This document shows, one piece after another, positions 1-64,000 of a stretch of 64,000 nucleotides of DNA. This stretch comes from Naegleria gruberi (Eukaryota). Location: NCBI GenBank assembly GCA_000004985.1, contig GG738899.1. One strand, given 5' to 3'. A program made the translations under genes and the position numbers. Every line of letters starts with the position of its first letter. Within the stretch, counting starts at the first letter, position 1. The notes beneath the pieces are model-generated. The model ran no database searches. It was given only the letters and a program-made list of their open reading frames with translations, and had not been told where the DNA came from.

Positions 1-184
1 TTGAATGGTTAGATAATTTTCCAAATTGTTAGGATTTATTTGTACAGGATCAAATGATGGAAGCAGCAATTCCAAAGTTGCACCAGAATCTTCAATAGCT
101 TCACTCGATTCTGCTTGTCCCATTTTTTTTTGATTTTTTTGTAAATTAATGGATTCTAATTGGAAGGTTTCATTGTAAGCTGCA

Positions 185-764
185 TCATGTGAGTGGATAA
201 AACCCAACAATATCAACAATCCTATTGACAAACTTTCCATCGATATCATATTGTTCCAAACCATCAATTTGATTGCCAAATTCCTTTCCTAATACGGATA
301 TCAGATAGTTCTTATCCCACTCTGAATAATTCCAATAACAAAGATCCTCTTCTTTACATAATGGCTTTGGTAATAATTTATCCCCTAATAACACCTTATC
401 CTGTTCATCAATTGGTAAATGTTGCTTTCCCAAAAGAGTTTCTGATAACATTTGCACAACCTTTTCTCCATCCAAAAAACGAAGAATAAATCTCTCTGCT
501 ATAAAGCTTCCACTCCTAAACTTGAATCTGTTCTTAAAGAGTATTCAAATCTCTCAAGCACAACAACAAAACTTCATGCTTAACCTTCTTTGCCTCCTTG
601 CTGCTATTCTCTTCAAAAGCTGTTGAAAGTAATTGATGGTATGAATTATCTTCAAAGGGATTCTTGCGCTTCCTATGGGATACTATTTTTTTTTTGCTTA
701 ATTTTCTCCATTCACCAGAAGAAAACATAACTGTAATATATTGAAAAGTTTGAATCCCCTTCAA
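185..764 (-). CDS. fragmentary minus-strand gene: two ORF segments (534-764 and 185-475), neither starting with ATG; probably exons of one gene whose 5' end is unresolved
   Basis: Both track ORFs start at TTG. The 185-475 frame stays open upstream to about 545. No recognisable domain and no clean splice pair found. Confidence 0.25.
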
Positions 765-1044
765 TTAAAGTTTAATGGTTTTAAGGTTTGGAAAATTTGA
801 ATATTTTGGAACCAAAAGTAAAAAATATTAATTATTGTAAATTTTCAAATAGATCACTGAATGAGTTAATAGGTAGCAATCATACTGCAAACCAACCCTA
901 CTACAGGAGACTCGAGCTGCAGGTTAGGGTCATAGAAGGGGATTGCTGTAAAAAACCCGGAAGTGACCTCTGTAGTTTTTTACTTTATGATTTCCTTTTT
1001 CGTTTCTGAGGAACAATGAACAGTTTTACAAAAAATCAAAAAAA

Positions 1045-2172
1045 ATGTCGCAAGAATATTCAGCGATCGTGCTAGATAATGGCTCTTGCTCCATCAAAGC
1101 AGGTTTTTCAGGATGTGAGAATCCACAAGTAGTTTTTCCATCACTCATTGCTTCTCCTTTAAAATCCAAAGAATCTGAAAATATCAAAGAAATATACCTT
1201 GTGGGAGATGAAGCTAAAATTGACAGTAGAAAGAATGTTATGGTCAGATATCCAATAGAACATGGAGTAGTGACGAATTGGGAGGGGATGGAACAGATTT
1301 GGCGTCATGTTTTTAGTCAATTACAGGTGGATTGTGAAAATCATCCTGTTTTATTGACTCAACCTCCTTGTAATCCAAAACAAAATAGAGAAAAGATGAC
1401 TGAAATAATGTTCGAAACATTTAGAATACCATCCATGTATGTTTCTATTCCTGCTGTATTGTCCTTGTTTGCAACTGGGAGGACAACTGGAATAGTTTTA
1501 GATTCTGGAGATGGTGCGACGAATATTGTTCCAATTTTTGAATCACATGCTTTAGAATATGCTGTTAGGAGATTGGATTGGGCAGGTCGTGATTTGGATT
1601 ATTATATGTCTAGAATTCTAAGTGAAAGAGGGTTCTCATTCTTTACACGAGAGGAAATGGACATTGTGAGGGAAATTAAGGAAAAACTGTGTTATGTTGC
1701 ATTGGATTTTGATAAAGAAATGGAAAATACATCAAATAGCTTGGATGTTGATTATGAATTACCAGATGGTAACATTCTCACGATAGGAAATGAAAGGTTT
1801 CGATGCCCAGAAGTGTTTTTCAAACCACACTTAATAGGAATTGAAGAACAAGGCATTCATGAGGTGATAATTAATTCAATTGGAAAGTGTGATGTGGATA
1901 TAGGACATTTGAACTTGTATGGGAATGTAGTTCTTTCAGGAGGATCCACAATGTTTACAGGAATTGGAAAGAGGCTACAAAAGGAATTATCTGAACTAGC
2001 TCCTTACTCTATGAAAATTTCGGTTGTTGATTCCCTAGGGTTTGATAGGAAATTTTTGTCATGGATTGGAGGTAGTATCCTATCATCAATGACTGCATTT
2101 CAATCTGATTGGATAGTATCAAGAGAATATAAAGAAGTTGGAAGTAGCATCGTTCACAGAAAGTGTTTCTAA
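1045..2172 (+). CDS. divergent actin / actin-like protein (375 aa, single exon)
   Basis: True ATG. Full-length colinear match to actin landmarks (DNGSG-like N-terminus, [75 protein letters not shown] at the C-terminus). By eye about 60% identical to conventional actin. Confidence 0.85.
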
Positions 2173-2217
2173 AATACTAATTGGTAACGTAAAACACAAT
2201 AAGTTTAAGAATTTTAT

Positions 2218-5052
2218 TTACTTTTTGAAAATCAACTTTTTGGAAATCCACTCATTCATATCGGCTTCATTAACATTTTCATTCACTGCCTGTTCAATTA
2301 ATTCTGGAATATCAAAGTTGTTATCACTCATTACTAATTTCATATTCAATAAAGCTTGATGGTAGAATTGTTTAGTTTTCACAAGAACTTCCTCAGTCAA
2401 GTTTACAACCTTTTCTTGGAGAGGAGCCAATTCAGTTTCTAATTGAGCCTTTTGTTGAATGAGCTTATTTTCACTTTCCTTTTCAAGAGTTTGTTTTTGC
2501 TTTTGTAATTCTTCTTCCATTTTTTGTTGGAGTTTTCTTTCTGATTCCTGGTTTTCATTTCTCAAAGTTTCGAGTGCCTTTTCGTATTCTTCCTTCAAGA
2601 TAGATGATTGCTTGTTGAAATTTCTTTCAACATCTTCAACAGTTTGTTCATGCTTTTGGTTCCAAAGATTCTTTTCATTTTCCATTTCAAGGAGCCATTT
2701 TTCTCTTTCGATAGAAATTAATTCTTGAACATCTTGTTTCCATTTGATTTGTTCTTGTTGAAGGACTTGGGCAATTCTGTTTTCGATGGCTAGTTTTCTT
2801 TCTTGTTCCTCTTCTGCAGAACGTTTCAGATCGACTGTAGGTTGTGAGCTATTCTTCTCCAATTGCTTGGATTTCTCATCAAGTTCCTTTTCCCTTGTTT
2901 CCAAATTGAGTTGGAGTCTTTCACAGAATTCAGATAATTCCTTGTTGTGTTCTTCCTTTTCTTCAATTTGACTCTTTAAAGAATTTGTTTGTTGTTCTAG
3001 CTCTGCTTTTTCCTTTTGGATAATTTCCAAAGTTTCAGTTAAATTCTTAACTGAGTCTTCCTTTTGTAGATTGTTAAAGCTCTCCTTCTTGAGTTCGATA
3101 ATTAATTCATCCTTATAGGAAATGTCCTTTCTGAGCTCTTCCAATTCTTGACTCAGAATAATGATTTGTTGTTGGTAATCATCTTCCAATTCCTTCATGT
3201 GCTCTTCCATAAGTTTGAGAGCATTATCTGTTGGTTGTGTTGATTCAGAGCTTGCTGTTTGAGTATTATCATCTGAGGAATCACTCTTATTGATAACAGA
3301 GTTCAATTGTTGCATCATTGAGGATGTGAATTGAGCTGATCTTCTACTGGACATGACTGAAAACTCATCATTTCCGAGAGCTGACAAGTTGATAGAAAAT
3401 CTATTACTAGATCTTGGTGTTGTGACAGAGGAGCTTCCACTTGATTGTGAAGGGAAAATTTGCTCTGCATTCTCAATCAAAAATCTACAGACTTGACAAA
3501 TAATTGGTAGAGTTTGTTGTTGCTTTTGTAAGTGAGCACGAATGGACATTCTCTTGAAATCATCCAACACAACAGCGACAGATGATTGAGGGACGAACAT
3601 TAAATTAGTAGACATGACAATAGCCATAGTCTTTGGTGTCATTTTAGTGTCATTGGCATACTCACCAATAGAGGCCATTCTCAAAATACTCAACAATTCT
3701 CTCAGAACTGCTTGATTGACCTGAGGTAGAGTGTGAACAAGTCTCTTAGTTGATTCCAAAACATGGAAATAGTCCTTACTGGCTTCTTGTGTAATTCCAT
3801 CTACATCAGCATGAGGTTCAAACAATCGAATGAATTCATCGTATTTCTCATAACTCAACAATGGATCTTGCATTTCACGAAGGAAACGTTTGATGAGATC
3901 AGCAACCAAGTGAGCATCTGTATTTGGAGGGAAATGAATTCCATTAGGGAAAATAGTTGGGAAGGCCAACAAGGTATTGAACTTTTTCATAAACTTTTCA
4001 ATCTTGACCTTGGATCCAGCTTGTCTGAAGATTCCTTCATTGGCCACACGTGGAGTTTGACTTGAAGGATCGTTGGACTTTAAAAAGTGGAAACAAGCTC
4101 TCAAAACAAAAGGAATTTTCACATCTCTCAACAGGTACAATGTTGGTTCTTTCACATGCAAACGTTCTTCATCTGTCAGTGATGCATATAATGTGTCAAT
4201 ATTCTTCAAATCTACATTATTTGCACAGAGTGAGAGTGTTTGGGGTGAGAGAACAGTTAGTGGACTGAGAAGTGTTGTGAATGGAGTCTTTTTTCTAGAT
4301 TCAATCTCTGAAATAATCCAATTACTATTTAAGGTGTTATAAGTCTTTAAACTCTTCATTAAAAAGTGGAAATTGAAAAGAGTTTCATTCTTACAAATAG
4401 TTTGTAAGTAATTTCCAAATACTTTAGCTTTGAAAGGTGCACAATTTGGGAATAATTCCAAATAAAGAGTGTCAATTGTTGGTGGTTGATTATCAGCTGA
4501 AATCAAATGATAACTATGAGCATATTCCTTCATGGAAAATACAGTTGATTTCATCTTGATGAATTCTCTCTTCATTTCTCCATCATTCATCTCATCAGAA
4601 TCATTAGAAGTAGTACTTTGATGTGAAGTATTCTTTGAAACTAAACCTTCTGAAATATCTTGTTTATCATAGTAGAAACTTCCTGGAATACTCTTTCTCT
4701 TCTTTCCTCCACCGTATACCATTCCAACCAAGTTTGCTCCAAAACTCTTCATTCTGTCATGTTTTGATGAACTAGCGTCATTAGAAACACTTGACATATC
4801 AGAAGTGTCATCACTCAAACCAACAACCATTTCTGAAGAAATATTTGATGTAGTTGTCATGACAAAACACGAATTTTGTGGGAAAATCATTTGAAGATCA
4901 TCTTGTAATTGTAGTAAAATATCGTTAAAAGTTGTTTGTTTTGATTTCTTCCCATTCAATTCGAAAGTTTTTGTGTGGAGAACAGAATTTGATTGATCGG
5001 TAGGAGAAAGTTCAATATACAATCGAATTTTTGTTAAATTATTTGAGGACAT
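2218..5052 (-). CDS. RhoGAP-domain protein with long C-terminal coiled coil (944 aa); a short unannotated 5' exon is possible
   Basis: ATG at 5052. RhoGAP arginine-finger region (EGIFRQAGS...KIEKF) followed by HLVADLIKRFLREMQDPLL. The C-terminal ~350 aa is E/K/Q-rich heptad-like sequence. The frame stays open upstream of the ATG, so the start is not certain. Confidence 0.7.
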   Translation of the reverse strand: MSSNNLTKIRLYIELSPTDQSNSVLHTKTFELNGKKSKQTTFNDILLQLQDDLQMIFPQNSCFVMTTTSNISSEMVVGLSDDTSDMSSVSNDASSSKHDRMKSFGANLVGMVYGGGKKRKSIPGSFYYDKQDISEGLVSKNTSHQSTTSNDSDEMNDGEMKREFIKMKSTVFSMKEYAHSYHLISADNQPPTIDTLYLELFPNCAPFKAKVFGNYLQTICKNETLFNFHFLMKSLKTYNTLNSNWIISEIESRKKTPFTTLLSPLTVLSPQTLSLCANNVDLKNIDTLYASLTDEERLHVKEPTLYLLRDVKIPFVLRACFHFLKSNDPSSQTPRVANEGIFRQAGSKVKIEKFMKKFNTLLAFPTIFPNGIHFPPNTDAHLVADLIKRFLREMQDPLLSYEKYDEFIRLFEPHADVDGITQEASKDYFHVLESTKRLVHTLPQVNQAVLRELLSILRMASIGEYANDTKMTPKTMAIVMSTNLMFVPQSSVAVVLDDFKRMSIRAHLQKQQQTLPIICQVCRFLIENAEQIFPSQSSGSSSVTTPRSSNRFSINLSALGNDEFSVMSSRRSAQFTSSMMQQLNSVINKSDSSDDNTQTASSESTQPTDNALKLMEEHMKELEDDYQQQIIILSQELEELRKDISYKDELIIELKKESFNNLQKEDSVKNLTETLEIIQKEKAELEQQTNSLKSQIEEKEEHNKELSEFCERLQLNLETREKELDEKSKQLEKNSSQPTVDLKRSAEEEQERKLAIENRIAQVLQQEQIKWKQDVQELISIEREKWLLEMENEKNLWNQKHEQTVEDVERNFNKQSSILKEEYEKALETLRNENQESERKLQQKMEEELQKQKQTLEKESENKLIQQKAQLETELAPLQEKVVNLTEEVLVKTKQFYHQALLNMKLVMSDNNFDIPELIEQAVNENVNEADMNEWISKKLIFKK

Positions 5053-6094
5053 GTTATTTGATGATGATGATATATTATGCTGCTGATGATGATTTTAACA
5101 AGTAAGAATTTTGATCATTAAATTCGTCGACTTTCTTTGTGAAAGTTTCTTGATTTTTTTCAAATTCGTACAAAGCTTGTCATTCATCAATCAGAGAATG
5201 GGAAGGTGATACTTGCTTTGTGGAAGATGTTCGACAAATGAATTATTGTTATCTTCACAATTTTCTTCTTCATCATATTTTACATCTAACCGATGAATGA
5301 AAGAACAAGTTGAAGGAGTTTATTATTGTCATCATGAAGGAAGAATATTGTGTGATGTGGTATCAATCTTTACCTGTACGAGGAAGGAAGGAGAGAAATT
5401 TACTGGAAGGCACTGGTGGGTTGCCTTCTTGTTATTCTCTCCAAAGTACATCACCATGTGTGGTTAGAATATTATCGTGAAGCCTTCTTCACCTCTGTCT
5501 AAGACAATGTTAATTCATCATTGAATTGTTCCGTGCAGAGTATTACTCCAGAGTATTACTTCTTCTGTACAAACAATGTCTTTTCTCTCTGGAAGGATCT
5601 GGGGAAAGCCGTTATATCTTCAACGACGAAGTCCTAACAAGATGATCCCACCATTAAACTCTGACAAAATCATAATAATGTGATGAATTATATTCTTCTT
5701 CTTCTTATCGGAGAGGTACCAATAAATTCGTTGTTCAACTTGGGTGTTGGTTGCTTGTGGCGCAAGATGATGAAGAGCCTTGTTTGTTGTTGGTTCAAGA
5801 CTTTACATTCCGTGTTGATGATTATCTACCTGTGTGAGCGTTAGGTTTGGAAGAGCCTTGTTTTTTCACCAATGTTAATAGTGTGTAATACTGGCGAAGA
5901 ATATTTTGTAAACACAAAGTGGATCCAAATGTAACGGTTTTGTAAACTCTTCTTACCGTTACCAAATTTTTGAGAAAGTGACGAAACCGCTGAGTTATTT
6001 AAAATGGCGCGTTTTCACACCGTTTTTAAAATCAACAAACAAAAAAAAAACAAAACAATTCGTATTTACGAACAAACAACAACAAAACAAATAA

Positions 6095-6412
<318 letters not shown>

Positions 6413-6772
6413 ATTGCTTTGCAAATTAGTAATTAATAATTATTGGATGATGAAAATCATCTAGCAAACATTTTCCCAACAAACAACTCGTCAAGAAATT
6501 GACACCCTAGGCTCTTGTACAAATAAATTATTAAAAATCAATAATTATTGAATATAATTTTAATTAAATTGTTTTGTTGGTGCGTATAATTCCAGCATAA
6601 TGAACTATTTAGTTTGTAGATAAGAGTGATATTAACAGAGATGGAAGAACAATTTACAAGAGATTTTATCACGCTCAATCTAATAATAAGATCAAGTTCT
6701 TTCATGCAAATCTCTTCATAAGAACAATTGGAAAATCAAAACATCACAGAAAACAATAAAAAGAAAATACAA

Positions 6773-8420
6773 ATGCTACCATCATCCGATACTAACAAAC
6801 CAAACAATACTTGTTACGAAATTGCAGGTGTTGGCTTTGCTGTTGCCCCCAAGACAGATTGCCCACACTTTGACTCTGAAGAGCACTTTGCTGTCCCATG
6901 GAATGATAGAAAGGCCATCAAGGAACTCTTCACAAAGGATGCTCCGTGTAGACATTGCCACTCCACAGCAGAGAATTGGTTCTGTCTCAAGTGCCAAGAT
7001 GTTTGTTGCTCTCGTTACCAGAAGAGCCACATGTTGCATCACTATGAAAAGACTGGTCATGCTTTGGTGTTGAGTTTAGCCGATCATTCATTGTATTGCT
7101 ATGAATGTGATGCCTATGTAGAGAACAAGACTTTAACAAGATTGCTCTTGAGAGAGTTACATCATGTAAAGTTTGGAGAATATCCAGGTGCTAATGGAGC
7201 CTCAGTAGAGATGGAAGAAGCCATTGAAAAGTTGAGAAATGTCTCTGAAGCCATTGAAGAGGAGAAGAAGAAGGTTGATTCGGAGAAGGAAAAAGCCTTT
7301 GAAATTCTAGCTGAAAAGATTCAAAGTGCCTCTGATGAATCAATTATTGTATTGACTGGAGCTGGATTGTCCACTAGGTAGGTTTATTCATTATTATTAT
7401 CCTTATTATTGATTGTTAATATTATTATCATCATCATTATACTTGTTATAATATTCAATGATTCAATTGTAATATTTAAATATTATTAATGATAATAATT
7501 GGATAGTGCTGGAATTCCTGATTTTAGAACTCCTGGAACTGGATTGTATGATAATTTACAAAAGTATAATTTGCCTCATCCAACAGCCATTTTCGAGTTG
7601 AAATATCTTCCAACTAATCCTCATCCATTCTTCCATTTGAGTAGAGATTTCATTTCTTCTGGATATAAACCAACTAAAGCTCACTACTTTATCAAATTGT
7701 TGGAAGAAAAGAACAAGTTGAAGAGATTATATACTCAAAATATTGATGGTTTGGAAGCCAAGTCAGGTAGGTTTGTCAATATTACAGAATATTTATTGTG
7801 ACAATTTTCAATCATTTAAAGGAATTACAAAGGAGCACTTGGTAAATTGTCACGGAATGTACGATATTGGTCACTGTATTGAATGTTCAAAGGAATATTC
7901 ATTGTCTGAAATTGTAAAAAAGATGGGAACTGATGAAGAAGTCCAAATTCCAAAGTGTGACAAGTGTGGACATATTGTCAAACCAGATATTGTCTTGTTC
8001 GGAGAGTCATTACCTAACAAATACGTAGATTGTTGCAAATCAGATTTGCTTCGTTCCAAGGATTGTGAAGTCTTCATTGTCATTGGTACTTCCTTGTCAG
8101 TCTAGTAAGTAATTGAATTATTTTTTTATTGACCTAATAATTGTAAAAATAGTCCTGTTGCTGGTTTACCAGAATATGCTCCAGAAGGATCAACACGTGC
8201 TCTTCTTAATCGTGAAAAATGTGGACCTTTCAGTAAGGTGAAAGGAAATGTTGCTGAAGTTGGAGATGATTCAGATTATTTGGATTTGTTCCTTGGTGGA
8301 GAGGATTCATCCATTGATGAATGTGTTGAAAAATTATGTAAATTATTAGGATGGGAAGCTGAATTGGAGGAATTATATGTTAAAGGACCAGTCGATCTCG
8401 TAGAATTGAGTAAGAAATAA
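6773..8420 (+). CDS. sirtuin (SIRT2-class NAD-dependent deacetylase) with an N-terminal zf-UBP zinc finger; 4 exons: 6773-7377, 7507-7766, 7822-8104, 8153-8420 (~472 aa)
   Basis: Exon 1 has a zf-UBP Cys/His pattern (CPHF...W.CLKC..V.C.RY...H...H....GH...........YCYECD). Splicing at GTAGGT(7378)...AG(7506) restores [21 protein letters not shown]. Exon 2 contains TQNIDGLE. Splicing at GTAGGT(7767)...AG(7821) continues into HG..D..HC..C. Splicing at GTAAGT(8105)...AG(8152) continues into the C-terminal sirtuin helices. Without these introns the frame hits stops. Confidence 0.8.
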
Positions 8421-8629
8421 ATGCAACAATTAACTTCATCTCTCTACTTCTTCATGTACTGAAAAGGTTGGAATAACAACAAAGAAAAATACATAGAGAA
8501 GGGCAGAGAGAAACAATTGCATTTATCAGAGAATCCCATAAATACAAGAATTGACTTCCTTTGAACTTCTTAGAACATTTTTGAAAATTATTAGTGAAAG
8601 GGCGAGATCTGTAAATCAAGTTAAAAAAA

Positions 8630-9439
8630 ATGGTGTTTCGTCTCTTCTCAAAGATTCGAACAGTTGATGCTAATGATGACCTTTCAACTGTTTCAGAACA
8701 AGAATCTCACGTTCCAGTTCCAGTGGTAGTTTCTGTTAAAGTTTCACCATTAAAAATTACACAACATTCTCTCAAAATATTAGAAAAAGTAAATAGGGAT
8801 GAATTATTAATTGTTGGATGTTTTCTAAATACTTCCGAGCTAGCAAATCTTGCTTCATGTAATCAACAATTACTGGAATTTTTCTTTAATTTGACAATTG
8901 ACAAGGTCAATTTAATAGCAAACAGGAAAAAAGAATTCTCAACTGTGAACATGGATTCAAGAATTGTTTCAATCAAGGATGTTTACCAAGAGAATGATGA
9001 ATTATTCTCAACAACTCAAACAATAATTTGGAAACCACTTGTTCTACATTATTTTCCAAGTTATTCGAAATCTCTGAATGTGAAAAATTGGATGCACATA
9101 TTAAGGAGAAGATTCACCCACCTTCAGATACACATGCCAAGATCCAAAAACCAAAACCAAATTCAAATAATTGGCGGTACTGATAAATATCAAAGGGAAT
9201 TCGTTGAAGGTTGCGAATGGGAATACGAATGTCCACTCAAAATCACCTCAATGACTTTCATTTCCGAGGAAATGGTGTTTTGCAATGTTTGTAAGGAGAA
9301 TATTTACAAAGTTCATAATGAAACTGATTTGAACTATCACACCGAACAAGGACATTGTGTAATTCTAACCGAAAAAAAACGACTTAGAATTGGAAAGACG
9401 TATAATCCTAATTATCATAAACTTCCTGCTGTTCGTTAA
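8630..9439 (+). CDS. hypothetical protein (269 aa) with a possible F-box-like N-terminal region and a C-terminal C2H2-like zinc finger
   Basis: True ATG, single ORF. C..C...............H....H spacing near the C-terminus. No strong family call. Confidence 0.45.
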   Translation: MVFRLFSKIRTVDANDDLSTVSEQESHVPVPVVVSVKVSPLKITQHSLKILEKVNRDELLIVGCFLNTSELANLASCNQQLLEFFFNLTIDKVNLIANRKKEFSTVNMDSRIVSIKDVYQENDELFSTTQTIIWKPLVLHYFPSYSKSLNVKNWMHILRRRFTHLQIHMPRSKNQNQIQIIGGTDKYQREFVEGCEWEYECPLKITSMTFISEEMVFCNVCKENIYKVHNETDLNYHTEQGHCVILTEKKRLRIGKTYNPNYHKLPAVR

Positions 9440-9748
9440 CTCCAATTTTTTTGTTATTATTTTCATGTAGTTTATCAAATAGGTTGCTTTTTCTGAACTA
9501 TCATTTAGTCAACTGAAAAATATGAGAAAGAGGTGAAGTTAATACTCTTGCTCACCGTCGAAGATGGTTTGAATTAAGGTAAACACTTGTACAAAAAGAA
9601 TACAGAGAAGCGTCCAACAGGTGTCATTGTCCTGACATATGCCAAAGTTGTTATATATGCTCAGATTCAAATAAATTCACTTAATTCCTATCCTAGTGAC
9701 TTGTTTCAACTTAAATCGGTTTATATTTCACAAGTTAAGATTATGAAT

Positions 9749-9866
9749 GGCTACGGCCATATCACGATTCATGCACCTCATCCCGTCCGATTTGAGAAGT
9801 TAAGCATCGTCGAGCCACATCAGTACTGAGGTTGGAGACAACTTGGGAACCTGTGGTGCTGTAGTC
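9749..9866 (+). rRNA. 5S ribosomal RNA gene, copy 1 (118 nt)
   Basis: GGCTACGGCCATATCACG...CCGTCCGATTTGAGAAGTTAAGC...GTACTGAGGTTGGAGACAACTTGGGAACCTGTGGTGCTGTAGTC matches the 5S consensus architecture (helix I ends pair, loop C GAGAAGTTAAGC region). It is followed by a T6 Pol III terminator. Confidence 0.9.
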
Positions 9867-9872
9867 TTTTTT
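9867..9872 (+). terminator. Pol III T-run terminator of 5S copy 1
   Basis: TTTTTT immediately after the 5S 3' end. Confidence 0.7.
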
Positions 9873-9971
9873 ATTTTTTCTCTATTTCTATTTTTCTGTG
9901 ATATAAAGCACCTTAATTAATATCAGTTGTGGACTAGATCTATTAGCAACTTATTTTCTTCTTGAATAACT

Positions 9972-10043
9972 TCCCGTGTAGTCCAATGGCTAGGATACCT
10001 GGCTTTCACCCAGGAGGTCCGGGTTCAATTCCCGGCATGGGAG
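9972..10043 (+). tRNA. tRNA-Glu (anticodon UUC), copy 1, 72 nt
   Basis: Cloverleaf: acceptor TCCCGTG/CATGGGA, D arm GTCC..GGAT, anticodon stem CCTGG/CCAGG with loop CTTTCAC (UUC), T arm CCGGG-TTCAATT-CCCGG. 105 nt downstream of 5S copy 1. Confidence 0.9.
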
Positions 10044-10117
10044 GATAATTTTGCAAAAGATAATTTATTTGGTAACCTTTTATTAATGGAAAGGGTTATT
10101 GAAATGGAACAGTTGAC

Positions 10118-10612
10118 TTAATCAATAATGGTTTTCTTTAACTTTTCTTCAATTTCTTCCTTTTGCTTTTTCACACTTTCAGCTTGTTGTTTCAAACTTT
10201 CAATTCGATTATTGAGTTGATCACTGATGGTTCCTCCCAATAACAACACAGTTTCATTTTGTGCATTCATTTCTTTCTGAACCATTTCTAATTCTATTAA
10301 CATGTATTCTAATTGCATAGACATCTCTTGGAAGTCTTCAGCTTTTCTCTTTTTCATTTCTATCATTTCAATGAATTGTTTCTTGACATTTTCAATTTCG
10401 AATAATTCTTGTGATGCTTGTTCAACTCTATAAGCTTTTTCTCCGATCACTTTCGAATAATTCTTGATCAAGGTTCTCCAAAAGGTTTCTGATTGAACCA
10501 ATTGTTCATGAATTTTTTTGTTGATCGAAAGAATATTTCCCAAATGTTTAACGGAGAGAATGGAAAATATTTCAATTTGCAACTCGGAGGGAAGATCAAC
10601 AAAGTTTGACAT
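10118..10612 (-). CDS. small F-box-like / coiled-coil protein (164 aa)
   Basis: True ATG. N-terminal LPSELQIEIFSILSVKHL F-box-like motif, with the rest predicted coiled coil. Confidence 0.5.
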   Translation of the reverse strand: MSNFVDLPSELQIEIFSILSVKHLGNILSINKKIHEQLVQSETFWRTLIKNYSKVIGEKAYRVEQASQELFEIENVKKQFIEMIEMKKRKAEDFQEMSMQLEYMLIELEMVQKEMNAQNETVLLLGGTISDQLNNRIESLKQQAESVKKQKEEIEEKLKKTIID

Positions 10613-11115
10613 TTTTTAAAATTGTTATTGGATGAGATTTTTGAAATTGCATAATATCATGATTTGATGAAGGTAAATAATTTATTGTTGTCATTCTTCC
10701 GATCAAAGCTTTGATTTCATATTAGATTTTATCTATCTTAAAGATTTTGCTTTGTGTTTTCTGGCTGATTCCGAAGGAGAATTAAATAATTTATTTAATT
10801 CATTGTAAAAAAGAAGAATATTAATATTGCAATCAGACTGAATTTGAACCACTCTATTTTTAAATTATACAAAGCAACACAAAGAATATGAAAATGAATG
10901 TGCATATTTGAAATTGAAGATGAGGGTCATTTTCGTAAGTGAATCAGATTCAAATTCAAACACAAGTCTGAAAGTGAAGCTGTGGTGGAGGTTCAAATTG
11001 AAAACAAGCTATTTAAACAGCTCTCGAGATATTCTCACTCCATCAAACCAAACAAAAAAAACAAGTTAACAAACAGCTCATTCAGCTCAATATTCAAATA
11101 CAGTAAATTTAAAAT

Positions 11116-13680
11116 ATGGTCAAGTTCAGTAAAGAAATACTCGAAAGGCTCTTACTCGACAGTAACAAGATTCGTAACATTAGTATTATTGCTCACGTTG
11201 ATCATGGTAAATCAACACTCACTGATCAATTGGCTTTAGCAGCTGGTTTAGTGGATGAAGATGCTGCAGGTGAGAAGAGAGTTTGCGACGTCGATAAGAA
11301 TGAAATTGAAAAGGGTATTACCATTAAATCAACAAGTTTGAGTATGGTATTGGAAAATCCAGACAAGGAGAATGATCATCATTTGGTTAATTTGATCGAT
11401 TGTCCAGGTCACATTGATTTCTCATCTGAAGTTAGTACAGCTTTGAGAATTACTGATGGTGCAGTGTTGATTGTTGATGCTGCTGAAGGTTGTAGAGGTC
11501 AAACTGAAACAGTAATTAGACAATCTCTTCAAGAAAGAATTCGTCCAGTTCTCTTCATTAATAAGGTTGACCGTTTGATTGAAGAAATGCAATTTACTGA
11601 AGAAGAAAGTTATCAAAACTTTTTAAGAATTATCGAGTCTGTGAATGCTCTATTATCAACTTATTCTGATGAGTCAGTTTCTGTTGATCCAGTTGACTGT
11701 AACATTGCTTTTGGATCAGGTAAGATGGGTTGGGCTTTCACTTTGGAGCAATTCGCTCAATTATATAGCAAGAAGTTTAAACTTCCTGTTGAGAAGGTTA
11801 TTAACAAATTATGGGGTGAAAATTATTATGATCACTCAACTAAGAAGTTTACCACTGAACCTTATTCATCGACAAGTGGTCAACAATTGAAACACACTTT
11901 CTGTGAATTCATTTTAGAACCTATTTTCAAGATTTTCAAGTTGGTTAGAGAACATCAAATTTCGAGTGAAGGTATTTTGCCAACAGATTTGGAAAATATC
12001 ATTAGTGCATTGTCTATACCTCTGACGAAAGAAGAAAAGAGAAAGGAGCCGAAACTTTTAGCTAAATCAATCATGAGAAAGTTCCTACCAGCTCACAAAC
12101 CTCTAGTTCAAATGATTATTAACCATTTACCTTCTCCTAAGGAAGCTAAAAAGGTCAGGTATGATAATCTCTACACTGGTGAAGATTTGACAGATCCATA
12201 CGCTACTGGTATTAAGGAATGTGATCCGAATGCACCACTGGTTGTCTATGTCAGTAAGATGGTACCTATGCACTCTAATACTAGCTCTAGTATGAGTAAT
12301 AATGTTGGTCGTTTTATTGCTTTAGCTCGTATCTTCTCTGGCAGTTTGACTCAATCAACTAAGGTAAGAATTCTGGGTCCTAACTATGATCCAATTGCTA
12401 AGAAAGATGTTTTCCATACAAGCATTCAAAGATTGTTAGTCATGGTTGGTAAAAATACTGAAAGCATCACTCAAGCTTCTTGTGGTGCCATCGTCGGTAT
12501 TGTTGGTCTTGACAAGTACATTATCAAATCATGTACATTGACAGAAGAAGGACAAGTTGCATGTATGCCAATTAAGAATATGAAATACTCTGTGAGTCCT
12601 GTTGTTCAAATGGGAGTTGAGCCAGCCAATCCAGCTGATTTATCTCGATTTGTTGAAGGTTTGAAACGTCTCGTTCAAAGTGATCCTCTATTGGAATGTA
12701 AGCAAAATGATAGTGGTCAACATATTCTAGGAACAGCAGGTGAATTGCATTTGGAAATTTGTTTAAAGAATTTGGAAGAAGAATATGCAAGAGGAATTCA
12801 AATTAAAAAGTCTCCTCCTGTTGTCACTTTCCACGAAACAGTTTCAAATAAGAATGGAGACATGGTCATGGCCAGAAGTGCAAACGGTCACAATCGTTTA
12901 TACATGCAAGCTGAACCAATCAGTGAGGAATTGATTGAAATGATTAAGGAAGGTCAATTGCCAATGGATGATCAAAATAAGAGAGCAAAGATTTTAGAAA
13001 TTGACTTTGAATGGGATCCTAGCATAACAAAGAGAATTTGGAGTTTTGGACCTGAAGCTGATAAGGGTAGTAACATTTTGGTTAATGCAACCAAGTCAGT
13101 TGACTATATTAATGAAATTCAACAATATGTTGTCACTAGTTTCCAACAAAGCAGTTCTTCAGGAGGTTTATGTGATGAAGCAATGAGAGGTGTTTTATTC
13201 AAATTTAATGATTGTAATCTTCATGCAGATTCTATCCATCGTGGAGCTGGTCAAATTCTCCAAGCAACATCACGTGTCATGACTGCTAGTCAATTGAGAG
13301 CTGATCCAAAGTTAGTTGAACCAATGTATCTTGTTGAAGTTCAATGTCCTCAATCAGTGATGGGTTCTGTCTATAGTGTCATTTCCAATAGAAGAGGTGT
13401 TATCAAATCTACTGAAATGGTAATTGGTACTCCTCTCGTTAGTATTACAGGTAATTTACCTGTGCTGGAAAGTTTCGGTTTAACAGAAGAGTTGAGAGGT
13501 GTGACTCAAGGACAAGCTTTCCCTCAATGCAGTTTCAGTCATTGGAAAGTAATGGAAGACAATGTTTATGATCCTCAATCTAAAGTTCACAAGCTCATCA
13601 AATCTATCAGAAAGAGAAAGGGTCTTAAGGAAGATATACCACTCTACACAGATTACTGTGATGCAATGCCTAAACAATAA
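11116..13680 (+). CDS. elongation factor 2 family GTPase (854 aa), divergent EF2-like
   Basis: True ATG. G1 AHVDHGKSTLTD, LIDCPGHIDF, NK.D, colinear EF2 domains II-V, and the diphthamide-loop region H.DSIHRGAGQI conserved. C-terminal ...RKRKGLKEDIP as in EF2. By eye only ~50-55% identical to canonical eEF2. Confidence 0.85.
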   Translation: MVKFSKEILERLLLDSNKIRNISIIAHVDHGKSTLTDQLALAAGLVDEDAAGEKRVCDVDKNEIEKGITIKSTSLSMVLENPDKENDHHLVNLIDCPGHIDFSSEVSTALRITDGAVLIVDAAEGCRGQTETVIRQSLQERIRPVLFINKVDRLIEEMQFTEEESYQNFLRIIESVNALLSTYSDESVSVDPVDCNIAFGSGKMGWAFTLEQFAQLYSKKFKLPVEKVINKLWGENYYDHSTKKFTTEPYSSTSGQQLKHTFCEFILEPIFKIFKLVREHQISSEGILPTDLENIISALSIPLTKEEKRKEPKLLAKSIMRKFLPAHKPLVQMIINHLPSPKEAKKVRYDNLYTGEDLTDPYATGIKECDPNAPLVVYVSKMVPMHSNTSSSMSNNVGRFIALARIFSGSLTQSTKVRILGPNYDPIAKKDVFHTSIQRLLVMVGKNTESITQASCGAIVGIVGLDKYIIKSCTLTEEGQVACMPIKNMKYSVSPVVQMGVEPANPADLSRFVEGLKRLVQSDPLLECKQNDSGQHILGTAGELHLEICLKNLEEEYARGIQIKKSPPVVTFHETVSNKNGDMVMARSANGHNRLYMQAEPISEELIEMIKEGQLPMDDQNKRAKILEIDFEWDPSITKRIWSFGPEADKGSNILVNATKSVDYINEIQQYVVTSFQQSSSSGGLCDEAMRGVLFKFNDCNLHADSIHRGAGQILQATSRVMTASQLRADPKLVEPMYLVEVQCPQSVMGSVYSVISNRRGVIKSTEMVIGTPLVSITGNLPVLESFGLTEELRGVTQGQAFPQCSFSHWKVMEDNVYDPQSKVHKLIKSIRKRKGLKEDIPLYTDYCDAMPKQ

Positions 13681-13770
13681 GAGTTTTAGCATTTAGTAAT
13701 AAATTGCCTTTTTCTCCAATCTTTCAACAGTACATAACAATCGGGGATGATTCTTAACAAGTTTGAATCA

Positions 13771-13800
13771 ATATCTATCAATATCTATCAATATCTCAAA
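13771..13800. repeat. short tandem repeat (ATCTATCAAT)x3
   Basis: Direct reading of the sequence. Confidence 0.6.
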
Positions 13801-14019
13801 TTGAATCAATCTTCAATAACCATATGGTAAAGTATTATTTTTTATTTTAACAAAAATTCAGTAAGGATTTTGAGGCGCTTGTTACCATTGTTGATTTTCT
13901 TGATGACTGCTTTCTATCATTGATTAGCGTTTTCAGAGGCGATACTAGAAATGATATTGAAGACAATGATTTATAATAAGGAAACAATACAAAAAGTTGA
14001 AGGAGAAACAAGCAAAAGT

Positions 14020-14100
14020 TGCAGAAGGTGGGATTTGAACCCACGAAGCTTGCGCAGTAGAACTTGAGTCTACCCCCTTTGACCACTCGGGAACCCCTGC
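14020..14100 (-). tRNA. tRNA-Leu (anticodon CAA), type II with long variable arm, 81 nt
   Basis: The reverse complement folds with acceptor GCAGGGG/CCTTCTGC, anticodon stem GTAGA/TCTAC with loop CTCAAGT (CAA, G37), a long variable arm, and T arm GTGGG-TTCAAAT-CCCAC. Confidence 0.8.
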
Positions 14101-15303
14101 TTCATATAATCTTATAAACCTGGTTGTTCACTTTGAATATACCAACATTCTGTATTTTCAAGTTAGCCCATTGCTCACCTTAGCATCTTATTTTCATTAT
14201 CTTCCACAATATTCTTTATCATCTTTATTCGCCTTGAAACCAATCCTTAATTTATTCTCCCAGCTTATTCAACTATTTTCTTGAATTGAATTTCCAATTT
14301 TCCCAATTTTTTAACCATAACTTTTCCTCGCAACATTTCACACTTTCACAACCAATATAACATCATTGAGGATGCAAGATTGAAAAAACCATTGACTGTA
14401 CTTCTACAGGATCTTTTCTGTAGGAATACATAAACTCGACTTTTTTGAGTCAATCTGACCTTTGAGGTTAACCAAGATGAAGACTCTGTAGTCACATATC
14501 TTGAGCATGATATCGAACTGGAAACATGCTTCGTTGTAGGTTTCCTCGTTCATAGATGATTGCTGCATTCCTTACCAGCCATGGTTTGTGAATGGGGGAT
14601 TTGTGAACATGCAGATTGGTACCTTAAACTTTTTATCAATTAAAAGAAAAATATTACAACTATGCCCGAGAGCTGCCAATTAAACTCTATAACAAAACTT
14701 TCCTTTTATTATTAATCAACATGGCCCGTCGTATCTTCATTGCACTGTATTGGAGTTAGGGTTTTATTTTGTCTTGGAAAGCAAATATTTGAAGACTCAA
14801 ATTCGAAATTTGAAGGTTTATTGATCAACCACAAGTTTCTCTTTCTAAATAGATAAAATTCAAAGGTGATAAATATATGGTCACGTTGCAAGTTCTTCTA
14901 AACAATAACTTACTGAACCAACAATCAATAGATTCGTTGCCTTCACTGTTCATACAGTCAAAGACTGTAGCGGGATTGTCGCCATATTCCTGGCAGGCTT
15001 CCCGTCTAATTTACCAATTGAACAATATCACAACATATTCCCTTTTACTGTATTCCTGTAATAAGGGCAGTACATTGATGTAAAAGCTTTCTTAAAAGTT
15101 ATCAGGTTTCTCCTGTTGATTATTGTTTGATAAGAAATAATTACCATTAAGGCAAATTCATTTAAAATTACAATCCATTAGTTCCTGACAAATAACTATG
15201 CATGAATTTGTGACTTATGGCCAAACTGTAGGATAAAATCATTTTGTTAAAAAAAATGAAACATTTGGTGCAGATTTATATTGCAGAAATTAGGTTAATT
15301 GAT

Positions 15304-15421
15304 GGCTACGGCCATATCACGATGAATGCACCTCATCCCGTCCGATTTGAGAAGTTAAGCATCGTCGAGCCACATCAGTACTGAGGTTGGAGACAACTTG
15401 GGAACCTGTGGTGCTGTAGTC
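15304..15421 (+). rRNA. 5S ribosomal RNA gene, copy 2 (118 nt), identical to copy 1 apart from flanks
   Basis: Same sequence as copy 1. T7 run follows at 15422-15428. Lies 39 nt from the stop codon of the convergent cyclase gene. Confidence 0.9.
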
Positions 15422-15428
15422 TTTTTTT
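15422..15428 (+). terminator. Pol III T-run terminator of 5S copy 2
   Basis: TTTTTTT immediately after the 5S 3' end. Confidence 0.7.
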
Positions 15429-15459
15429 CATATCAAAATTTGTTTTATTAAGCTTGCTA

Positions 15460-17901
15460 TTAAAGTAAGTCTTGAAGTGAATCACTGCAATTCTCCTCAG
15501 GCAACAATTGCAACAATCGTTTAGACCTTTCGAATAAATTTAGAACAATTGGCGAATCACTCCAAACATTAGCCAATCTTTCACACAAGCAATACAATTG
15601 GAAATAGTGCTGAGAGAACAACAAATCCCTTACCAGCAACAAATCCTTTTCCATCTTCTTCTCATATTCAGAGGCCTCATTCCTGAATGCTACTAAATTG
15701 TAAATGCAAGTTGAATTACTCTTTCCTCTCAATTTGAGTAGATCAACAAAGTGAAAGATAAATTCCTCCCTCACCTTATCAACAATCTCACCACTCACAA
15801 GGATGGAACCAAAGTTTTGAGCGAGTGATTGTAATCTTAATGCAATGTTACACTCGTCACCAATTACTGTAAATGACATTCTGCTCTTACTGCCCAAACA
15901 ACCAACAAGCATTTCACCACATGTAATTCCAATAGAAATATCCAATTGAATACCCATTAGAATCTTCCATTTAGAGTTCAAATCCTCAATTACTTCCATG
16001 CATTCAATGGCAGTTTTACAAGCTCTTGATTCATGATTTGCACATCTGAATGATTTTTCATTCCAAAATACCATTACAGTACCCTCAATGAATTTATCAA
16101 TAATTCCACAATGGGCCTCAATGACCTGTGATATGGAGCTATAATATTCTGTAATGATTCGAATAAATGCTGTAGTTTCGGTCTTTTCAGAAAGTGTTGC
16201 AAAATTATTGATACCACAATACAGAACTGTCATGCTCGGTTCTAATTTCATACCAATTTTACCGTACTCTTGCTTATTTGAAACAATCATCTTGGCAATA
16301 ATGTGTGGAACATACTTGCTGAATGCAAATATTCCTCTTTGGGTGATTTGAATATTTTCGTCCATTTCCTTGATTTCACTGAAAATTGTAACATGTTTCT
16401 TGTATGGAGTTTCTAAACCTTTGAATGAAATGAGATGATTCATTTGCTTGGTAATGTCTATCAGTGGTTGATTAATTGATTGAACAACGCATAAAACAAT
16501 TAAGGTTTCTAATACAAAAAAAATGATAAATAAAATTACAGAAACAACACCAGAAGAAATGACCTCGGAGAAATATGTCTTCTCCAAACTCGTCGTGACC
16601 ACAGTGCATGTCAGATTGTAGGTATCCCTCACTGTTGAAACTTCTACAATTTTCCCCTTATAATGAAATATGTGAGATTCGTTTGCATTCAGATTCAAGT
16701 TGTTTAAATCAGAGCGATGAATTTCTTCAGAAATATCATCAATAGATGGATCGTTCTCACTGCTTCTTGCAAAAATACCTCCAGTTCCATTGATAATGAA
16801 TGAACTGTATAGAAGAGCTGTGGATGAGTTCGCAACATTGACATTTTGAATTTTGAATTCCAAAGCAACTATTCCAAATAAATAATCATTATGTGCACCC
16901 TTCATACGCTCTAATTCCTCAACTTGAATGGCATGAAGAGTGGAATTACCTCCTGACAATGTATAATTTCTTACTGGAATATGACTATATATGGGATAGA
17001 CAAAAAAAACTGAATATAAACCCTCCTCGTTCAAGGAAGCACTTGTCCAACATGGTCCAGCTACCTTCTTCGACTGCCTAATCTCTCTGTACCAATCACA
17101 ATCGGTTGGTGATGAATTAATTGACTGGTTTTCTGCCTTGCTGTCAACCAAATCTAAATCATCATATGACAACAGGTGTGAATTCGTATCTCTTATTCTA
17201 TACGTTAAACGAATATGCTCCTCTTCTGAAGAATTATTTGGAAACTTTCCAGTTTCGAACAAATTATGATTTTTAAATATCAAGTAATAATCGTCAAATC
17301 TTACAAATTGAATGGAAACTAGTTGAGTACTGGTAAGCATTCTGTCAGTGGCTCTTATTACTCGCATCCATTCAATTTGTTTGTCCAATTCCATCATTTT
17401 CCCAATAAATAAATTGTAAAACATCAAGTCAACCAGATTTCTAGCAGAATTGTGAATTTTCACAACTCTCATTCTCAATCTGTACGTAGTTTCCCATCTT
17501 TCATATCCACTTGTGCTTTTGTAAATCTCAGATCCACTTGAGAAGAGCAAAACGAAAGAAGCCAAAATTCCAAAGAATGTTTGAAACACAAACAAGACGA
17601 AAATTAAATTCATAATTCGGAAACCATATCTAGTGCAGTTTAGTCCACATTCTCCACATTTTGTTTGATGGTTCTTCTTCTTTGATTTCTTTAGAGACAA
17701 TATTTGACTTTTTGATTCAGTTTCGTTTGTTTCTTCTTTTGCATTGTAGCGATGAATTATTGGAAACTCATTACCATCATCGCTATCAAAATCAGATGAG
17801 AACGCATCCATGAAATCTAATCTAGACTGTTTTCTCATTTTCCCTCCTCCAATAATTGATTCTCTTCTGTTTTGATGTTTTCCATTCGTGTGTGAAAACA
17901 T
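15460..17901 (-). CDS. receptor-type class III adenylyl/guanylyl cyclase (813 aa): cytosolic N-terminus, TM, ~330-aa extracellular domain, TM, C-terminal cyclase catalytic domain
   Basis: True ATG. Two strong hydrophobic helices. The C-terminal domain has cyclase signatures (VLYCGINNFATLSE, ...SFTVIGDECNIALRLQSLAQNFGSILVSGEIV...). The architecture resembles sensor cyclases of the Dictyostelium ACG type. Confidence 0.75.
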   Translation of the reverse strand: MFSHTNGKHQNRRESIIGGGKMRKQSRLDFMDAFSSDFDSDDGNEFPIIHRYNAKEETNETESKSQILSLKKSKKKNHQTKCGECGLNCTRYGFRIMNLIFVLFVFQTFFGILASFVLLFSSGSEIYKSTSGYERWETTYRLRMRVVKIHNSARNLVDLMFYNLFIGKMMELDKQIEWMRVIRATDRMLTSTQLVSIQFVRFDDYYLIFKNHNLFETGKFPNNSSEEEHIRLTYRIRDTNSHLLSYDDLDLVDSKAENQSINSSPTDCDWYREIRQSKKVAGPCWTSASLNEEGLYSVFFVYPIYSHIPVRNYTLSGGNSTLHAIQVEELERMKGAHNDYLFGIVALEFKIQNVNVANSSTALLYSSFIINGTGGIFARSSENDPSIDDISEEIHRSDLNNLNLNANESHIFHYKGKIVEVSTVRDTYNLTCTVVTTSLEKTYFSEVISSGVVSVILFIIFFVLETLIVLCVVQSINQPLIDITKQMNHLISFKGLETPYKKHVTIFSEIKEMDENIQITQRGIFAFSKYVPHIIAKMIVSNKQEYGKIGMKLEPSMTVLYCGINNFATLSEKTETTAFIRIITEYYSSISQVIEAHCGIIDKFIEGTVMVFWNEKSFRCANHESRACKTAIECMEVIEDLNSKWKILMGIQLDISIGITCGEMLVGCLGSKSRMSFTVIGDECNIALRLQSLAQNFGSILVSGEIVDKVREEFIFHFVDLLKLRGKSNSTCIYNLVAFRNEASEYEKKMEKDLLLVRDLLFSQHYFQLYCLCERLANVWSDSPIVLNLFERSKRLLQLLPEENCSDSLQDLL

Positions 17902-18165
17902 CTTTTTGTGAATTGTATTTTGTAAAAATTTCTTTTCTTATTGGAGTAATTCATCATTTTAGGATAGAGTTCATTGTTTAGAGTTTAAACCTATTTAACA
18001 ATATTCCATATAACACTAGATTCTTATGGATGTTCAATTAGTATTAATGCAGCTTTGGGAATTAGGTTCTTAGAATAGAAATTGGTTAGCACGTTTTAAA
18101 GAGAACATTGTAATAAAATAATTAATTCCGTGTATATATGGAAACTATTTTCATAATGAATAACA

Positions 18166-18237
18166 TCCCGTGTAGTCCAATGGCTAGGATACCTGGCTTT
18201 CACCCAGGAGGTCCGGGTTCAATTCCCGGCATGGGAG
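18166..18237 (+). tRNA. tRNA-Glu (anticodon UUC), copy 2, identical to copy 1
   Basis: Identical 72-nt sequence. Shared flanks with copy 1 (AATAAC..TCCCGTG upstream, GGATAATTTTGC.AAGATAATTT downstream). Confidence 0.9.
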
Positions 18238-19530
18238 GATAATTTTGCCAAGATAATTTTCTTTGAACAAGTATGAAGATTTTTGAGACATTGTTCTTAT
18301 TTGGAATGTTTTGAATACAAGATGTGAATCCTATTACTCTGATATGAAATTGAGCAAATTTCCAACAACTATTTTTGAGCATGTGGATATTAGCTGGCCT
18401 TGACCAGTTCAATGAAACGCATCTGGGTTTCCTCACTCAACACGCAGCAAAATCACTCACAATCAATTATTTGATGAGCATTCAACAGACCTTTGATTGC
18501 AACACCTCAAACCATTTCAACTTCCTTCACATACATCATGTACATCTACAATCAACAAGGTAGATCAACAAAGTGTTGAGGATAAGCAACAAGATGGTTC
18601 ACACTTCATAATCAACAAGACGAGTTTCATGATGCAGCCTTTTCAAAGTGGCCTTTCACATGTAAGGTTGGCGCTTGTAATTGAACTTCTAAAGTCTCTG
18701 AATGCAACAAGCAGATACTCAACATGCCATACATACAAATTTTTGCATCACTTGAATAACCTTTTCATTTGTCTATCAACACTCATGCGCTTCTTTTTTA
18801 TTGGTTATTGTTGGAAGAAAATTCCACGAGTGTAAGAGAGCCAAGTATAAAGGCAACCATACTACTATACATAATAATCTATTAAAACAATAGTTGATAA
18901 TGCCAAGCACTGTTCTAATATTCATGATGAGAGCAAGCCTTACACAATGAAGGAGTTGAACATTTTTAAATAAACTAGAAGCCAAGCATCAATGATGCCC
19001 AATATAATAACAATTCTTAAAGTTATTATTTATCCTGGAAGTTATTCATTATATTATGAAGGTATTTATTACTAAATATTACCTGAGAAAGATGATAAGT
19101 TGAGAAGGAATACAAGTTGAGGTGAGATCATCTCTCTCGGGTTGGTCTTCCAAAAATTGTTCCAATTCAATTTCCTTTTCATCATCTTTTGAAGAGAGAT
19201 GCAAAAAGGAATACTAGACATTTAACCATTTGCCAGGTTTTGAGATAATGGTGGGCTTAGAATTTAACGAAAAAGGTTTGCCTGTTGTTTGCCTTCTTGA
19301 TGTGTTTTGAAGCTATGGGAGTACACTACAATTTCCTTTTTGCTTAAAATTTTTATCTCAAAACGCGGCATGGGAATATCCTTTTCACTTTGAAATAGAA
19401 CGGTCATCTATTCTTCCTTAGAGACAACGCAGAATGGATATGTCAAGATTTGGAAAAGGTATGAACCTCTATTTAACTGTCTTACTCTAGAATGTAACAA
19501 TACACCAAAATTCAATAACAAAAAAACAAC

Positions 19531-20925
19531 ATGATAAGTGAATCGAGAGGAAGAGCACAATTTTTCATTGGCATATTGCAGTGGCCAGTTCTAGTGTGGG
19601 CAATTTTGAATTTAGCTACAGGAATACTGGGCATGATTGTGTATGGTGCATTTACAGCCAGTTATGGACCCGTCTATATTGTGAATCAATTTGTTGGCTT
19701 GTGGTTGTGTGTCTTATTGACCTTTTTTAGTGCACAAACAGTGTATATTGAATTGAAGCCAGGCGATTCGAGTGAGCGAAGAATTCTCAGAGTGATTACT
19801 TTGGTGGTGAACATTCTGTATTTTGGTGTCATCCTGGTTGGTTCATTCATTCTATTTGTGTTATATTCGAGAGCTGGAACTCGTCCTGATGCTATTGTCT
19901 GGACAATTTTGATTATGATTATTTGTTTGCTGAATGTTATTGCTTTGATTTGCAGATGGTATTCAAGTGTTGGAGCTGGAAAGGAATTCATTCCAGACGA
20001 ATCAAAATGTTTTCAACTCATTAAGGAAAAGTCTGCTGGTGCATCTGGTGTTAGCATGTGTTTGTACATTACTGCCATTGTGGTGAATGTATTGTTGAGA
20101 TTCATCTTTTTGATTTTCCTTGGATTGTTGATTAGTGGCAGTTCTGCTGCTTCTAATATTAAGAATTATCCAATGAAGGGAAAACTAATTTCAGTTCCAT
20201 TGAACGATGGTTCAGGAAGAAGTCAAAACATTCACTATTTGTGCGAGGGTCCAACTGAGGGAAATTCATTCACATTCCTCTTTGAAGGAGATTTCACACA
20301 TGGTTATGCTGATTATTATGATATTCAAAGATATTTGACAGCTCTTGGTCGTCGTTCTTGCATTTATGATAAACCAGGCTTAGGATATTCTGACTATTTG
20401 TACAAGGACCAAAAGGATGAATCTACATTTTACTACAACTTTTTAACGAGTATTGGAGAAAAGACTCCATATGTCATGGTTGGCTGGGGAGGTGGTGGAC
20501 ATATCATTTACAAATTTGCTTTGGAACATCCTGAACTAGTCAAGTCGCTCACTTTCCTAGATGTTTTCCCACCTGGAATTGAATTTACCTCAATGAAGGA
20601 TTTGAAAAATTGGAGTCAAGAGCAATTTAATACGTACAAGAACCAAGAATTGAGAGGAAGAAGAACCTTATTTGGAATTATCAATGGATTGGCAGTTCCG
20701 TGGGGACTCATGTCTATCTTTGTTGGATCATCATCCAATACCAGCAATGCAGATGAAATTACTTTCTGGATGAGCACTGAAAAGACATGGATTACTCAAT
20801 CATCAGTTCTCGATACAGCATATGCTGACACTGGATCCTATCTGAAACAAAATCTCACATCCACCATAAGTGTCAATTTGGTTGTTACCAAGCATGATGA
20901 TAATTGGGTCATTAAGAATAATTAG
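19531..20925 (+). CDS. membrane-anchored alpha/beta-hydrolase-fold protein, epoxide-hydrolase/dehalogenase-like (464 aa)
   Basis: True ATG. About 200 aa of N-terminal hydrophobic helices, then HYLCEGP...FLFEGDFTHGY..., and VMVGWGGGGHI, which resembles the HGxP / nucleophile-elbow context of alpha/beta hydrolases. Confidence 0.55.
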   Translation: MISESRGRAQFFIGILQWPVLVWAILNLATGILGMIVYGAFTASYGPVYIVNQFVGLWLCVLLTFFSAQTVYIELKPGDSSERRILRVITLVVNILYFGVILVGSFILFVLYSRAGTRPDAIVWTILIMIICLLNVIALICRWYSSVGAGKEFIPDESKCFQLIKEKSAGASGVSMCLYITAIVVNVLLRFIFLIFLGLLISGSSAASNIKNYPMKGKLISVPLNDGSGRSQNIHYLCEGPTEGNSFTFLFEGDFTHGYADYYDIQRYLTALGRRSCIYDKPGLGYSDYLYKDQKDESTFYYNFLTSIGEKTPYVMVGWGGGGHIIYKFALEHPELVKSLTFLDVFPPGIEFTSMKDLKNWSQEQFNTYKNQELRGRRTLFGIINGLAVPWGLMSIFVGSSSNTSNADEITFWMSTEKTWITQSSVLDTAYADTGSYLKQNLTSTISVNLVVTKHDDNWVIKNN

Positions 20926-21518
20926 GAAGGAGCCGATTCCACTAATTGTAAATTCGAAATTGAGAAGAATAGGTACTATCTCAACTCACAATTGAATATG
21001 ATTCCAAAACAGAATGGAGGATCCACAACTTATTGTACAGATGATGCTTGTGGACTTGCATATTACACATTTACAAATCCAAAGTACACAGCTGATACAT
21101 TGAACACACTTTATGCCAAATAAATTGTAAATAAATTGCCATCGATTATGTGTCATCTTTCAATCAGAAATCAAAAAAAATGAACACAATATCTACCTTC
21201 TCAGATCCATCTCATCAAAAATTATAGAATATTAATTTTAAATAATGAAAAATCATCATGAAATTAACCTCAAATTGAAGTGATAAGGAATACCGTAAAA
21301 TTTCACTCCGGAGTAAATATACTTCACAAACAGATACTTTCTCCAAGAGACGTTGAGCTGTGTGTTCCATAACTTAAAAGATCCAATGTTGCACTCCATG
21401 AATCAACGTTGCCAAAGTTCCTGACGCCATGAAACTATCCTTCGCTCAATCCTTAATTTTCCCTTAATTTTCCATTAAATCAAAAAAAATTGAAAATCAG
21501 GATTAATTATATTAACAT

Positions 21519-22904
21519 ATGCCAAGGATTGTGGATTCTCATCAAATACTTTTGAGTTTGATCTTGTTGGCCCTAATATTTCACATAGTAACTTGTTCAT
21601 CATCACAGCGGACACAGGATCATGAAGTGAAACGATGCATCAATTACTCACCCATCTTCTTCAATACTAAGAATATCGATGTTGCAGTGGCTTCCGAAGA
21701 AAATCACTACAAGATCCTTCTTCCCTATTTGAAACAGCATGGTGTAAATTGTATAAGATTGTACTTTACTGATTGGAGGAGGTATCATGCCGATTTCTTC
21801 AAAGTTGTGAACGAGTTACACATGAAGGTTATGATTACATTCTGGCAATACACTGATTCGACTCCAAATCTTGCAGATTCCAAGGAGAGACAAAAGACGC
21901 ATGATGATGCAGTCTTTTTGTTCAAGACAATTTCGACAGAACCTTCAGTTTTTATGATTTTCTATGGAAATGAATTGGATTTGATCTATCCCTATCAAAT
22001 TCCACTAGTTTTCGTTGCATTTCAGGAATTTATAGATTTGCAACGACAGGTAATTCCAGATCCAACGAAGAGAAAATCACTTTCTCTTCCATTATCTGAT
22101 TCTGGTTTTAATTTGAAATATGTTGCTGATTATGATTGGGTTCAAGCAGATTATAACACTTTTAACATTTATAGAGGTTCGACATTTCTTGACTTTGTGG
22201 AATCGTACAAGATGGTCAATCCGAGCAAACCTCTCATTATAGCCGAAACTGGTGCTTCTTCATACTATCAGTTTCCACATCAAATACCAAAACCTTATTA
22301 TGTTTACAATGCAAGTGATCCAAGTATTCAATTGGGAGAACGATATCAAGCCATGAATCATCAAAGAGTCTTGATGGAATATATTGCCTCTTCGGTGGTC
22401 AACCCAGGTTTATTGGATGTTTTATGTTTATTCGAAGCAACAGATGAATATTGGAAAACTTCAAATGATCTCAATCCATATTGTCAGTCAAGGGATGGTC
22501 ATTTAGCTTCAAGACAGAATACCTGCGGATATCAAAATGTTAATTACAAGGACAAGATGATTCATGAGGCATTTCTGGGTTTGATGCGTCAGGATTATTC
22601 GAAAGATGAATTTTCACTCATTCCAAAACCTTCATTCAATGTGATGAGTTTTTACTATAGAAGTATGGAGAATATCAGTCAGTGGTCATGTGAAATATCT
22701 CAGAGTGGCTGGAATTCAGACATTTTGAACACGAGAATAGTGCCAGATATTGTGTATAATGTTCCATACGAAACCTTACGATTATTTGAAACTGTATTTC
22801 AAACCAAGATTGGAGAGAAGATATTCACTTGTAAATTTAAAGGAAAAATGGAAATATTACAAGCCCTTCCTCTTAAAATGAATCTTTACAATTACCATAT
22901 ATAG
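21519..22904 (+). CDS. secreted TIM-barrel glycoside-hydrolase-like protein (461 aa), GH17/GH72-like, beta-glucan-active candidate
   Basis: True ATG followed by a signal peptide / anchor (LLSLILLALIFHIVTC). ...ILLPYLKQHGVNCIRLY..., a candidate catalytic acid in FYGNELD and a nucleophile in IIAETGASS, spaced like retaining TIM-barrel glucanases or glucanosyltransferases. May instead be the 5' exon of the downstream GT48 gene (see findings). Confidence 0.5.
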   Translation: MPRIVDSHQILLSLILLALIFHIVTCSSSQRTQDHEVKRCINYSPIFFNTKNIDVAVASEENHYKILLPYLKQHGVNCIRLYFTDWRRYHADFFKVVNELHMKVMITFWQYTDSTPNLADSKERQKTHDDAVFLFKTISTEPSVFMIFYGNELDLIYPYQIPLVFVAFQEFIDLQRQVIPDPTKRKSLSLPLSDSGFNLKYVADYDWVQADYNTFNIYRGSTFLDFVESYKMVNPSKPLIIAETGASSYYQFPHQIPKPYYVYNASDPSIQLGERYQAMNHQRVLMEYIASSVVNPGLLDVLCLFEATDEYWKTSNDLNPYCQSRDGHLASRQNTCGYQNVNYKDKMIHEAFLGLMRQDYSKDEFSLIPKPSFNVMSFYYRSMENISQWSCEISQSGWNSDILNTRIVPDIVYNVPYETLRLFETVFQTKIGEKIFTCKFKGKMEILQALPLKMNLYNYHI

Positions 22905-22939
22905 ATTTTACTGCTTTGGATGATTTTTGGAATATTTTC

Positions 22940-25900
22940 ATGCTGGTTTTATTTGTATCTTTTATAACCTATATAATTATCTATCAGGTATTAGATAGAT
23001 TGGGATTGAGTTGTAAAATTTGCTGTTCTTTCTGTAGATGCAGTGGTGGACTTTTCATTTCAGAAATTGATGGAGACTTCGATTGGAAACCAAATGAATC
23101 TCTATTAGAAAGGATACAAATACAGAATGTACTCTTTCTTGCTTACAATTTTACAGAATATCTCAAGAATATGGATCATACATTTTCTGCTCCGCAATTA
23201 TTCCAAAAATTTTACAAGAATGAAATTAATGTTGAAGGTTTAAATCAATTTTGTAGATATGAAGGCCCAAAAAGATCAACATTTGTAAGAATACTTGAAT
23301 GGTTGCTTCCAGATCCAAAAAGCTTGTTTCCCTATATGGAAACTAAATATATTAGCAACTTAAATTCAATTCCCATGACAACTTGTAATTGGATAAGACA
23401 TTTAATTTGCCATTTCAATATTTATCAGATTTTCCTCAGATTGTTGCTATTTACTATCCTTCTTAACGGAACTCCACTTATTAATTTATTAATTTACATT
23501 GACTTTTATTTTAGTTTAGGATATAAGGCAATTCAATTAATTTACATTCTCTCTTCATTTATTCCAAGAAATGGACAAAGTTTTATTGGAATGATTATAA
23601 GATTTATTAGATTCTTCGGATGGATTCAAATTGTGGAAACCATTGCCATGATTTTAGTCATTTCATTTTTTAATCATGAAAACGAAACTGTGTTACTCTA
23701 TGAATTTAATGGAGAAAGATATAATTTTATTCGATTCTTCAACTATGACGGTTTTGATATCGTGTATTCTCACAATTCTGTTATCATTCTTGTAGTCACT
23801 GTTGCTTTTGAGATTGTGAAAGAGTTTACAAAATTTGTACTTTTTTGGAAAACTAGTTTAGAAGAAAGAGGAAACAAGGTTTTGAAAATTCTTTACAATA
23901 TTTCCTTTTTCCAAACCTATCTCTTTATTCATGTACTAGGATCTGTGCTGTGGTTCAGTAGATTATTTAGTGGACTATTATCAATTAATTCGATTTGTAT
24001 TGCAAATATTGGACAAGATGAAACTATGTGTGAAATTGTGATTTTACCTTTCGTATTTTGTTTTGGGTTTATGTGCACGATTGCTATTTCTTCGTATATC
24101 TATACTTTGCTTATTATAACCATTTCGAATTTAATAACTGTTTTCGAGGGAATTAGAATTGGAAAATCGAAACCTAAAAAGGTTAAGAAACCAAAAACAA
24201 AATCTATTCAGTTGACGGAAATGGCCATAGAACGCTTGATTTTGGATGAGACACAACCACAGCAGCAAGATCACATTTTGAAAGTTTGTTATCCATCTGA
24301 TTCTCAACCAACGATTGAAAATTTAGTCAACCTGGACACACAAATTGAAAAGAGTTTTCAAGATTTTTCTGCAGCAGAAAGAGATTATTTGCAATGTATT
24401 TACAAATCTGGTCTCCAGAGATTAATTCCCTTCCAAAAGCACAAGAAAACCACGCTTGACATTGTTGTGGTTCTTTGTGCTGAACAAGTTTATTCCAAAG
24501 ATGATGAAAGTAGAACGAAATTTAAATGGATATCAGATAGATTCAAACTTGATACACTCAATAGAACACAAGATGAAATAAGAAAGATCATGTCTTTAAA
24601 GGAGCAAACCATTTACAAAACTGTGAAAGGTCTTGCGGATTTCAAGAAGGGAATGGAAGATTACTATTCTATTTTGGATTGCAATGAGGAAGACAGAATT
24701 TCAGTGAATTATTATCTTTGTTTACAAAAATATCATGGGCTAGATGAAAACTACTTCCCAAAGATCGAAGAGGACATGTCAGAAATCCAGAAAAAGAGAA
24801 TTCAATCAGAAATTGACTTTACCAACGAAATTAATGAATTATGTATGGAATTTCCATTCATTAGAAGAATATATGAAAAGCAAATATCTGATCAGTTTAT
24901 CAAGATTGAACATCTTGACAGCTATTTCAACAACTGCCAAATACTAGACTCTGTCAAACTTCAAAGGAAAATCAATTGTAAATTTTATGGAGAAGGTAAA
25001 TCCATGAACCAACTGAACAGTGCCATGTTCCTCAAGGGAAAATACATGCTCTCCCTCGACTCCAACATGGACGCTTACTATTTCGAAGGTATCAAATTCC
25101 CATGCTTGATGCAAGAAGTCATGAACTCGAAAAGTCACATTTTTGGAATGAGAACTCACACCTACACTGCTTTTACTTCTCAGGTTGGAAAGAACATGGC
25201 CTGTGCTGAGCATGTCTTTGTGGCCACATGTTACAAAGCCATGTGTCTGCTCGGCAGTAGATTGCACTATGGAAATGCCGATATTTTAGATAGAGAATTC
25301 TTTATTGAGAAGGGTTTATTTGCAGATGCGGATCGATATCTGAATTTGAGTGAGGATGTGTTTCTTGGAAAGAGATGTCTTAAATTTGGAGGAATTATTC
25401 GATACTCTGAGGGTGTTACGTTTGGTAAGGGAAGAGAAACTAACCTGAAGGAATCTGCTGGGTTCTATACAAAGATTGCTGGAGGTGCTGCCATGCAGTC
25501 GAGTTCAAGTATCGAATACGAATTGAATAGTTCATTGCCTCTTTGTATGTTGATGCCACTCTAGTGTTGGATTCTTCTCCTTGCATTTATTTATTGACAT
25601 TTCGATCATTCTAGCTCCTATTTTATACGTCTTGTTGAGCATCTTTGGGGTTTCGTATACTACATTGGATACTTTGAATTCATCATTTGCAAAAATTTGG
25701 GTTCTTCCATTCTACCTTGTCACTTTACTTCCACTCGTGCTGGAAAGCTTAGTTCAGGGCTACAGCTATGCTAACTGGGTTGATTACCTTCTCTCTTTCC
25801 CATTCTTTGCTTTCATTGACAGATTAATGTCATACAGTTATTTGACAGGAACATTTTTAGAGAAGGTGACCTATGTATCAACCGCCAGAGAAACTGGCCA

Positions 25901-26714
25901 CGCTCCAGCCAATGTTCATGACCTGATGCACAGCTACTACTTTACTACATTCAGAAGTTGTCTATTCCAATTGGTTACCTTCTTAATTTTCATTCAAGTT
26001 ATGGGAATTGATAAGATTTTATACATTGGCTTACCGATACTCAATTGGGCAAGTTGTTTGGTAGCTCCATTCCTATTCGAAAACCTAAAAATTTCTCATT
26101 TACATGATTGGCTAGATATTAAGAATGATTTACTCAAACAATGGAATGAATTCTATGCCGAATCATTTTATGAAGGAAATGTCAAGAAAAATAAGCATTT
26201 TCTATTGAAATGGTTCAATTATGGAAGATTGAGGATGCTGAAGTATGTTTATCCAATTATATTCCAAATGGCATTGCTGTATCCTATTTGCTATGTGTCT
26301 GTTTTGACTATTGCATCGGATTTCCAAGAAAAGACAAAGACAAATGCCTATTTTTGGTTTGTTATGACTTCTCCTTTCCAATTCATTTTGGGAATTACCT
26401 TATCTGTTAGATTATTGAAATCCAAACACAAAATATTTGGTTTCTTAATGTTGGTCAGTGAGGCAATCTTATTCTTTTTTGAATCCATTAATGGTGGTGG
26501 TTTCATTACGCTGTCAAAAGTCTTTTTAGGAATCCACAGTCTTTTCATTATCATGTCAGTGTTTTACATTTTGGTTTTGTTTATGGATTTGATTTGGAAA
26601 TCTGGAAGATTGTACCTTGAAGCTGAATTCTTTATTGTGAAACTCATAACCTATCCAGCTCTATTATTTGCCGTTGGAGTTCAAGTCATTTCGAGAGGAG
26701 TCCACAATATGTAA
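22940..26714 (+). CDS. compact GT48 1,3-beta-glucan (callose) synthase, FKS-like. Exon 22940 (first in-frame ATG; frame open from 22877) to 25544, intron 25545-25614, exon 25615-26714
   Basis: N-terminal ~6-7 TM helices, then a cytosolic domain with FKS catalytic-region signatures (RLHYGNADILD, LNLSEDVFLGKR...GG.IRYSE, FGKGRE, FYTKIAGGAAMQ). The 70-nt intron GTATGT...CTAG has length 1 mod 3. It joins the catalytic domain in frame to a C-terminal multi-TM bundle containing YVSTARETGHAP (compare FKS YISTGRGFATSRIPF). The downstream track ORF at 25581 starts at TTG and is this exon. Confidence 0.7.
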
Positions 26715-26850
26715 ACGTTTTTAAATTTATGCCCAATTCCACAATGCTATCTTCCTTAAGCTCTTCAGGTAATTGAAAAACCTAAATTTATTTAATTGTT
26801 TAATTAACACCCTGAATAGTAGTGAATATATTGGAAAGATCAATACCAAG

Positions 26851-27951
26851 TTAAACCATTTGATGAGTCATTGGAATGGTAGATGTGGAAAATTGTGGCA
26901 TGAATTGATCTACAAGTATTACTCCTCTATTTCTGAAAAATTCCCTCATATAAGTAGCTCCACTCATCACATCATCTGGAGTCAACTCGAGTGGCTTTGA
27001 AATATTCACCTTCTTTCCATCCTTACTAATCAAAGAAAGGCAAAAATCTGGTTTCTTTCCATCAGAAATCTTGTGAGCTCTAATATCATGAATTTGATCG
27101 TATGGAATTGAATAGGTTGAGAAAATGAAATGTTCTCTCAAATATCTAGCTCTACTTGTCATTCTTACTTCTCTCTTTTCATCATCAAATTCAATAATTG
27201 TAATCTTTTCATAATAAACAATCAAAAATAGAGCAATTGGAGCTGTTACAATGTAAATACCTGCCAAAATAGCCAAACTCAACACCAAAATAATGCACAA
27301 TATGACCATCAATATGAGAACTCCCTCTCCATCACAATTCCAACCGCTACCTGAACAACAATCTGTACAGGAACAGCAGCCACCACAACAACCTCCACAG
27401 CAACCACCTCTAGATCTGGAAGTGGCAGCTACAGCAATTGCAGCTTTTTGATTGGATGTCAAATTTGTTCCATTACCATTGGTTGACAAATCTTCAGATG
27501 GAAGCATTGTAATGTGTGAAATTTGGTTTTTCAAACTGCAAACTCTGAAACAACCAAGAGTTGCACAAAACAAGTAAGTGAGCATGCTGTCTTGATTTTG
27601 CAAGATTAATTCATGTAGAGAGGATGACTTTTGACTGATGAGATTTTGGAAAGTTGTGGTTGTCAACTTTTGCTTACCATTCATCATCACATTATTTGCA
27701 GCAACTGGTGGCATTGTCGGTAAAGGTTGTTGCTGTTGTTGAATCATGACAGGTGGTTGATAGATTTGTTGTTGAACATTTGGAATTGTTTGTGGAGAAT
27801 AGTTTACATTCGGTTGTTGATTAGGATATTGTTGTTGAGAATAGTTTACAATTGGTTGATGAAAATTCGGATTATAGACTTTTTCAACATGTTGATAGGA
27901 AGCAGTGGTTGGCTCGACAAATGGTTTGCTGTTTGGGTCTTGTTGTTGCAT
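26851..27951 (-). CDS. P/Q-rich protein with a (GGCC)n cysteine cluster adjacent to a TM helix, plus a C-terminal globular domain (366 aa)
   Basis: True ATG. N-terminal Q/P/N-rich low complexity with PPxY-like motifs. RGGCCGGCCGGCCSCTDCCSGSGWNCDG, then a hydrophobic helix (LILMVILCIILVLSLAILAGIYIV). No family call. Confidence 0.45.
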   Translation of the reverse strand: MQQQDPNSKPFVEPTTASYQHVEKVYNPNFHQPIVNYSQQQYPNQQPNVNYSPQTIPNVQQQIYQPPVMIQQQQQPLPTMPPVAANNVMMNGKQKLTTTTFQNLISQKSSSLHELILQNQDSMLTYLFCATLGCFRVCSLKNQISHITMLPSEDLSTNGNGTNLTSNQKAAIAVAATSRSRGGCCGGCCGGCCSCTDCCSGSGWNCDGEGVLILMVILCIILVLSLAILAGIYIVTAPIALFLIVYYEKITIIEFDDEKREVRMTSRARYLREHFIFSTYSIPYDQIHDIRAHKISDGKKPDFCLSLISKDGKKVNISKPLELTPDDVMSGATYMREFFRNRGVILVDQFMPQFSTSTIPMTHQMV

Positions 27952-28447
27952 GACAGATTGATGTTTGACTTTTTTTATGAAAGAAAATCAAGTAATTGCG
28001 AGTGAATATTGTGAAATCAAGCCAAACATTGCGCTCCTCCTCTTGGTTGACTTTCCAAATATCGATTCTAATAACATTCAAAGATCTTCTGATTTGGAAT
28101 TATCATTCCACTAACCTTCCACACATGATGAAAATTTGATATTCAAATGTTCATCCAAATTGCATTAAGCTTCCACCTCCACAATAAATGGAACAAATTT
28201 CTGATTGCAAATTAATTTTCAAGCTTTGAGCTTTATAAATTTTGATCCACAAAAAAAACTTGATACAATAGTGGATTTGGTTTGGATAATTACATCATCA
28301 TTTCAACAATTGGAAGTGCTTGAGAGTGTATCATATATTCTTCAGTTAGAACGGTTGTTATTCTGTTTTTGTTTTGATTTTCATACACTTCAACAATTTG
28401 TTGCGAAATTCATTTTAATAAAAATTTACAAATAAAAATCAAAAAAA

Positions 28448-29503
28448 ATGTCCAAATTTGAACTTGAGAATGAATTGTACGAAGCCTTGAAAAAAACACA
28501 AAACAAGGGAGGTGAAGATGATCAACCAACAACAACATTTGCAGAAGAAAATGATGATGCGGAATATGAAGATGATGAAGAATATGATGATGAAGATTTC
28601 GGAGAAGAAGAATATGAAGAAGAAGTTGTAGAAATTAGTGAGAATGAAATGTTAGCCTTGTTGGATCAACAACAAGATCCTTTTGAAGTTTGTCAACAAA
28701 TCTTTGATAAGGAAAAATTATTTGAAGCAAATCCCGAACAAGTCTTGATTGAACCAAATGTAACTGTTCAACATTTTAGAGATTTATATAATAATGGTTA
28801 TGTTGTGGTGGATAATTTCATTCCTTTTGAACAAGCTCAAGAAATTCATGATTTGGCAAAGAAACTTTCACATACTTTTAAACCAGCTTGTGAAATGAAG
28901 ATGAGTTATGAAGATGAAGCAGAGGATACTTTTAGAGATAATACAGCAAGAAGTGATGTGATTCGTTGGTTGCATCCTAAGGATTTTACTTCTGAATTGA
29001 CTGATGAAAGCAAAAAGACATCCCTATCATGTTGTTGTACTGATAGCAGTGAAGATATTATACAATGGAAGGGAAATGAAACTTTGAGAGGAGTTGTTCT
29101 TAACAAGTTTAAAGTCATTCAAAAGAAAATCAATGAATTTGCACCTTGTGTTAAATATGATGATGCTAAAATGGAATTAATGTGGAGCTTGTATAAATCT
29201 CATGGAACTTACTATGAAAAACACAGAGATTCATTCCCAAGCAATGGAAAGGATGAAGGTCCATTGGATCAACGTAAAGTAACTGCCCTCCTCTATATGA
29301 ATACTGAATGGAAAGATGAATCAGATGGTGGCCAATTGAAGATTTTCATCAAACCAGAAAATGCATCCAAACACACTGAAAGAACAACCAAGCTCATTAA
29401 CCCAACTGCTGGTCGTTTAGTTTTATTCTTGAGTGGTGCTCTTGATCATGAAGTGATGGCTTCTTTTAAGGACAGAGTAGCCCTTACTTCTTGGTTGTCA
29501 TAA
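28448..29503 (+). CDS. 2-oxoglutarate/Fe(II)-dependent dioxygenase, prolyl-4-hydroxylase-like, with an acidic N-terminal region (351 aa)
   Basis: True ATG. D/E-rich N-terminus. HxD (YYEKHRDSF) ... GGQLKIF ... NPTAGRLVLFLSGALDHEV matches the P4H / 2OG-oxygenase jelly-roll motifs (HxD...H, RxS). Confidence 0.65.
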   Translation: MSKFELENELYEALKKTQNKGGEDDQPTTTFAEENDDAEYEDDEEYDDEDFGEEEYEEEVVEISENEMLALLDQQQDPFEVCQQIFDKEKLFEANPEQVLIEPNVTVQHFRDLYNNGYVVVDNFIPFEQAQEIHDLAKKLSHTFKPACEMKMSYEDEAEDTFRDNTARSDVIRWLHPKDFTSELTDESKKTSLSCCCTDSSEDIIQWKGNETLRGVVLNKFKVIQKKINEFAPCVKYDDAKMELMWSLYKSHGTYYEKHRDSFPSNGKDEGPLDQRKVTALLYMNTEWKDESDGGQLKIFIKPENASKHTERTTKLINPTAGRLVLFLSGALDHEVMASFKDRVALTSWLS

Positions 29504-29537
29504 ATTTCGCAATTTCTCTAAAGGTGTTTATTTGTAA

Positions 29538-29968
29538 TTACCAACTGGATTGATATTTGAATATGGTATCGTCTGGATAATTCTTAATAGTATCAGAGAT
29601 GAGTTGAACAGTTTGCTTGACATCACCAAAATAATACTCATCATACTGAGTACCTCCAAAGAAAAAGCCTGATCTTGTTGGAAGAAGGAAACTAGCCTTT
29701 GAATGATCTTCATCAACTTGTGTTAAAACACTCAACAATGATTTTAAATGTTGAATTGTTACAGGATATTCGTTGCAATCATCCTCACCACCTAAACATG
29801 ATTCCGATAGGGCAGAGATCAATATGAATCGAATAGAAATTCAGAAATGAATTACGTGAGTGATAACAAACCTTGAACATTCTCAACAAACCAAGCATGG
29901 AGAGCATTAAACTTTCTCCAGTAGGCCACTTCCACTTCTCCAAGAGCCAAAAACATATCCAGACCCAT
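29538..29968 (-). CDS. small conserved-looking protein, 2 exons (29872-29968 and 29538-29791), ~126 aa
   Basis: ATG at 29968. Donor GTTTGT at 29871 and acceptor TTTAG ending at 29792 (80-nt intron, phase 1). The join creates MGLDMFLALGEVEVAYWRKFNALHAWFVENVQ-G-GEDDCNEYPVTIQ.... The downstream track ORF begins at TTG. Confidence 0.4.
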
Positions 29969-30123
29969 GTTGGTGTATTTTTTTCTATTTTGTTTTTATC
30001 TAAGCGAGAGTTGAAATTGCATTTCAAGCCTCATAATTGTGTGATGAGTTTAGAACGAAGGCTTTGCCTTGTTGATAAACAAGCCTTTGGAAGAATTATT
30101 CTTTGAAATAAATCGAATAGAGA

Positions 30124-30996
30124 TTAATCAGAACTATTTATTCTAGCTCGGAGCTTCTTTACTCTTTTCCTCAATTTGATTGGTTTTGTAATTCTATTTT
30201 CCACATCGGACTTGATTTTAGTCTTCTTTACAATAGTTTCTGATTCCTTATCTTCATTTTCAAGTTTGATTCGAGTGTTTGCATATATAGCGTCAGAACT
30301 AGTAGTTGTACCTTGTGTATTAGTGTCATTGGTAGTATTAGTATTATTATTAAACTTAACATTGTTAGTACTATTACCAGCTTGAATATTGTTCAGGCTA
30401 ATACTATTATCATTACTAATTGTATTGTTGCTGTTGCTATTTGTAATAGTATTAGTGTTATTAACCCTATTAGTAGTATTATCAGCTTGAATAGTATTCA
30501 GGCCAATGCTATTATCATTATTACTAATTGTATTGTTATTGCTAGTTGTAATAGTATTAAAATTATTAAATAATTCCTGTCGTGGTTGAATATTAACTTT
30601 AGGTTTGATAGAATAAGTAACTCCATCAACATTAACCAAGCAAGAAATAGGTTTATCCGATGAGAGTGAAATATCCATCATTGAAGTTGATATCATCACT
30701 TGATGTTGTTGTTTCTCCACAGTAGCACCATCACTTATCTGCATACTACTATTGAACGGTGTCAATGCCGGTGCTGATGGTGCTGATGATGATGAAGGAA
30801 TTAATATGTTGCTATCATCAACATTATTAATTCTTGATGATGAACGTGTTGGACGTGGTTTTCTCTTCTTCTTCAATATCTGTTCTTCGTAGAGTTTAAC
30901 AAGATGAGCCTTTAGATGGGCTCCTTTAGGAATTTCAATATTATTCTCTTCAAGAATTTCCTTCAAACCAGCAACAGTGTAACCATTCGCATCCAT
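30124..30996 (-). CDS. SAP-domain protein with an Asn/Thr-rich tandem-repeat region (290 aa)
   Basis: True ATG. N-terminal YTVAGLKEILEENNIEIPKGAHLKAHLVKLYEEQ matches the SAP helix-turn-helix motif. The middle contains two ~100-nt in-frame tandem copies encoding N/T/S-rich sequence. Confidence 0.55.
   Translation of the reverse strand: MDANGYTVAGLKEILEENNIEIPKGAHLKAHLVKLYEEQILKKKRKPRPTRSSSRINNVDDSNILIPSSSSAPSAPALTPFNSSMQISDGATVEKQQHQVMISTSMMDISLSSDKPISCLVNVDGVTYSIKPKVNIQPRQELFNNFNTITTSNNNTISNNDNSIGLNTIQADNTTNRVNNTNTITNSNSNNTISNDNSISLNNIQAGNSTNNVKFNNNTNTTNDTNTQGTTTSSDAIYANTRIKLENEDKESETIVKKTKIKSDVENRITKPIKLRKRVKKLRARINSSD
30370..30575. repeat. ~100-bp tandem duplication (2 copies, ~85% identical) inside the coding sequence of the SAP-domain gene
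   Basis: ACCAGCTTGAATATTGTTCAGGCTAATACTATTATCATTACTAATTGTATTGTTGCTGTTGCTATTTGTAATAGTATTAGTGTTATTAAC is repeated with substitutions. It stays in frame on the minus strand. Confidence 0.7.
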
Positions 30997-31282
30997 TCTT
31001 TGTATTTTTTAAACATCATAGAATTTCAGGGTTGTTTAACCACACTAGTGATTTGCCCACTTCCTAATAGGTAAGTTGGCCCTGTGGTAAAACTTGTCCG
31101 TGTTCTTGCTGTGGTATTGTAGATTCACTTCACCTCTTGATTACGCAGTCATTCAAGTGTGCTCGTGTTGCACGGGAGAAATTCATATTTTTTTTAAATA
31201 AAACTGGTTGGCGATTTACTTAATTATTATGTACAATTAGGGATTATGCAACAATTTCAAGACCATTTAGATTATTTGAACA

Positions 31283-32786
31283 TTATCTTCGTCTAGGTTG
31301 TGGACCATCTCCACTGACACCACTCAAATTAAGCCCAGAGTTTGTACCCATTTGCCTCATTATTCCATTCCAATCTAAATGTTCCAATTCATTATTTCTG
31401 AATGTGTTGAATGCATCTTGAATTTTGGAAGATTTCTTTCTAATTATATTGGGATGATTAGTGCTTTGAAATTGCTTGTAATTGTCCAATAGCTCAACTA
31501 CATCTTTCGAATTCTTTCCACTCCCTCTTGCTATTCTCAGAATTCTTGATTGCATGTCGGATAACTTTGTAAAATCAGCACAATCCAACTCAGTTTCATT
31601 CATAGAGCCCATGATAGTCAAGTATTTCTTTACCTTATATTCTTGACCTTCTATTTTTGGGAATTCACTAAATCCAAATATCATTGACAATACACGCGAT
31701 GGTGGTCCCATGTTCACAATTGAAAGTAGTTGTTCTTTCAAATCCCTCATTGTAAAAACTCCATTTATGGGAAGTGAAGAGTTGAGTACTGAAATTTCAG
31801 TACTGTCACTAGCTTGTGGAACTGCACCGAATAGTATTGTGTAATTTCCCTCTCCCAACAATCTAGAAACAAAACCTTCAACTTCAAATGGTTGCAAACT
31901 ATCATAATATTCACCTGTGCCAATAAAGCTGATTGGTGTCTTGGTTGCAGCAATTGCACTCAAGGCACCTCCACCCTTAGAATGACCATCCAATTTAGTA
32001 AGAATGATACTCCCAAGGGTTGGTATTCTGGATTTGAAAGTAGTTACTTGTTCTTTGATGCTCTGACCTATCTTACTATCCATCACGAGAATAATGTCAT
32101 TTGGAGTTATTGCTTCTGAGATTAGTTTCATTTCTTCAAAAAGTGATTCTTCTTGTATGGTTCTTGCAGAAGTGTCAACAATTATCAAGTCATAATTTTC
32201 TTTTTTAAATGTTTCGACACCATCTTTTGCAATTTTGATGGGATCAGTTTCAAATACATTACCATAAAAGGGAATGGTATCTCTTAATGAATTATGTCTC
32301 AGACTATCAAATGCTCCAGTACGAAATGTATTTGAGTTTACTATTGCACATTTGAAACCTTTCTTTTTATAAAACATTGCAAATTTGCTCGCTGTTGTTG
32401 TTTTACCAGCTCCTCGTAAACCTATTTCAGTAAAATATTAATCGAATCTCTGTAAATTCTCAAAACTTACCAATAAATAAAATGACATTTTGCTTTCCCT
32501 TGACAGGTTTGATCGCTTTCACTCCTGGATCAAATAATTTACACAATTCCTTCTTAAGTATTCGTTTTATATTTTTTTTTCTATTGACATCTTGTGACAT
32601 GTTATCCAATTCTTCTTTAATTCCATTGTAAACCTGCACCACTTGTTCACAATTCACATCAGCTTCCAAAAGTGCCTTACTAATCTCTTTCAAAAATTTA
32701 TTAACACTTTTATCATCCATAACACTTTGGGAATGTATTGTTAAAAGTGCGTTTGAAAGTTGGGAGCTCAATTCTGACAAAATCAT
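31283..32786 (-). CDS. SRP54: signal recognition particle 54-kDa protein (SRP54), 2 exons (32471-32786 and 31283-32421), 484 aa
   Basis: N domain (KELCKLFDPGVKA..KGKQNVILFIG). Donor GTAAGT at 32470 and acceptor AATAG ending at 32422 (49-nt intron, phase 1). Then the G domain GLRGAGKTTTASKFA, ILTKLDGHSKGGGALSAIAATKTPISFIGTGE and a Met-rich M domain. Confidence 0.9.
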
Positions 32787-32960
32787 TTTTTTGCTTTTTT
32801 TTTTAAAAAGGTTAAAAATAGAGAGAATTTGTTTTCAATTGATTTTAAGAGATTTTACAATGACGTCAACCAAAGGAGCAGAATTTCAAGTTACCGAATA
32901 GATTCCGAAATGGAAAGATTTGAAATTTTGATTAAATTTAAATAAATTTAATTAAAAAAA

Positions 32961-42558: not shown

Positions 42559-44763
42559 ATGAACAGGTGCCACTTGGTCAACCATGTTTTTCTTTTTCTT
42601 CTCATTGTTGTTATTGTATTCACATGTGGTACATGTAATGGCAACATGTTGCTCCAAGGCAACGATCAAACAGTCTATTACACACTTTACAATAGCATTC
42701 ATCAGAAGGACTATGTATTTCCATATACCTTCCTAAAAGCTTACATGTTGAAAGATAACCCAAAATTACTTTCGTTTAATGTAACAAGGAGTGGCGTTAT
42801 TGATTTATTGAAAGATGAGAAGATGGTAAAAAGTTTAAGAATTGGAATTGTCTCCTCGTGGGATACGACTAAAGACTATCGACAGATCATGAATGATTTC
42901 TTTCGATTTTATCAGCTAGAACACATTGTTGAACAAGTTTCGTTTACAATAGGTAGATATGGCACCTGTCAAGCAAATATTTTCGATAATTTTGACATTA
43001 TTTTCTCACACAACCAAATGTTTTATATGTGGATAAGGATTTTTAGAAATGGGAATCGATCTTACAAGATGGACGACTTTTTATCAGTAACCCTAGCTCC
43101 ATTCTATGTATTTGTTATTACAGAACCTTTGGGACCAATAGAAGAGTATACGGTTCATAATCTTGTATGGAACACAACGTGTAATGATGATGGACTTGAT
43201 TTTATTTCACAACTTGTAAATATTGCTCGTTATGAAACTAAGGTGGAGTACTTTTTCTACACTTCTAAAAGTGGAAATGGCACTCTTTTTGAGAGAGAAG
43301 ACAGATTGTTTATGAGTAGTATGAATGGATTTGATATCATGTATGTTTCTTCACAAGTAGCAGATAATTGGAAGAACAAGATTGTAAACTATTACAATAT
43401 TAATGAAAATACCTCATACCAATCATATCTCCTTCCTCAATGCACCGCTTGTAAGAATGATTATTGTGAAGAGTTTGTATTTGCTGATACTGATTACTGG
43501 ATTATACCTGTAACTCTTTTAATGATCATTCATTATTGTGTAATTTTCTTCTCTGGCTCTTTCAGAACACCAGCATTGAAGATTCGTCTGCTCATACCAT
43601 ATCTGTTACCGATTATTGTTTTTTACTTTGAGATCCACTTTTCTATTATCATTGTTTATAGTTGTAAAAATGTCAGAAATGCCATTAGCGGTTTCATTCT
43701 GACAGGTGGTATTCTGACCTATGCTTTTACAATTATTAGAGTATACTATCTTAGAAACTTGTATCACATTATCAATACAAGAAATATTGAATCCTCTATT
43801 AGGAATATTGCATTCCAAAGAAAGATTTCAGGTCCTCTACCTGGAATATTGCTCACTGGAGGAATAGCATTAATGTTAGTTCCAATATTTGGTTCACCAT
43901 ATTTGGTAGCTATTAGCTCTATAGATGAAATGGATAATTCAGTAATAGTTTTAAATGCACTCTATGCTGTATACATTGGACTTGGATGTTCAATTGGTGG
44001 TATTGCCATAGTATTGGATCTGGTATTCAATAGGAGAAAGTTGAAAGAAAAAGGATTGAAATATGTCCTATTCTTTGATGATCCATTCTTGATTCGTTTA
44101 GAAGTTTTCCTTCTTTCGTTATGTATTGTATTCATTGTTCTAATTTCAATCCCTAGTATTGATTTTCATTCAGCAAGATTTTTCAGATTTATGATTTATG
44201 TCATTGTCATTCTAAACTCTGGTCTTCTTGTATCTTTCAAGCAAATTATTACAAAAGTTTTCAATAGAAAGAAGAAGAATGAAATTTCCAACTTGGAAGT
44301 TTACATGCAAAACTCTGCATTCCAAATAATGATGAAAGAGTATTGTGTGAAAGAAATGTCTTTGGAAAATTATAATTGTTACATGTTTTTGGAACGATTG
44401 AAAGAGAAGACAGATCAATTGATAGATTTGACAGTAATCCAACAATTGGAGAAGGATTACTTCGCGCTTAATTCCATCTATGAGTTGAATATTCCATCAA
44501 ATGTAAGAAAATCATTCTATGAATTACTGAAACAAGTTGAAGATTCACACGCTCAACTCTGTGAAATGGCAGAAAGTAACATGACAGGCATGAACACTTC
44601 TCATGAAAATTCCTCTATACCAAAATATTCTGATTTGATAGAACTTGTGAACATCAATATTATTAGTAATTTGGGGGATACACTCTCAAGGTTGGAAGTA
44701 ACGAACGAATATCAGGTCTGGCAAGAATTGTATGATATCCAATCTAAATCATCAGTAATTTAA
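42559..44763 (+). CDS. 7TM receptor with C-terminal RGS domain (734 aa), paralog of the C-terminal half of the 35661-40166 gene
   Basis: True ATG plus signal peptide, a ~280-aa ectodomain, seven hydrophobic helices, and a C-terminal RGS-like KEMSLENYNCYMFLERL...NIPSNVRKSF. The last parallels NIPSNLRKNL in the neighbouring receptor. Confidence 0.7.
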   Translation: MNRCHLVNHVFLFLLIVVIVFTCGTCNGNMLLQGNDQTVYYTLYNSIHQKDYVFPYTFLKAYMLKDNPKLLSFNVTRSGVIDLLKDEKMVKSLRIGIVSSWDTTKDYRQIMNDFFRFYQLEHIVEQVSFTIGRYGTCQANIFDNFDIIFSHNQMFYMWIRIFRNGNRSYKMDDFLSVTLAPFYVFVITEPLGPIEEYTVHNLVWNTTCNDDGLDFISQLVNIARYETKVEYFFYTSKSGNGTLFEREDRLFMSSMNGFDIMYVSSQVADNWKNKIVNYYNINENTSYQSYLLPQCTACKNDYCEEFVFADTDYWIIPVTLLMIIHYCVIFFSGSFRTPALKIRLLIPYLLPIIVFYFEIHFSIIIVYSCKNVRNAISGFILTGGILTYAFTIIRVYYLRNLYHIINTRNIESSIRNIAFQRKISGPLPGILLTGGIALMLVPIFGSPYLVAISSIDEMDNSVIVLNALYAVYIGLGCSIGGIAIVLDLVFNRRKLKEKGLKYVLFFDDPFLIRLEVFLLSLCIVFIVLISIPSIDFHSARFFRFMIYVIVILNSGLLVSFKQIITKVFNRKKKNEISNLEVYMQNSAFQIMMKEYCVKEMSLENYNCYMFLERLKEKTDQLIDLTVIQQLEKDYFALNSIYELNIPSNVRKSFYELLKQVEDSHAQLCEMAESNMTGMNTSHENSSIPKYSDLIELVNINIISNLGDTLSRLEVTNEYQVWQELYDIQSKSSVI

Positions 44764-45014
44764 TAAATCTAAACTCATTCCGCACATAGGAATGATTAAT
44801 GTCCAATTGAGACTGGCATACAGTGGCTTAGAAATCATTACCAATTTACCAATTTGAAAACCTGATTGCAGTTTCTATAGGTTGGGCAAGTGGACCAGTC
44901 ATAGGAGGATTGCCAATTCTAGGTTGAATTGGGCCGATAGTTTGGAAAAGTCATATCCTAACAGTTGGATTTCAAAATTCCCACTCATTGAACCTTTTGG
45001 GAAAGATCTCCACA

Positions 45015-46343
45015 TTATTTAATAGTGCCTAAGGATTGGTATTTTCTATTTTGATATTTGTAATCCATGTACATATCCATTAATTCTCCAACATTCTTTA
45101 AAAGTTGATAGCAATGCTGCAAGTATTCCACATTTTCTTGCAGAGAGGAAGGTTCCAGCTCCTTCTTACTGTCTAGTACAACTGTTGGCTCTCTAAATTT
45201 TTGAACTATGAACCTTAGTTCATTAATTCGCTTCTTGAGCATGGTAATCAAACGATAATAAATATTGATGGGAGCAGATTGGTTGTTTGCTAGGAATGGT
45301 TCGTTTGATGTAATAGATTTCAATAATAACCTCGATGATTCAGTGTCATCGCTATCGTCCTTGTGGAATTTTTCAATTATGCCATCAACTCTTGTTAAAA
45401 CGTTCTGTTTCAAGTGAAATTTTCTTAGAAAATTCATAGCTAATGTATTAGAATATAGATTGGGATAATATTTGTAATATTCTTTTGATAAAAAGTAAGG
45501 AGAGTCTTCATCAAACTTGTGAACTAGCAGTCCAATTAAAAAGCACCATACAGGAATGAAATGTCTTGGAGATAAGCTGAATTCCTTCTTTGTTGGTACT
45601 AATATTGAAAGAATCTTGTCAATCAAATATTGAGATCCGTACACAGTTGCTGGCATATTTTTTCCTATGAATTTGAAAACAAATGATCGATTCAATTTCC
45701 TCAATTCTTCTGTATCTCCAATAAACTTCTCATTCAATTTGTCATCACTCTCTGTTGCAAAATAGAGATAGCAACCATTTAAATAATTATAACCAAATAA
45801 TGCCCAATATTGTGAATAAGTTGAATATCTCACAATAATCGCTTCTTCTACTCCTCCAATTATAATCCTAATCTTGGAATGATTTCCAGACTCTATGTTT
45901 CCGAATTGAAAAACAGTGAATGGATTATCTAAACTTTTTGTACGCCAAACCTCTTCCACAATAATTCTAGAAAGCACCATTTTGATCAACTGTTCAATGA
46001 AAGGTTCCTGTGTTAGGGATGGATGCGAAAATTGCAGAATATCTAAATCTAAATAATTCTGGCTCGGTAATCGTTCTTTTAAACTTTTTGAAACTCTGCA
46101 CTTGTATTCACTAAAGTGGTTTCTAATTTTGTGTTTCCAAAAGAGATCATTGTCGGAGATGATAGACGATGAAATATTTGTTTTTCCCTTTGTATTATTA
46201 CTCAAGAGGTGAAAGTAAAATTCCCACAATTGATTAGAATTGGCAATTTGATGCCACTCTTTACACACGAGGGATAATTTCACAGTGCGAGAATAATCAA
46301 GAAATGAAAAGATGGTGAAGAGAATGTCTTGCAGTTGACTCAT
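45015..46343 (-). CDS. F-box protein (442 aa)
   Basis: True ATG. N-terminal LQDILFTIFSFLDYSRTVKLSLVCKEWHQI is a canonical F-box. Confidence 0.6.
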   Translation of the reverse strand: MSQLQDILFTIFSFLDYSRTVKLSLVCKEWHQIANSNQLWEFYFHLLSNNTKGKTNISSSIISDNDLFWKHKIRNHFSEYKCRVSKSLKERLPSQNYLDLDILQFSHPSLTQEPFIEQLIKMVLSRIIVEEVWRTKSLDNPFTVFQFGNIESGNHSKIRIIIGGVEEAIIVRYSTYSQYWALFGYNYLNGCYLYFATESDDKLNEKFIGDTEELRKLNRSFVFKFIGKNMPATVYGSQYLIDKILSILVPTKKEFSLSPRHFIPVWCFLIGLLVHKFDEDSPYFLSKEYYKYYPNLYSNTLAMNFLRKFHLKQNVLTRVDGIIEKFHKDDSDDTESSRLLLKSITSNEPFLANNQSAPINIYYRLITMLKKRINELRFIVQKFREPTVVLDSKKELEPSSLQENVEYLQHCYQLLKNVGELMDMYMDYKYQNRKYQSLGTIK

Positions 46344-46564
46344 TTTTTTTAAATGTTATTACACCACAATATTTACACTTCACCTCGTTTCTGAAGATCT
46401 AAAATTGATTTTTATTCCTCAAAGTAAACGAGATTTAATCTGTTTGGCATTAGGTCTTCTGGAAGGTTCCCAGCTCAACATTTCAATAATTAATTGGATG
46501 AGTTCTTCGTTTGTTGAGTGGAGTTTCAATTGTTCTTCGACTGAAGCATTCATTTCAGTTTCTG

Positions 46565-48952
46565 TCATGACTCTGAAGGTTGTTTTCTAATATGTGTAAG
46601 TATTATTGAACTGGAAATATTAAAACTTACCAAATCTCTGGTTATTAATTGATAGAAAATCAATCCTAATGAAAATATATCCGAAGCAAAAGATAATTCC
46701 TTATCGTTGTGTCTGCAATGATATTCAGGAATAAATACATTATATAACAATTGATTAGGTATGCCTTTTTCTAATTCTGAAACATCCATGACAGAGTCCA
46801 ATACTGAAATCATAATTTCCATACTCTGCCATGAGGAGAGATGGAAACGAATGTTTTCACAACATAAACCCAAGTGAACTTTCTTTCTCTCATGAATATG
46901 AACTACTGCATCACACAGTTGAGCCATCGCATTCTTGAGAAGAGAGGAAACAATCTTTTCCTCTGTGAGCTTATTTGATTTACAAAAGTCCAATAAGTTT
47001 CCTCCTTTCAAATGAGTAGTAATAATGTAAAAACTCCTCTCATCTGTAAATTCCTCTACCTTTTGAACAATATGTTCATGATGGAACTGATATTGCAAGA
47101 GCTGAATTTGTTAGTTTACAATTAAAATATAACAACTTACATTTTTACAAAATACTCCAAAGTGTAAAAACATGAATGTGGCAACTTCCTTGTCATTATT
47201 CTTGATATCAGCACAAAGGAAACTTATAATACCAGATTCTAAACCAGCAATGTCAATCTTTCTTATCATTTTGTATCTTCCATTGAGAAGAACAGACGAG
47301 TATCTCTTCTTATCATCTTTAGGAACAGCCTCACTTGTAGGATTGGTAACTGGAACTGGAAGTAATATTTGTTCTAATTGTTTCTCCAATGTGAAAAATC
47401 CATTATCTCTAAACGATTCTAATATTCTTACGACTTGATAAGCTTGAGGTCTGAGATAGGCCTTTCTTTGAAGCATGGAAATTACCAGTCTTTGTACGAG
47501 TGGAGGGAATCCATTTCTCTCCAATGTCTTACAAAGTCTGAAATGGGTCGCCGCTTGATTGTTTCTAATTGCTTCATGCATTAGGAATCTTTGACCGTTG
47601 ATTGTCAAATCTCTTTCTAGAGTTAATAACTCATAGAATACACATCCCAACGAAAATATATCACCTGACCTGTCAATTTTAAGATTAGAATCCATATATT
47701 CAGGAGCCATTGTTAATGGTGTTCCCTTTCTACTGACACTTGCTCTTGGATCCCATCTTGTCAACAAACCGAAATCTGAAATCTTACAGAATAGTTTACC
47801 ATTCTTTTCGGAATCAAGAAGAATATTCTCAGATTTCAAATCTCTATAGATGAAATTTTGGTAATGGAGCTGGTCTATTCCTGTTGAAATGTCAATTGCA
47901 AACGAAAGCCACTCTGGGTAATGTAAATAATTTGGATCGTTTCTATACTGATTCAAATGATCAAAAAGAGTTCCGTGAGGGATAAAGTTCATTACTACAT
48001 TGAGTCCATAATCATTGAACATTTCTCCTTTTCTCTCTACGAATTTCTTTACAATTGTTACCAAGTTCTTGTGATCAGATATTTTCATAACTAGATCCAA
48101 ATGTCTATTCATTTCCTTGATTTTATCCTGATCCATAACTTCAGTACATCGTTTAAGGGCTACAAATGAATGAGTAGTTCTGTCAAAACATTTAAAAACT
48201 GCTCCTTCAGTTCCTTCTCCCATCTTTTTCAAAATGATATAGTGGTTTCCATAGACGACCATATTTGGAGGTTTCCACTTTGGTCCATCAGTAGAAAGGC
48301 AATTCATGATAAGATGCTTTAGCAAAAGCAACCCCTTGTTTTCTATTGAAAGCTTGTTCAATTCCCTAATAAGAGTAATTCCAAAATTCCACATGTGTGT
48401 ACTGATAAAGTTTGACACTTGTTTTTCTGAAATTCTAATATTGTGTTACTAGTAAATCCAATGCTATCTTACTTACCTCTTGTTAAGAGTATTTGGTCCA
48501 GAAAATCCCTCCTTTTGGAAAAATTTTGAAATAGATTCCTCATGTGAACTCAAAATAGCTGATAATAAAATGTGCTGCTCAGAGTCTACATTGCAGAATG
48601 ATTTGGTGAATGCTTCCTTCTTTGATAATAGTTTGACAGCTAAACAAATTGTGATGGCTATAAAGACAGTTTCTGCTTTTGAAACATAATTGAAAGGAGT
48701 GTTCTTTAGCATACGGAACACGTCCTTCCTATTTTCCTTCACATTAGTTAGATTTAGAATTTGGAAGCAGTAAGATCTCATCTCTTCAAATGTTGTTGGA
48801 ATTACATTTTGTACAACGTTGAGGGTGTTTACAATATCTGTATCAGTATATTTTGATTGATCCGCAATATAATAGTACAACTCTGTTATCCATACTGTCA
48901 TGTTATTCTCAAAACAAAATTGAATTTCCTTTGAAAGAACGTGGGGCTTCAT
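46565..48952 (-). CDS. protein kinase with an N-terminal unknown domain, a catalytic kinase domain and a C-terminal pseudokinase-like domain; 3 exons (48477-48952, 47141-48434, 46565-47101), ~768 aa
   Basis: ATG at 48952. Donor GTAAGT at 48476 and acceptor TATTAG ending at 48435 (42-nt intron, phase 2). It continues into the kinase domain (GEGTEGAVFKC, VALKR, YRDLKSENILL, ISDFGL, TPLTMAPE). Donor GTAAGT at 47140 and acceptor ATTCAG ending at 47102 (39-nt intron containing AACTAAC) continues into a degenerate kinase-like domain (HLGLCCENIRFH in place of HRDLKPEN). The track ORFs start at GTG and TTG. Confidence 0.7.
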
Positions 48953-49086
48953 GTTGCTGAAATGATTTTCTCTGAATTGTTCCTTATCCTCCTCAATGCT
49001 GTTGCTTGATGTGATGGATTTGTAAAGGTCGGAAATGTGGTGATAAATCTCAAAATTTTCTCTCTTGGAAAGTTCCTCATTAGAGG

Positions 49087-51511
49087 TCAGTAAGGCATTT
49101 TCTTTGTCTTTTCATGGGTTAATAGATGCAAGAACATGAAACACTTACCAAAATTTTTAGAAATAATGTGATTGGTTACGAATAGTTTGTTAAAAGAATC
49201 AATACCCAAAAATTCCGAAAGAGTTTTTAAATCTCTTTCAGCACTCTCAGGAATTTGCTTATTGTAAAACATTGATTCATAATCTGAAGAATTGAACTCT
49301 CCAACCAATAGCTTATAAGCTGGCTGGCTGTTAATAAAACTGATAAATAAAGATGTCATTATGATATTTGAAGGTACTGTTACATAGTTTGCCTCTGGAT
49401 TATGAAGACCAGAAGGTAAATTTCCACTATGGGAAGCCATCATTTCGAAAAATGTTGTGCCCCCAATAGTTGTCTTTGAGAAATGAGACATGGATTTCTC
49501 AACTGGTTCAGGAGGGAGCTCCTTCGTAGAGTCAAAATAGTGACGACATCCAAAGAGCAGAGCCTTTGGTACGACAACAAGCTCTCCAGATTTGATCTTC
49601 TTCTTGTCGAGTGTGAAAATGTTTAAACTCTCTGGTGTTGAAATGTTTGCAGTCTCGGTAAAATGCATGAATGCATTGTGGGCAATTTGGAACCTTTCAT
49701 TGAAATACTTGTATACCCCAACAGCTTTGGTCAAGCCACAACTGTACAAAAATCTACCATGGGCTAAATAAATATTAAGTTATAATTATGCAACAATACC
49801 AAATACATACAATTCTTGAATATGGTATCTTCATCCACGGAAACAATGTTATGCTCGATTAATATTTGTTTTGGGATGTAAAAATCAGACGAGCCTCCTG
49901 TTTGATAAACTTTACCGTTCTGCGTAAGGAAAAAACATTCTCCAAATTTACTGCATTTCAAATCCTCAATTTCTATTCCATTTTCCTTAAAGAACGTTAT
50001 TTCCTTAGGTCCATTAAAGGTTCTAGCCAATCCGACTCCGAATATTCCACTCATATTATTTCCCAATCCCCAAATGGTTTGTCTGTCCTTGGCTAAACAC
50101 ATCAATGTTAAACCATCATCATCACTGCATTTTTTTCAATACGTAAGCAAAACTAATTGATGATTCAAGAAACAAACCTGCATGAAATTTTGATAATTTC
50201 CTTTCCAAACAAACTGGTCAGTACTCTAATACATAAGTTACTGGCAACTACTGCATTTTGAGGTTCTGTCAAGGTAGCCAAAAAAGGTGTCAATGTTTCT
50301 GTATCACCAGCGACAAGGACTGTTCCCTCAGCAGTCAAGAAGAAAACACTGTCATCTGTATTTACAGCATCCACAATTCCACTTGTTAAATGTGTAATAC
50401 TGTCGAGATGGAGTGAATTTGGTTTGGTATCGTAAGGCCCCTTGACGAAAATATTCAAACCACAAGCATATGCATTGTAGTCATCGGTGAGAAAAACTGT
50501 GGACCTCTTGAGAATACATATTTTTCTTACTTTTCTATTCTTGAAATTGTAACGGAGAAGAGATGGCACAACAGTGAGAGGCATATTGTGACCTAACCCC
50601 AATCTATAATCATCATTACAACCAGCAACCCAAATATGTTGATCTATTTCAAATTATAAATTCATCATTTTTTAAAAAATTGATAACCTACCACTAACGA
50701 AAAAAGAAGTTTCGTATTGTGAAAATACAGAATGAAATTTAGAAATATCCAAAGTATCTGAGTATTCCTTCTTCAATTGTACTCTGACAGTTGAGAAATC
50801 TTCAACATTTGGCAGCAAATGTTGTCCACAAACTTCATCACTTGATTTGGAAGAAACACAAAATGAATATCTCGATTGATTCAACAATTCATCCAACAAG
50901 ACATTTCTATCCTTATTTTGTTCATTGTCAATATTTAAATTAATTTTCTTTGCATTCTCTCTCACAATTTCAAACATGTAAATAACATCAGATTTAACAA
51001 ATGCCTTTTCTTCTTCCAATGCTGCTTCCTCTTCTTCCTTGTTAACAACAGTACCAATACTCGTATTGGCAGCATCACTAATGGACGCTGACAATGATGA
51101 TGAATTGGAAATTATCAGAGTTTTCCTGTTGAGTCCTCTCTTTAAATGTACAGGTTCGAATCGGTGAGCATTCGATCGGTTTCTATTCGGTCTCGAGAAG
51201 AAATCATCAAATTCCATCAAGTAATCATTTGCTGATTTTTCCTCTTCTTTTTCTTCCAATATTGTTATTGGTGGTGATGAAGCTATTGTTGTAGATGAAG
51301 ATGGAGAGGTAGGTTGTGATGGAAATGAAGAGGGTGATGAAGAAGGTGAAACTGATGATTAGACCAATATTTTGTTTTTCAAATGTTTCATATTGTTAGG
51401 AACAGTGCTTGAAGATGGTGAATCTGGTCGAAACAATCCATCATCACCCAAATCTGTAGTGTCATCGATGGCACTTATTTCCGAGTCCATAGAGGCTAAC
51501 ATGCCTTTCAT
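49087..51511 (-). CDS. RCC1-repeat + BTB-domain protein (RCBTB/IBtk-like), multi-exon
   Basis: Resolved 3' exons are 50178-50643, 49811-50124 and 49087-49763; the upstream exon ends at 50692 and the 5' end is unresolved (candidate ATG at 51511). Junctions: GTAGGT(50691)..ATAG(50644), which restores WVAGCNDDYRLGLGHN (an RCC1 motif); GTTTGT(50177)..CAG(50125); GTATGT(49810)..TAG(49764). The C-terminal exon has a BTB-like segment (GELVVVPKALLFGCRHYF). Confidence 0.55.
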
Positions 51512-52060
51512 ATTTTTTTATTAGATGGCTTGTTTCAATTTTTAAATTAGGCTTGGAGTGTTTAGGAGTCAACATGACATTTTACGAGACAATTTTGGAA
51601 TTATGCAGAGTTGGGGTAAGTTAGTGCATTGTGTTTGATAATGTTTGATTCAGAATAAAGCCTATTACCTTAACCGCTAAAATGGAAGAGGAATGTTTGG
51701 CTCTCAATCCATTGCATTATTAATAATAAACAATATTTGGTCCTAACCTGAGTGCTGTTTTTCGAGTTGGTGATGAGAGGGAAGAATTGAATTTTCAACA
51801 AAATTGTTTATATTCGTTTGAGGAACAAGATTGGAAGTGCAGAAGAGTTACATGGAAGATTTTGGTCTGTTCTAGAGAGAGGAGAAACGTGGGAGAAGGT
51901 GAATGTCACATGGTTGATCTTCAATGAGTTTATTGAATGAATACTGCTTTTATTTTGGATACTCTTGACTGTAGTGGTAAGTGTGATATTCATTATTGAA
52001 ATTAAATATTTTTGTAATTTGTTAAATATTTAAATTGTTTTTTTTTAATAATTTAAAAAA

Positions 52061-52516
52061 ATGAATACAAAGCAACAAGAGGATTCTTCAATGTCAAAAG
52101 AAGAGGTAGAATTGTTGAATAAACTCATGACGGATAAAACTTTAAATCCAACATCAAAAGAGGAATTACAAACAACACGTATCCCGAAGGATGATAGTAA
52201 ATTTCAACAATTACAAAAGGCACTAGATGATTGTTCAAAGAAGGCTCACACCTTCCTGTATTCATCAATTTCCTTGGGTGCTTCCGTTCCGATGGTTTTA
52301 ATTTTCAAAACAATGAAGCCTTTGTACATTTTACCACTTGTTGGTGGTGCTGTTGATTTGTACAAGAGCTCTCAAAATTGTAAGAATGAAAGAGAGGCTT
52401 TTGATACCTATTTGCTAAAGAGAAGAAAATGGGAATTACTCTCCGAAGCTAAGAGATTGGAAATGGAAAAGAATGCTCTCCAAGATGAATTACAAAAGAG
52501 AAGACAATCAAAATAA
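52061..52516 (+). CDS. small membrane protein (151 aa) with one Gly-rich hydrophobic segment and a C-terminal coiled coil; hypothetical
   Basis: True ATG. ...ISLGASVPMVLIF...ILPLVGGAVDLY... then a basic coiled coil. OPA3-like resemblance is weak. Confidence 0.4.
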   Translation: MNTKQQEDSSMSKEEVELLNKLMTDKTLNPTSKEELQTTRIPKDDSKFQQLQKALDDCSKKAHTFLYSSISLGASVPMVLIFKTMKPLYILPLVGGAVDLYKSSQNCKNEREAFDTYLLKRRKWELLSEAKRLEMEKNALQDELQKRRQSK

Positions 52517-53811
52517 TATGCTATCAACAATATATTGGCTGTGCTCATCAGAATTTAGGAACAATTTTGGAAATTGAAGTATATTGAACCCTGTGTGGAA
52601 AGAATATAATAATACGATTTTTCACCAATGTGTTAAATCAAATGTTGATTGATCGTGTTCTTGAACAACAGTAGTTATTATATTATAGGGAATAAAATAT
52701 CTATTTGTTGTGAACAACAGGTTCATCCCTTTTCGGAAAATTAAATCCCTTAATGATCAATCGTCACGATGCGTTGTTAGATGCAAAAACTCTAATTATT
52801 GCTTGATGAACTAGACAAATGTTGCCCTTACTATAGGAATGAATACAGAGCACTCATTCTCAAAATTAAGAGGCTACTTATTAAAGTAAAAGTTATAAGC
52901 AATTTTTGATCAATCTTCTATAGACTCTTGATTGGACAAATATGAGTTCTGTTTGCTCAAATTAAGATCACAGTACTACTTCTTTACTCTGTAAAGATGA
53001 ACCTCAACGTTGAGCAAAAAAAAATTGTTTCAAGCCGAAACTTTGGTACATTTAGGTGCATCTTTGAAAACTCGGGAAAACTCAAAACTAGTCTTGGCCG
53101 TATCTTGTTATTTAAGCATCCTAAAGTGGCTGCCTAACACTCTCAAACAAGGCAATGTTAATATAAGCAGCCCCAAAGCGGCAAGCTGCGCCCACAACAA
53201 ATCAAAGAAAGTGCCCCCTGCAAAATGTTATTAAGGCAAGAGTTAGAAAACCACTGGTAGAATATAGAATAATTGCCCTTATGCATAATTCTTATGGAAC
53301 AACTCTCTTGACCGTAATCCAAAGTACAATTCTGGCGCCGTGTGTCTTGCCATCTTTTCAGCCTTGATCAGATTTTGAAAGCTGTTTAATGTGTGGGTTA
53401 ATGAGCACAAACGTAAGATGCCATGTTTCGAAGTCAAATTAGGGCAAACGGTCGTTCAAGTTTGTTTGCTCAAACACAAATTGTAAATATTTATTCAACT
53501 CTAAAACAACACACACAACACTAATCAGCAGCAAGCGTCGAGATAGAACATTAGTGAGGAGCTTTTATCAACCTTTAATACAACAATTTCCTCTCTTAAA
53601 GAGTGTTTTCATATTGAAAATAAGACTCGCGACATTGTTAAATAACATCAACATCATCAATATCACTCGTCTTCAACCTTATTAAAATCGTATGAGCTTT
53701 GATATATCATTGTTCCTATTTTTAAAAAGCAACATCATCATCTTAATTTATATATATCAAATACAAGCATCAAATAATATATAACAAAAACCAATAACAT
53801 TATAAAACTCT

Positions 53812-64000: not shown

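What the first reader, a model, noticed from the sequence alone, without database searches (positions are those of the whole stretch)
6773..8420. zf-UBP zinc finger fused to a SIRT2-class sirtuin, joined by three short introns
Exon 1 encodes a complete zf-UBP-type Cys/His finger (the ubiquitin-C-terminus-binding finger of HDAC6 and USPs). Exons 2-4 encode a SIRT2-like catalytic core. HDAC6 (zf-UBP + HDAC) and SIRT2 are the two classical tubulin deacetylases in animals. A zf-UBP-sirtuin fusion is an independent way to build the same logic and is not a textbook architecture. The four-exon model is strongly supported, because every unspliced reading hits a stop and every junction restores a sirtuin signature.
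Basis: partly seen in the sequence, partly recalled or inferred. Interest (0 to 1): 0.55.

Follow-up and report, generated by a model that had tools for sequence, protein, structure and literature searches.

The report
Known Naegleria zf-UBP–sirtuin fusion gene
This is a correctly read but already annotated Naegleria gruberi gene. It encodes a SIRT2-like deacetylase with an HDAC6-like ubiquitin-tail-binding zinc finger at its N-terminus, an architecture published for Tetrahymena in 2011 and found in many protists and chytrid fungi.

Summary
The four-exon model (6773-7377, 7507-7766, 7822-8104, 8153-8420) gives a 471-aa protein with a complete zf-UBP finger (Pfam E 3e-18) and a complete SIR2 domain (E 4e-55). 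Human SIRT2 is the best solved relative. An intronless Willaertia magna orthologue reads straight through all three junctions without an indel.

It is not new. The 471-aa product is letter-for-letter XP_002672211.1 / UniProt D2VUK6 of Naegleria gruberi. The same architecture was described and cDNA-verified in Tetrahymena Thd14 (2011). Dictyostelium Sir2A is another member. 83 of the 120 best database hits carry both domains, spanning Discoba, Amoebozoa, ciliates, stramenopiles, red algae and chytrids.

The finger is specifically HDAC6-like. All 12 zinc ligands and the Arg/Tyr pair needed for binding ubiquitin's free C-terminus are conserved. The most likely function is an NAD-dependent deacylase recruited or regulated by free ubiquitin C-termini. 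This is inferred and untested.

The tubulin-deacetylase analogy has no support: Thd14 is in mitochondria and nucleoli, and Sir2A is found across the whole cell. "Independent" invention is doubtful, because the two fingers are each other's closest solved relatives. Interest is low.

The parts
6773..7377 (+). Exon 1 (aa 1-202, split codon). Encodes the N-terminal Cys30/His32 zinc pair, the zf-UBP finger (aa 59-120), the long linker helix (aa 140-185), and the first sirtuin strand with GAGLST.
   Evidence: The first in-frame ATG is at 6773. The N-terminus aligns with the N. fowleri orthologue.
7378..7506 (+). Intron 1, 129 nt, GTAGGT...AG, GC 0.16, phase 2. It splits the Ser202 codon (AG|T).
   Evidence: Read-through gives a TAG stop at 7379-7381. 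The junction restores [14 protein letters not shown], which is colinear with SIRT2 and with the intronless Willaertia ORF.
7507..7766 (+). Exon 2 (aa 202-289). Encodes the NAD-binding loop IPDFR, the helical module and TQNID.
7767..7821 (+). Intron 2, 55 nt, GTAGGT...AG, GC 0.24, phase 1. It splits the Gly289 codon.
   Evidence: The read-through stop ends at 7801. The junction is colinear in the Willaertia, N. fowleri and N. lovaniensis orthologues.
7822..8104 (+). Exon 3 (aa 289-383). Encodes the catalytic His299 (CHG), the zinc ribbon Cys307/310/334/337 and GTSL.
   Evidence: H299 and the four Cys are invariant in 53 family members.
8105..8152 (+). Intron 3, 48 nt, GTAAGT...AG, GC 0.17, phase 2. 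It splits the Tyr383 codon.
   Evidence: The read-through TAG lies at 8103-8105. The junction is colinear with the orthologues.
8153..8420 (+). Exon 4 (aa 383-471 plus TAA). Encodes the end of the Rossmann fold and the C-terminal segment that matches SIRT2 and Hst2 (LGWE..ELEEL).
   Evidence: The SIRT2 and Hst2 alignments run to aa 456-458, whereas the SIRT3 alignments stop at aa 422.

Best explanation
What it is. A single, ordinary, already annotated protein-coding gene of Naegleria gruberi (XP_002672211.1 / D2VUK6). It is the Naegleria member of the Thd14 / Sir2A family: a class-I (SIRT2/SIRT3/Hst2-type) NAD+-dependent lysine deacylase with an N-terminal three-zinc ZnF-UBP domain of the HDAC6 subtype, joined by a roughly 45-residue helix.

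Shown here:
- The exon structure and both domains.
- Every catalytic and zinc-binding residue of the sirtuin core.
- All 12 zinc ligands of the finger.
- The pocket residues that in HDAC6 clasp the free C-terminal Gly-Gly of ubiquitin.

Inferred:
- The finger binds unanchored ubiquitin (or ubiquitin-like) C-termini.
- That binding either recruits the deacylase to ubiquitin-marked material, as in HDAC6, or switches its activity allosterically, as ubiquitin binding to the ZnF-UBP does in USP5.
- The substrates are unknown. A dedicated tubulin role is not supported.
For: - Exact identity of the spliced product to the deposited N. gruberi protein.
- Pfam hits for both domains over their full profiles.
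- SIRT2 is the best solved relative by sequence (246 bits, against 205 for SIRT3, 201 for Hst2 and 141 for SIRT1). It is also the top-ranked solved fold (Foldseek TM 0.85 normalised to target, 44% identity), with SIRT3 close behind (TM about 0.9, 39% identity). The AF2 model has mean pLDDT 89.9.
- Invariant in 53 family members: G196 A197 G198 S200 R209 Q279 N280 D282 H299 C307 C310 C334 C337.
- Finger zinc ligands, matching HDAC6 C1113 H1115 C1133 C1136 C1145 C1148 C1153 H1160 H1164 H1170 C1183 C1186: C30 H32 C59 C62 C71 C74 C79 H86 H90 H96 C109 C112.
- Pocket residues: R81 = R1155, Y82 = Y1156, Y110 = Y1184, Y115 = Y1189, W69 = W1143. Y108 replaces W1182, which is W in 72 of 87 family members.
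- R1155A/Y1184A abolishes ubiquitin binding in HDAC6. R1155 and Y1156 are the gatekeepers over the Gly-Gly (PMC3268394; PMC10424181).
- HDAC6 is the best solved match of the finger, by single sequence and by family profile.
- The fusion is one ORF in Willaertia. It is one cDNA in Tetrahymena (HQ156951) and in Dictyostelium Sir2A.
- Thd14 deacetylates histone peptides in vitro.
Against: - No experiment on the Naegleria protein exists in the searched literature.
- Ubiquitin binding has not been tested for any member. Slade et al. left it to future work.
- W1182 is Tyr in the Naegleria/Willaertia proteins. This could lower affinity, although by my own knowledge USP5 has Tyr259 at the equivalent position and binds ubiquitin.
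- Some ZnF-UBP domains (yeast Ubp8, USP39) are structural and do not bind ubiquitin.
- The AF2 pTM of 0.71 says nothing reliable about how the two domains communicate.
Confidence: 0.85

Rival explanations
1. It is an HDAC6 analogue. A ubiquitin-sensing tubulin (alpha-tubulin K40) deacetylase was assembled independently from a sirtuin instead of a zinc HDAC.
For: - The catalytic core is closest to SIRT2, which is a tubulin deacetylase in animals (North et al. 2003, cited in PMC7376869).
- The finger is the HDAC6 subtype with an intact pocket.
Against: - The characterised orthologues are not microtubule-associated. Thd14 is in mitochondria, nucleoli and the degrading macronucleus and acts on histone peptides. 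Flag-Sir2A is spread across the whole cell.
- The family is present in Galdieria. Red algae lack flagella and centrioles (my own knowledge), so its distribution does not follow cilia or K40 acetylation.
- 'Independent' is doubtful, because the HDAC6 finger is the closest solved relative of this finger.
Confidence: 0.1
2. Exon 1 is a separate small zf-UBP gene, and the sirtuin starts at exon 2, as in the partial GenBank record XP_002668581.1.
For: - A 269-aa 'partial' N. gruberi record starts exactly at exon 2.
- The exon 1 ORF ends with a stop 4 nt into intron 1.
Against: - Exon 1 already holds the first strand and the GAGLST of the Rossmann fold. Aa 149-201 align with SIRT2 residues 40-92.
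- The sirtuin would lack its NAD-binding glycine loop without exon 1.
- The full 471-aa record exists.
- The Willaertia orthologue is one ORF.
- The N. fowleri, N. lovaniensis and Acrasis orthologues, Thd14 and Sir2A are all fused.
Confidence: 0.01
3. The finger is a structural or protein-interaction module that no longer binds ubiquitin, like the ZnF-UBP of Ubp8 in SAGA or of USP39/Sad1.
For: - Such ZnF-UBPs exist among the PDB hits (Ubp8, USP39).
- W1182 is replaced by Tyr in the Naegleria protein.
Against: - Pocket residues are conserved across 87 family members: Arg in 82, the Y1184 equivalent Tyr in 76 (Phe in 6), the W1182 equivalent aromatic W/Y/F in 86. This argues for selection on the pocket.
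- The profile scores Ubp8 and USP39 far below HDAC6.
Confidence: 0.2

Closest known systems
Tetrahymena thermophila Thd14 (TTHERM_00526990; Slade et al. 2011, BMC Cell Biol 12:40, PMC3191509)
   Same: - N-terminal UBP-type zinc finger followed by a class-I sirtuin in one polypeptide.
- Both are 471 aa, with 36% identity over 97% of the length (P0095).
- Slade et al. report that Thd14 keeps all the essential ubiquitin-binding residues of the HDAC6 finger.
   Different: - Different supergroup (ciliate against heterolobosean).
- Thd14 has Trp at the W1182 position; Naegleria has Tyr.
- Localisation and activity are known only for Thd14.
Dictyostelium discoideum Sir2A (DDB_G0283917)
   Same: ZnF-UBP followed by a SIRT2-like core. 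P0054 starts MYAVNPI, which matches the published Sir2A cloning primer.
   Different: - Dictyostelium has a long low-complexity Ser/Thr/Glu linker of about 130 aa instead of a single helix.
- The first zinc pair reads C-I-H rather than C-P-H.
Human SIRT2 (for example PDB 5FYQ, 4R8M)
   Same: - Catalytic core 42-45% identical in the Foldseek alignments, TM 0.85.
- All catalytic and zinc residues are shared, as is the C-terminal LGW..ELE segment.
   Different: SIRT2 has no ZnF-UBP.
HDAC6 ZnF-UBP (BUZ/PAZ) domain (PDB 3C5K, 3GV4, 5G0F)
   Same: - Three-zinc fold with all 12 ligands.
- Arg/Tyr gatekeepers and the Tyr that hydrogen-bonds the terminal carboxylate.
- Best solved relative of the finger.
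   Different: - In HDAC6 it sits at the C-terminus of a zinc-dependent tandem deacetylase. Here it sits at the N-terminus of an NAD-dependent one.
- G1154 is Ser, W1182 is Tyr and I1177 is Ala in Naegleria.

Membership tests
Sirtuin (SIR2, PF02146), class I SIRT2/SIRT3/Hst2 type | Full-length match to the SIR2 profile above the curated cut-off | tested here: met
   187 bits against a cut-off of 24, profile positions 1-180 of 180.
Sirtuin (SIR2, PF02146), class I SIRT2/SIRT3/Hst2 type | Catalytic His of the HG motif, the GAGxS and xPDFR NAD-binding motifs, and TQNID | tested here: met
   H299, G196-A197-G198-L-S200, P206-D207-F208-R209 and Q279-N280-I-D282. All are invariant in 53 family members and aligned to SIRT2.
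Sirtuin (SIR2, PF02146), class I SIRT2/SIRT3/Hst2 type | Four-Cys zinc ribbon module | tested here: met
   C307, C310, C334 and C337 are invariant.
Sirtuin (SIR2, PF02146), class I SIRT2/SIRT3/Hst2 type | Closest to SIRT2 rather than to other classes | tested here: met
   - Sequence scores: SIRT2 246 bits, SIRT3 205, Hst2 201, SIRT1 141.
- Foldseek ranks SIRT2 first.
- My NJ tree of 108 cores does not resolve the deep branching, with bootstraps below 0.5.
Sirtuin (SIR2, PF02146), class I SIRT2/SIRT3/Hst2 type | NAD+-dependent deacylase activity | not testable with these tools
   Shown in vitro only for the orthologue Thd14 (PMC3191509).
ZnF-UBP (PF02148), HDAC6 subtype | Full-length match to the zf-UBP profile above the cut-off | tested here: met
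   66.2 bits against a cut-off of 22.7, profile positions 1-62 of 63.
ZnF-UBP (PF02148), HDAC6 subtype | Twelve Cys/His ligands for three zinc ions | tested here: met
   All 12 HDAC6 ligand positions are conserved in the model and in at least 82 of 87 family members. The list of HDAC6 ligands is from my own knowledge of PDB 3C5K.
ZnF-UBP (PF02148), HDAC6 subtype | Pocket residues for the free ubiquitin C-terminus (R1155, Y1156, W1182, Y1184) | tested here: met
   R81, Y82 and Y110 are identical. W1182 is Y108, a conservative aromatic change.
ZnF-UBP (PF02148), HDAC6 subtype | Binds unanchored ubiquitin | not testable with these tools
   No binding data exist for any sirtuin-linked finger.
Thd14 / Sir2A-type ZnF-UBP-sirtuin fusions | N-terminal ZnF-UBP and C-terminal class-I sirtuin on one polypeptide, homologous over the full length | tested here: met
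   - 36% identity over 97% of the length to Thd14 (P0095).
- 64% identity to N. fowleri and 59% to Willaertia.
- 83 of the 120 best hits carry both domains.
Tubulin deacetylases (a functional class: HDAC6, SIRT2) | Acts on acetyl-K40 of alpha-tubulin, or associates with microtubules | not testable with these tools
   There is only indirect evidence, and it points the other way: the localisation of the orthologues.

The most novel reading that the evidence does not exclude
The ZnF-UBP-SIRT2 fusion may be the ancestral eukaryotic form of SIRT2. On this reading the HDAC6 finger belongs to the same finger lineage. The module that senses free ubiquitin C-termini would then have been handed from an NAD-dependent to a zinc-dependent deacetylase (or the reverse) on the line to animals, which lost it from SIRT2. 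The HDAC6/SIRT2 pairing in animals would be a legacy of one ancient ubiquitin-coupled deacetylase and not a convergence.

Evidence that does not exclude it:
- The fusion occurs in Discoba, Amoebozoa, Alveolata, Stramenopiles, Rhodophyta and chytrid fungi.
- The family profile scores HDAC6 at 100-108 bits against 74 or less for any USP finger.

Not tested: a proper phylogeny of ZnF-UBP domains, and whether the protists that carry the fusion also have an HDAC6 with a finger.
Probability: 0.2. Interest if true: 0.45.

Novelty: already known. Interest (0 to 1): 0.15.

Why it matters
It matters little as a discovery. The gene, its exon structure and its two-domain architecture are in public databases, and the architecture has been in the literature since 2011.

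The value that remains is as a reminder of an untested question. No one has shown whether the sirtuin-linked finger binds ubiquitin, or what that binding does to a sirtuin. The family is broad enough that it may date to early eukaryotes. A binding assay on any member (Naegleria, Dictyostelium Sir2A or Tetrahymena Thd14) would settle whether ubiquitin-coupled deacetylation predates HDAC6.

Tried and rejected
- Direct transcript evidence. The short cluster members P0122-P0124 (100-119 aa) are about the size of the single-exon ORFs (compare the 100- and 120-aa ORFs), so they look like calls on unspliced genomic contigs and not transcripts; I did not check this.
- Finger-only homology search. The word search with aa 21-139 found a single hit, because the indexed cluster representative is the partial protein that lacks the finger. 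It could not show which non-sirtuin architectures are nearest. The PDB profile search was used instead.
- Core phylogeny. An NJ tree of 108 sirtuin cores with 200 bootstraps did not resolve deep nodes. It cannot say whether the fusion arose once, or whether animal SIRT2 is nested within the fused clade. It does show a 100%-supported Heterolobosea clade that mixes finger-bearing proteins and finger-less paralogues.
- Literature. Searches for the accession numbers, for zf-UBP + sirtuin and for PF02148 + PF02146 found no further treatment. A sirtuin-evolution paper and a review of protozoan sirtuins do not mention the finger.
- Separate-gene reading of exon 1. Considered and rejected (see the rival explanations).

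Full report
**What is in the sequence**

The window is AT-rich eukaryotic DNA, with GC about 0.34 throughout. Joining 6773-7377, 7507-7766, 7822-8104 and 8153-8420 gives a 1416-nt reading frame. It starts at the first in-frame ATG and ends at TAA, encoding 471 aa.

The three gaps begin with GTAGGT, GTAGGT and GTAAGT and all end in AG. They are 129, 55 and 48 nt long. Their GC is 0.16-0.24 against 0.33-0.42 in the exons. Without splicing, the frames stop at 7379-7381, 7799-7801 and 8103-8105 (ORF ends).

**Are the domains real?**

Pfam gives zf-UBP over the whole profile (aa 59-120, E 3.2e-18, 66 bits against a cut-off of 22.7). It gives SIR2 over the whole profile (aa 196-384, E 3.8e-55).

Against solved structures, the best matches to the whole protein are all human SIRT2 (E about 5e-72, 246 bits). 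SIRT3 follows at 205 bits, yeast Hst2 at 201 and SIRT1 at 141. The SIRT2 alignment runs from aa 149 to 458 and passes all three junctions without a gap.

An AlphaFold2 model built on 53 family members has mean pLDDT 89.9 and pTM 0.71. It shows a folded finger, one long helix (aa 140-185) and a sirtuin core. Foldseek ranks human SIRT2 first for that core, at TM 0.85 (target-normalised) and 44% identity, with SIRT3 close behind.

**Is it one gene?**

Yes, for four reasons.

- Exon 1 already contains the SIRT2-like N-terminal helix, the first Rossmann strand and GAGLST. Exon 2 alone would lack the NAD-binding glycine loop.
- Orthologues in N. fowleri (509 aa, 64% identity), N. lovaniensis (500 aa), Willaertia magna (465 aa, 59%) and Acrasis kona (439 aa) carry both domains.
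- The Willaertia gene is a single uninterrupted 1398-nt ORF (L001:4001-5398). It reads through all three Naegleria intron positions with no indel.
- The Tetrahymena and Dictyostelium members were cloned from cDNA.

I found no N. gruberi transcript data with these tools.

**Identity**

The 471-aa product is exactly XP_002672211.1 / EFC39467.1 / UniProt D2VUK6, named 'silent information regulator family protein [Naegleria gruberi]', on a 331-kb scaffold. A second record, XP_002668581.1, is a 269-aa partial on a 12-kb scaffold. It is the same protein from exon 2 onward.

**Prior knowledge of the architecture**

Slade et al. 2011 (PMC3191509) described Tetrahymena Thd14 as a class-Ib sirtuin with an N-terminal UBP-type zinc finger. 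They noted its strong homology to the HDAC6 PAZ/BUZ domain and that it keeps the ubiquitin-binding residues. They verified the coding sequence from cDNA (HQ156951) and showed histone-peptide deacetylase activity. They located the protein in mitochondria, nucleoli and the degrading parental macronucleus.

P0095 begins MSSEISKT, which matches their cloning primer, and is 36% identical to the Naegleria protein over 97% of its length. Dictyostelium Sir2A (DDB_G0283917) is another member. P0054 begins MYAVNPI, which matches the published Sir2A primer, and Flag-Sir2A is spread over the whole cell.

Of the 120 best database hits, 83 carry both domains. The named ones come from these groups:

| Group | Named examples |
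|---|---|
| Heterolobosea and Jakobida | Naegleria, Willaertia, Acrasis, Andalucia |
| Amoebozoa | Dictyostelium, Polysphondylium, Acytostelium, Tieghemostelium, Pelomyxa, Planoprotostelium |
| Ciliates | Tetrahymena, Paramecium |
| Stramenopiles | an ochromonad |
| Red algae | Galdieria |
| Chytrid fungi | Chytriomyces, Rhizoclosmatium, Podochytrium, Entophlyctis, Physocladia |

Animal SIRT2 proteins in the same list lack the finger.

**Anatomy of the finger**

I aligned 87 family fingers with human HDAC6 1109-1215. Its central part (about residues 1131-1209) is confirmed by the alignment, and the residue numbers fit those in the papers.

- All 12 zinc-ligand positions are conserved. In the model they are C30 H32 C59 C62 C71 C74 C79 H86 H90 H96 C109 C112.
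- The pocket residues are conserved too: R81 (R1155), Y82 (Y1156), Y110 (Y1184), Y115 (Y1189), W69 and D104.
- W1182 is Y108 in the Naegleria protein. It is Trp in 72 of 87 members, Tyr in 8 and Phe in 6.

In HDAC6, R1155 and Y1156 close over the buried Gly-Gly, and R1155A/Y1184A abolishes ubiquitin binding (PMC3268394; PMC10424181).

HDAC6 is by far the best solved relative of the finger. With the single sequence it scores 81 bits (zebrafish) and about 70 bits (human), against 55 for USP49 and 32 or less for other USPs. With a profile of 25 sirtuin-linked fingers, HDAC6 scores 100-108 bits. USP49 scores 74, USP33/20 score 47, USP16 scores 45, Ubp8 scores 28-39, and USP5 and USP39 score 21.

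**Sirtuin core**

G196 A197 G198 S200, R209, Q279 N280 D282, the catalytic H299 and the zinc-ribbon C307 C310 C334 C337 are invariant in 53 full-length family members. Nothing suggests an inactive enzyme.

**Phylogeny**

An NJ tree of 108 cores (267 columns, 200 bootstraps) is unresolved at depth. It does not separate finger-bearing sirtuins from animal SIRT2. It does show a Naegleria/Willaertia clade with bootstrap 1.00 that contains both the finger-bearing proteins and finger-less paralogues (P0004, P0006, P0007, P0008, P0011). That pattern suggests duplication followed by loss of the finger, or incomplete gene models for the finger-less ones. The tree cannot tell whether the fusion arose once.

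**How it most likely works**

- Shown: an intact class-I sirtuin active site and an intact HDAC6-type pocket for a free ubiquitin C-terminus lie on one chain, joined by a long helix.
- Inferred: the finger binds unanchored ubiquitin or ubiquitin-like C-termini. It then either brings the deacylase to such material, as in HDAC6, or gates its activity, as ubiquitin binding to the ZnF-UBP does in USP5 (the USP5 behaviour is from my own knowledge).
- I put about 0.6-0.7 on ubiquitin binding, given the family-wide conservation of the pocket.
- The substrates are unknown.

The tubulin idea rests only on analogy with animal SIRT2 and HDAC6. The two studied orthologues are not microtubule-associated. 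The family also occurs in Galdieria, and red algae have no flagella (my own knowledge).

**Verdict**

The feature is an ordinary, annotated gene with a published architecture, so novelty is 'already known' and interest is low.

The one idea worth keeping is evolutionary. The sirtuin-linked and HDAC6 fingers are each other's closest solved relatives, and the fusion is widespread outside animals. The HDAC6 arrangement may therefore descend from this older sirtuin arrangement, or share a source with it, and need not be an independent invention. That needs a proper domain phylogeny.

Noticed in passing
window 6101-6412 (+): An intronless histone H4 gene lies 360 nt upstream of the sirtuin, on the same strand. 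Its product ends ...LYGFGY, whereas I expected GFGG from memory. Pfam histone-fold hits.
   Followed up: partly
window 9749-9867, 15304-15422, 56205-56323 (+): Three dispersed 5S rRNA genes (100-105 bits). They are scattered among protein genes and not arranged in a tandem array. The first lies about 100 nt upstream of a tRNA-Glu.
   Followed up: no
window 14392-14620 (+); 9971-10044 (+); 18166-18237 (+); 14020-14100 (-): A U3 snoRNA gene (77 bits), two identically scoring tRNA-Glu(TTC) genes and one tRNA-Leu(CAA).
   Followed up: no
window 8630-9439 (+): A 269-aa ORF directly downstream of the sirtuin has no Pfam match at E 0.001 or better. Its C-terminal part is Cys/His-rich (CEWEYEC...CNVCKENIY...HTEQGHC). 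A 164-aa F-box-like ORF lies on the opposite strand at 10118-10612.
   Followed up: partly
window 1045-2172 (+), 2218-5052 (-), 11116-13680 (+), 15460-17901 (-): Gene-dense, mostly intronless neighbours: an actin-family protein (E 7e-121), a 944-aa RhoGAP protein with a long charged, repetitive tail, an EF-2/EF-G-type GTPase, and an 813-aa ORF that I did not run through Pfam.
   Followed up: partly
P0002 / XP_002668581.1 (N. gruberi, 12-kb scaffold): The reference assembly holds a second, partial copy of this gene that starts exactly at exon 2. It is probably an unmerged haplotype or a scaffold-edge fragment. It is the representative of the 90% cluster, and this hides the zinc finger from word-based searches.
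   Followed up: partly
P0004, P0006, P0008, P0011 (Naegleria paralogues): Naegleria species have SIRT2-like paralogues 54-71% identical to this core but without the finger. They group with the finger-bearing proteins at bootstrap 1.00. P0004 (N. lovaniensis) has a low-complexity Ser/Lys N-terminus where the finger would be. This is either a real loss or a mis-called first exon.
   Followed up: no
P0018 / P0019 (JGI, unnamed source): Two finger-bearing sirtuins have a finger that starts PLTWCPHL, very like human HDAC6 PLPWCPHL. They group at bootstrap 0.97 with finger-less cores. Their organism is unknown. If it is holozoan, they would bear on the domain hand-over idea.
   Followed up: no

Follow-up and report, generated by a model that had tools for sequence, protein, structure and literature searches.

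Small RNA genes lying singly among protein genes on a Naegleria gruberi chromosome: probable independent Pol III units rather than copies of a 5S–tRNA module

How do 5S rRNA and tRNA genes come to stand one by one between protein genes, and yet within a few kilobases of each other, on a Naegleria chromosome? The window analysed here, a stretch of 64,000 nt, is scaffold_55:160001-224000 of Naegleria gruberi NEG-M. It is ordinary chromosomal DNA, with ORFs that exactly match the N. gruberi NEG-M proteins EFC39468-39471 and EFC39526-39530 of one 331-kb contig. The original prediction for this DNA described three 5S genes and two identical tRNA-Glu(UUC) genes, dispersed among protein genes, and took them to suggest duplication of a 5S–tRNA module. 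Rfam and ARAGORN confirm all five genes where they had been placed, and bring in two that had been overlooked, a tRNA-Leu(CAA) and a U3 snoRNA (Table 1). We propose, with a probability of roughly 0.85, that these are independent, self-contained Pol III units scattered among protein genes, and that they multiplied as minimal units and not as a composite module.

Table 1. Features of the window discussed in the text (window coordinates; offsets are relative to the gene).
Feature	Position	Strand	Identification and remarks
5S_1 upstream promoter-proximal block	9716-9748	+	TATA-like TTTATATT at -29..-22
5S_1 rRNA gene	9749-9867	+	RF00001, 100.3 bits; scaffold_55:169752
tRNA-Glu(UUC) tGlu_1	9972-10043	+	ARAGORN; RF00005, 67 bits; 72 nt
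F-box-like protein gene EFC39527	10118-10612	-	PF12937, weak; exact NCBI N. gruberi protein match
EF2-like GTPase gene EFC39469	11116-13680	+	Pfam EF-G/EF-2 domains; exact NCBI N. gruberi NEG-M match
tRNA-Leu(CAA)	14020-14100	-	ARAGORN; RF00005, 48.7 bits; T4 run 14014-14017
U3 snoRNA	14392-14620	+	RF00012, 76.7 bits, E = 5.8e-15; full-length model match (1-219)
5S_2 rRNA gene	15304-15422	+	RF00001, 105.4 bits; scaffold_55:175307
Class III nucleotidyl cyclase gene	15460-17901	-	PF00211, E = 5e-14
tRNA-Glu(UUC) tGlu_2	18166-18237	+	ARAGORN, Rfam; 72 nt, identical to tGlu_1
5S_3 rRNA gene	56205-56323	+	RF00001, 103.5 bits, no non-canonical pair flagged; scaffold_55:216208

The three 5S genes span positions 1-120 of the Rfam model, whose gathering score is 38, and share the canonical three-helix-junction structure as their minimum-free-energy fold. 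Variation had been ascribed to the third copy only, but 5S_1 also differs from 5S_2, by two adjacent changes (TC for GA at 9769-9770), one of which breaks a G-C helix pair. The two substitutions that separate 5S_3 from 5S_2, G2A and a C to T at 56272, keep the pairing, converting G.U to A-U and C-G to U.G, respectively. 5S_2 is likely the family consensus. 5S_1, with its broken helix pair, may be a weaker variant; its folding energy is -37.6 kcal/mol, compared to -41.5 kcal/mol for 5S_2.

Upstream of the genes, 18-21 of the 30 positions from -30 to -1 are identical among the three 5S copies, a figure that drops to 6-9 of 30 at -60 to -31, and no significant similarity among the copies was found beyond this block. 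A TATA box upstream of N. gruberi 5S genes has been described, together with an internal control region, terminators made of T-runs and a lack of linkage to rDNA (PMC3369914), and the -30 block would be a promoter element of the TFIIIB/TATA type. Counted from the last gene nucleotide, the terminators are T6-A-T6 in 5S_1, T7 in 5S_2 (ending at 15428) and T6 in 5S_3. In a tandem 5S rDNA array, copies follow one another head to tail and are separated by homologous spacers of a few hundred bp, whereas the window copies have unrelated flanks and protein genes between them. 5S_3 ends 34 nt from the stop codon of a convergent ORF at 56358, and no tRNA gene lies between it and the end of the window, 7.7 kb downstream, nor in the 38 kb upstream.

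The two tRNA-Glu genes form a cloverleaf with a TTC anticodon, and an A box, TAGTCCAATGG, and a B box, GGTTCAATTCC, can be read from their sequence. Their flanks are identical at 21 of 30 positions from -30 to -1 and at 24 of 30 from +1 to +30, the latter match requiring a 1-nt indel, while random 30-mers agree at 8.3 +/- 2.5 positions. The common upstream block is TGAATAAC, with a weaker likeness extending back to about -30. The flanks are thus shared well above chance, as had been claimed, except that the 'TCCCGTG' assigned to the upstream flank is in fact part of the tRNA acceptor stem. As a repeat family (D2), the pair amounts to 131 nt at 88% identity, from -31 to +28. A T4 run follows tGlu_1 at 10049-10052; indeed, T-runs come soon after every small RNA gene. 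In an environmental contig that is 97% identical to the window, tGlu_1 is found at the equivalent place, with its 3′ half and trailer conserved (orthologue L016).

Similarity between copies is limited to the interval from -30 to about +28 and is at chance level outside it. A 5S unit would comprise about 30 bp of conserved upstream sequence that includes the TATA-like element, then the internal control region, and a terminator of T6-T7, and a tRNA unit would comprise A and B boxes of canonical form together with a T4 run; the minimal unit that was duplicated would be some 130-170 bp long, that is, the gene plus about 30 bp per side. It is likely, to judge from these sequence features, that the genes are transcribed. 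The flank identity may reflect either recent duplication or a family-wide constraint on promoters and terminators, two readings that are inseparable with two tRNA-Glu and three 5S copies. Five Pol III genes within 8.5 kb, where 0.25 are expected, represent a density far above the genomic mean, a point that weighs against our reading, since it implies either a process acting regionally or selection in favour of clusters. Short-range duplication and/or gene conversion would most likely account for the two 5S genes, three tRNAs and U3 found in these 8.5 kb.

The arrangement of small RNA genes singly between protein genes is already catalogued for the N. gruberi genome. The published list of 5S genes (PMC3369914, PLoS One 2012, Table S1) holds 279 copies, including all three of the window, and the 5S spacings that we find, 5555 and 40901 nt, are those of the corresponding scaffold_55 entries. 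That list was obtained by BLASTn on a draft assembly, so that arrays could lie collapsed in unassembled sequence; in our re-analysis of its coordinates, the 264 near-full-length copies occur on 113 scaffolds in loose clusters, with a minimum spacing on one scaffold of 1104 bp. Gaps shorter than 6 kb make up 23% of the total, where a Poisson model predicts 3.8%. Although the same paper classes the 5S genes as 'tandem', no two full-length copies in its table are less than 1.1 kb apart; tRNA or U3 neighbours are not discussed in it. Hence the published coordinates reveal no canonical tandem arrays elsewhere, next to which the window copies might have been taken for pseudogenes, and the view of these as dispersed, apparently functional Pol III genes is upheld. 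A similar picture has been given for the 924 tDNAs of N. gruberi, only 16% of which are clustered (PMC2888827).

In Naegleria, the 18S/5.8S/28S rDNA resides on an extrachromosomal plasmid that carries only these genes (PMC5805870). Accordingly, 5S is the only rRNA encoded on the chromosomes, and there is no chromosomal rDNA array for its genes to join. In this respect, Naegleria differs from Schizosaccharomyces pombe and Yarrowia lipolytica, where 5S genes (30 copies and about 108-109, respectively) are likewise dispersed outside the rDNA as independent Pol III units in a compact genome (PMC2566860).

How, then, should the association of 5S, tRNA and U3 genes be understood? The U3 gene, whose score far exceeds the RF00012 gathering score of 34, and the tRNA-Leu gene are divergently oriented, with the tRNA upstream of U3 at a distance of 291 nt, and a T5 run follows U3 at 14630-14634 (+10 to +14), while only 5.3% of random positions have such a run within 24 nt. 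It is tempting to see here a looser version of the Euglenozoan Pol III neighbourhood, in which a Pol III-transcribed U3 would need, or gain from, the divergent tRNA-Leu, and in which the co-location of 5S and tRNA genes would be selectively maintained; the tRNA might help U3 through recruitment of TFIIIC/TFIIIB or through nucleosome exclusion. In trypanosomatids, U3 expression requires an upstream divergent tRNA, and a 2.7-kb region of Leishmania contains U3, 10 tRNAs, U1 and 5S (PMC2784804), and each of the 11 5S genes of L. major has tRNA genes beside it (PMC2695483). Discoba includes Naegleria, a member of Heterolobosea, as well as Euglenozoa. Were this reading correct, a tRNA-assisted U3 promoter arrangement would already have existed in the ancestor that Heterolobosea share with Euglenozoa. 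We nevertheless consider it unlikely. The tRNA–U3 distance in trypanosomatids is 71-106 nt (PMC2784804), well below that seen here, and the genes of a Leishmania cluster are packed tightly, with about 200 bp between them on average and no protein genes in their midst, whereas protein genes are interspersed in the window and just one of its three 5S genes adjoins a tRNA. Furthermore, the divergent pair is a single instance, spotted post hoc, 84% of N. gruberi tDNAs are unclustered (PMC2888827), and the one N. fowleri locus examined is not syntenic and lacks small-RNA genes. The only point that is mildly new is that tRNA-Leu and U3 stand in divergent orientation close to 5S genes, which recalls the Leishmania and trypanosome Pol III clusters.

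Duplication of a composite 5S–tRNA-Glu module is a very improbable explanation. It would have generated a first pair at 9749/9972 and a second at 15304/18166, with the cyclase gene later inserted or bracketed, and it draws on the presence, within 8.5 kb and in equal order on one strand, of two 5S genes and an identical pair of tRNA-Glu genes, at the elevated density already mentioned. The start-to-start spacing, however, is 5555 nt for the 5S genes and 8194 nt for the tRNA-Glu genes. The spacer of the first pair, 104 nt long (the predicted adjacency of 5S_1 and tGlu_1 is confirmed), has no counterpart elsewhere in the window, and the flanks cease to resemble each other some 30 nt away from each gene, so that similarity never bridges 5S and tRNA. 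Moreover, "pairing" applies to 5S_1 alone, since 5S_2 and tGlu_2 are 2.7 kb apart and 5S_3 has no tRNA; nor is there one on L006, an environmental contig with an N. gruberi-like 5S. Genome-wide, chance alone would give 1.25-3.1 adjacencies of 5S and tRNA genes at 105 nt or less, and one is seen here.

There is also very little to be said for the suggestion that the Pol III genes served as landing pads for tRNA-targeting retroelements, with decayed remnants in the ORF-poor intervals 14101-15303 and 18238-19530. Retrotransposons that target tRNA genes are known from other compact protist and yeast genomes (PMC5911963, PMC6101501), and the gaps that contain the two intervals rank largest and fourth largest among the 32 inter-ORF gaps of the window. 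Large gaps are not peculiar to these places, since 8 of the 32 exceed 1 kb, and the first interval turns out to hold the U3 gene, leaving at most 683 nt unexplained there. In the remaining ORF-poor sequence, stop codons recur at intervals of 13-24 codons whichever of the six frames is read, and no Rfam match is obtained at E <= 1. Pfam, even at E = 0.1-1, gives no match in 18238-19530 (six frames and ORFs) or in the longer ORFs of 14621-15303, and neither flagged interval contains a protein gene in the reference annotation. Once the 5S and tRNA-Glu genes are set aside, the window has no direct or inverted repeats above chance-level short matches, and nothing recognizable as an LTR, as a remnant of a reverse transcriptase or integrase, or as a repeat was detected beside the six Pol III genes. 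With Dictyostelium TRE5/TRE3 and DGLT-A and yeast Ty1/Ty3, the locus shares solely the Pol III genes, as potential safe-haven targets, in a compact genome; it differs in that no element is detectable next to these genes.

Least probable of all is that 5S expression depends on a neighbouring tRNA, independently of TFIIIA, as in the Yarrowia tRNA–5S dicistrons: BLAST found no TFIIIA in N. gruberi (PMC3369914), and in Yarrowia 48 of the 108 5S genes are expressed, without TFIIIA, from tRNA–5S fusions (PMC2566860), but here the order is reversed, with the 5S upstream of the tRNA, the T6-A-T6 terminator separates 5S_1 from tGlu_1, two of the three window 5S genes and the environmental copy on L006 have no adjacent tRNA, and a conserved TATA-like block precedes every one of the window 5S genes. 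In Yarrowia, about half of the 5S genes are fused 3′ of a tRNA and co-transcribed with it, whereas the sole tRNA adjacent to a 5S in the Naegleria window lies downstream, past a strong terminator. A candidate for a dicistron of that type, an unterminated tRNA 5′ of a 5S, was sought, and no tRNA is present within 300 nt upstream of any window 5S.

The stop codon of EFC39527 is 74 nt from the 3′ end of tGlu_1, and tGlu_2 is 264 nt upstream of the first ATG of the cyclase ORF. This ORF, as had been predicted, is bracketed by 5S_2 and tGlu_2, and it converges on 5S_2: its stop codon is separated from the 5S T-run by 31 nt (between 15428 and 15460), and from the 5S 3′ end by 37 nt, instead of the 39 nt initially given for the T-run. 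It encodes 813 aa, compared to 743 aa in the annotated model EFC39528, and the protein is 99% identical to an N. gruberi predicted protein (P0131).

Seven small-RNA genes were located in the window with Rfam and ARAGORN. The original prediction is largely correct after several corrections: its 5S rRNA and tRNA-Glu(UUC) genes are real, and the two tRNA-Glu copies, of 72 nt each, are identical, but a tRNA-Leu(CAA) gene and a U3 snoRNA gene had been overlooked. The interval 14101-15303, described as ORF-poor, contains the U3 gene. The tRNA-Leu and U3 genes are now placed in a stretch that is without a protein gene in the reference annotation.

Small-RNA genes of the window, with the evidence for each and the start positions preceded by the word TGAA(T)
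Gene	Position	Strand	Evidence	TGAA(T) within 12 nt upstream of
5S_1 (5S rRNA)	9749-9867	+	Rfam, 100-105 bits across the three copies (gathering score 38)	9749
5S_2 (5S rRNA)	15304-15422	+	Rfam, 100-105 bits across the three copies (gathering score 38)	
5S_3 (5S rRNA)	56205-56323	+	Rfam, 100-105 bits across the three copies (gathering score 38)	56205
tGlu_1 (tRNA-Glu(UUC))	9972-10043	+	Rfam/ARAGORN, 72 nt	9972
tGlu_2 (tRNA-Glu(UUC))	18166-18237	+	Rfam/ARAGORN, 72 nt	18166
tRNA-Leu(CAA)	14020-14100	-	Rfam/ARAGORN	14100 (- strand)
U3 snoRNA	14392-14620	+	Rfam, 76.7 bits (gathering score 34)	14392

The EF2-like ORF and eight further ORFs of the window exactly match proteins of N. gruberi NEG-M from one 331-kb contig, and the UniProt identifiers D2VUK7 to D2VUL2 are consecutive along window 8630-22904. 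A 2012 listing of putative 5S genes in the JGI N. gruberi assembly has 279 entries (PMC3369914), and its scaffold_55 entries at 169752, 175307 and 216208 reproduce the 5S spacing of the window exactly (5555 and 40901 nt). Therefore, the window is scaffold_55:160001-224000, and its three 5S genes were already catalogued.

Since the 18S, 5.8S and 28S genes of Naegleria are carried by an extrachromosomal circular element (PMC5805870 and related announcements), there is no chromosomal rDNA array able to house 5S. In the published coordinates (PMC3369914), the 264 near-full-length 5S copies are spread over 113 scaffolds, the smallest spacing on the same scaffold being 1104 bp, and 23% of 5S-5S gaps are below 6 kb, where a Poisson model predicts 3.8%. 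Finding three copies in 64 kb is not rare, as 36 of the 264 stretches of that length starting at a 5S gene hold at least three. Thus, as predicted, the 5S genes are dispersed, in loose clusters without tandem arrays. Table 1 of PMC3369914 scores the N. gruberi 5S as “tandem arrangement: Y”, an entry contradicted by its own Table S1, where no full-length copies lie closer than 1104 bp. The tDNAs number 924, with only 16% clustered (PMC2888827). The reading of dispersed Pol III genes is right and already published, and the arrangement is similar to that in S. pombe and Yarrowia, whose 5S genes are also dispersed (PMC2566860). What is gained is a correction of the “tandem” label and confirmation that N. 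gruberi 5S is chromosomal, dispersed and self-contained, in contrast to the other rRNAs on the plasmid; otherwise, the significance goes little beyond housekeeping. Locally, five Pol III genes occur in 8.5 kb where 0.25 would be expected, a non-random regional density in line with the surplus of short gaps between 5S genes.

How did these copies arise? Across the entire window, just two families of repeats are substantive: 5S (172 nt, from -33 to +20) and tRNA-Glu (131 nt, from -31 to +28). The shared flanks noted originally are real: the tRNA-Glu copies agree at 21/30 positions upstream and, when a 1-nt indel is allowed, at 24/30 downstream, and the 5S copies at 18-21/30 in -30 to -1, against 8.3 +/- 2.5 for random 30-mers. 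However, they are confined to about 30 nt; farther out, identity falls to a chance level of 6-9/30, and local alignment scores are the same as those of shuffles. A BLAST similarity of 5S_1 and 5S_3 reaching -76 had no significance with the proximal 30 nt excluded. The conserved unit is then the gene plus about 30 bp per side, and the simplest account, we infer, is that such minimal units were duplicated locally and/or underwent gene conversion. This span would correspond to the needs of a Pol III unit, namely a TFIIIB/TATA region upstream, a promoter within the gene and a terminator.

The alternative, that a joint 5S-tRNA module was duplicated, draws on the closeness of 5S_1 to tGlu_1, yet from published gene counts about 1.25-3.1 adjacencies of at most 105 nt are expected genome-wide by chance. 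The start-to-start spacings of the two families are unequal (5555 and 40901 nt versus 8194 nt), the 104-nt spacer that separates 5S_1 from tGlu_1 has no match elsewhere in the window, 5S_2 and tGlu_2 lie 2.7 kb apart, and no tRNA is found near 5S_3. Together with the brevity of the shared flanks, this argues against the module. Co-transcription of 5S_1 and tGlu_1 is also unlikely, because the spacer opens with a T6-A-T6 terminator. The defining features of the tRNA-5S dicistrons of Yarrowia fail here, the gene order being reversed and a terminator standing between the genes. The likeness to the Pol III clusters of Leishmania is only loose, as those are compact, with every 5S accompanied by tRNAs and spacers of about 200 bp on average (PMC2695483).

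The proposal that these genes serve as landing pads for tRNA-targeting retroelements, with remnants in the ORF-poor intervals, found no support within the window. Once U3 is subtracted, 683 nt (14621-15303) and 1293 nt (18238-19530) are left unexplained, with a stop every 13-24 codons in all six frames. Pfam gave no match at E <= 0.1-1 for the ORFs of the two intervals or for the six-frame translation of 18238-19530 with stops masked, and Rfam none at E <= 1 in the unexplained stretches. No repeats were found in the intervals by a search within the window, and in the reference annotation they are free of protein genes. Gaps between ORFs exceeding 1 kb make up 8 of the 32 in the window.

Among the 5S copies, 5S_2 looks like the family consensus. 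The two changes originally noted in 5S_3 are there, at positions where pairing is preserved by both, but 5S_1 also differs from 5S_2, with TC in place of GA at neighbouring positions, and one of these substitutions disrupts a helix pair; the minimum free energies are -37.6 kcal/mol for 5S_1 and -41.5 for 5S_2. The canonical three-way junction is predicted for all three, and a T6-T7 run lies directly 3' of each. The 3' ends of 5S_2, 5S_3 and tGlu_1 are 37, 34 and 74 nt, respectively, from the stops of convergent ORFs (window 15422-15462, 56323-56360 and 10043-10120). At such distances, the neighbouring mRNAs must either have very short 3' ends or run antisense into the Pol III genes. No consistent pattern of this kind was seen in contigs of other taxa.

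These contigs come from a scan of metagenomes for a 24-nt core of 5S, which returned 14. All 14 carry one 5S gene and no tRNA, which speaks against the 5S-tRNA module, though weakly for the 13 that are from other taxa. One (L006) has the sole N. gruberi-like 5S, with 1 difference; in the others (L002-L005 and L007-L015, mostly VFQM/VFQO), the gene, where complete, differs at 26-37 of 119 positions, two genes being partial. In those 13, each 5S is single, among ORFs, with unrelated flanks. They are from one or more other eukaryotes, in which 5S is likewise dispersed. An exact tRNA-Glu 43-mer had no match in genome_contigs or viral_contigs, and a search for an environmental cyclase orthologue covering 5S_2/tGlu_2 gave only the N. 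gruberi protein and one paralogue. The N. fowleri locus of the EF2-like orthologue, with no synteny and no small-RNA genes in 22.6 kb, is uninformative.

The metagenome ENA ERZ929261 (PRJEB11402) contains a close relative of N. gruberi NEG-M, the source of two contigs (L016 and L017). L016 is 97.07% identical in DNA to window 9999-13303 and keeps the 3' half of tGlu_1 in place, ending inside that gene, short of 5S_1. Its trailer retains GATAATTTTG and AAGATAATTT, although the stretch that separates them has an indel of 4-6 nt, and this hints weakly that these blocks (T-run terminators) may be constrained. L017 encodes a protein identical to that of a window ORF and ends 3.5 kb short of 5S_3. 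This metagenome could provide orthologous flanks for phylogenetic footprinting of Pol III genes.

As for upstream elements, TGAA(T) occurs at -12 to -1 of 6/7 small-RNA genes and in 9% of random 12-mers. TTTCACA is present ahead of 5S_1 (9726) and 5S_3 (56182) and twice upstream of U3 (14336 and 14344), its enrichment in the window being only marginal (43 observed, 32 expected). Both may be shared promoter-proximal words, though the environmental N. gruberi-like 5S has neither.

One point is, to our knowledge, undescribed: the tRNA-Leu(CAA) gene is divergent from U3 across a 291-nt spacer, with a T5 run at 14630-14634, 10-14 nt past U3. The layout recalls the tRNA-dependent Pol III U3 of trypanosomatids, but the spacer there is 71-106 bp (PMC2784804), so that the one in the window is about three times longer. 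Because this spacing feature differs and there is a single instance, a trypanosomatid-like tRNA-assisted Pol III unit would be a low-probability lead. If functional, the arrangement would bear on the age of trypanosomatid-style tRNA-assisted snRNA promoters.

Some features of the neighbouring protein genes may be recorded. The EF2-like gene (11116-13680, +; EFC39469) has three further NEG-M copies on other scaffolds (EFC43897, EFC40138 and EFC40215); the four share one cluster of at least 90% identity, EFC43897 being 99% identical to the window copy. Their identity to canonical EF2 is only ~47%, and orthologues at 57-65% occur in N. lovaniensis, N. fowleri and Willaertia. They look like a multi-copy family of divergent EF2 paralogues. 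The cyclase ORF (15460-17901, -) is uninterrupted and encodes 813 aa; the reference EFC39528 has 743 aa, with 99% identity over 91% of the ORF, and the annotation probably either starts further downstream or includes a spurious intron. Finally, ORF 30124-30996 (EFC39530) contains a 105-nt tandem duplication at 30316-30525, its two copies being 74% identical.

What the first reader, a model, noticed from the sequence alone, without database searches (positions are those of the whole stretch)
21519..26714. Compact GT48 beta-1,3-glucan synthase sits directly downstream of, and may be spliced to, a secreted glucan-hydrolase-like domain
The 461-aa ORF at 21519-22904 has a signal peptide and TIM-barrel glycosidase landmarks (LKQHGVNCIRLY, FYGNELD, IIAETGASS), spaced like GH17/GH72 beta-1,3-glucan enzymes. 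It is followed 12 nt later, on the same strand, by an FKS-like GT48 synthase. That synthase has no ATG until 22940, and its frame is open back to 22877. A candidate intron GTAAAT(22831)...TATATAG(22904) of 74 nt (2 mod 3) would fuse the two frames exactly, giving ...KIGEKIFT-Y-FTALDDFWNIF.... A second, better-supported intron (GTATGT 25545 ... CTAG 25614, 70 nt, 1 mod 3) joins the catalytic domain to the C-terminal TM bundle. Either reading places a glucan-remodelling enzyme next to a glucan synthase, whether fused or co-located. The synthase also lacks the long N-terminal cytosolic domain of fungal and plant FKS/CalS (about 1250 aa versus 1800-1900 aa).
Basis: partly seen in the sequence, partly recalled or inferred. 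Interest (0 to 1): 0.72.

Follow-up and report, generated by a model that had tools for sequence, protein, structure and literature searches.

The report
Glucan synthase fused to glucanase-like ectodomain
In the amoeba Naegleria gruberi, two reading frames now annotated separately are most likely one three-exon gene for a membrane enzyme that makes beta-1,3-glucan inside the cell and carries, on the outside, its own glucan-cutting or glucan-joining domain, a design shared with free-living relatives of trypanosomes and apparently unstudied.

Summary
The window is Naegleria gruberi; the 461-aa ORF is annotated as a stand-alone "predicted protein" (XP_002672215). Removing two short GT-AG introns (22831-22904, 74 nt; 25545-25614, 70 nt) gives one clean 1683-aa product.

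The predicted product, in order:
- signal peptide
- clan GH-A (beta/alpha)8 domain with both catalytic Glu (E152, E243)
- one TM helix
- 139-aa cytosolic linker
- 6-TM cluster
- GT48 catalytic domain (PF02364, 2e-31)
- C-terminal TM bundle

The N-domain has no direct Pfam or PDB sequence hit. An exhaustive phmmer search finds a family whose profile and AlphaFold model are closest to GH157 and GH158 endo-beta-1,3-glucanases and GH72 glucanosyltransferases.

The decisive evidence is that at least 11 proteins carry the same two domains in the same order with the same single TM helix between them. They include diplonemid and prokinetoplastid transcriptome ORFs and Bodo saltans "glucan synthase-like protein". 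Intron 2 is confirmed by homology across the junction. Intron 1 is inferred from architecture, a 35-nt stop-to-ATG gap and an in-frame join; no RNA evidence is available, and its GTAAAT donor is atypical.

Verdict: a real fusion (about 0.77), a compact heterolobosean variant of an uncharacterised Discoba synthase-glycosidase fusion. Moderately interesting.

The parts
21519..22830 (+). Exon 1: signal peptide plus the whole GH-A ectodomain (residues 1-437 and the first base of codon 438).
   Evidence: ORF list. The spliced CDS is clean. It is identical to the first 437 residues of the annotated N. gruberi XP_002672215.
21519..21596 (+). Predicted cleavable signal peptide (about residues 1-26, MPRIVDSHQILLSLILLALIFHIVTC).
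   Evidence: Hydropathy peak at residues 10-28. All fused homologues also start with a hydrophobic leader. No dedicated signal-peptide predictor was available.
21624..22808 (+). Clan GH-A (beta/alpha)8 glycosidase-like domain, closest to GH157, GH72 and GH158 (residues about 36-430).
21972..21974 (+). Glu152 in GNELD, the predicted catalytic acid/base (the clan GH-A 'NE' motif).
   Evidence: N and E are nearly invariant in alignment A2. Coordinates.
22245..22247 (+). Glu243 in IIAETG, the predicted catalytic nucleophile.
   Evidence: This column is invariant in A2. It aligns with E224 of LaGH157, the residue mutated in PDB entry 9g4n.
22831..22904 (+). Proposed intron 1: 74 nt, GTAAAT...ATATAG, 25% GC. 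Its last three bases, TAG, are also the stop codon of the annotated 461-aa ORF.
   Evidence: It is the only frame-compatible GT/GC-AG intron shorter than 125 nt. Its size and AT content match the local inferred introns. It is inferred, not shown by RNA.
22905..25544 (+). Exon 2: TM0, cytosolic linker, 6-TM cluster and GT48 catalytic domain (residues 438-1318, partly).
22928..22993 (+). TM0 (residues 446-467, WNIFMLVLFVSFITYIIIYQVL). This single helix links the outside GH domain to the cytosolic side. The ATG at 22940 lies inside it.
   Evidence: Hydropathy. A single TM helix follows the GH domain in every fused homologue.
23402..24163 (+). N-terminal TM cluster (residues about 604-857), read as 6 helices.
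   Evidence: Hydropathy and loop charges follow the positive-inside rule. The helix count is an inference.
24170..25543 (+). Cytosolic GT48 catalytic domain (residues about 860-1317). Motifs: GEGKS.NQ (1133), LDSNMD (1155), LHYGNAD (1224), LSEDVF (1252), GKGRE (1278).
   Evidence: PF02364 at 2e-31. phmmer to FKS1 structure 7xe4 at 1.3e-15 with these motifs aligned. Coordinates.
25545..25614 (+). Intron 2: 70 nt, GTATGT...TTCTAG.
   Evidence: The unspliced frame stops at 25564. The spliced product aligns without a gap to FKS1 LPVDRFL. It continues colinearly into the homologues' TM region.
25615..26714 (+). Exon 3: C-terminal TM bundle (residues 1319-1683) and TAA stop.

Best explanation
One gene of three exons (21519-22830, 22905-25544, 25615-26714) encodes a 1683-aa polytopic membrane protein.

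A cleaved signal peptide puts a clan GH-A (beta/alpha)8 domain outside the membrane, at the cell surface or in a vacuole or vesicle lumen. Both catalytic glutamates are intact (E152, E243). Its closest relatives are GH157 and GH158 endo-beta-1,3-glucanases and GH72 beta-1,3-glucanosyltransferases. A single helix, TM0, returns the chain to the cytosol. A short 139-aa linker and six helices follow. Next comes a cytosolic GT48 catalytic domain, then a C-terminal helix bundle.

By analogy with FKS1, the GT48 part polymerises UDP-glucose into beta-1,3-glucan and threads it through its own membrane channel. The tethered outside domain then cuts, trims or transglycosylates the emerging chain. Possible outcomes are release, length control, branching or attachment to a cyst-wall or granule matrix.

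Shown: the domains, their order, the conserved catalytic motifs, intron 2, and the conservation of the fused design in other Discoba.

Inferred: splicing of intron 1, the topology, the substrate of the GH domain, and the functional coupling.
For: 1. Clean splice product. The CDS is 5052 nt, encodes 1683 aa and has no internal stop.

2. Fused architecture elsewhere. P0003 (Apiculatamorpha spiralis transcriptome), P0013 (Hpha Trinity contig), P0046 (Flectonema neradi transcriptome), P0057 (PhM_4 transcriptome), P0058 (Bodo saltans 'glucan synthase-like protein, putative') and the metagenomic or unnamed assembly contigs P0009, P0014, P0059, P0060, P0061 and P0063 all carry PF03198 plus PF02364. 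Each matches the Naegleria product twice, colinearly.

3. Shared plan. All of them have a leader, the GH domain and one TM helix, then a non-TM stretch, a TM cluster, the GT48 domain and a further TM cluster. In Naegleria that single TM helix is encoded at the very start of exon 2.

4. Spacing. The stop-to-ATG gap would be 35 nt. The four same-strand stop-to-ATG gaps read from ORF coordinates in this window are 287-594 nt.

5. Intron 1 features. It is the only short frame-compatible intron. It is 74 nt and 25% GC, like local inferred introns of 42-77 nt and 20-32% GC.

6. Loop charges give N-out and GT-in with 1+6 helices.

8. GT48 identity. PF02364 at 2e-31 and the FKS1 alignment with conserved motifs.

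9. Intron 2. Homology crosses or continues past the junction.
Against: - No transcript or peptide evidence for the 22830/22905 junction could be obtained.
- The public annotation calls the 461-aa ORF a separate protein.
- The intron 1 donor is GTAAAT. All ten other short introns I inferred in this window, intron 2 included, have G at +5, although that set was picked partly for strong donors.
- An ATG at 22940 could start a stand-alone GT48 whose first helix acts as a signal anchor.
- ORF1 alone gives no significant Pfam or PDB sequence hit, so its GH assignment is transitive.
- The GT48 is very divergent: about 107-110 bits to PF02364, against 320-350 bits for the euglenozoan fusions. Two motif positions also differ from FKS1 (Q to M in DANQD; TGRGF to TARET), so activity is not certain.
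- My hydropathy reading leaves room for 7 rather than 6 helices in the first cluster, which would break the topology argument.
Confidence: 0.77

Rival explanations
1. Two separate adjacent genes, as currently annotated for the first ORF. One is a secreted soluble 461-aa GH-A enzyme ending at TAG 22904. The other is an independent compact GT48 synthase translated from ATG 22940, with its first helix acting as a signal anchor. On this reading an ancestral fusion underwent gene fission in the Naegleria lineage.
For: XP_002672215 is annotated as a 461-aa protein. There is an in-frame stop and a downstream ATG. The intron 1 donor lacks the +5 G seen in the other local inferred introns. The co-location would still make functional sense.
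Against: Only 35 nt would separate the stop from the ATG, against 287-594 nt for other same-strand neighbours, leaving no room for a terminator and a promoter. The ATG sits inside the helix that in all homologues is the linker helix of the fused protein. A frame-restoring, AT-rich GT-AG interval of typical size lies exactly where it is needed.
Confidence: 0.15
2. Both products are made. Intron 1 is spliced inefficiently or in a regulated way. Because its 3' AG is part of the TAG stop, retention yields a soluble secreted 461-aa glycosidase, and splicing yields the membrane-tethered synthase fusion. This is a sub-case of the main explanation.
For: The stop codon at 22902-22904 coincides with the acceptor AG. 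The GTAAAT donor is weak compared with the local GTAAGT, GTATGT and GTAGGT donors. The retained-intron ORF is what the annotators called.
Against: This is purely sequence-based speculation. A stop inside a retained intron is expected by chance in AT-rich introns. No expression data are available.
Confidence: 0.2
3. A decaying or mis-assembled locus: the apparent stop and frame change between 22877 and 22904 come from a frameshift, a sequencing error or early pseudogenisation of a formerly continuous ORF, not from an intron.
For: The two frames overlap as open frames for 25 nt (22877-22901), so a single indel there would also fuse them. The GT48 part is unusually divergent.
Against: Exons of 1312, 2640 and 1100 nt are free of stops in a 34% GC genome. 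All invariant GH residues and the GT48 motifs are retained. A second, homology-confirmed intron of the same size class lies in the same gene.
Confidence: 0.05

Closest known systems
Euglenozoan 'glucan synthase-like protein' fusions (Bodo saltans P0058, 2557 aa; diplonemid and prokinetoplastid transcriptome ORFs P0003, P0013, P0046, P0057)
   Same: The order of parts is the same: leader, GH72/GH157-like domain, single TM helix, cytosolic stretch, TM cluster, GT48 domain, TM cluster. The Naegleria product matches both domains colinearly.
   Different: These proteins are 2250-3480 aa, with about 400 aa or more between TM0 and the first TM cluster and a longer GT domain. They are 42-45% identical to one another. 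Naegleria is only about 25-30% identical in the matched parts, is 1683 aa long, and is split by two introns. None of these proteins appears in any paper I could search.
Fungal FKS1/GSC2 and plant callose synthases (GT48; PDB 7xe4, 7yuy)
   Same: The catalytic domain matches PF02364. The motifs GxGKSxNQ, DxNxD, LHYGxxD, LxEDxxxG and GKGR(D/E) are aligned. A cytosolic GT domain sits between two TM clusters.
   Different: FKS1 starts with a roughly 450-aa cytosolic domain (from my own knowledge of the structure papers). PF14288 gave no hit on the Naegleria product. Instead there is a signal peptide, an outside glycosidase domain and an extra helix. The GT domain is shorter, and the score to PF02364 is only about 110 bits.
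GH157 (LaGH157, 9fz9) and GH158 (BuGH158, 6pal) endo-beta-1,3-glucanases; GH72 Gas2/Gel4 beta-1,3-glucanosyltransferases
   Same: All share the clan GH-A (beta/alpha)8 fold, the NE acid/base and the TE(F/T)G nucleophile. The D(E/G)WWKG motif is shared with LaGH157. These are the best profile and fold matches.
   Different: Sequence identity is 13-16%. There is no direct single-sequence hit. No Cys-rich CBM43 module or GPI signal as in GH72 was seen (that GH72 carries these is from my own knowledge). Here the domain is anchored by a TM helix to a synthase. Whether it hydrolyses or transglycosylates is unknown.
Synthase plus glycosidase pairings in other systems: bacterial NdvB (GH17 domain with a GT2 domain), cellulose synthase with BcsZ or KORRIGAN, yeast Fks1 with Gas1
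   Same: The same functional logic applies: a processive membrane synthase works together with an extracytoplasmic enzyme that cuts or transfers the same polymer. This comparison comes from my own knowledge and was not tested here.
   Different: Those are separate polypeptides or use a GT2 synthase. Here a GT48 synthase and the glycosidase would be one chain.

Membership tests
GT48 beta-1,3-glucan synthase (FKS/CalS/GSL) | Significant match to the Glucan_synthase model PF02364, above the gathering score. | tested here: met
   109.5 bits against a cut-off of 37.2, E 2e-31; 106.9 bits on the spliced product. Only profile positions 113-480 of 819 are covered.
GT48 beta-1,3-glucan synthase (FKS/CalS/GSL) | Conserved catalytic-site motifs of the cytosolic GT domain. 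| tested here: met
   The alignment to FKS1 7xe4 residues 1054-1292 keeps GEGKSxNQ, DxNxD, LHYGxxD, LSEDxxxG and GKGRE. Q to M in DANQD and TGRGF to TARET are deviations.
GT48 beta-1,3-glucan synthase (FKS/CalS/GSL) | GT domain flanked by two multi-helix membrane clusters. | tested here: met
   Hydropathy clusters lie at 604-857 and 1313-1677, around a 460-aa soluble domain.
GT48 beta-1,3-glucan synthase (FKS/CalS/GSL) | Long N-terminal cytosolic domain (FKS1_dom1, PF14288) as in fungal and plant enzymes. | tested here: not met
   No PF14288 hit. The N-terminus is a signal peptide plus an ectodomain. This feature is typical of fungal and plant members but is not listed for the euglenozoan fusions either.
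GT48 beta-1,3-glucan synthase (FKS/CalS/GSL) | UDP-glucose-dependent synthesis of beta-1,3-glucan. | not testable with these tools
   Needs a membrane enzyme assay or detection of the product in Naegleria.
GH72 glucanosyltransferase (Gas/Gel/Phr) | Match to PF03198 at or above the gathering score. | tested here: not met
   The Naegleria domain gives no PF03198 hit even at E<=1. Its homologues hit PF03198 at 25-55 bits, near the 25.9 cut-off.
GH72 glucanosyltransferase (Gas/Gel/Phr) | Two catalytic glutamates on strands 4 and 7 of a (beta/alpha)8 barrel. | tested here: met
GH72 glucanosyltransferase (Gas/Gel/Phr) | C-terminal GPI anchor, with or without a Cys-rich CBM43 module. | tested here: not met
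   The domain is followed by a TM helix and the synthase. No extra Pfam module was found.
GH157 endo-beta-1,3-glucanase | Closest sequence-profile and structural relationship to the founding member LaGH157. | tested here: inconclusive
Discoba GH-like + GT48 fused 'glucan synthase-like' proteins | One polypeptide with leader, GH-A domain, single TM helix and GT48, in that order. | tested here: inconclusive
   All elements are present in the right order on one strand, and one 74-nt in-frame GT-AG interval joins them. The continuity of the mRNA was not observed.

The most novel reading that the evidence does not exclude
The covalent fusion of an outside beta-1,3-glucan-acting GH-A domain to a GT48 synthase is an ancestral Discoba invention, shared by Heterolobosea, kinetoplastids and diplonemids, and possibly by the euglenid paramylon synthases. 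In it the tethered domain is mechanistically required: it releases, sizes or transglycosylates each nascent chain as it leaves the channel. In Naegleria a weak intron whose acceptor doubles as a stop codon would let the cell switch between a soluble secreted glucanase and the tethered synthase. That would give a natural single-chain model of how glucan synthesis is coupled to remodelling.
Probability: 0.15. Interest if true: 0.78.

Novelty: new variant of a known kind. Interest (0 to 1): 0.6.

Why it matters
In fungi and plants it is still debated how newly made beta-1,3-glucan passes from the synthase to the enzymes that cut, extend and cross-link it. A natural protein with both activities on one chain, on opposite sides of the membrane, would be a direct handle on that coupling.

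GH72-type domains are usually treated as fungal (from my own knowledge), so this also widens their known range.

It corrects a gene model in the reference Naegleria genome. It also predicts that Naegleria makes beta-1,3-glucan, possibly in the cyst wall, which would bear on the biology and drug sensitivity of the pathogenic relative N. fowleri. I did not test whether N. fowleri has an orthologue.

The same architecture occurs in diplonemids and bodonids. Whether the euglenid paramylon synthase has this domain could not be tested here.

Tried and rejected
- Direct Pfam and PDB sequence searches of ORF1 gave nothing useful. The only PDB hit was a spurious photolyase match at E 0.2.
- A single-sequence AlphaFold model was useless, with pLDDT 35. 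It was redone with an alignment.
- The word-indexed homologue search with the whole fused protein returned one GT48 hit only. The same search with the domain alignment returned 12 hits, so it cannot serve as a census.
- Exact look-ups for ORF1 and for the EF2-like ORF on contigs found nothing.
- Exact look-ups of four candidate gene models (fused 1683 aa; ATG22940 plus intron 2, 1234 aa; ATG22940 unspliced, 874 aa; exon 3 from its first ATG, 295 aa) were not in the collection. How the GT48 part is annotated publicly therefore remains unknown.
- A metagenome scan for close relatives of the GT domain found nothing, and so did a scan for the exact spliced-junction DNA.
- The afdb50 fold library was unavailable.
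- Ten literature searches found no paper describing a GH72/GH157-GT48 fusion, a Naegleria GT48, or domain details of EgGSL2. The Tanaka 2017 paper is not held.
- Longer alternative introns (125-296 nt) were rejected because they would delete conserved GH residues or TM0.

Full report
**What the window is.** The window is AT-rich (about 34% GC) and eukaryotic. It has mostly uninterrupted ORFs: an actin-like protein, an EF2-like GTPase, a RhoGAP, cyclases, F-box proteins and others. The 461-aa ORF of the finding is identical to Naegleria gruberi XP_002672215.1 / EFC39471.1 / D2VUL2, 'predicted protein NAEGRDRAFT_52380'. So the organism is N. gruberi, and the public annotation treats this ORF as a gene of its own.

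**Checking the observation.**
- ORF 21519-22904 (461 aa) is followed, 12 nt after its TAG stop (first listed start TTG 22916), by an 882-aa stop-free frame on the same strand. That frame is open from 22877, and its first ATG is at 22940. A third frame, 25581-26714, follows.
- Removing 22831-22904 (GTAAAT...ATATAG, 74 nt) and 25545-25614 (GTATGT...TTCTAG, 70 nt) gives a 5052-nt CDS.

**The synthase part.** ORF2 matches Pfam Glucan_synthase PF02364 at 2e-31, 109.5 bits against a cut-off of 37.2. phmmer against solved structures finds yeast FKS1 (7xe4) at 1.3e-15. The aligned motifs are:

| Naegleria | FKS1 |
|---|---|
| GEGKSMNQ | GDGKSDNQ |
| LDSNMD | IDANQD |
| LHYGNAD | LHYGHPD |
| LNLSEDVFLG | LHLNEDIYAG |
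| GKGRE | GKGRD |

That alignment runs straight across the intron 2 junction (...LNSSLPL-S-PILYVLL against ...LGTQLPVDRFLTFYY) with no gap. A profile built from six homologues continues colinearly into exon 3, residues 1323-1475. Single phmmer domains against P0003, P0057 and P0058 span residues about 1080-1450. Without splicing, the frame ends at 25564 and the protein would lack its C-terminal helix bundle. Intron 2 is therefore established by homology.

The synthase is compact. The GT48 part is 1246 aa, it has no FKS1_dom1 (PF14288) hit, and it scores far lower against PF02364 than the euglenozoan proteins do (320-350 bits).

**The upstream ORF.** On its own it gives no Pfam hit and no meaningful PDB sequence hit. 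A single-sequence AlphaFold model was useless, with pLDDT 35.

An exhaustive phmmer search of 1.84 billion representative proteins found 42 relatives at E<=1e-3. Those relatives hit PF03198 (GH72 glucanosyltransferase) and the GH2 TIM-barrel model.

In a 26-sequence alignment, Naegleria keeps every invariant residue: N77, R80, Y218, E243, G245, D309, W312 and K313 in full-length numbering. It also keeps the nearly invariant N151-E152. These are the 'NE' acid/base and the 'TE.G' nucleophile typical of clan GH-A.

The profile of this alignment hits, in the PDB:

| Target | Family | E-value |
|---|---|---|
| LaGH157 (9fz9) | GH157 | 3.4e-26 |
| Gel4 | GH72 | 6e-22 |
| GH158 | GH158 | 5e-20 |
| Gas2 | GH72 | 4e-18 |
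| many | GH2 | weaker |

E243 aligns with LaGH157 E224, the residue mutated in entry 9g4n.

So the domain is a clan GH-A glycosidase or transglycosylase. Apart from GH2, its nearest characterised relatives all act on beta-1,3-glucan. 'GH157/GH72-like' is a better label than GH17. I do not file it in GH72, because the domain itself fails the Pfam model and lacks the GH72 C-terminal features.

**Is it one protein?** The decisive evidence is comparative. Among the relatives of the N-domain, several are very long and carry PF02364 downstream:
- P0003, 2488 aa, Apiculatamorpha spiralis transcriptome
- P0013, 3476 aa, 'Hpha' Trinity transcript
- P0046, 2843 aa, Flectonema neradi transcriptome
- P0009 and P0014, from metagenomes

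A further search added P0057 (PhM_4 transcriptome), P0059 to P0063, and P0058, which is annotated 'glucan synthase-like protein, putative [Bodo saltans]'. All have PF03198 plus PF02364 precomputed.

The spliced Naegleria product matches each of them twice, colinearly: residues about 40-390, and again about 1050-1470.

They share a precise plan: a hydrophobic leader, the GH domain, exactly one TM helix right after it, a non-TM stretch, a TM cluster, the GT domain and another TM cluster. In Naegleria that linker helix (residues 446-467) is the first thing encoded by exon 2, and the ATG at 22940 lies inside it.

My reading of hydropathy and loop charges gives one plus six helices, with K/R-rich loops on the GT side and acidic, sequon-bearing loops on the GH side. 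This places the GH domain outside and the GT domain in the cytosol. It is an inference without a dedicated predictor.

Two further points favour one gene:
- The 35 nt between the stop and the ATG is about a tenth of the other same-strand spacers in the window, which are 287-594 nt.
- 22831-22904 is the only frame-compatible GT/GC-AG interval shorter than 125 nt. Its length (74 nt) and GC content (25%) match the other short introns I could infer locally, which are 42-77 nt and 20-32% GC.

**What speaks against it.**
- There is no RNA or peptide evidence. Exact look-ups and two metagenome scans found nothing.
- The intron 1 donor is GTAAAT, whereas all ten other locally inferred introns have G at +5. 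That set was partly selected for good donors.
- An ancestral fusion could have split in this lineage.

I put the single-gene reading at about 0.77 and two genes at about 0.15.

One curiosity: the TAG that ends the annotated ORF is also the acceptor AG. A retained intron would therefore produce a soluble secreted enzyme, and a spliced one the tethered fusion. Together with the weak donor, this makes regulated retention conceivable but untested.

**Mechanism.** By analogy with FKS1 (established knowledge from the 7xe4 and 7yuy structure papers), the cytosolic GT48 domain would polymerise UDP-glucose and pass the chain through its membrane channel. The outside GH-A domain is held within one helix of that channel. 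It would act on the emerging beta-1,3-glucan, either as an endo-glucanase (as in GH157 and GH158) for release or length control, or as a transglycosylase (as in GH72) for elongation, branching or wall attachment.

The pairing echoes Fks1 with Gas1 in yeast, cellulose synthase with BcsZ or KORRIGAN, and the GH17-GT2 protein NdvB. These comparisons come from my own knowledge and were not tested here. The same GH-like domain is also found fused to a SKN1/KRE6 domain in P0022, which again links it to beta-glucan assembly. The biological product in Naegleria, whether cyst wall or something else, is unknown.

**Novelty.** GT48 synthases and clan GH-A beta-1,3-glucan enzymes are well known. The fused architecture is visible in public data (the Bodo saltans annotation). 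However, none of my ten literature searches found any description of it, of a Naegleria GT48, or of such a domain on the Euglena paramylon synthase.

The Naegleria protein is a compact, intron-split and currently mis-annotated variant in a second Discoba lineage. I rate it a new variant of a known kind, with interest about 0.6. It is a neat and probably unstudied single-chain coupling of glucan synthesis and processing. It is not a new principle, and its key junction is still unproven.

Noticed in passing
window 22902-22904: The TAG stop of the annotated 461-aa ORF is also the last three bases (..TAG) of proposed intron 1. Intron retention would give a soluble secreted glycosidase, and splicing would give the membrane-tethered fusion.
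   Followed up: partly
P0022 (1648 aa), P0019 (1189 aa), P0016 and P0064 (not in the window): The same GH-A-like domain occurs in other contexts. It is fused to a SKN1/KRE6 beta-glucan-synthesis domain (P0022), duplicated in tandem (P0019), and placed in bacterial-type multidomain proteins with CARDB, beta-helix and fn3 modules.
   Followed up: partly
window 1045-2172 (+): A 375-aa intron-less actin-family ORF (PF00022, 7e-121). From my own reading of the translation, its sequence looks clearly divergent from conventional actin, so it may be an actin-related or divergent actin paralogue.
   Followed up: no
window 26851-27951 (-): A 366-aa ORF convergent with the synthase gene, 137 nt from its stop. 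It has a Q/P-rich N-terminus, a striking Cys run (GGCCGGCCGGCCSCTDCCSGSG) next to a hydrophobic helix, and no Pfam hit.
   Followed up: no
window 2172/2218 and 34277/34282: The convergent ORF ends are only 46 nt and 5 nt apart, far tighter than the same-strand stop-to-ATG spacers of 287-594 nt. This suggests overlapping 3' UTRs.
   Followed up: no
window 46568-51358 (-) and 54834-55979 (-): Runs of ATG-less ORFs can be joined by very short GTAAGT/GTATGT/GTAGGT...YAG introns of 42-55 nt. These are multi-exon genes in an otherwise intron-poor region, and I used them as the local intron reference set.
   Followed up: partly
window 58001-60000: A GC-skew spike (0.27) and the highest GC content in the window (0.379) lie over the NF-YA-like ORF 58230-59819 (-).
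   Followed up: no
window 19531-20925 (+): The upstream neighbour is a multi-TM N-terminus fused to an alpha/beta-hydrolase fold. The PF00561 match is just below its cut-off (24 bits against 25.8). No link to the glucan gene was tested.
   Followed up: no
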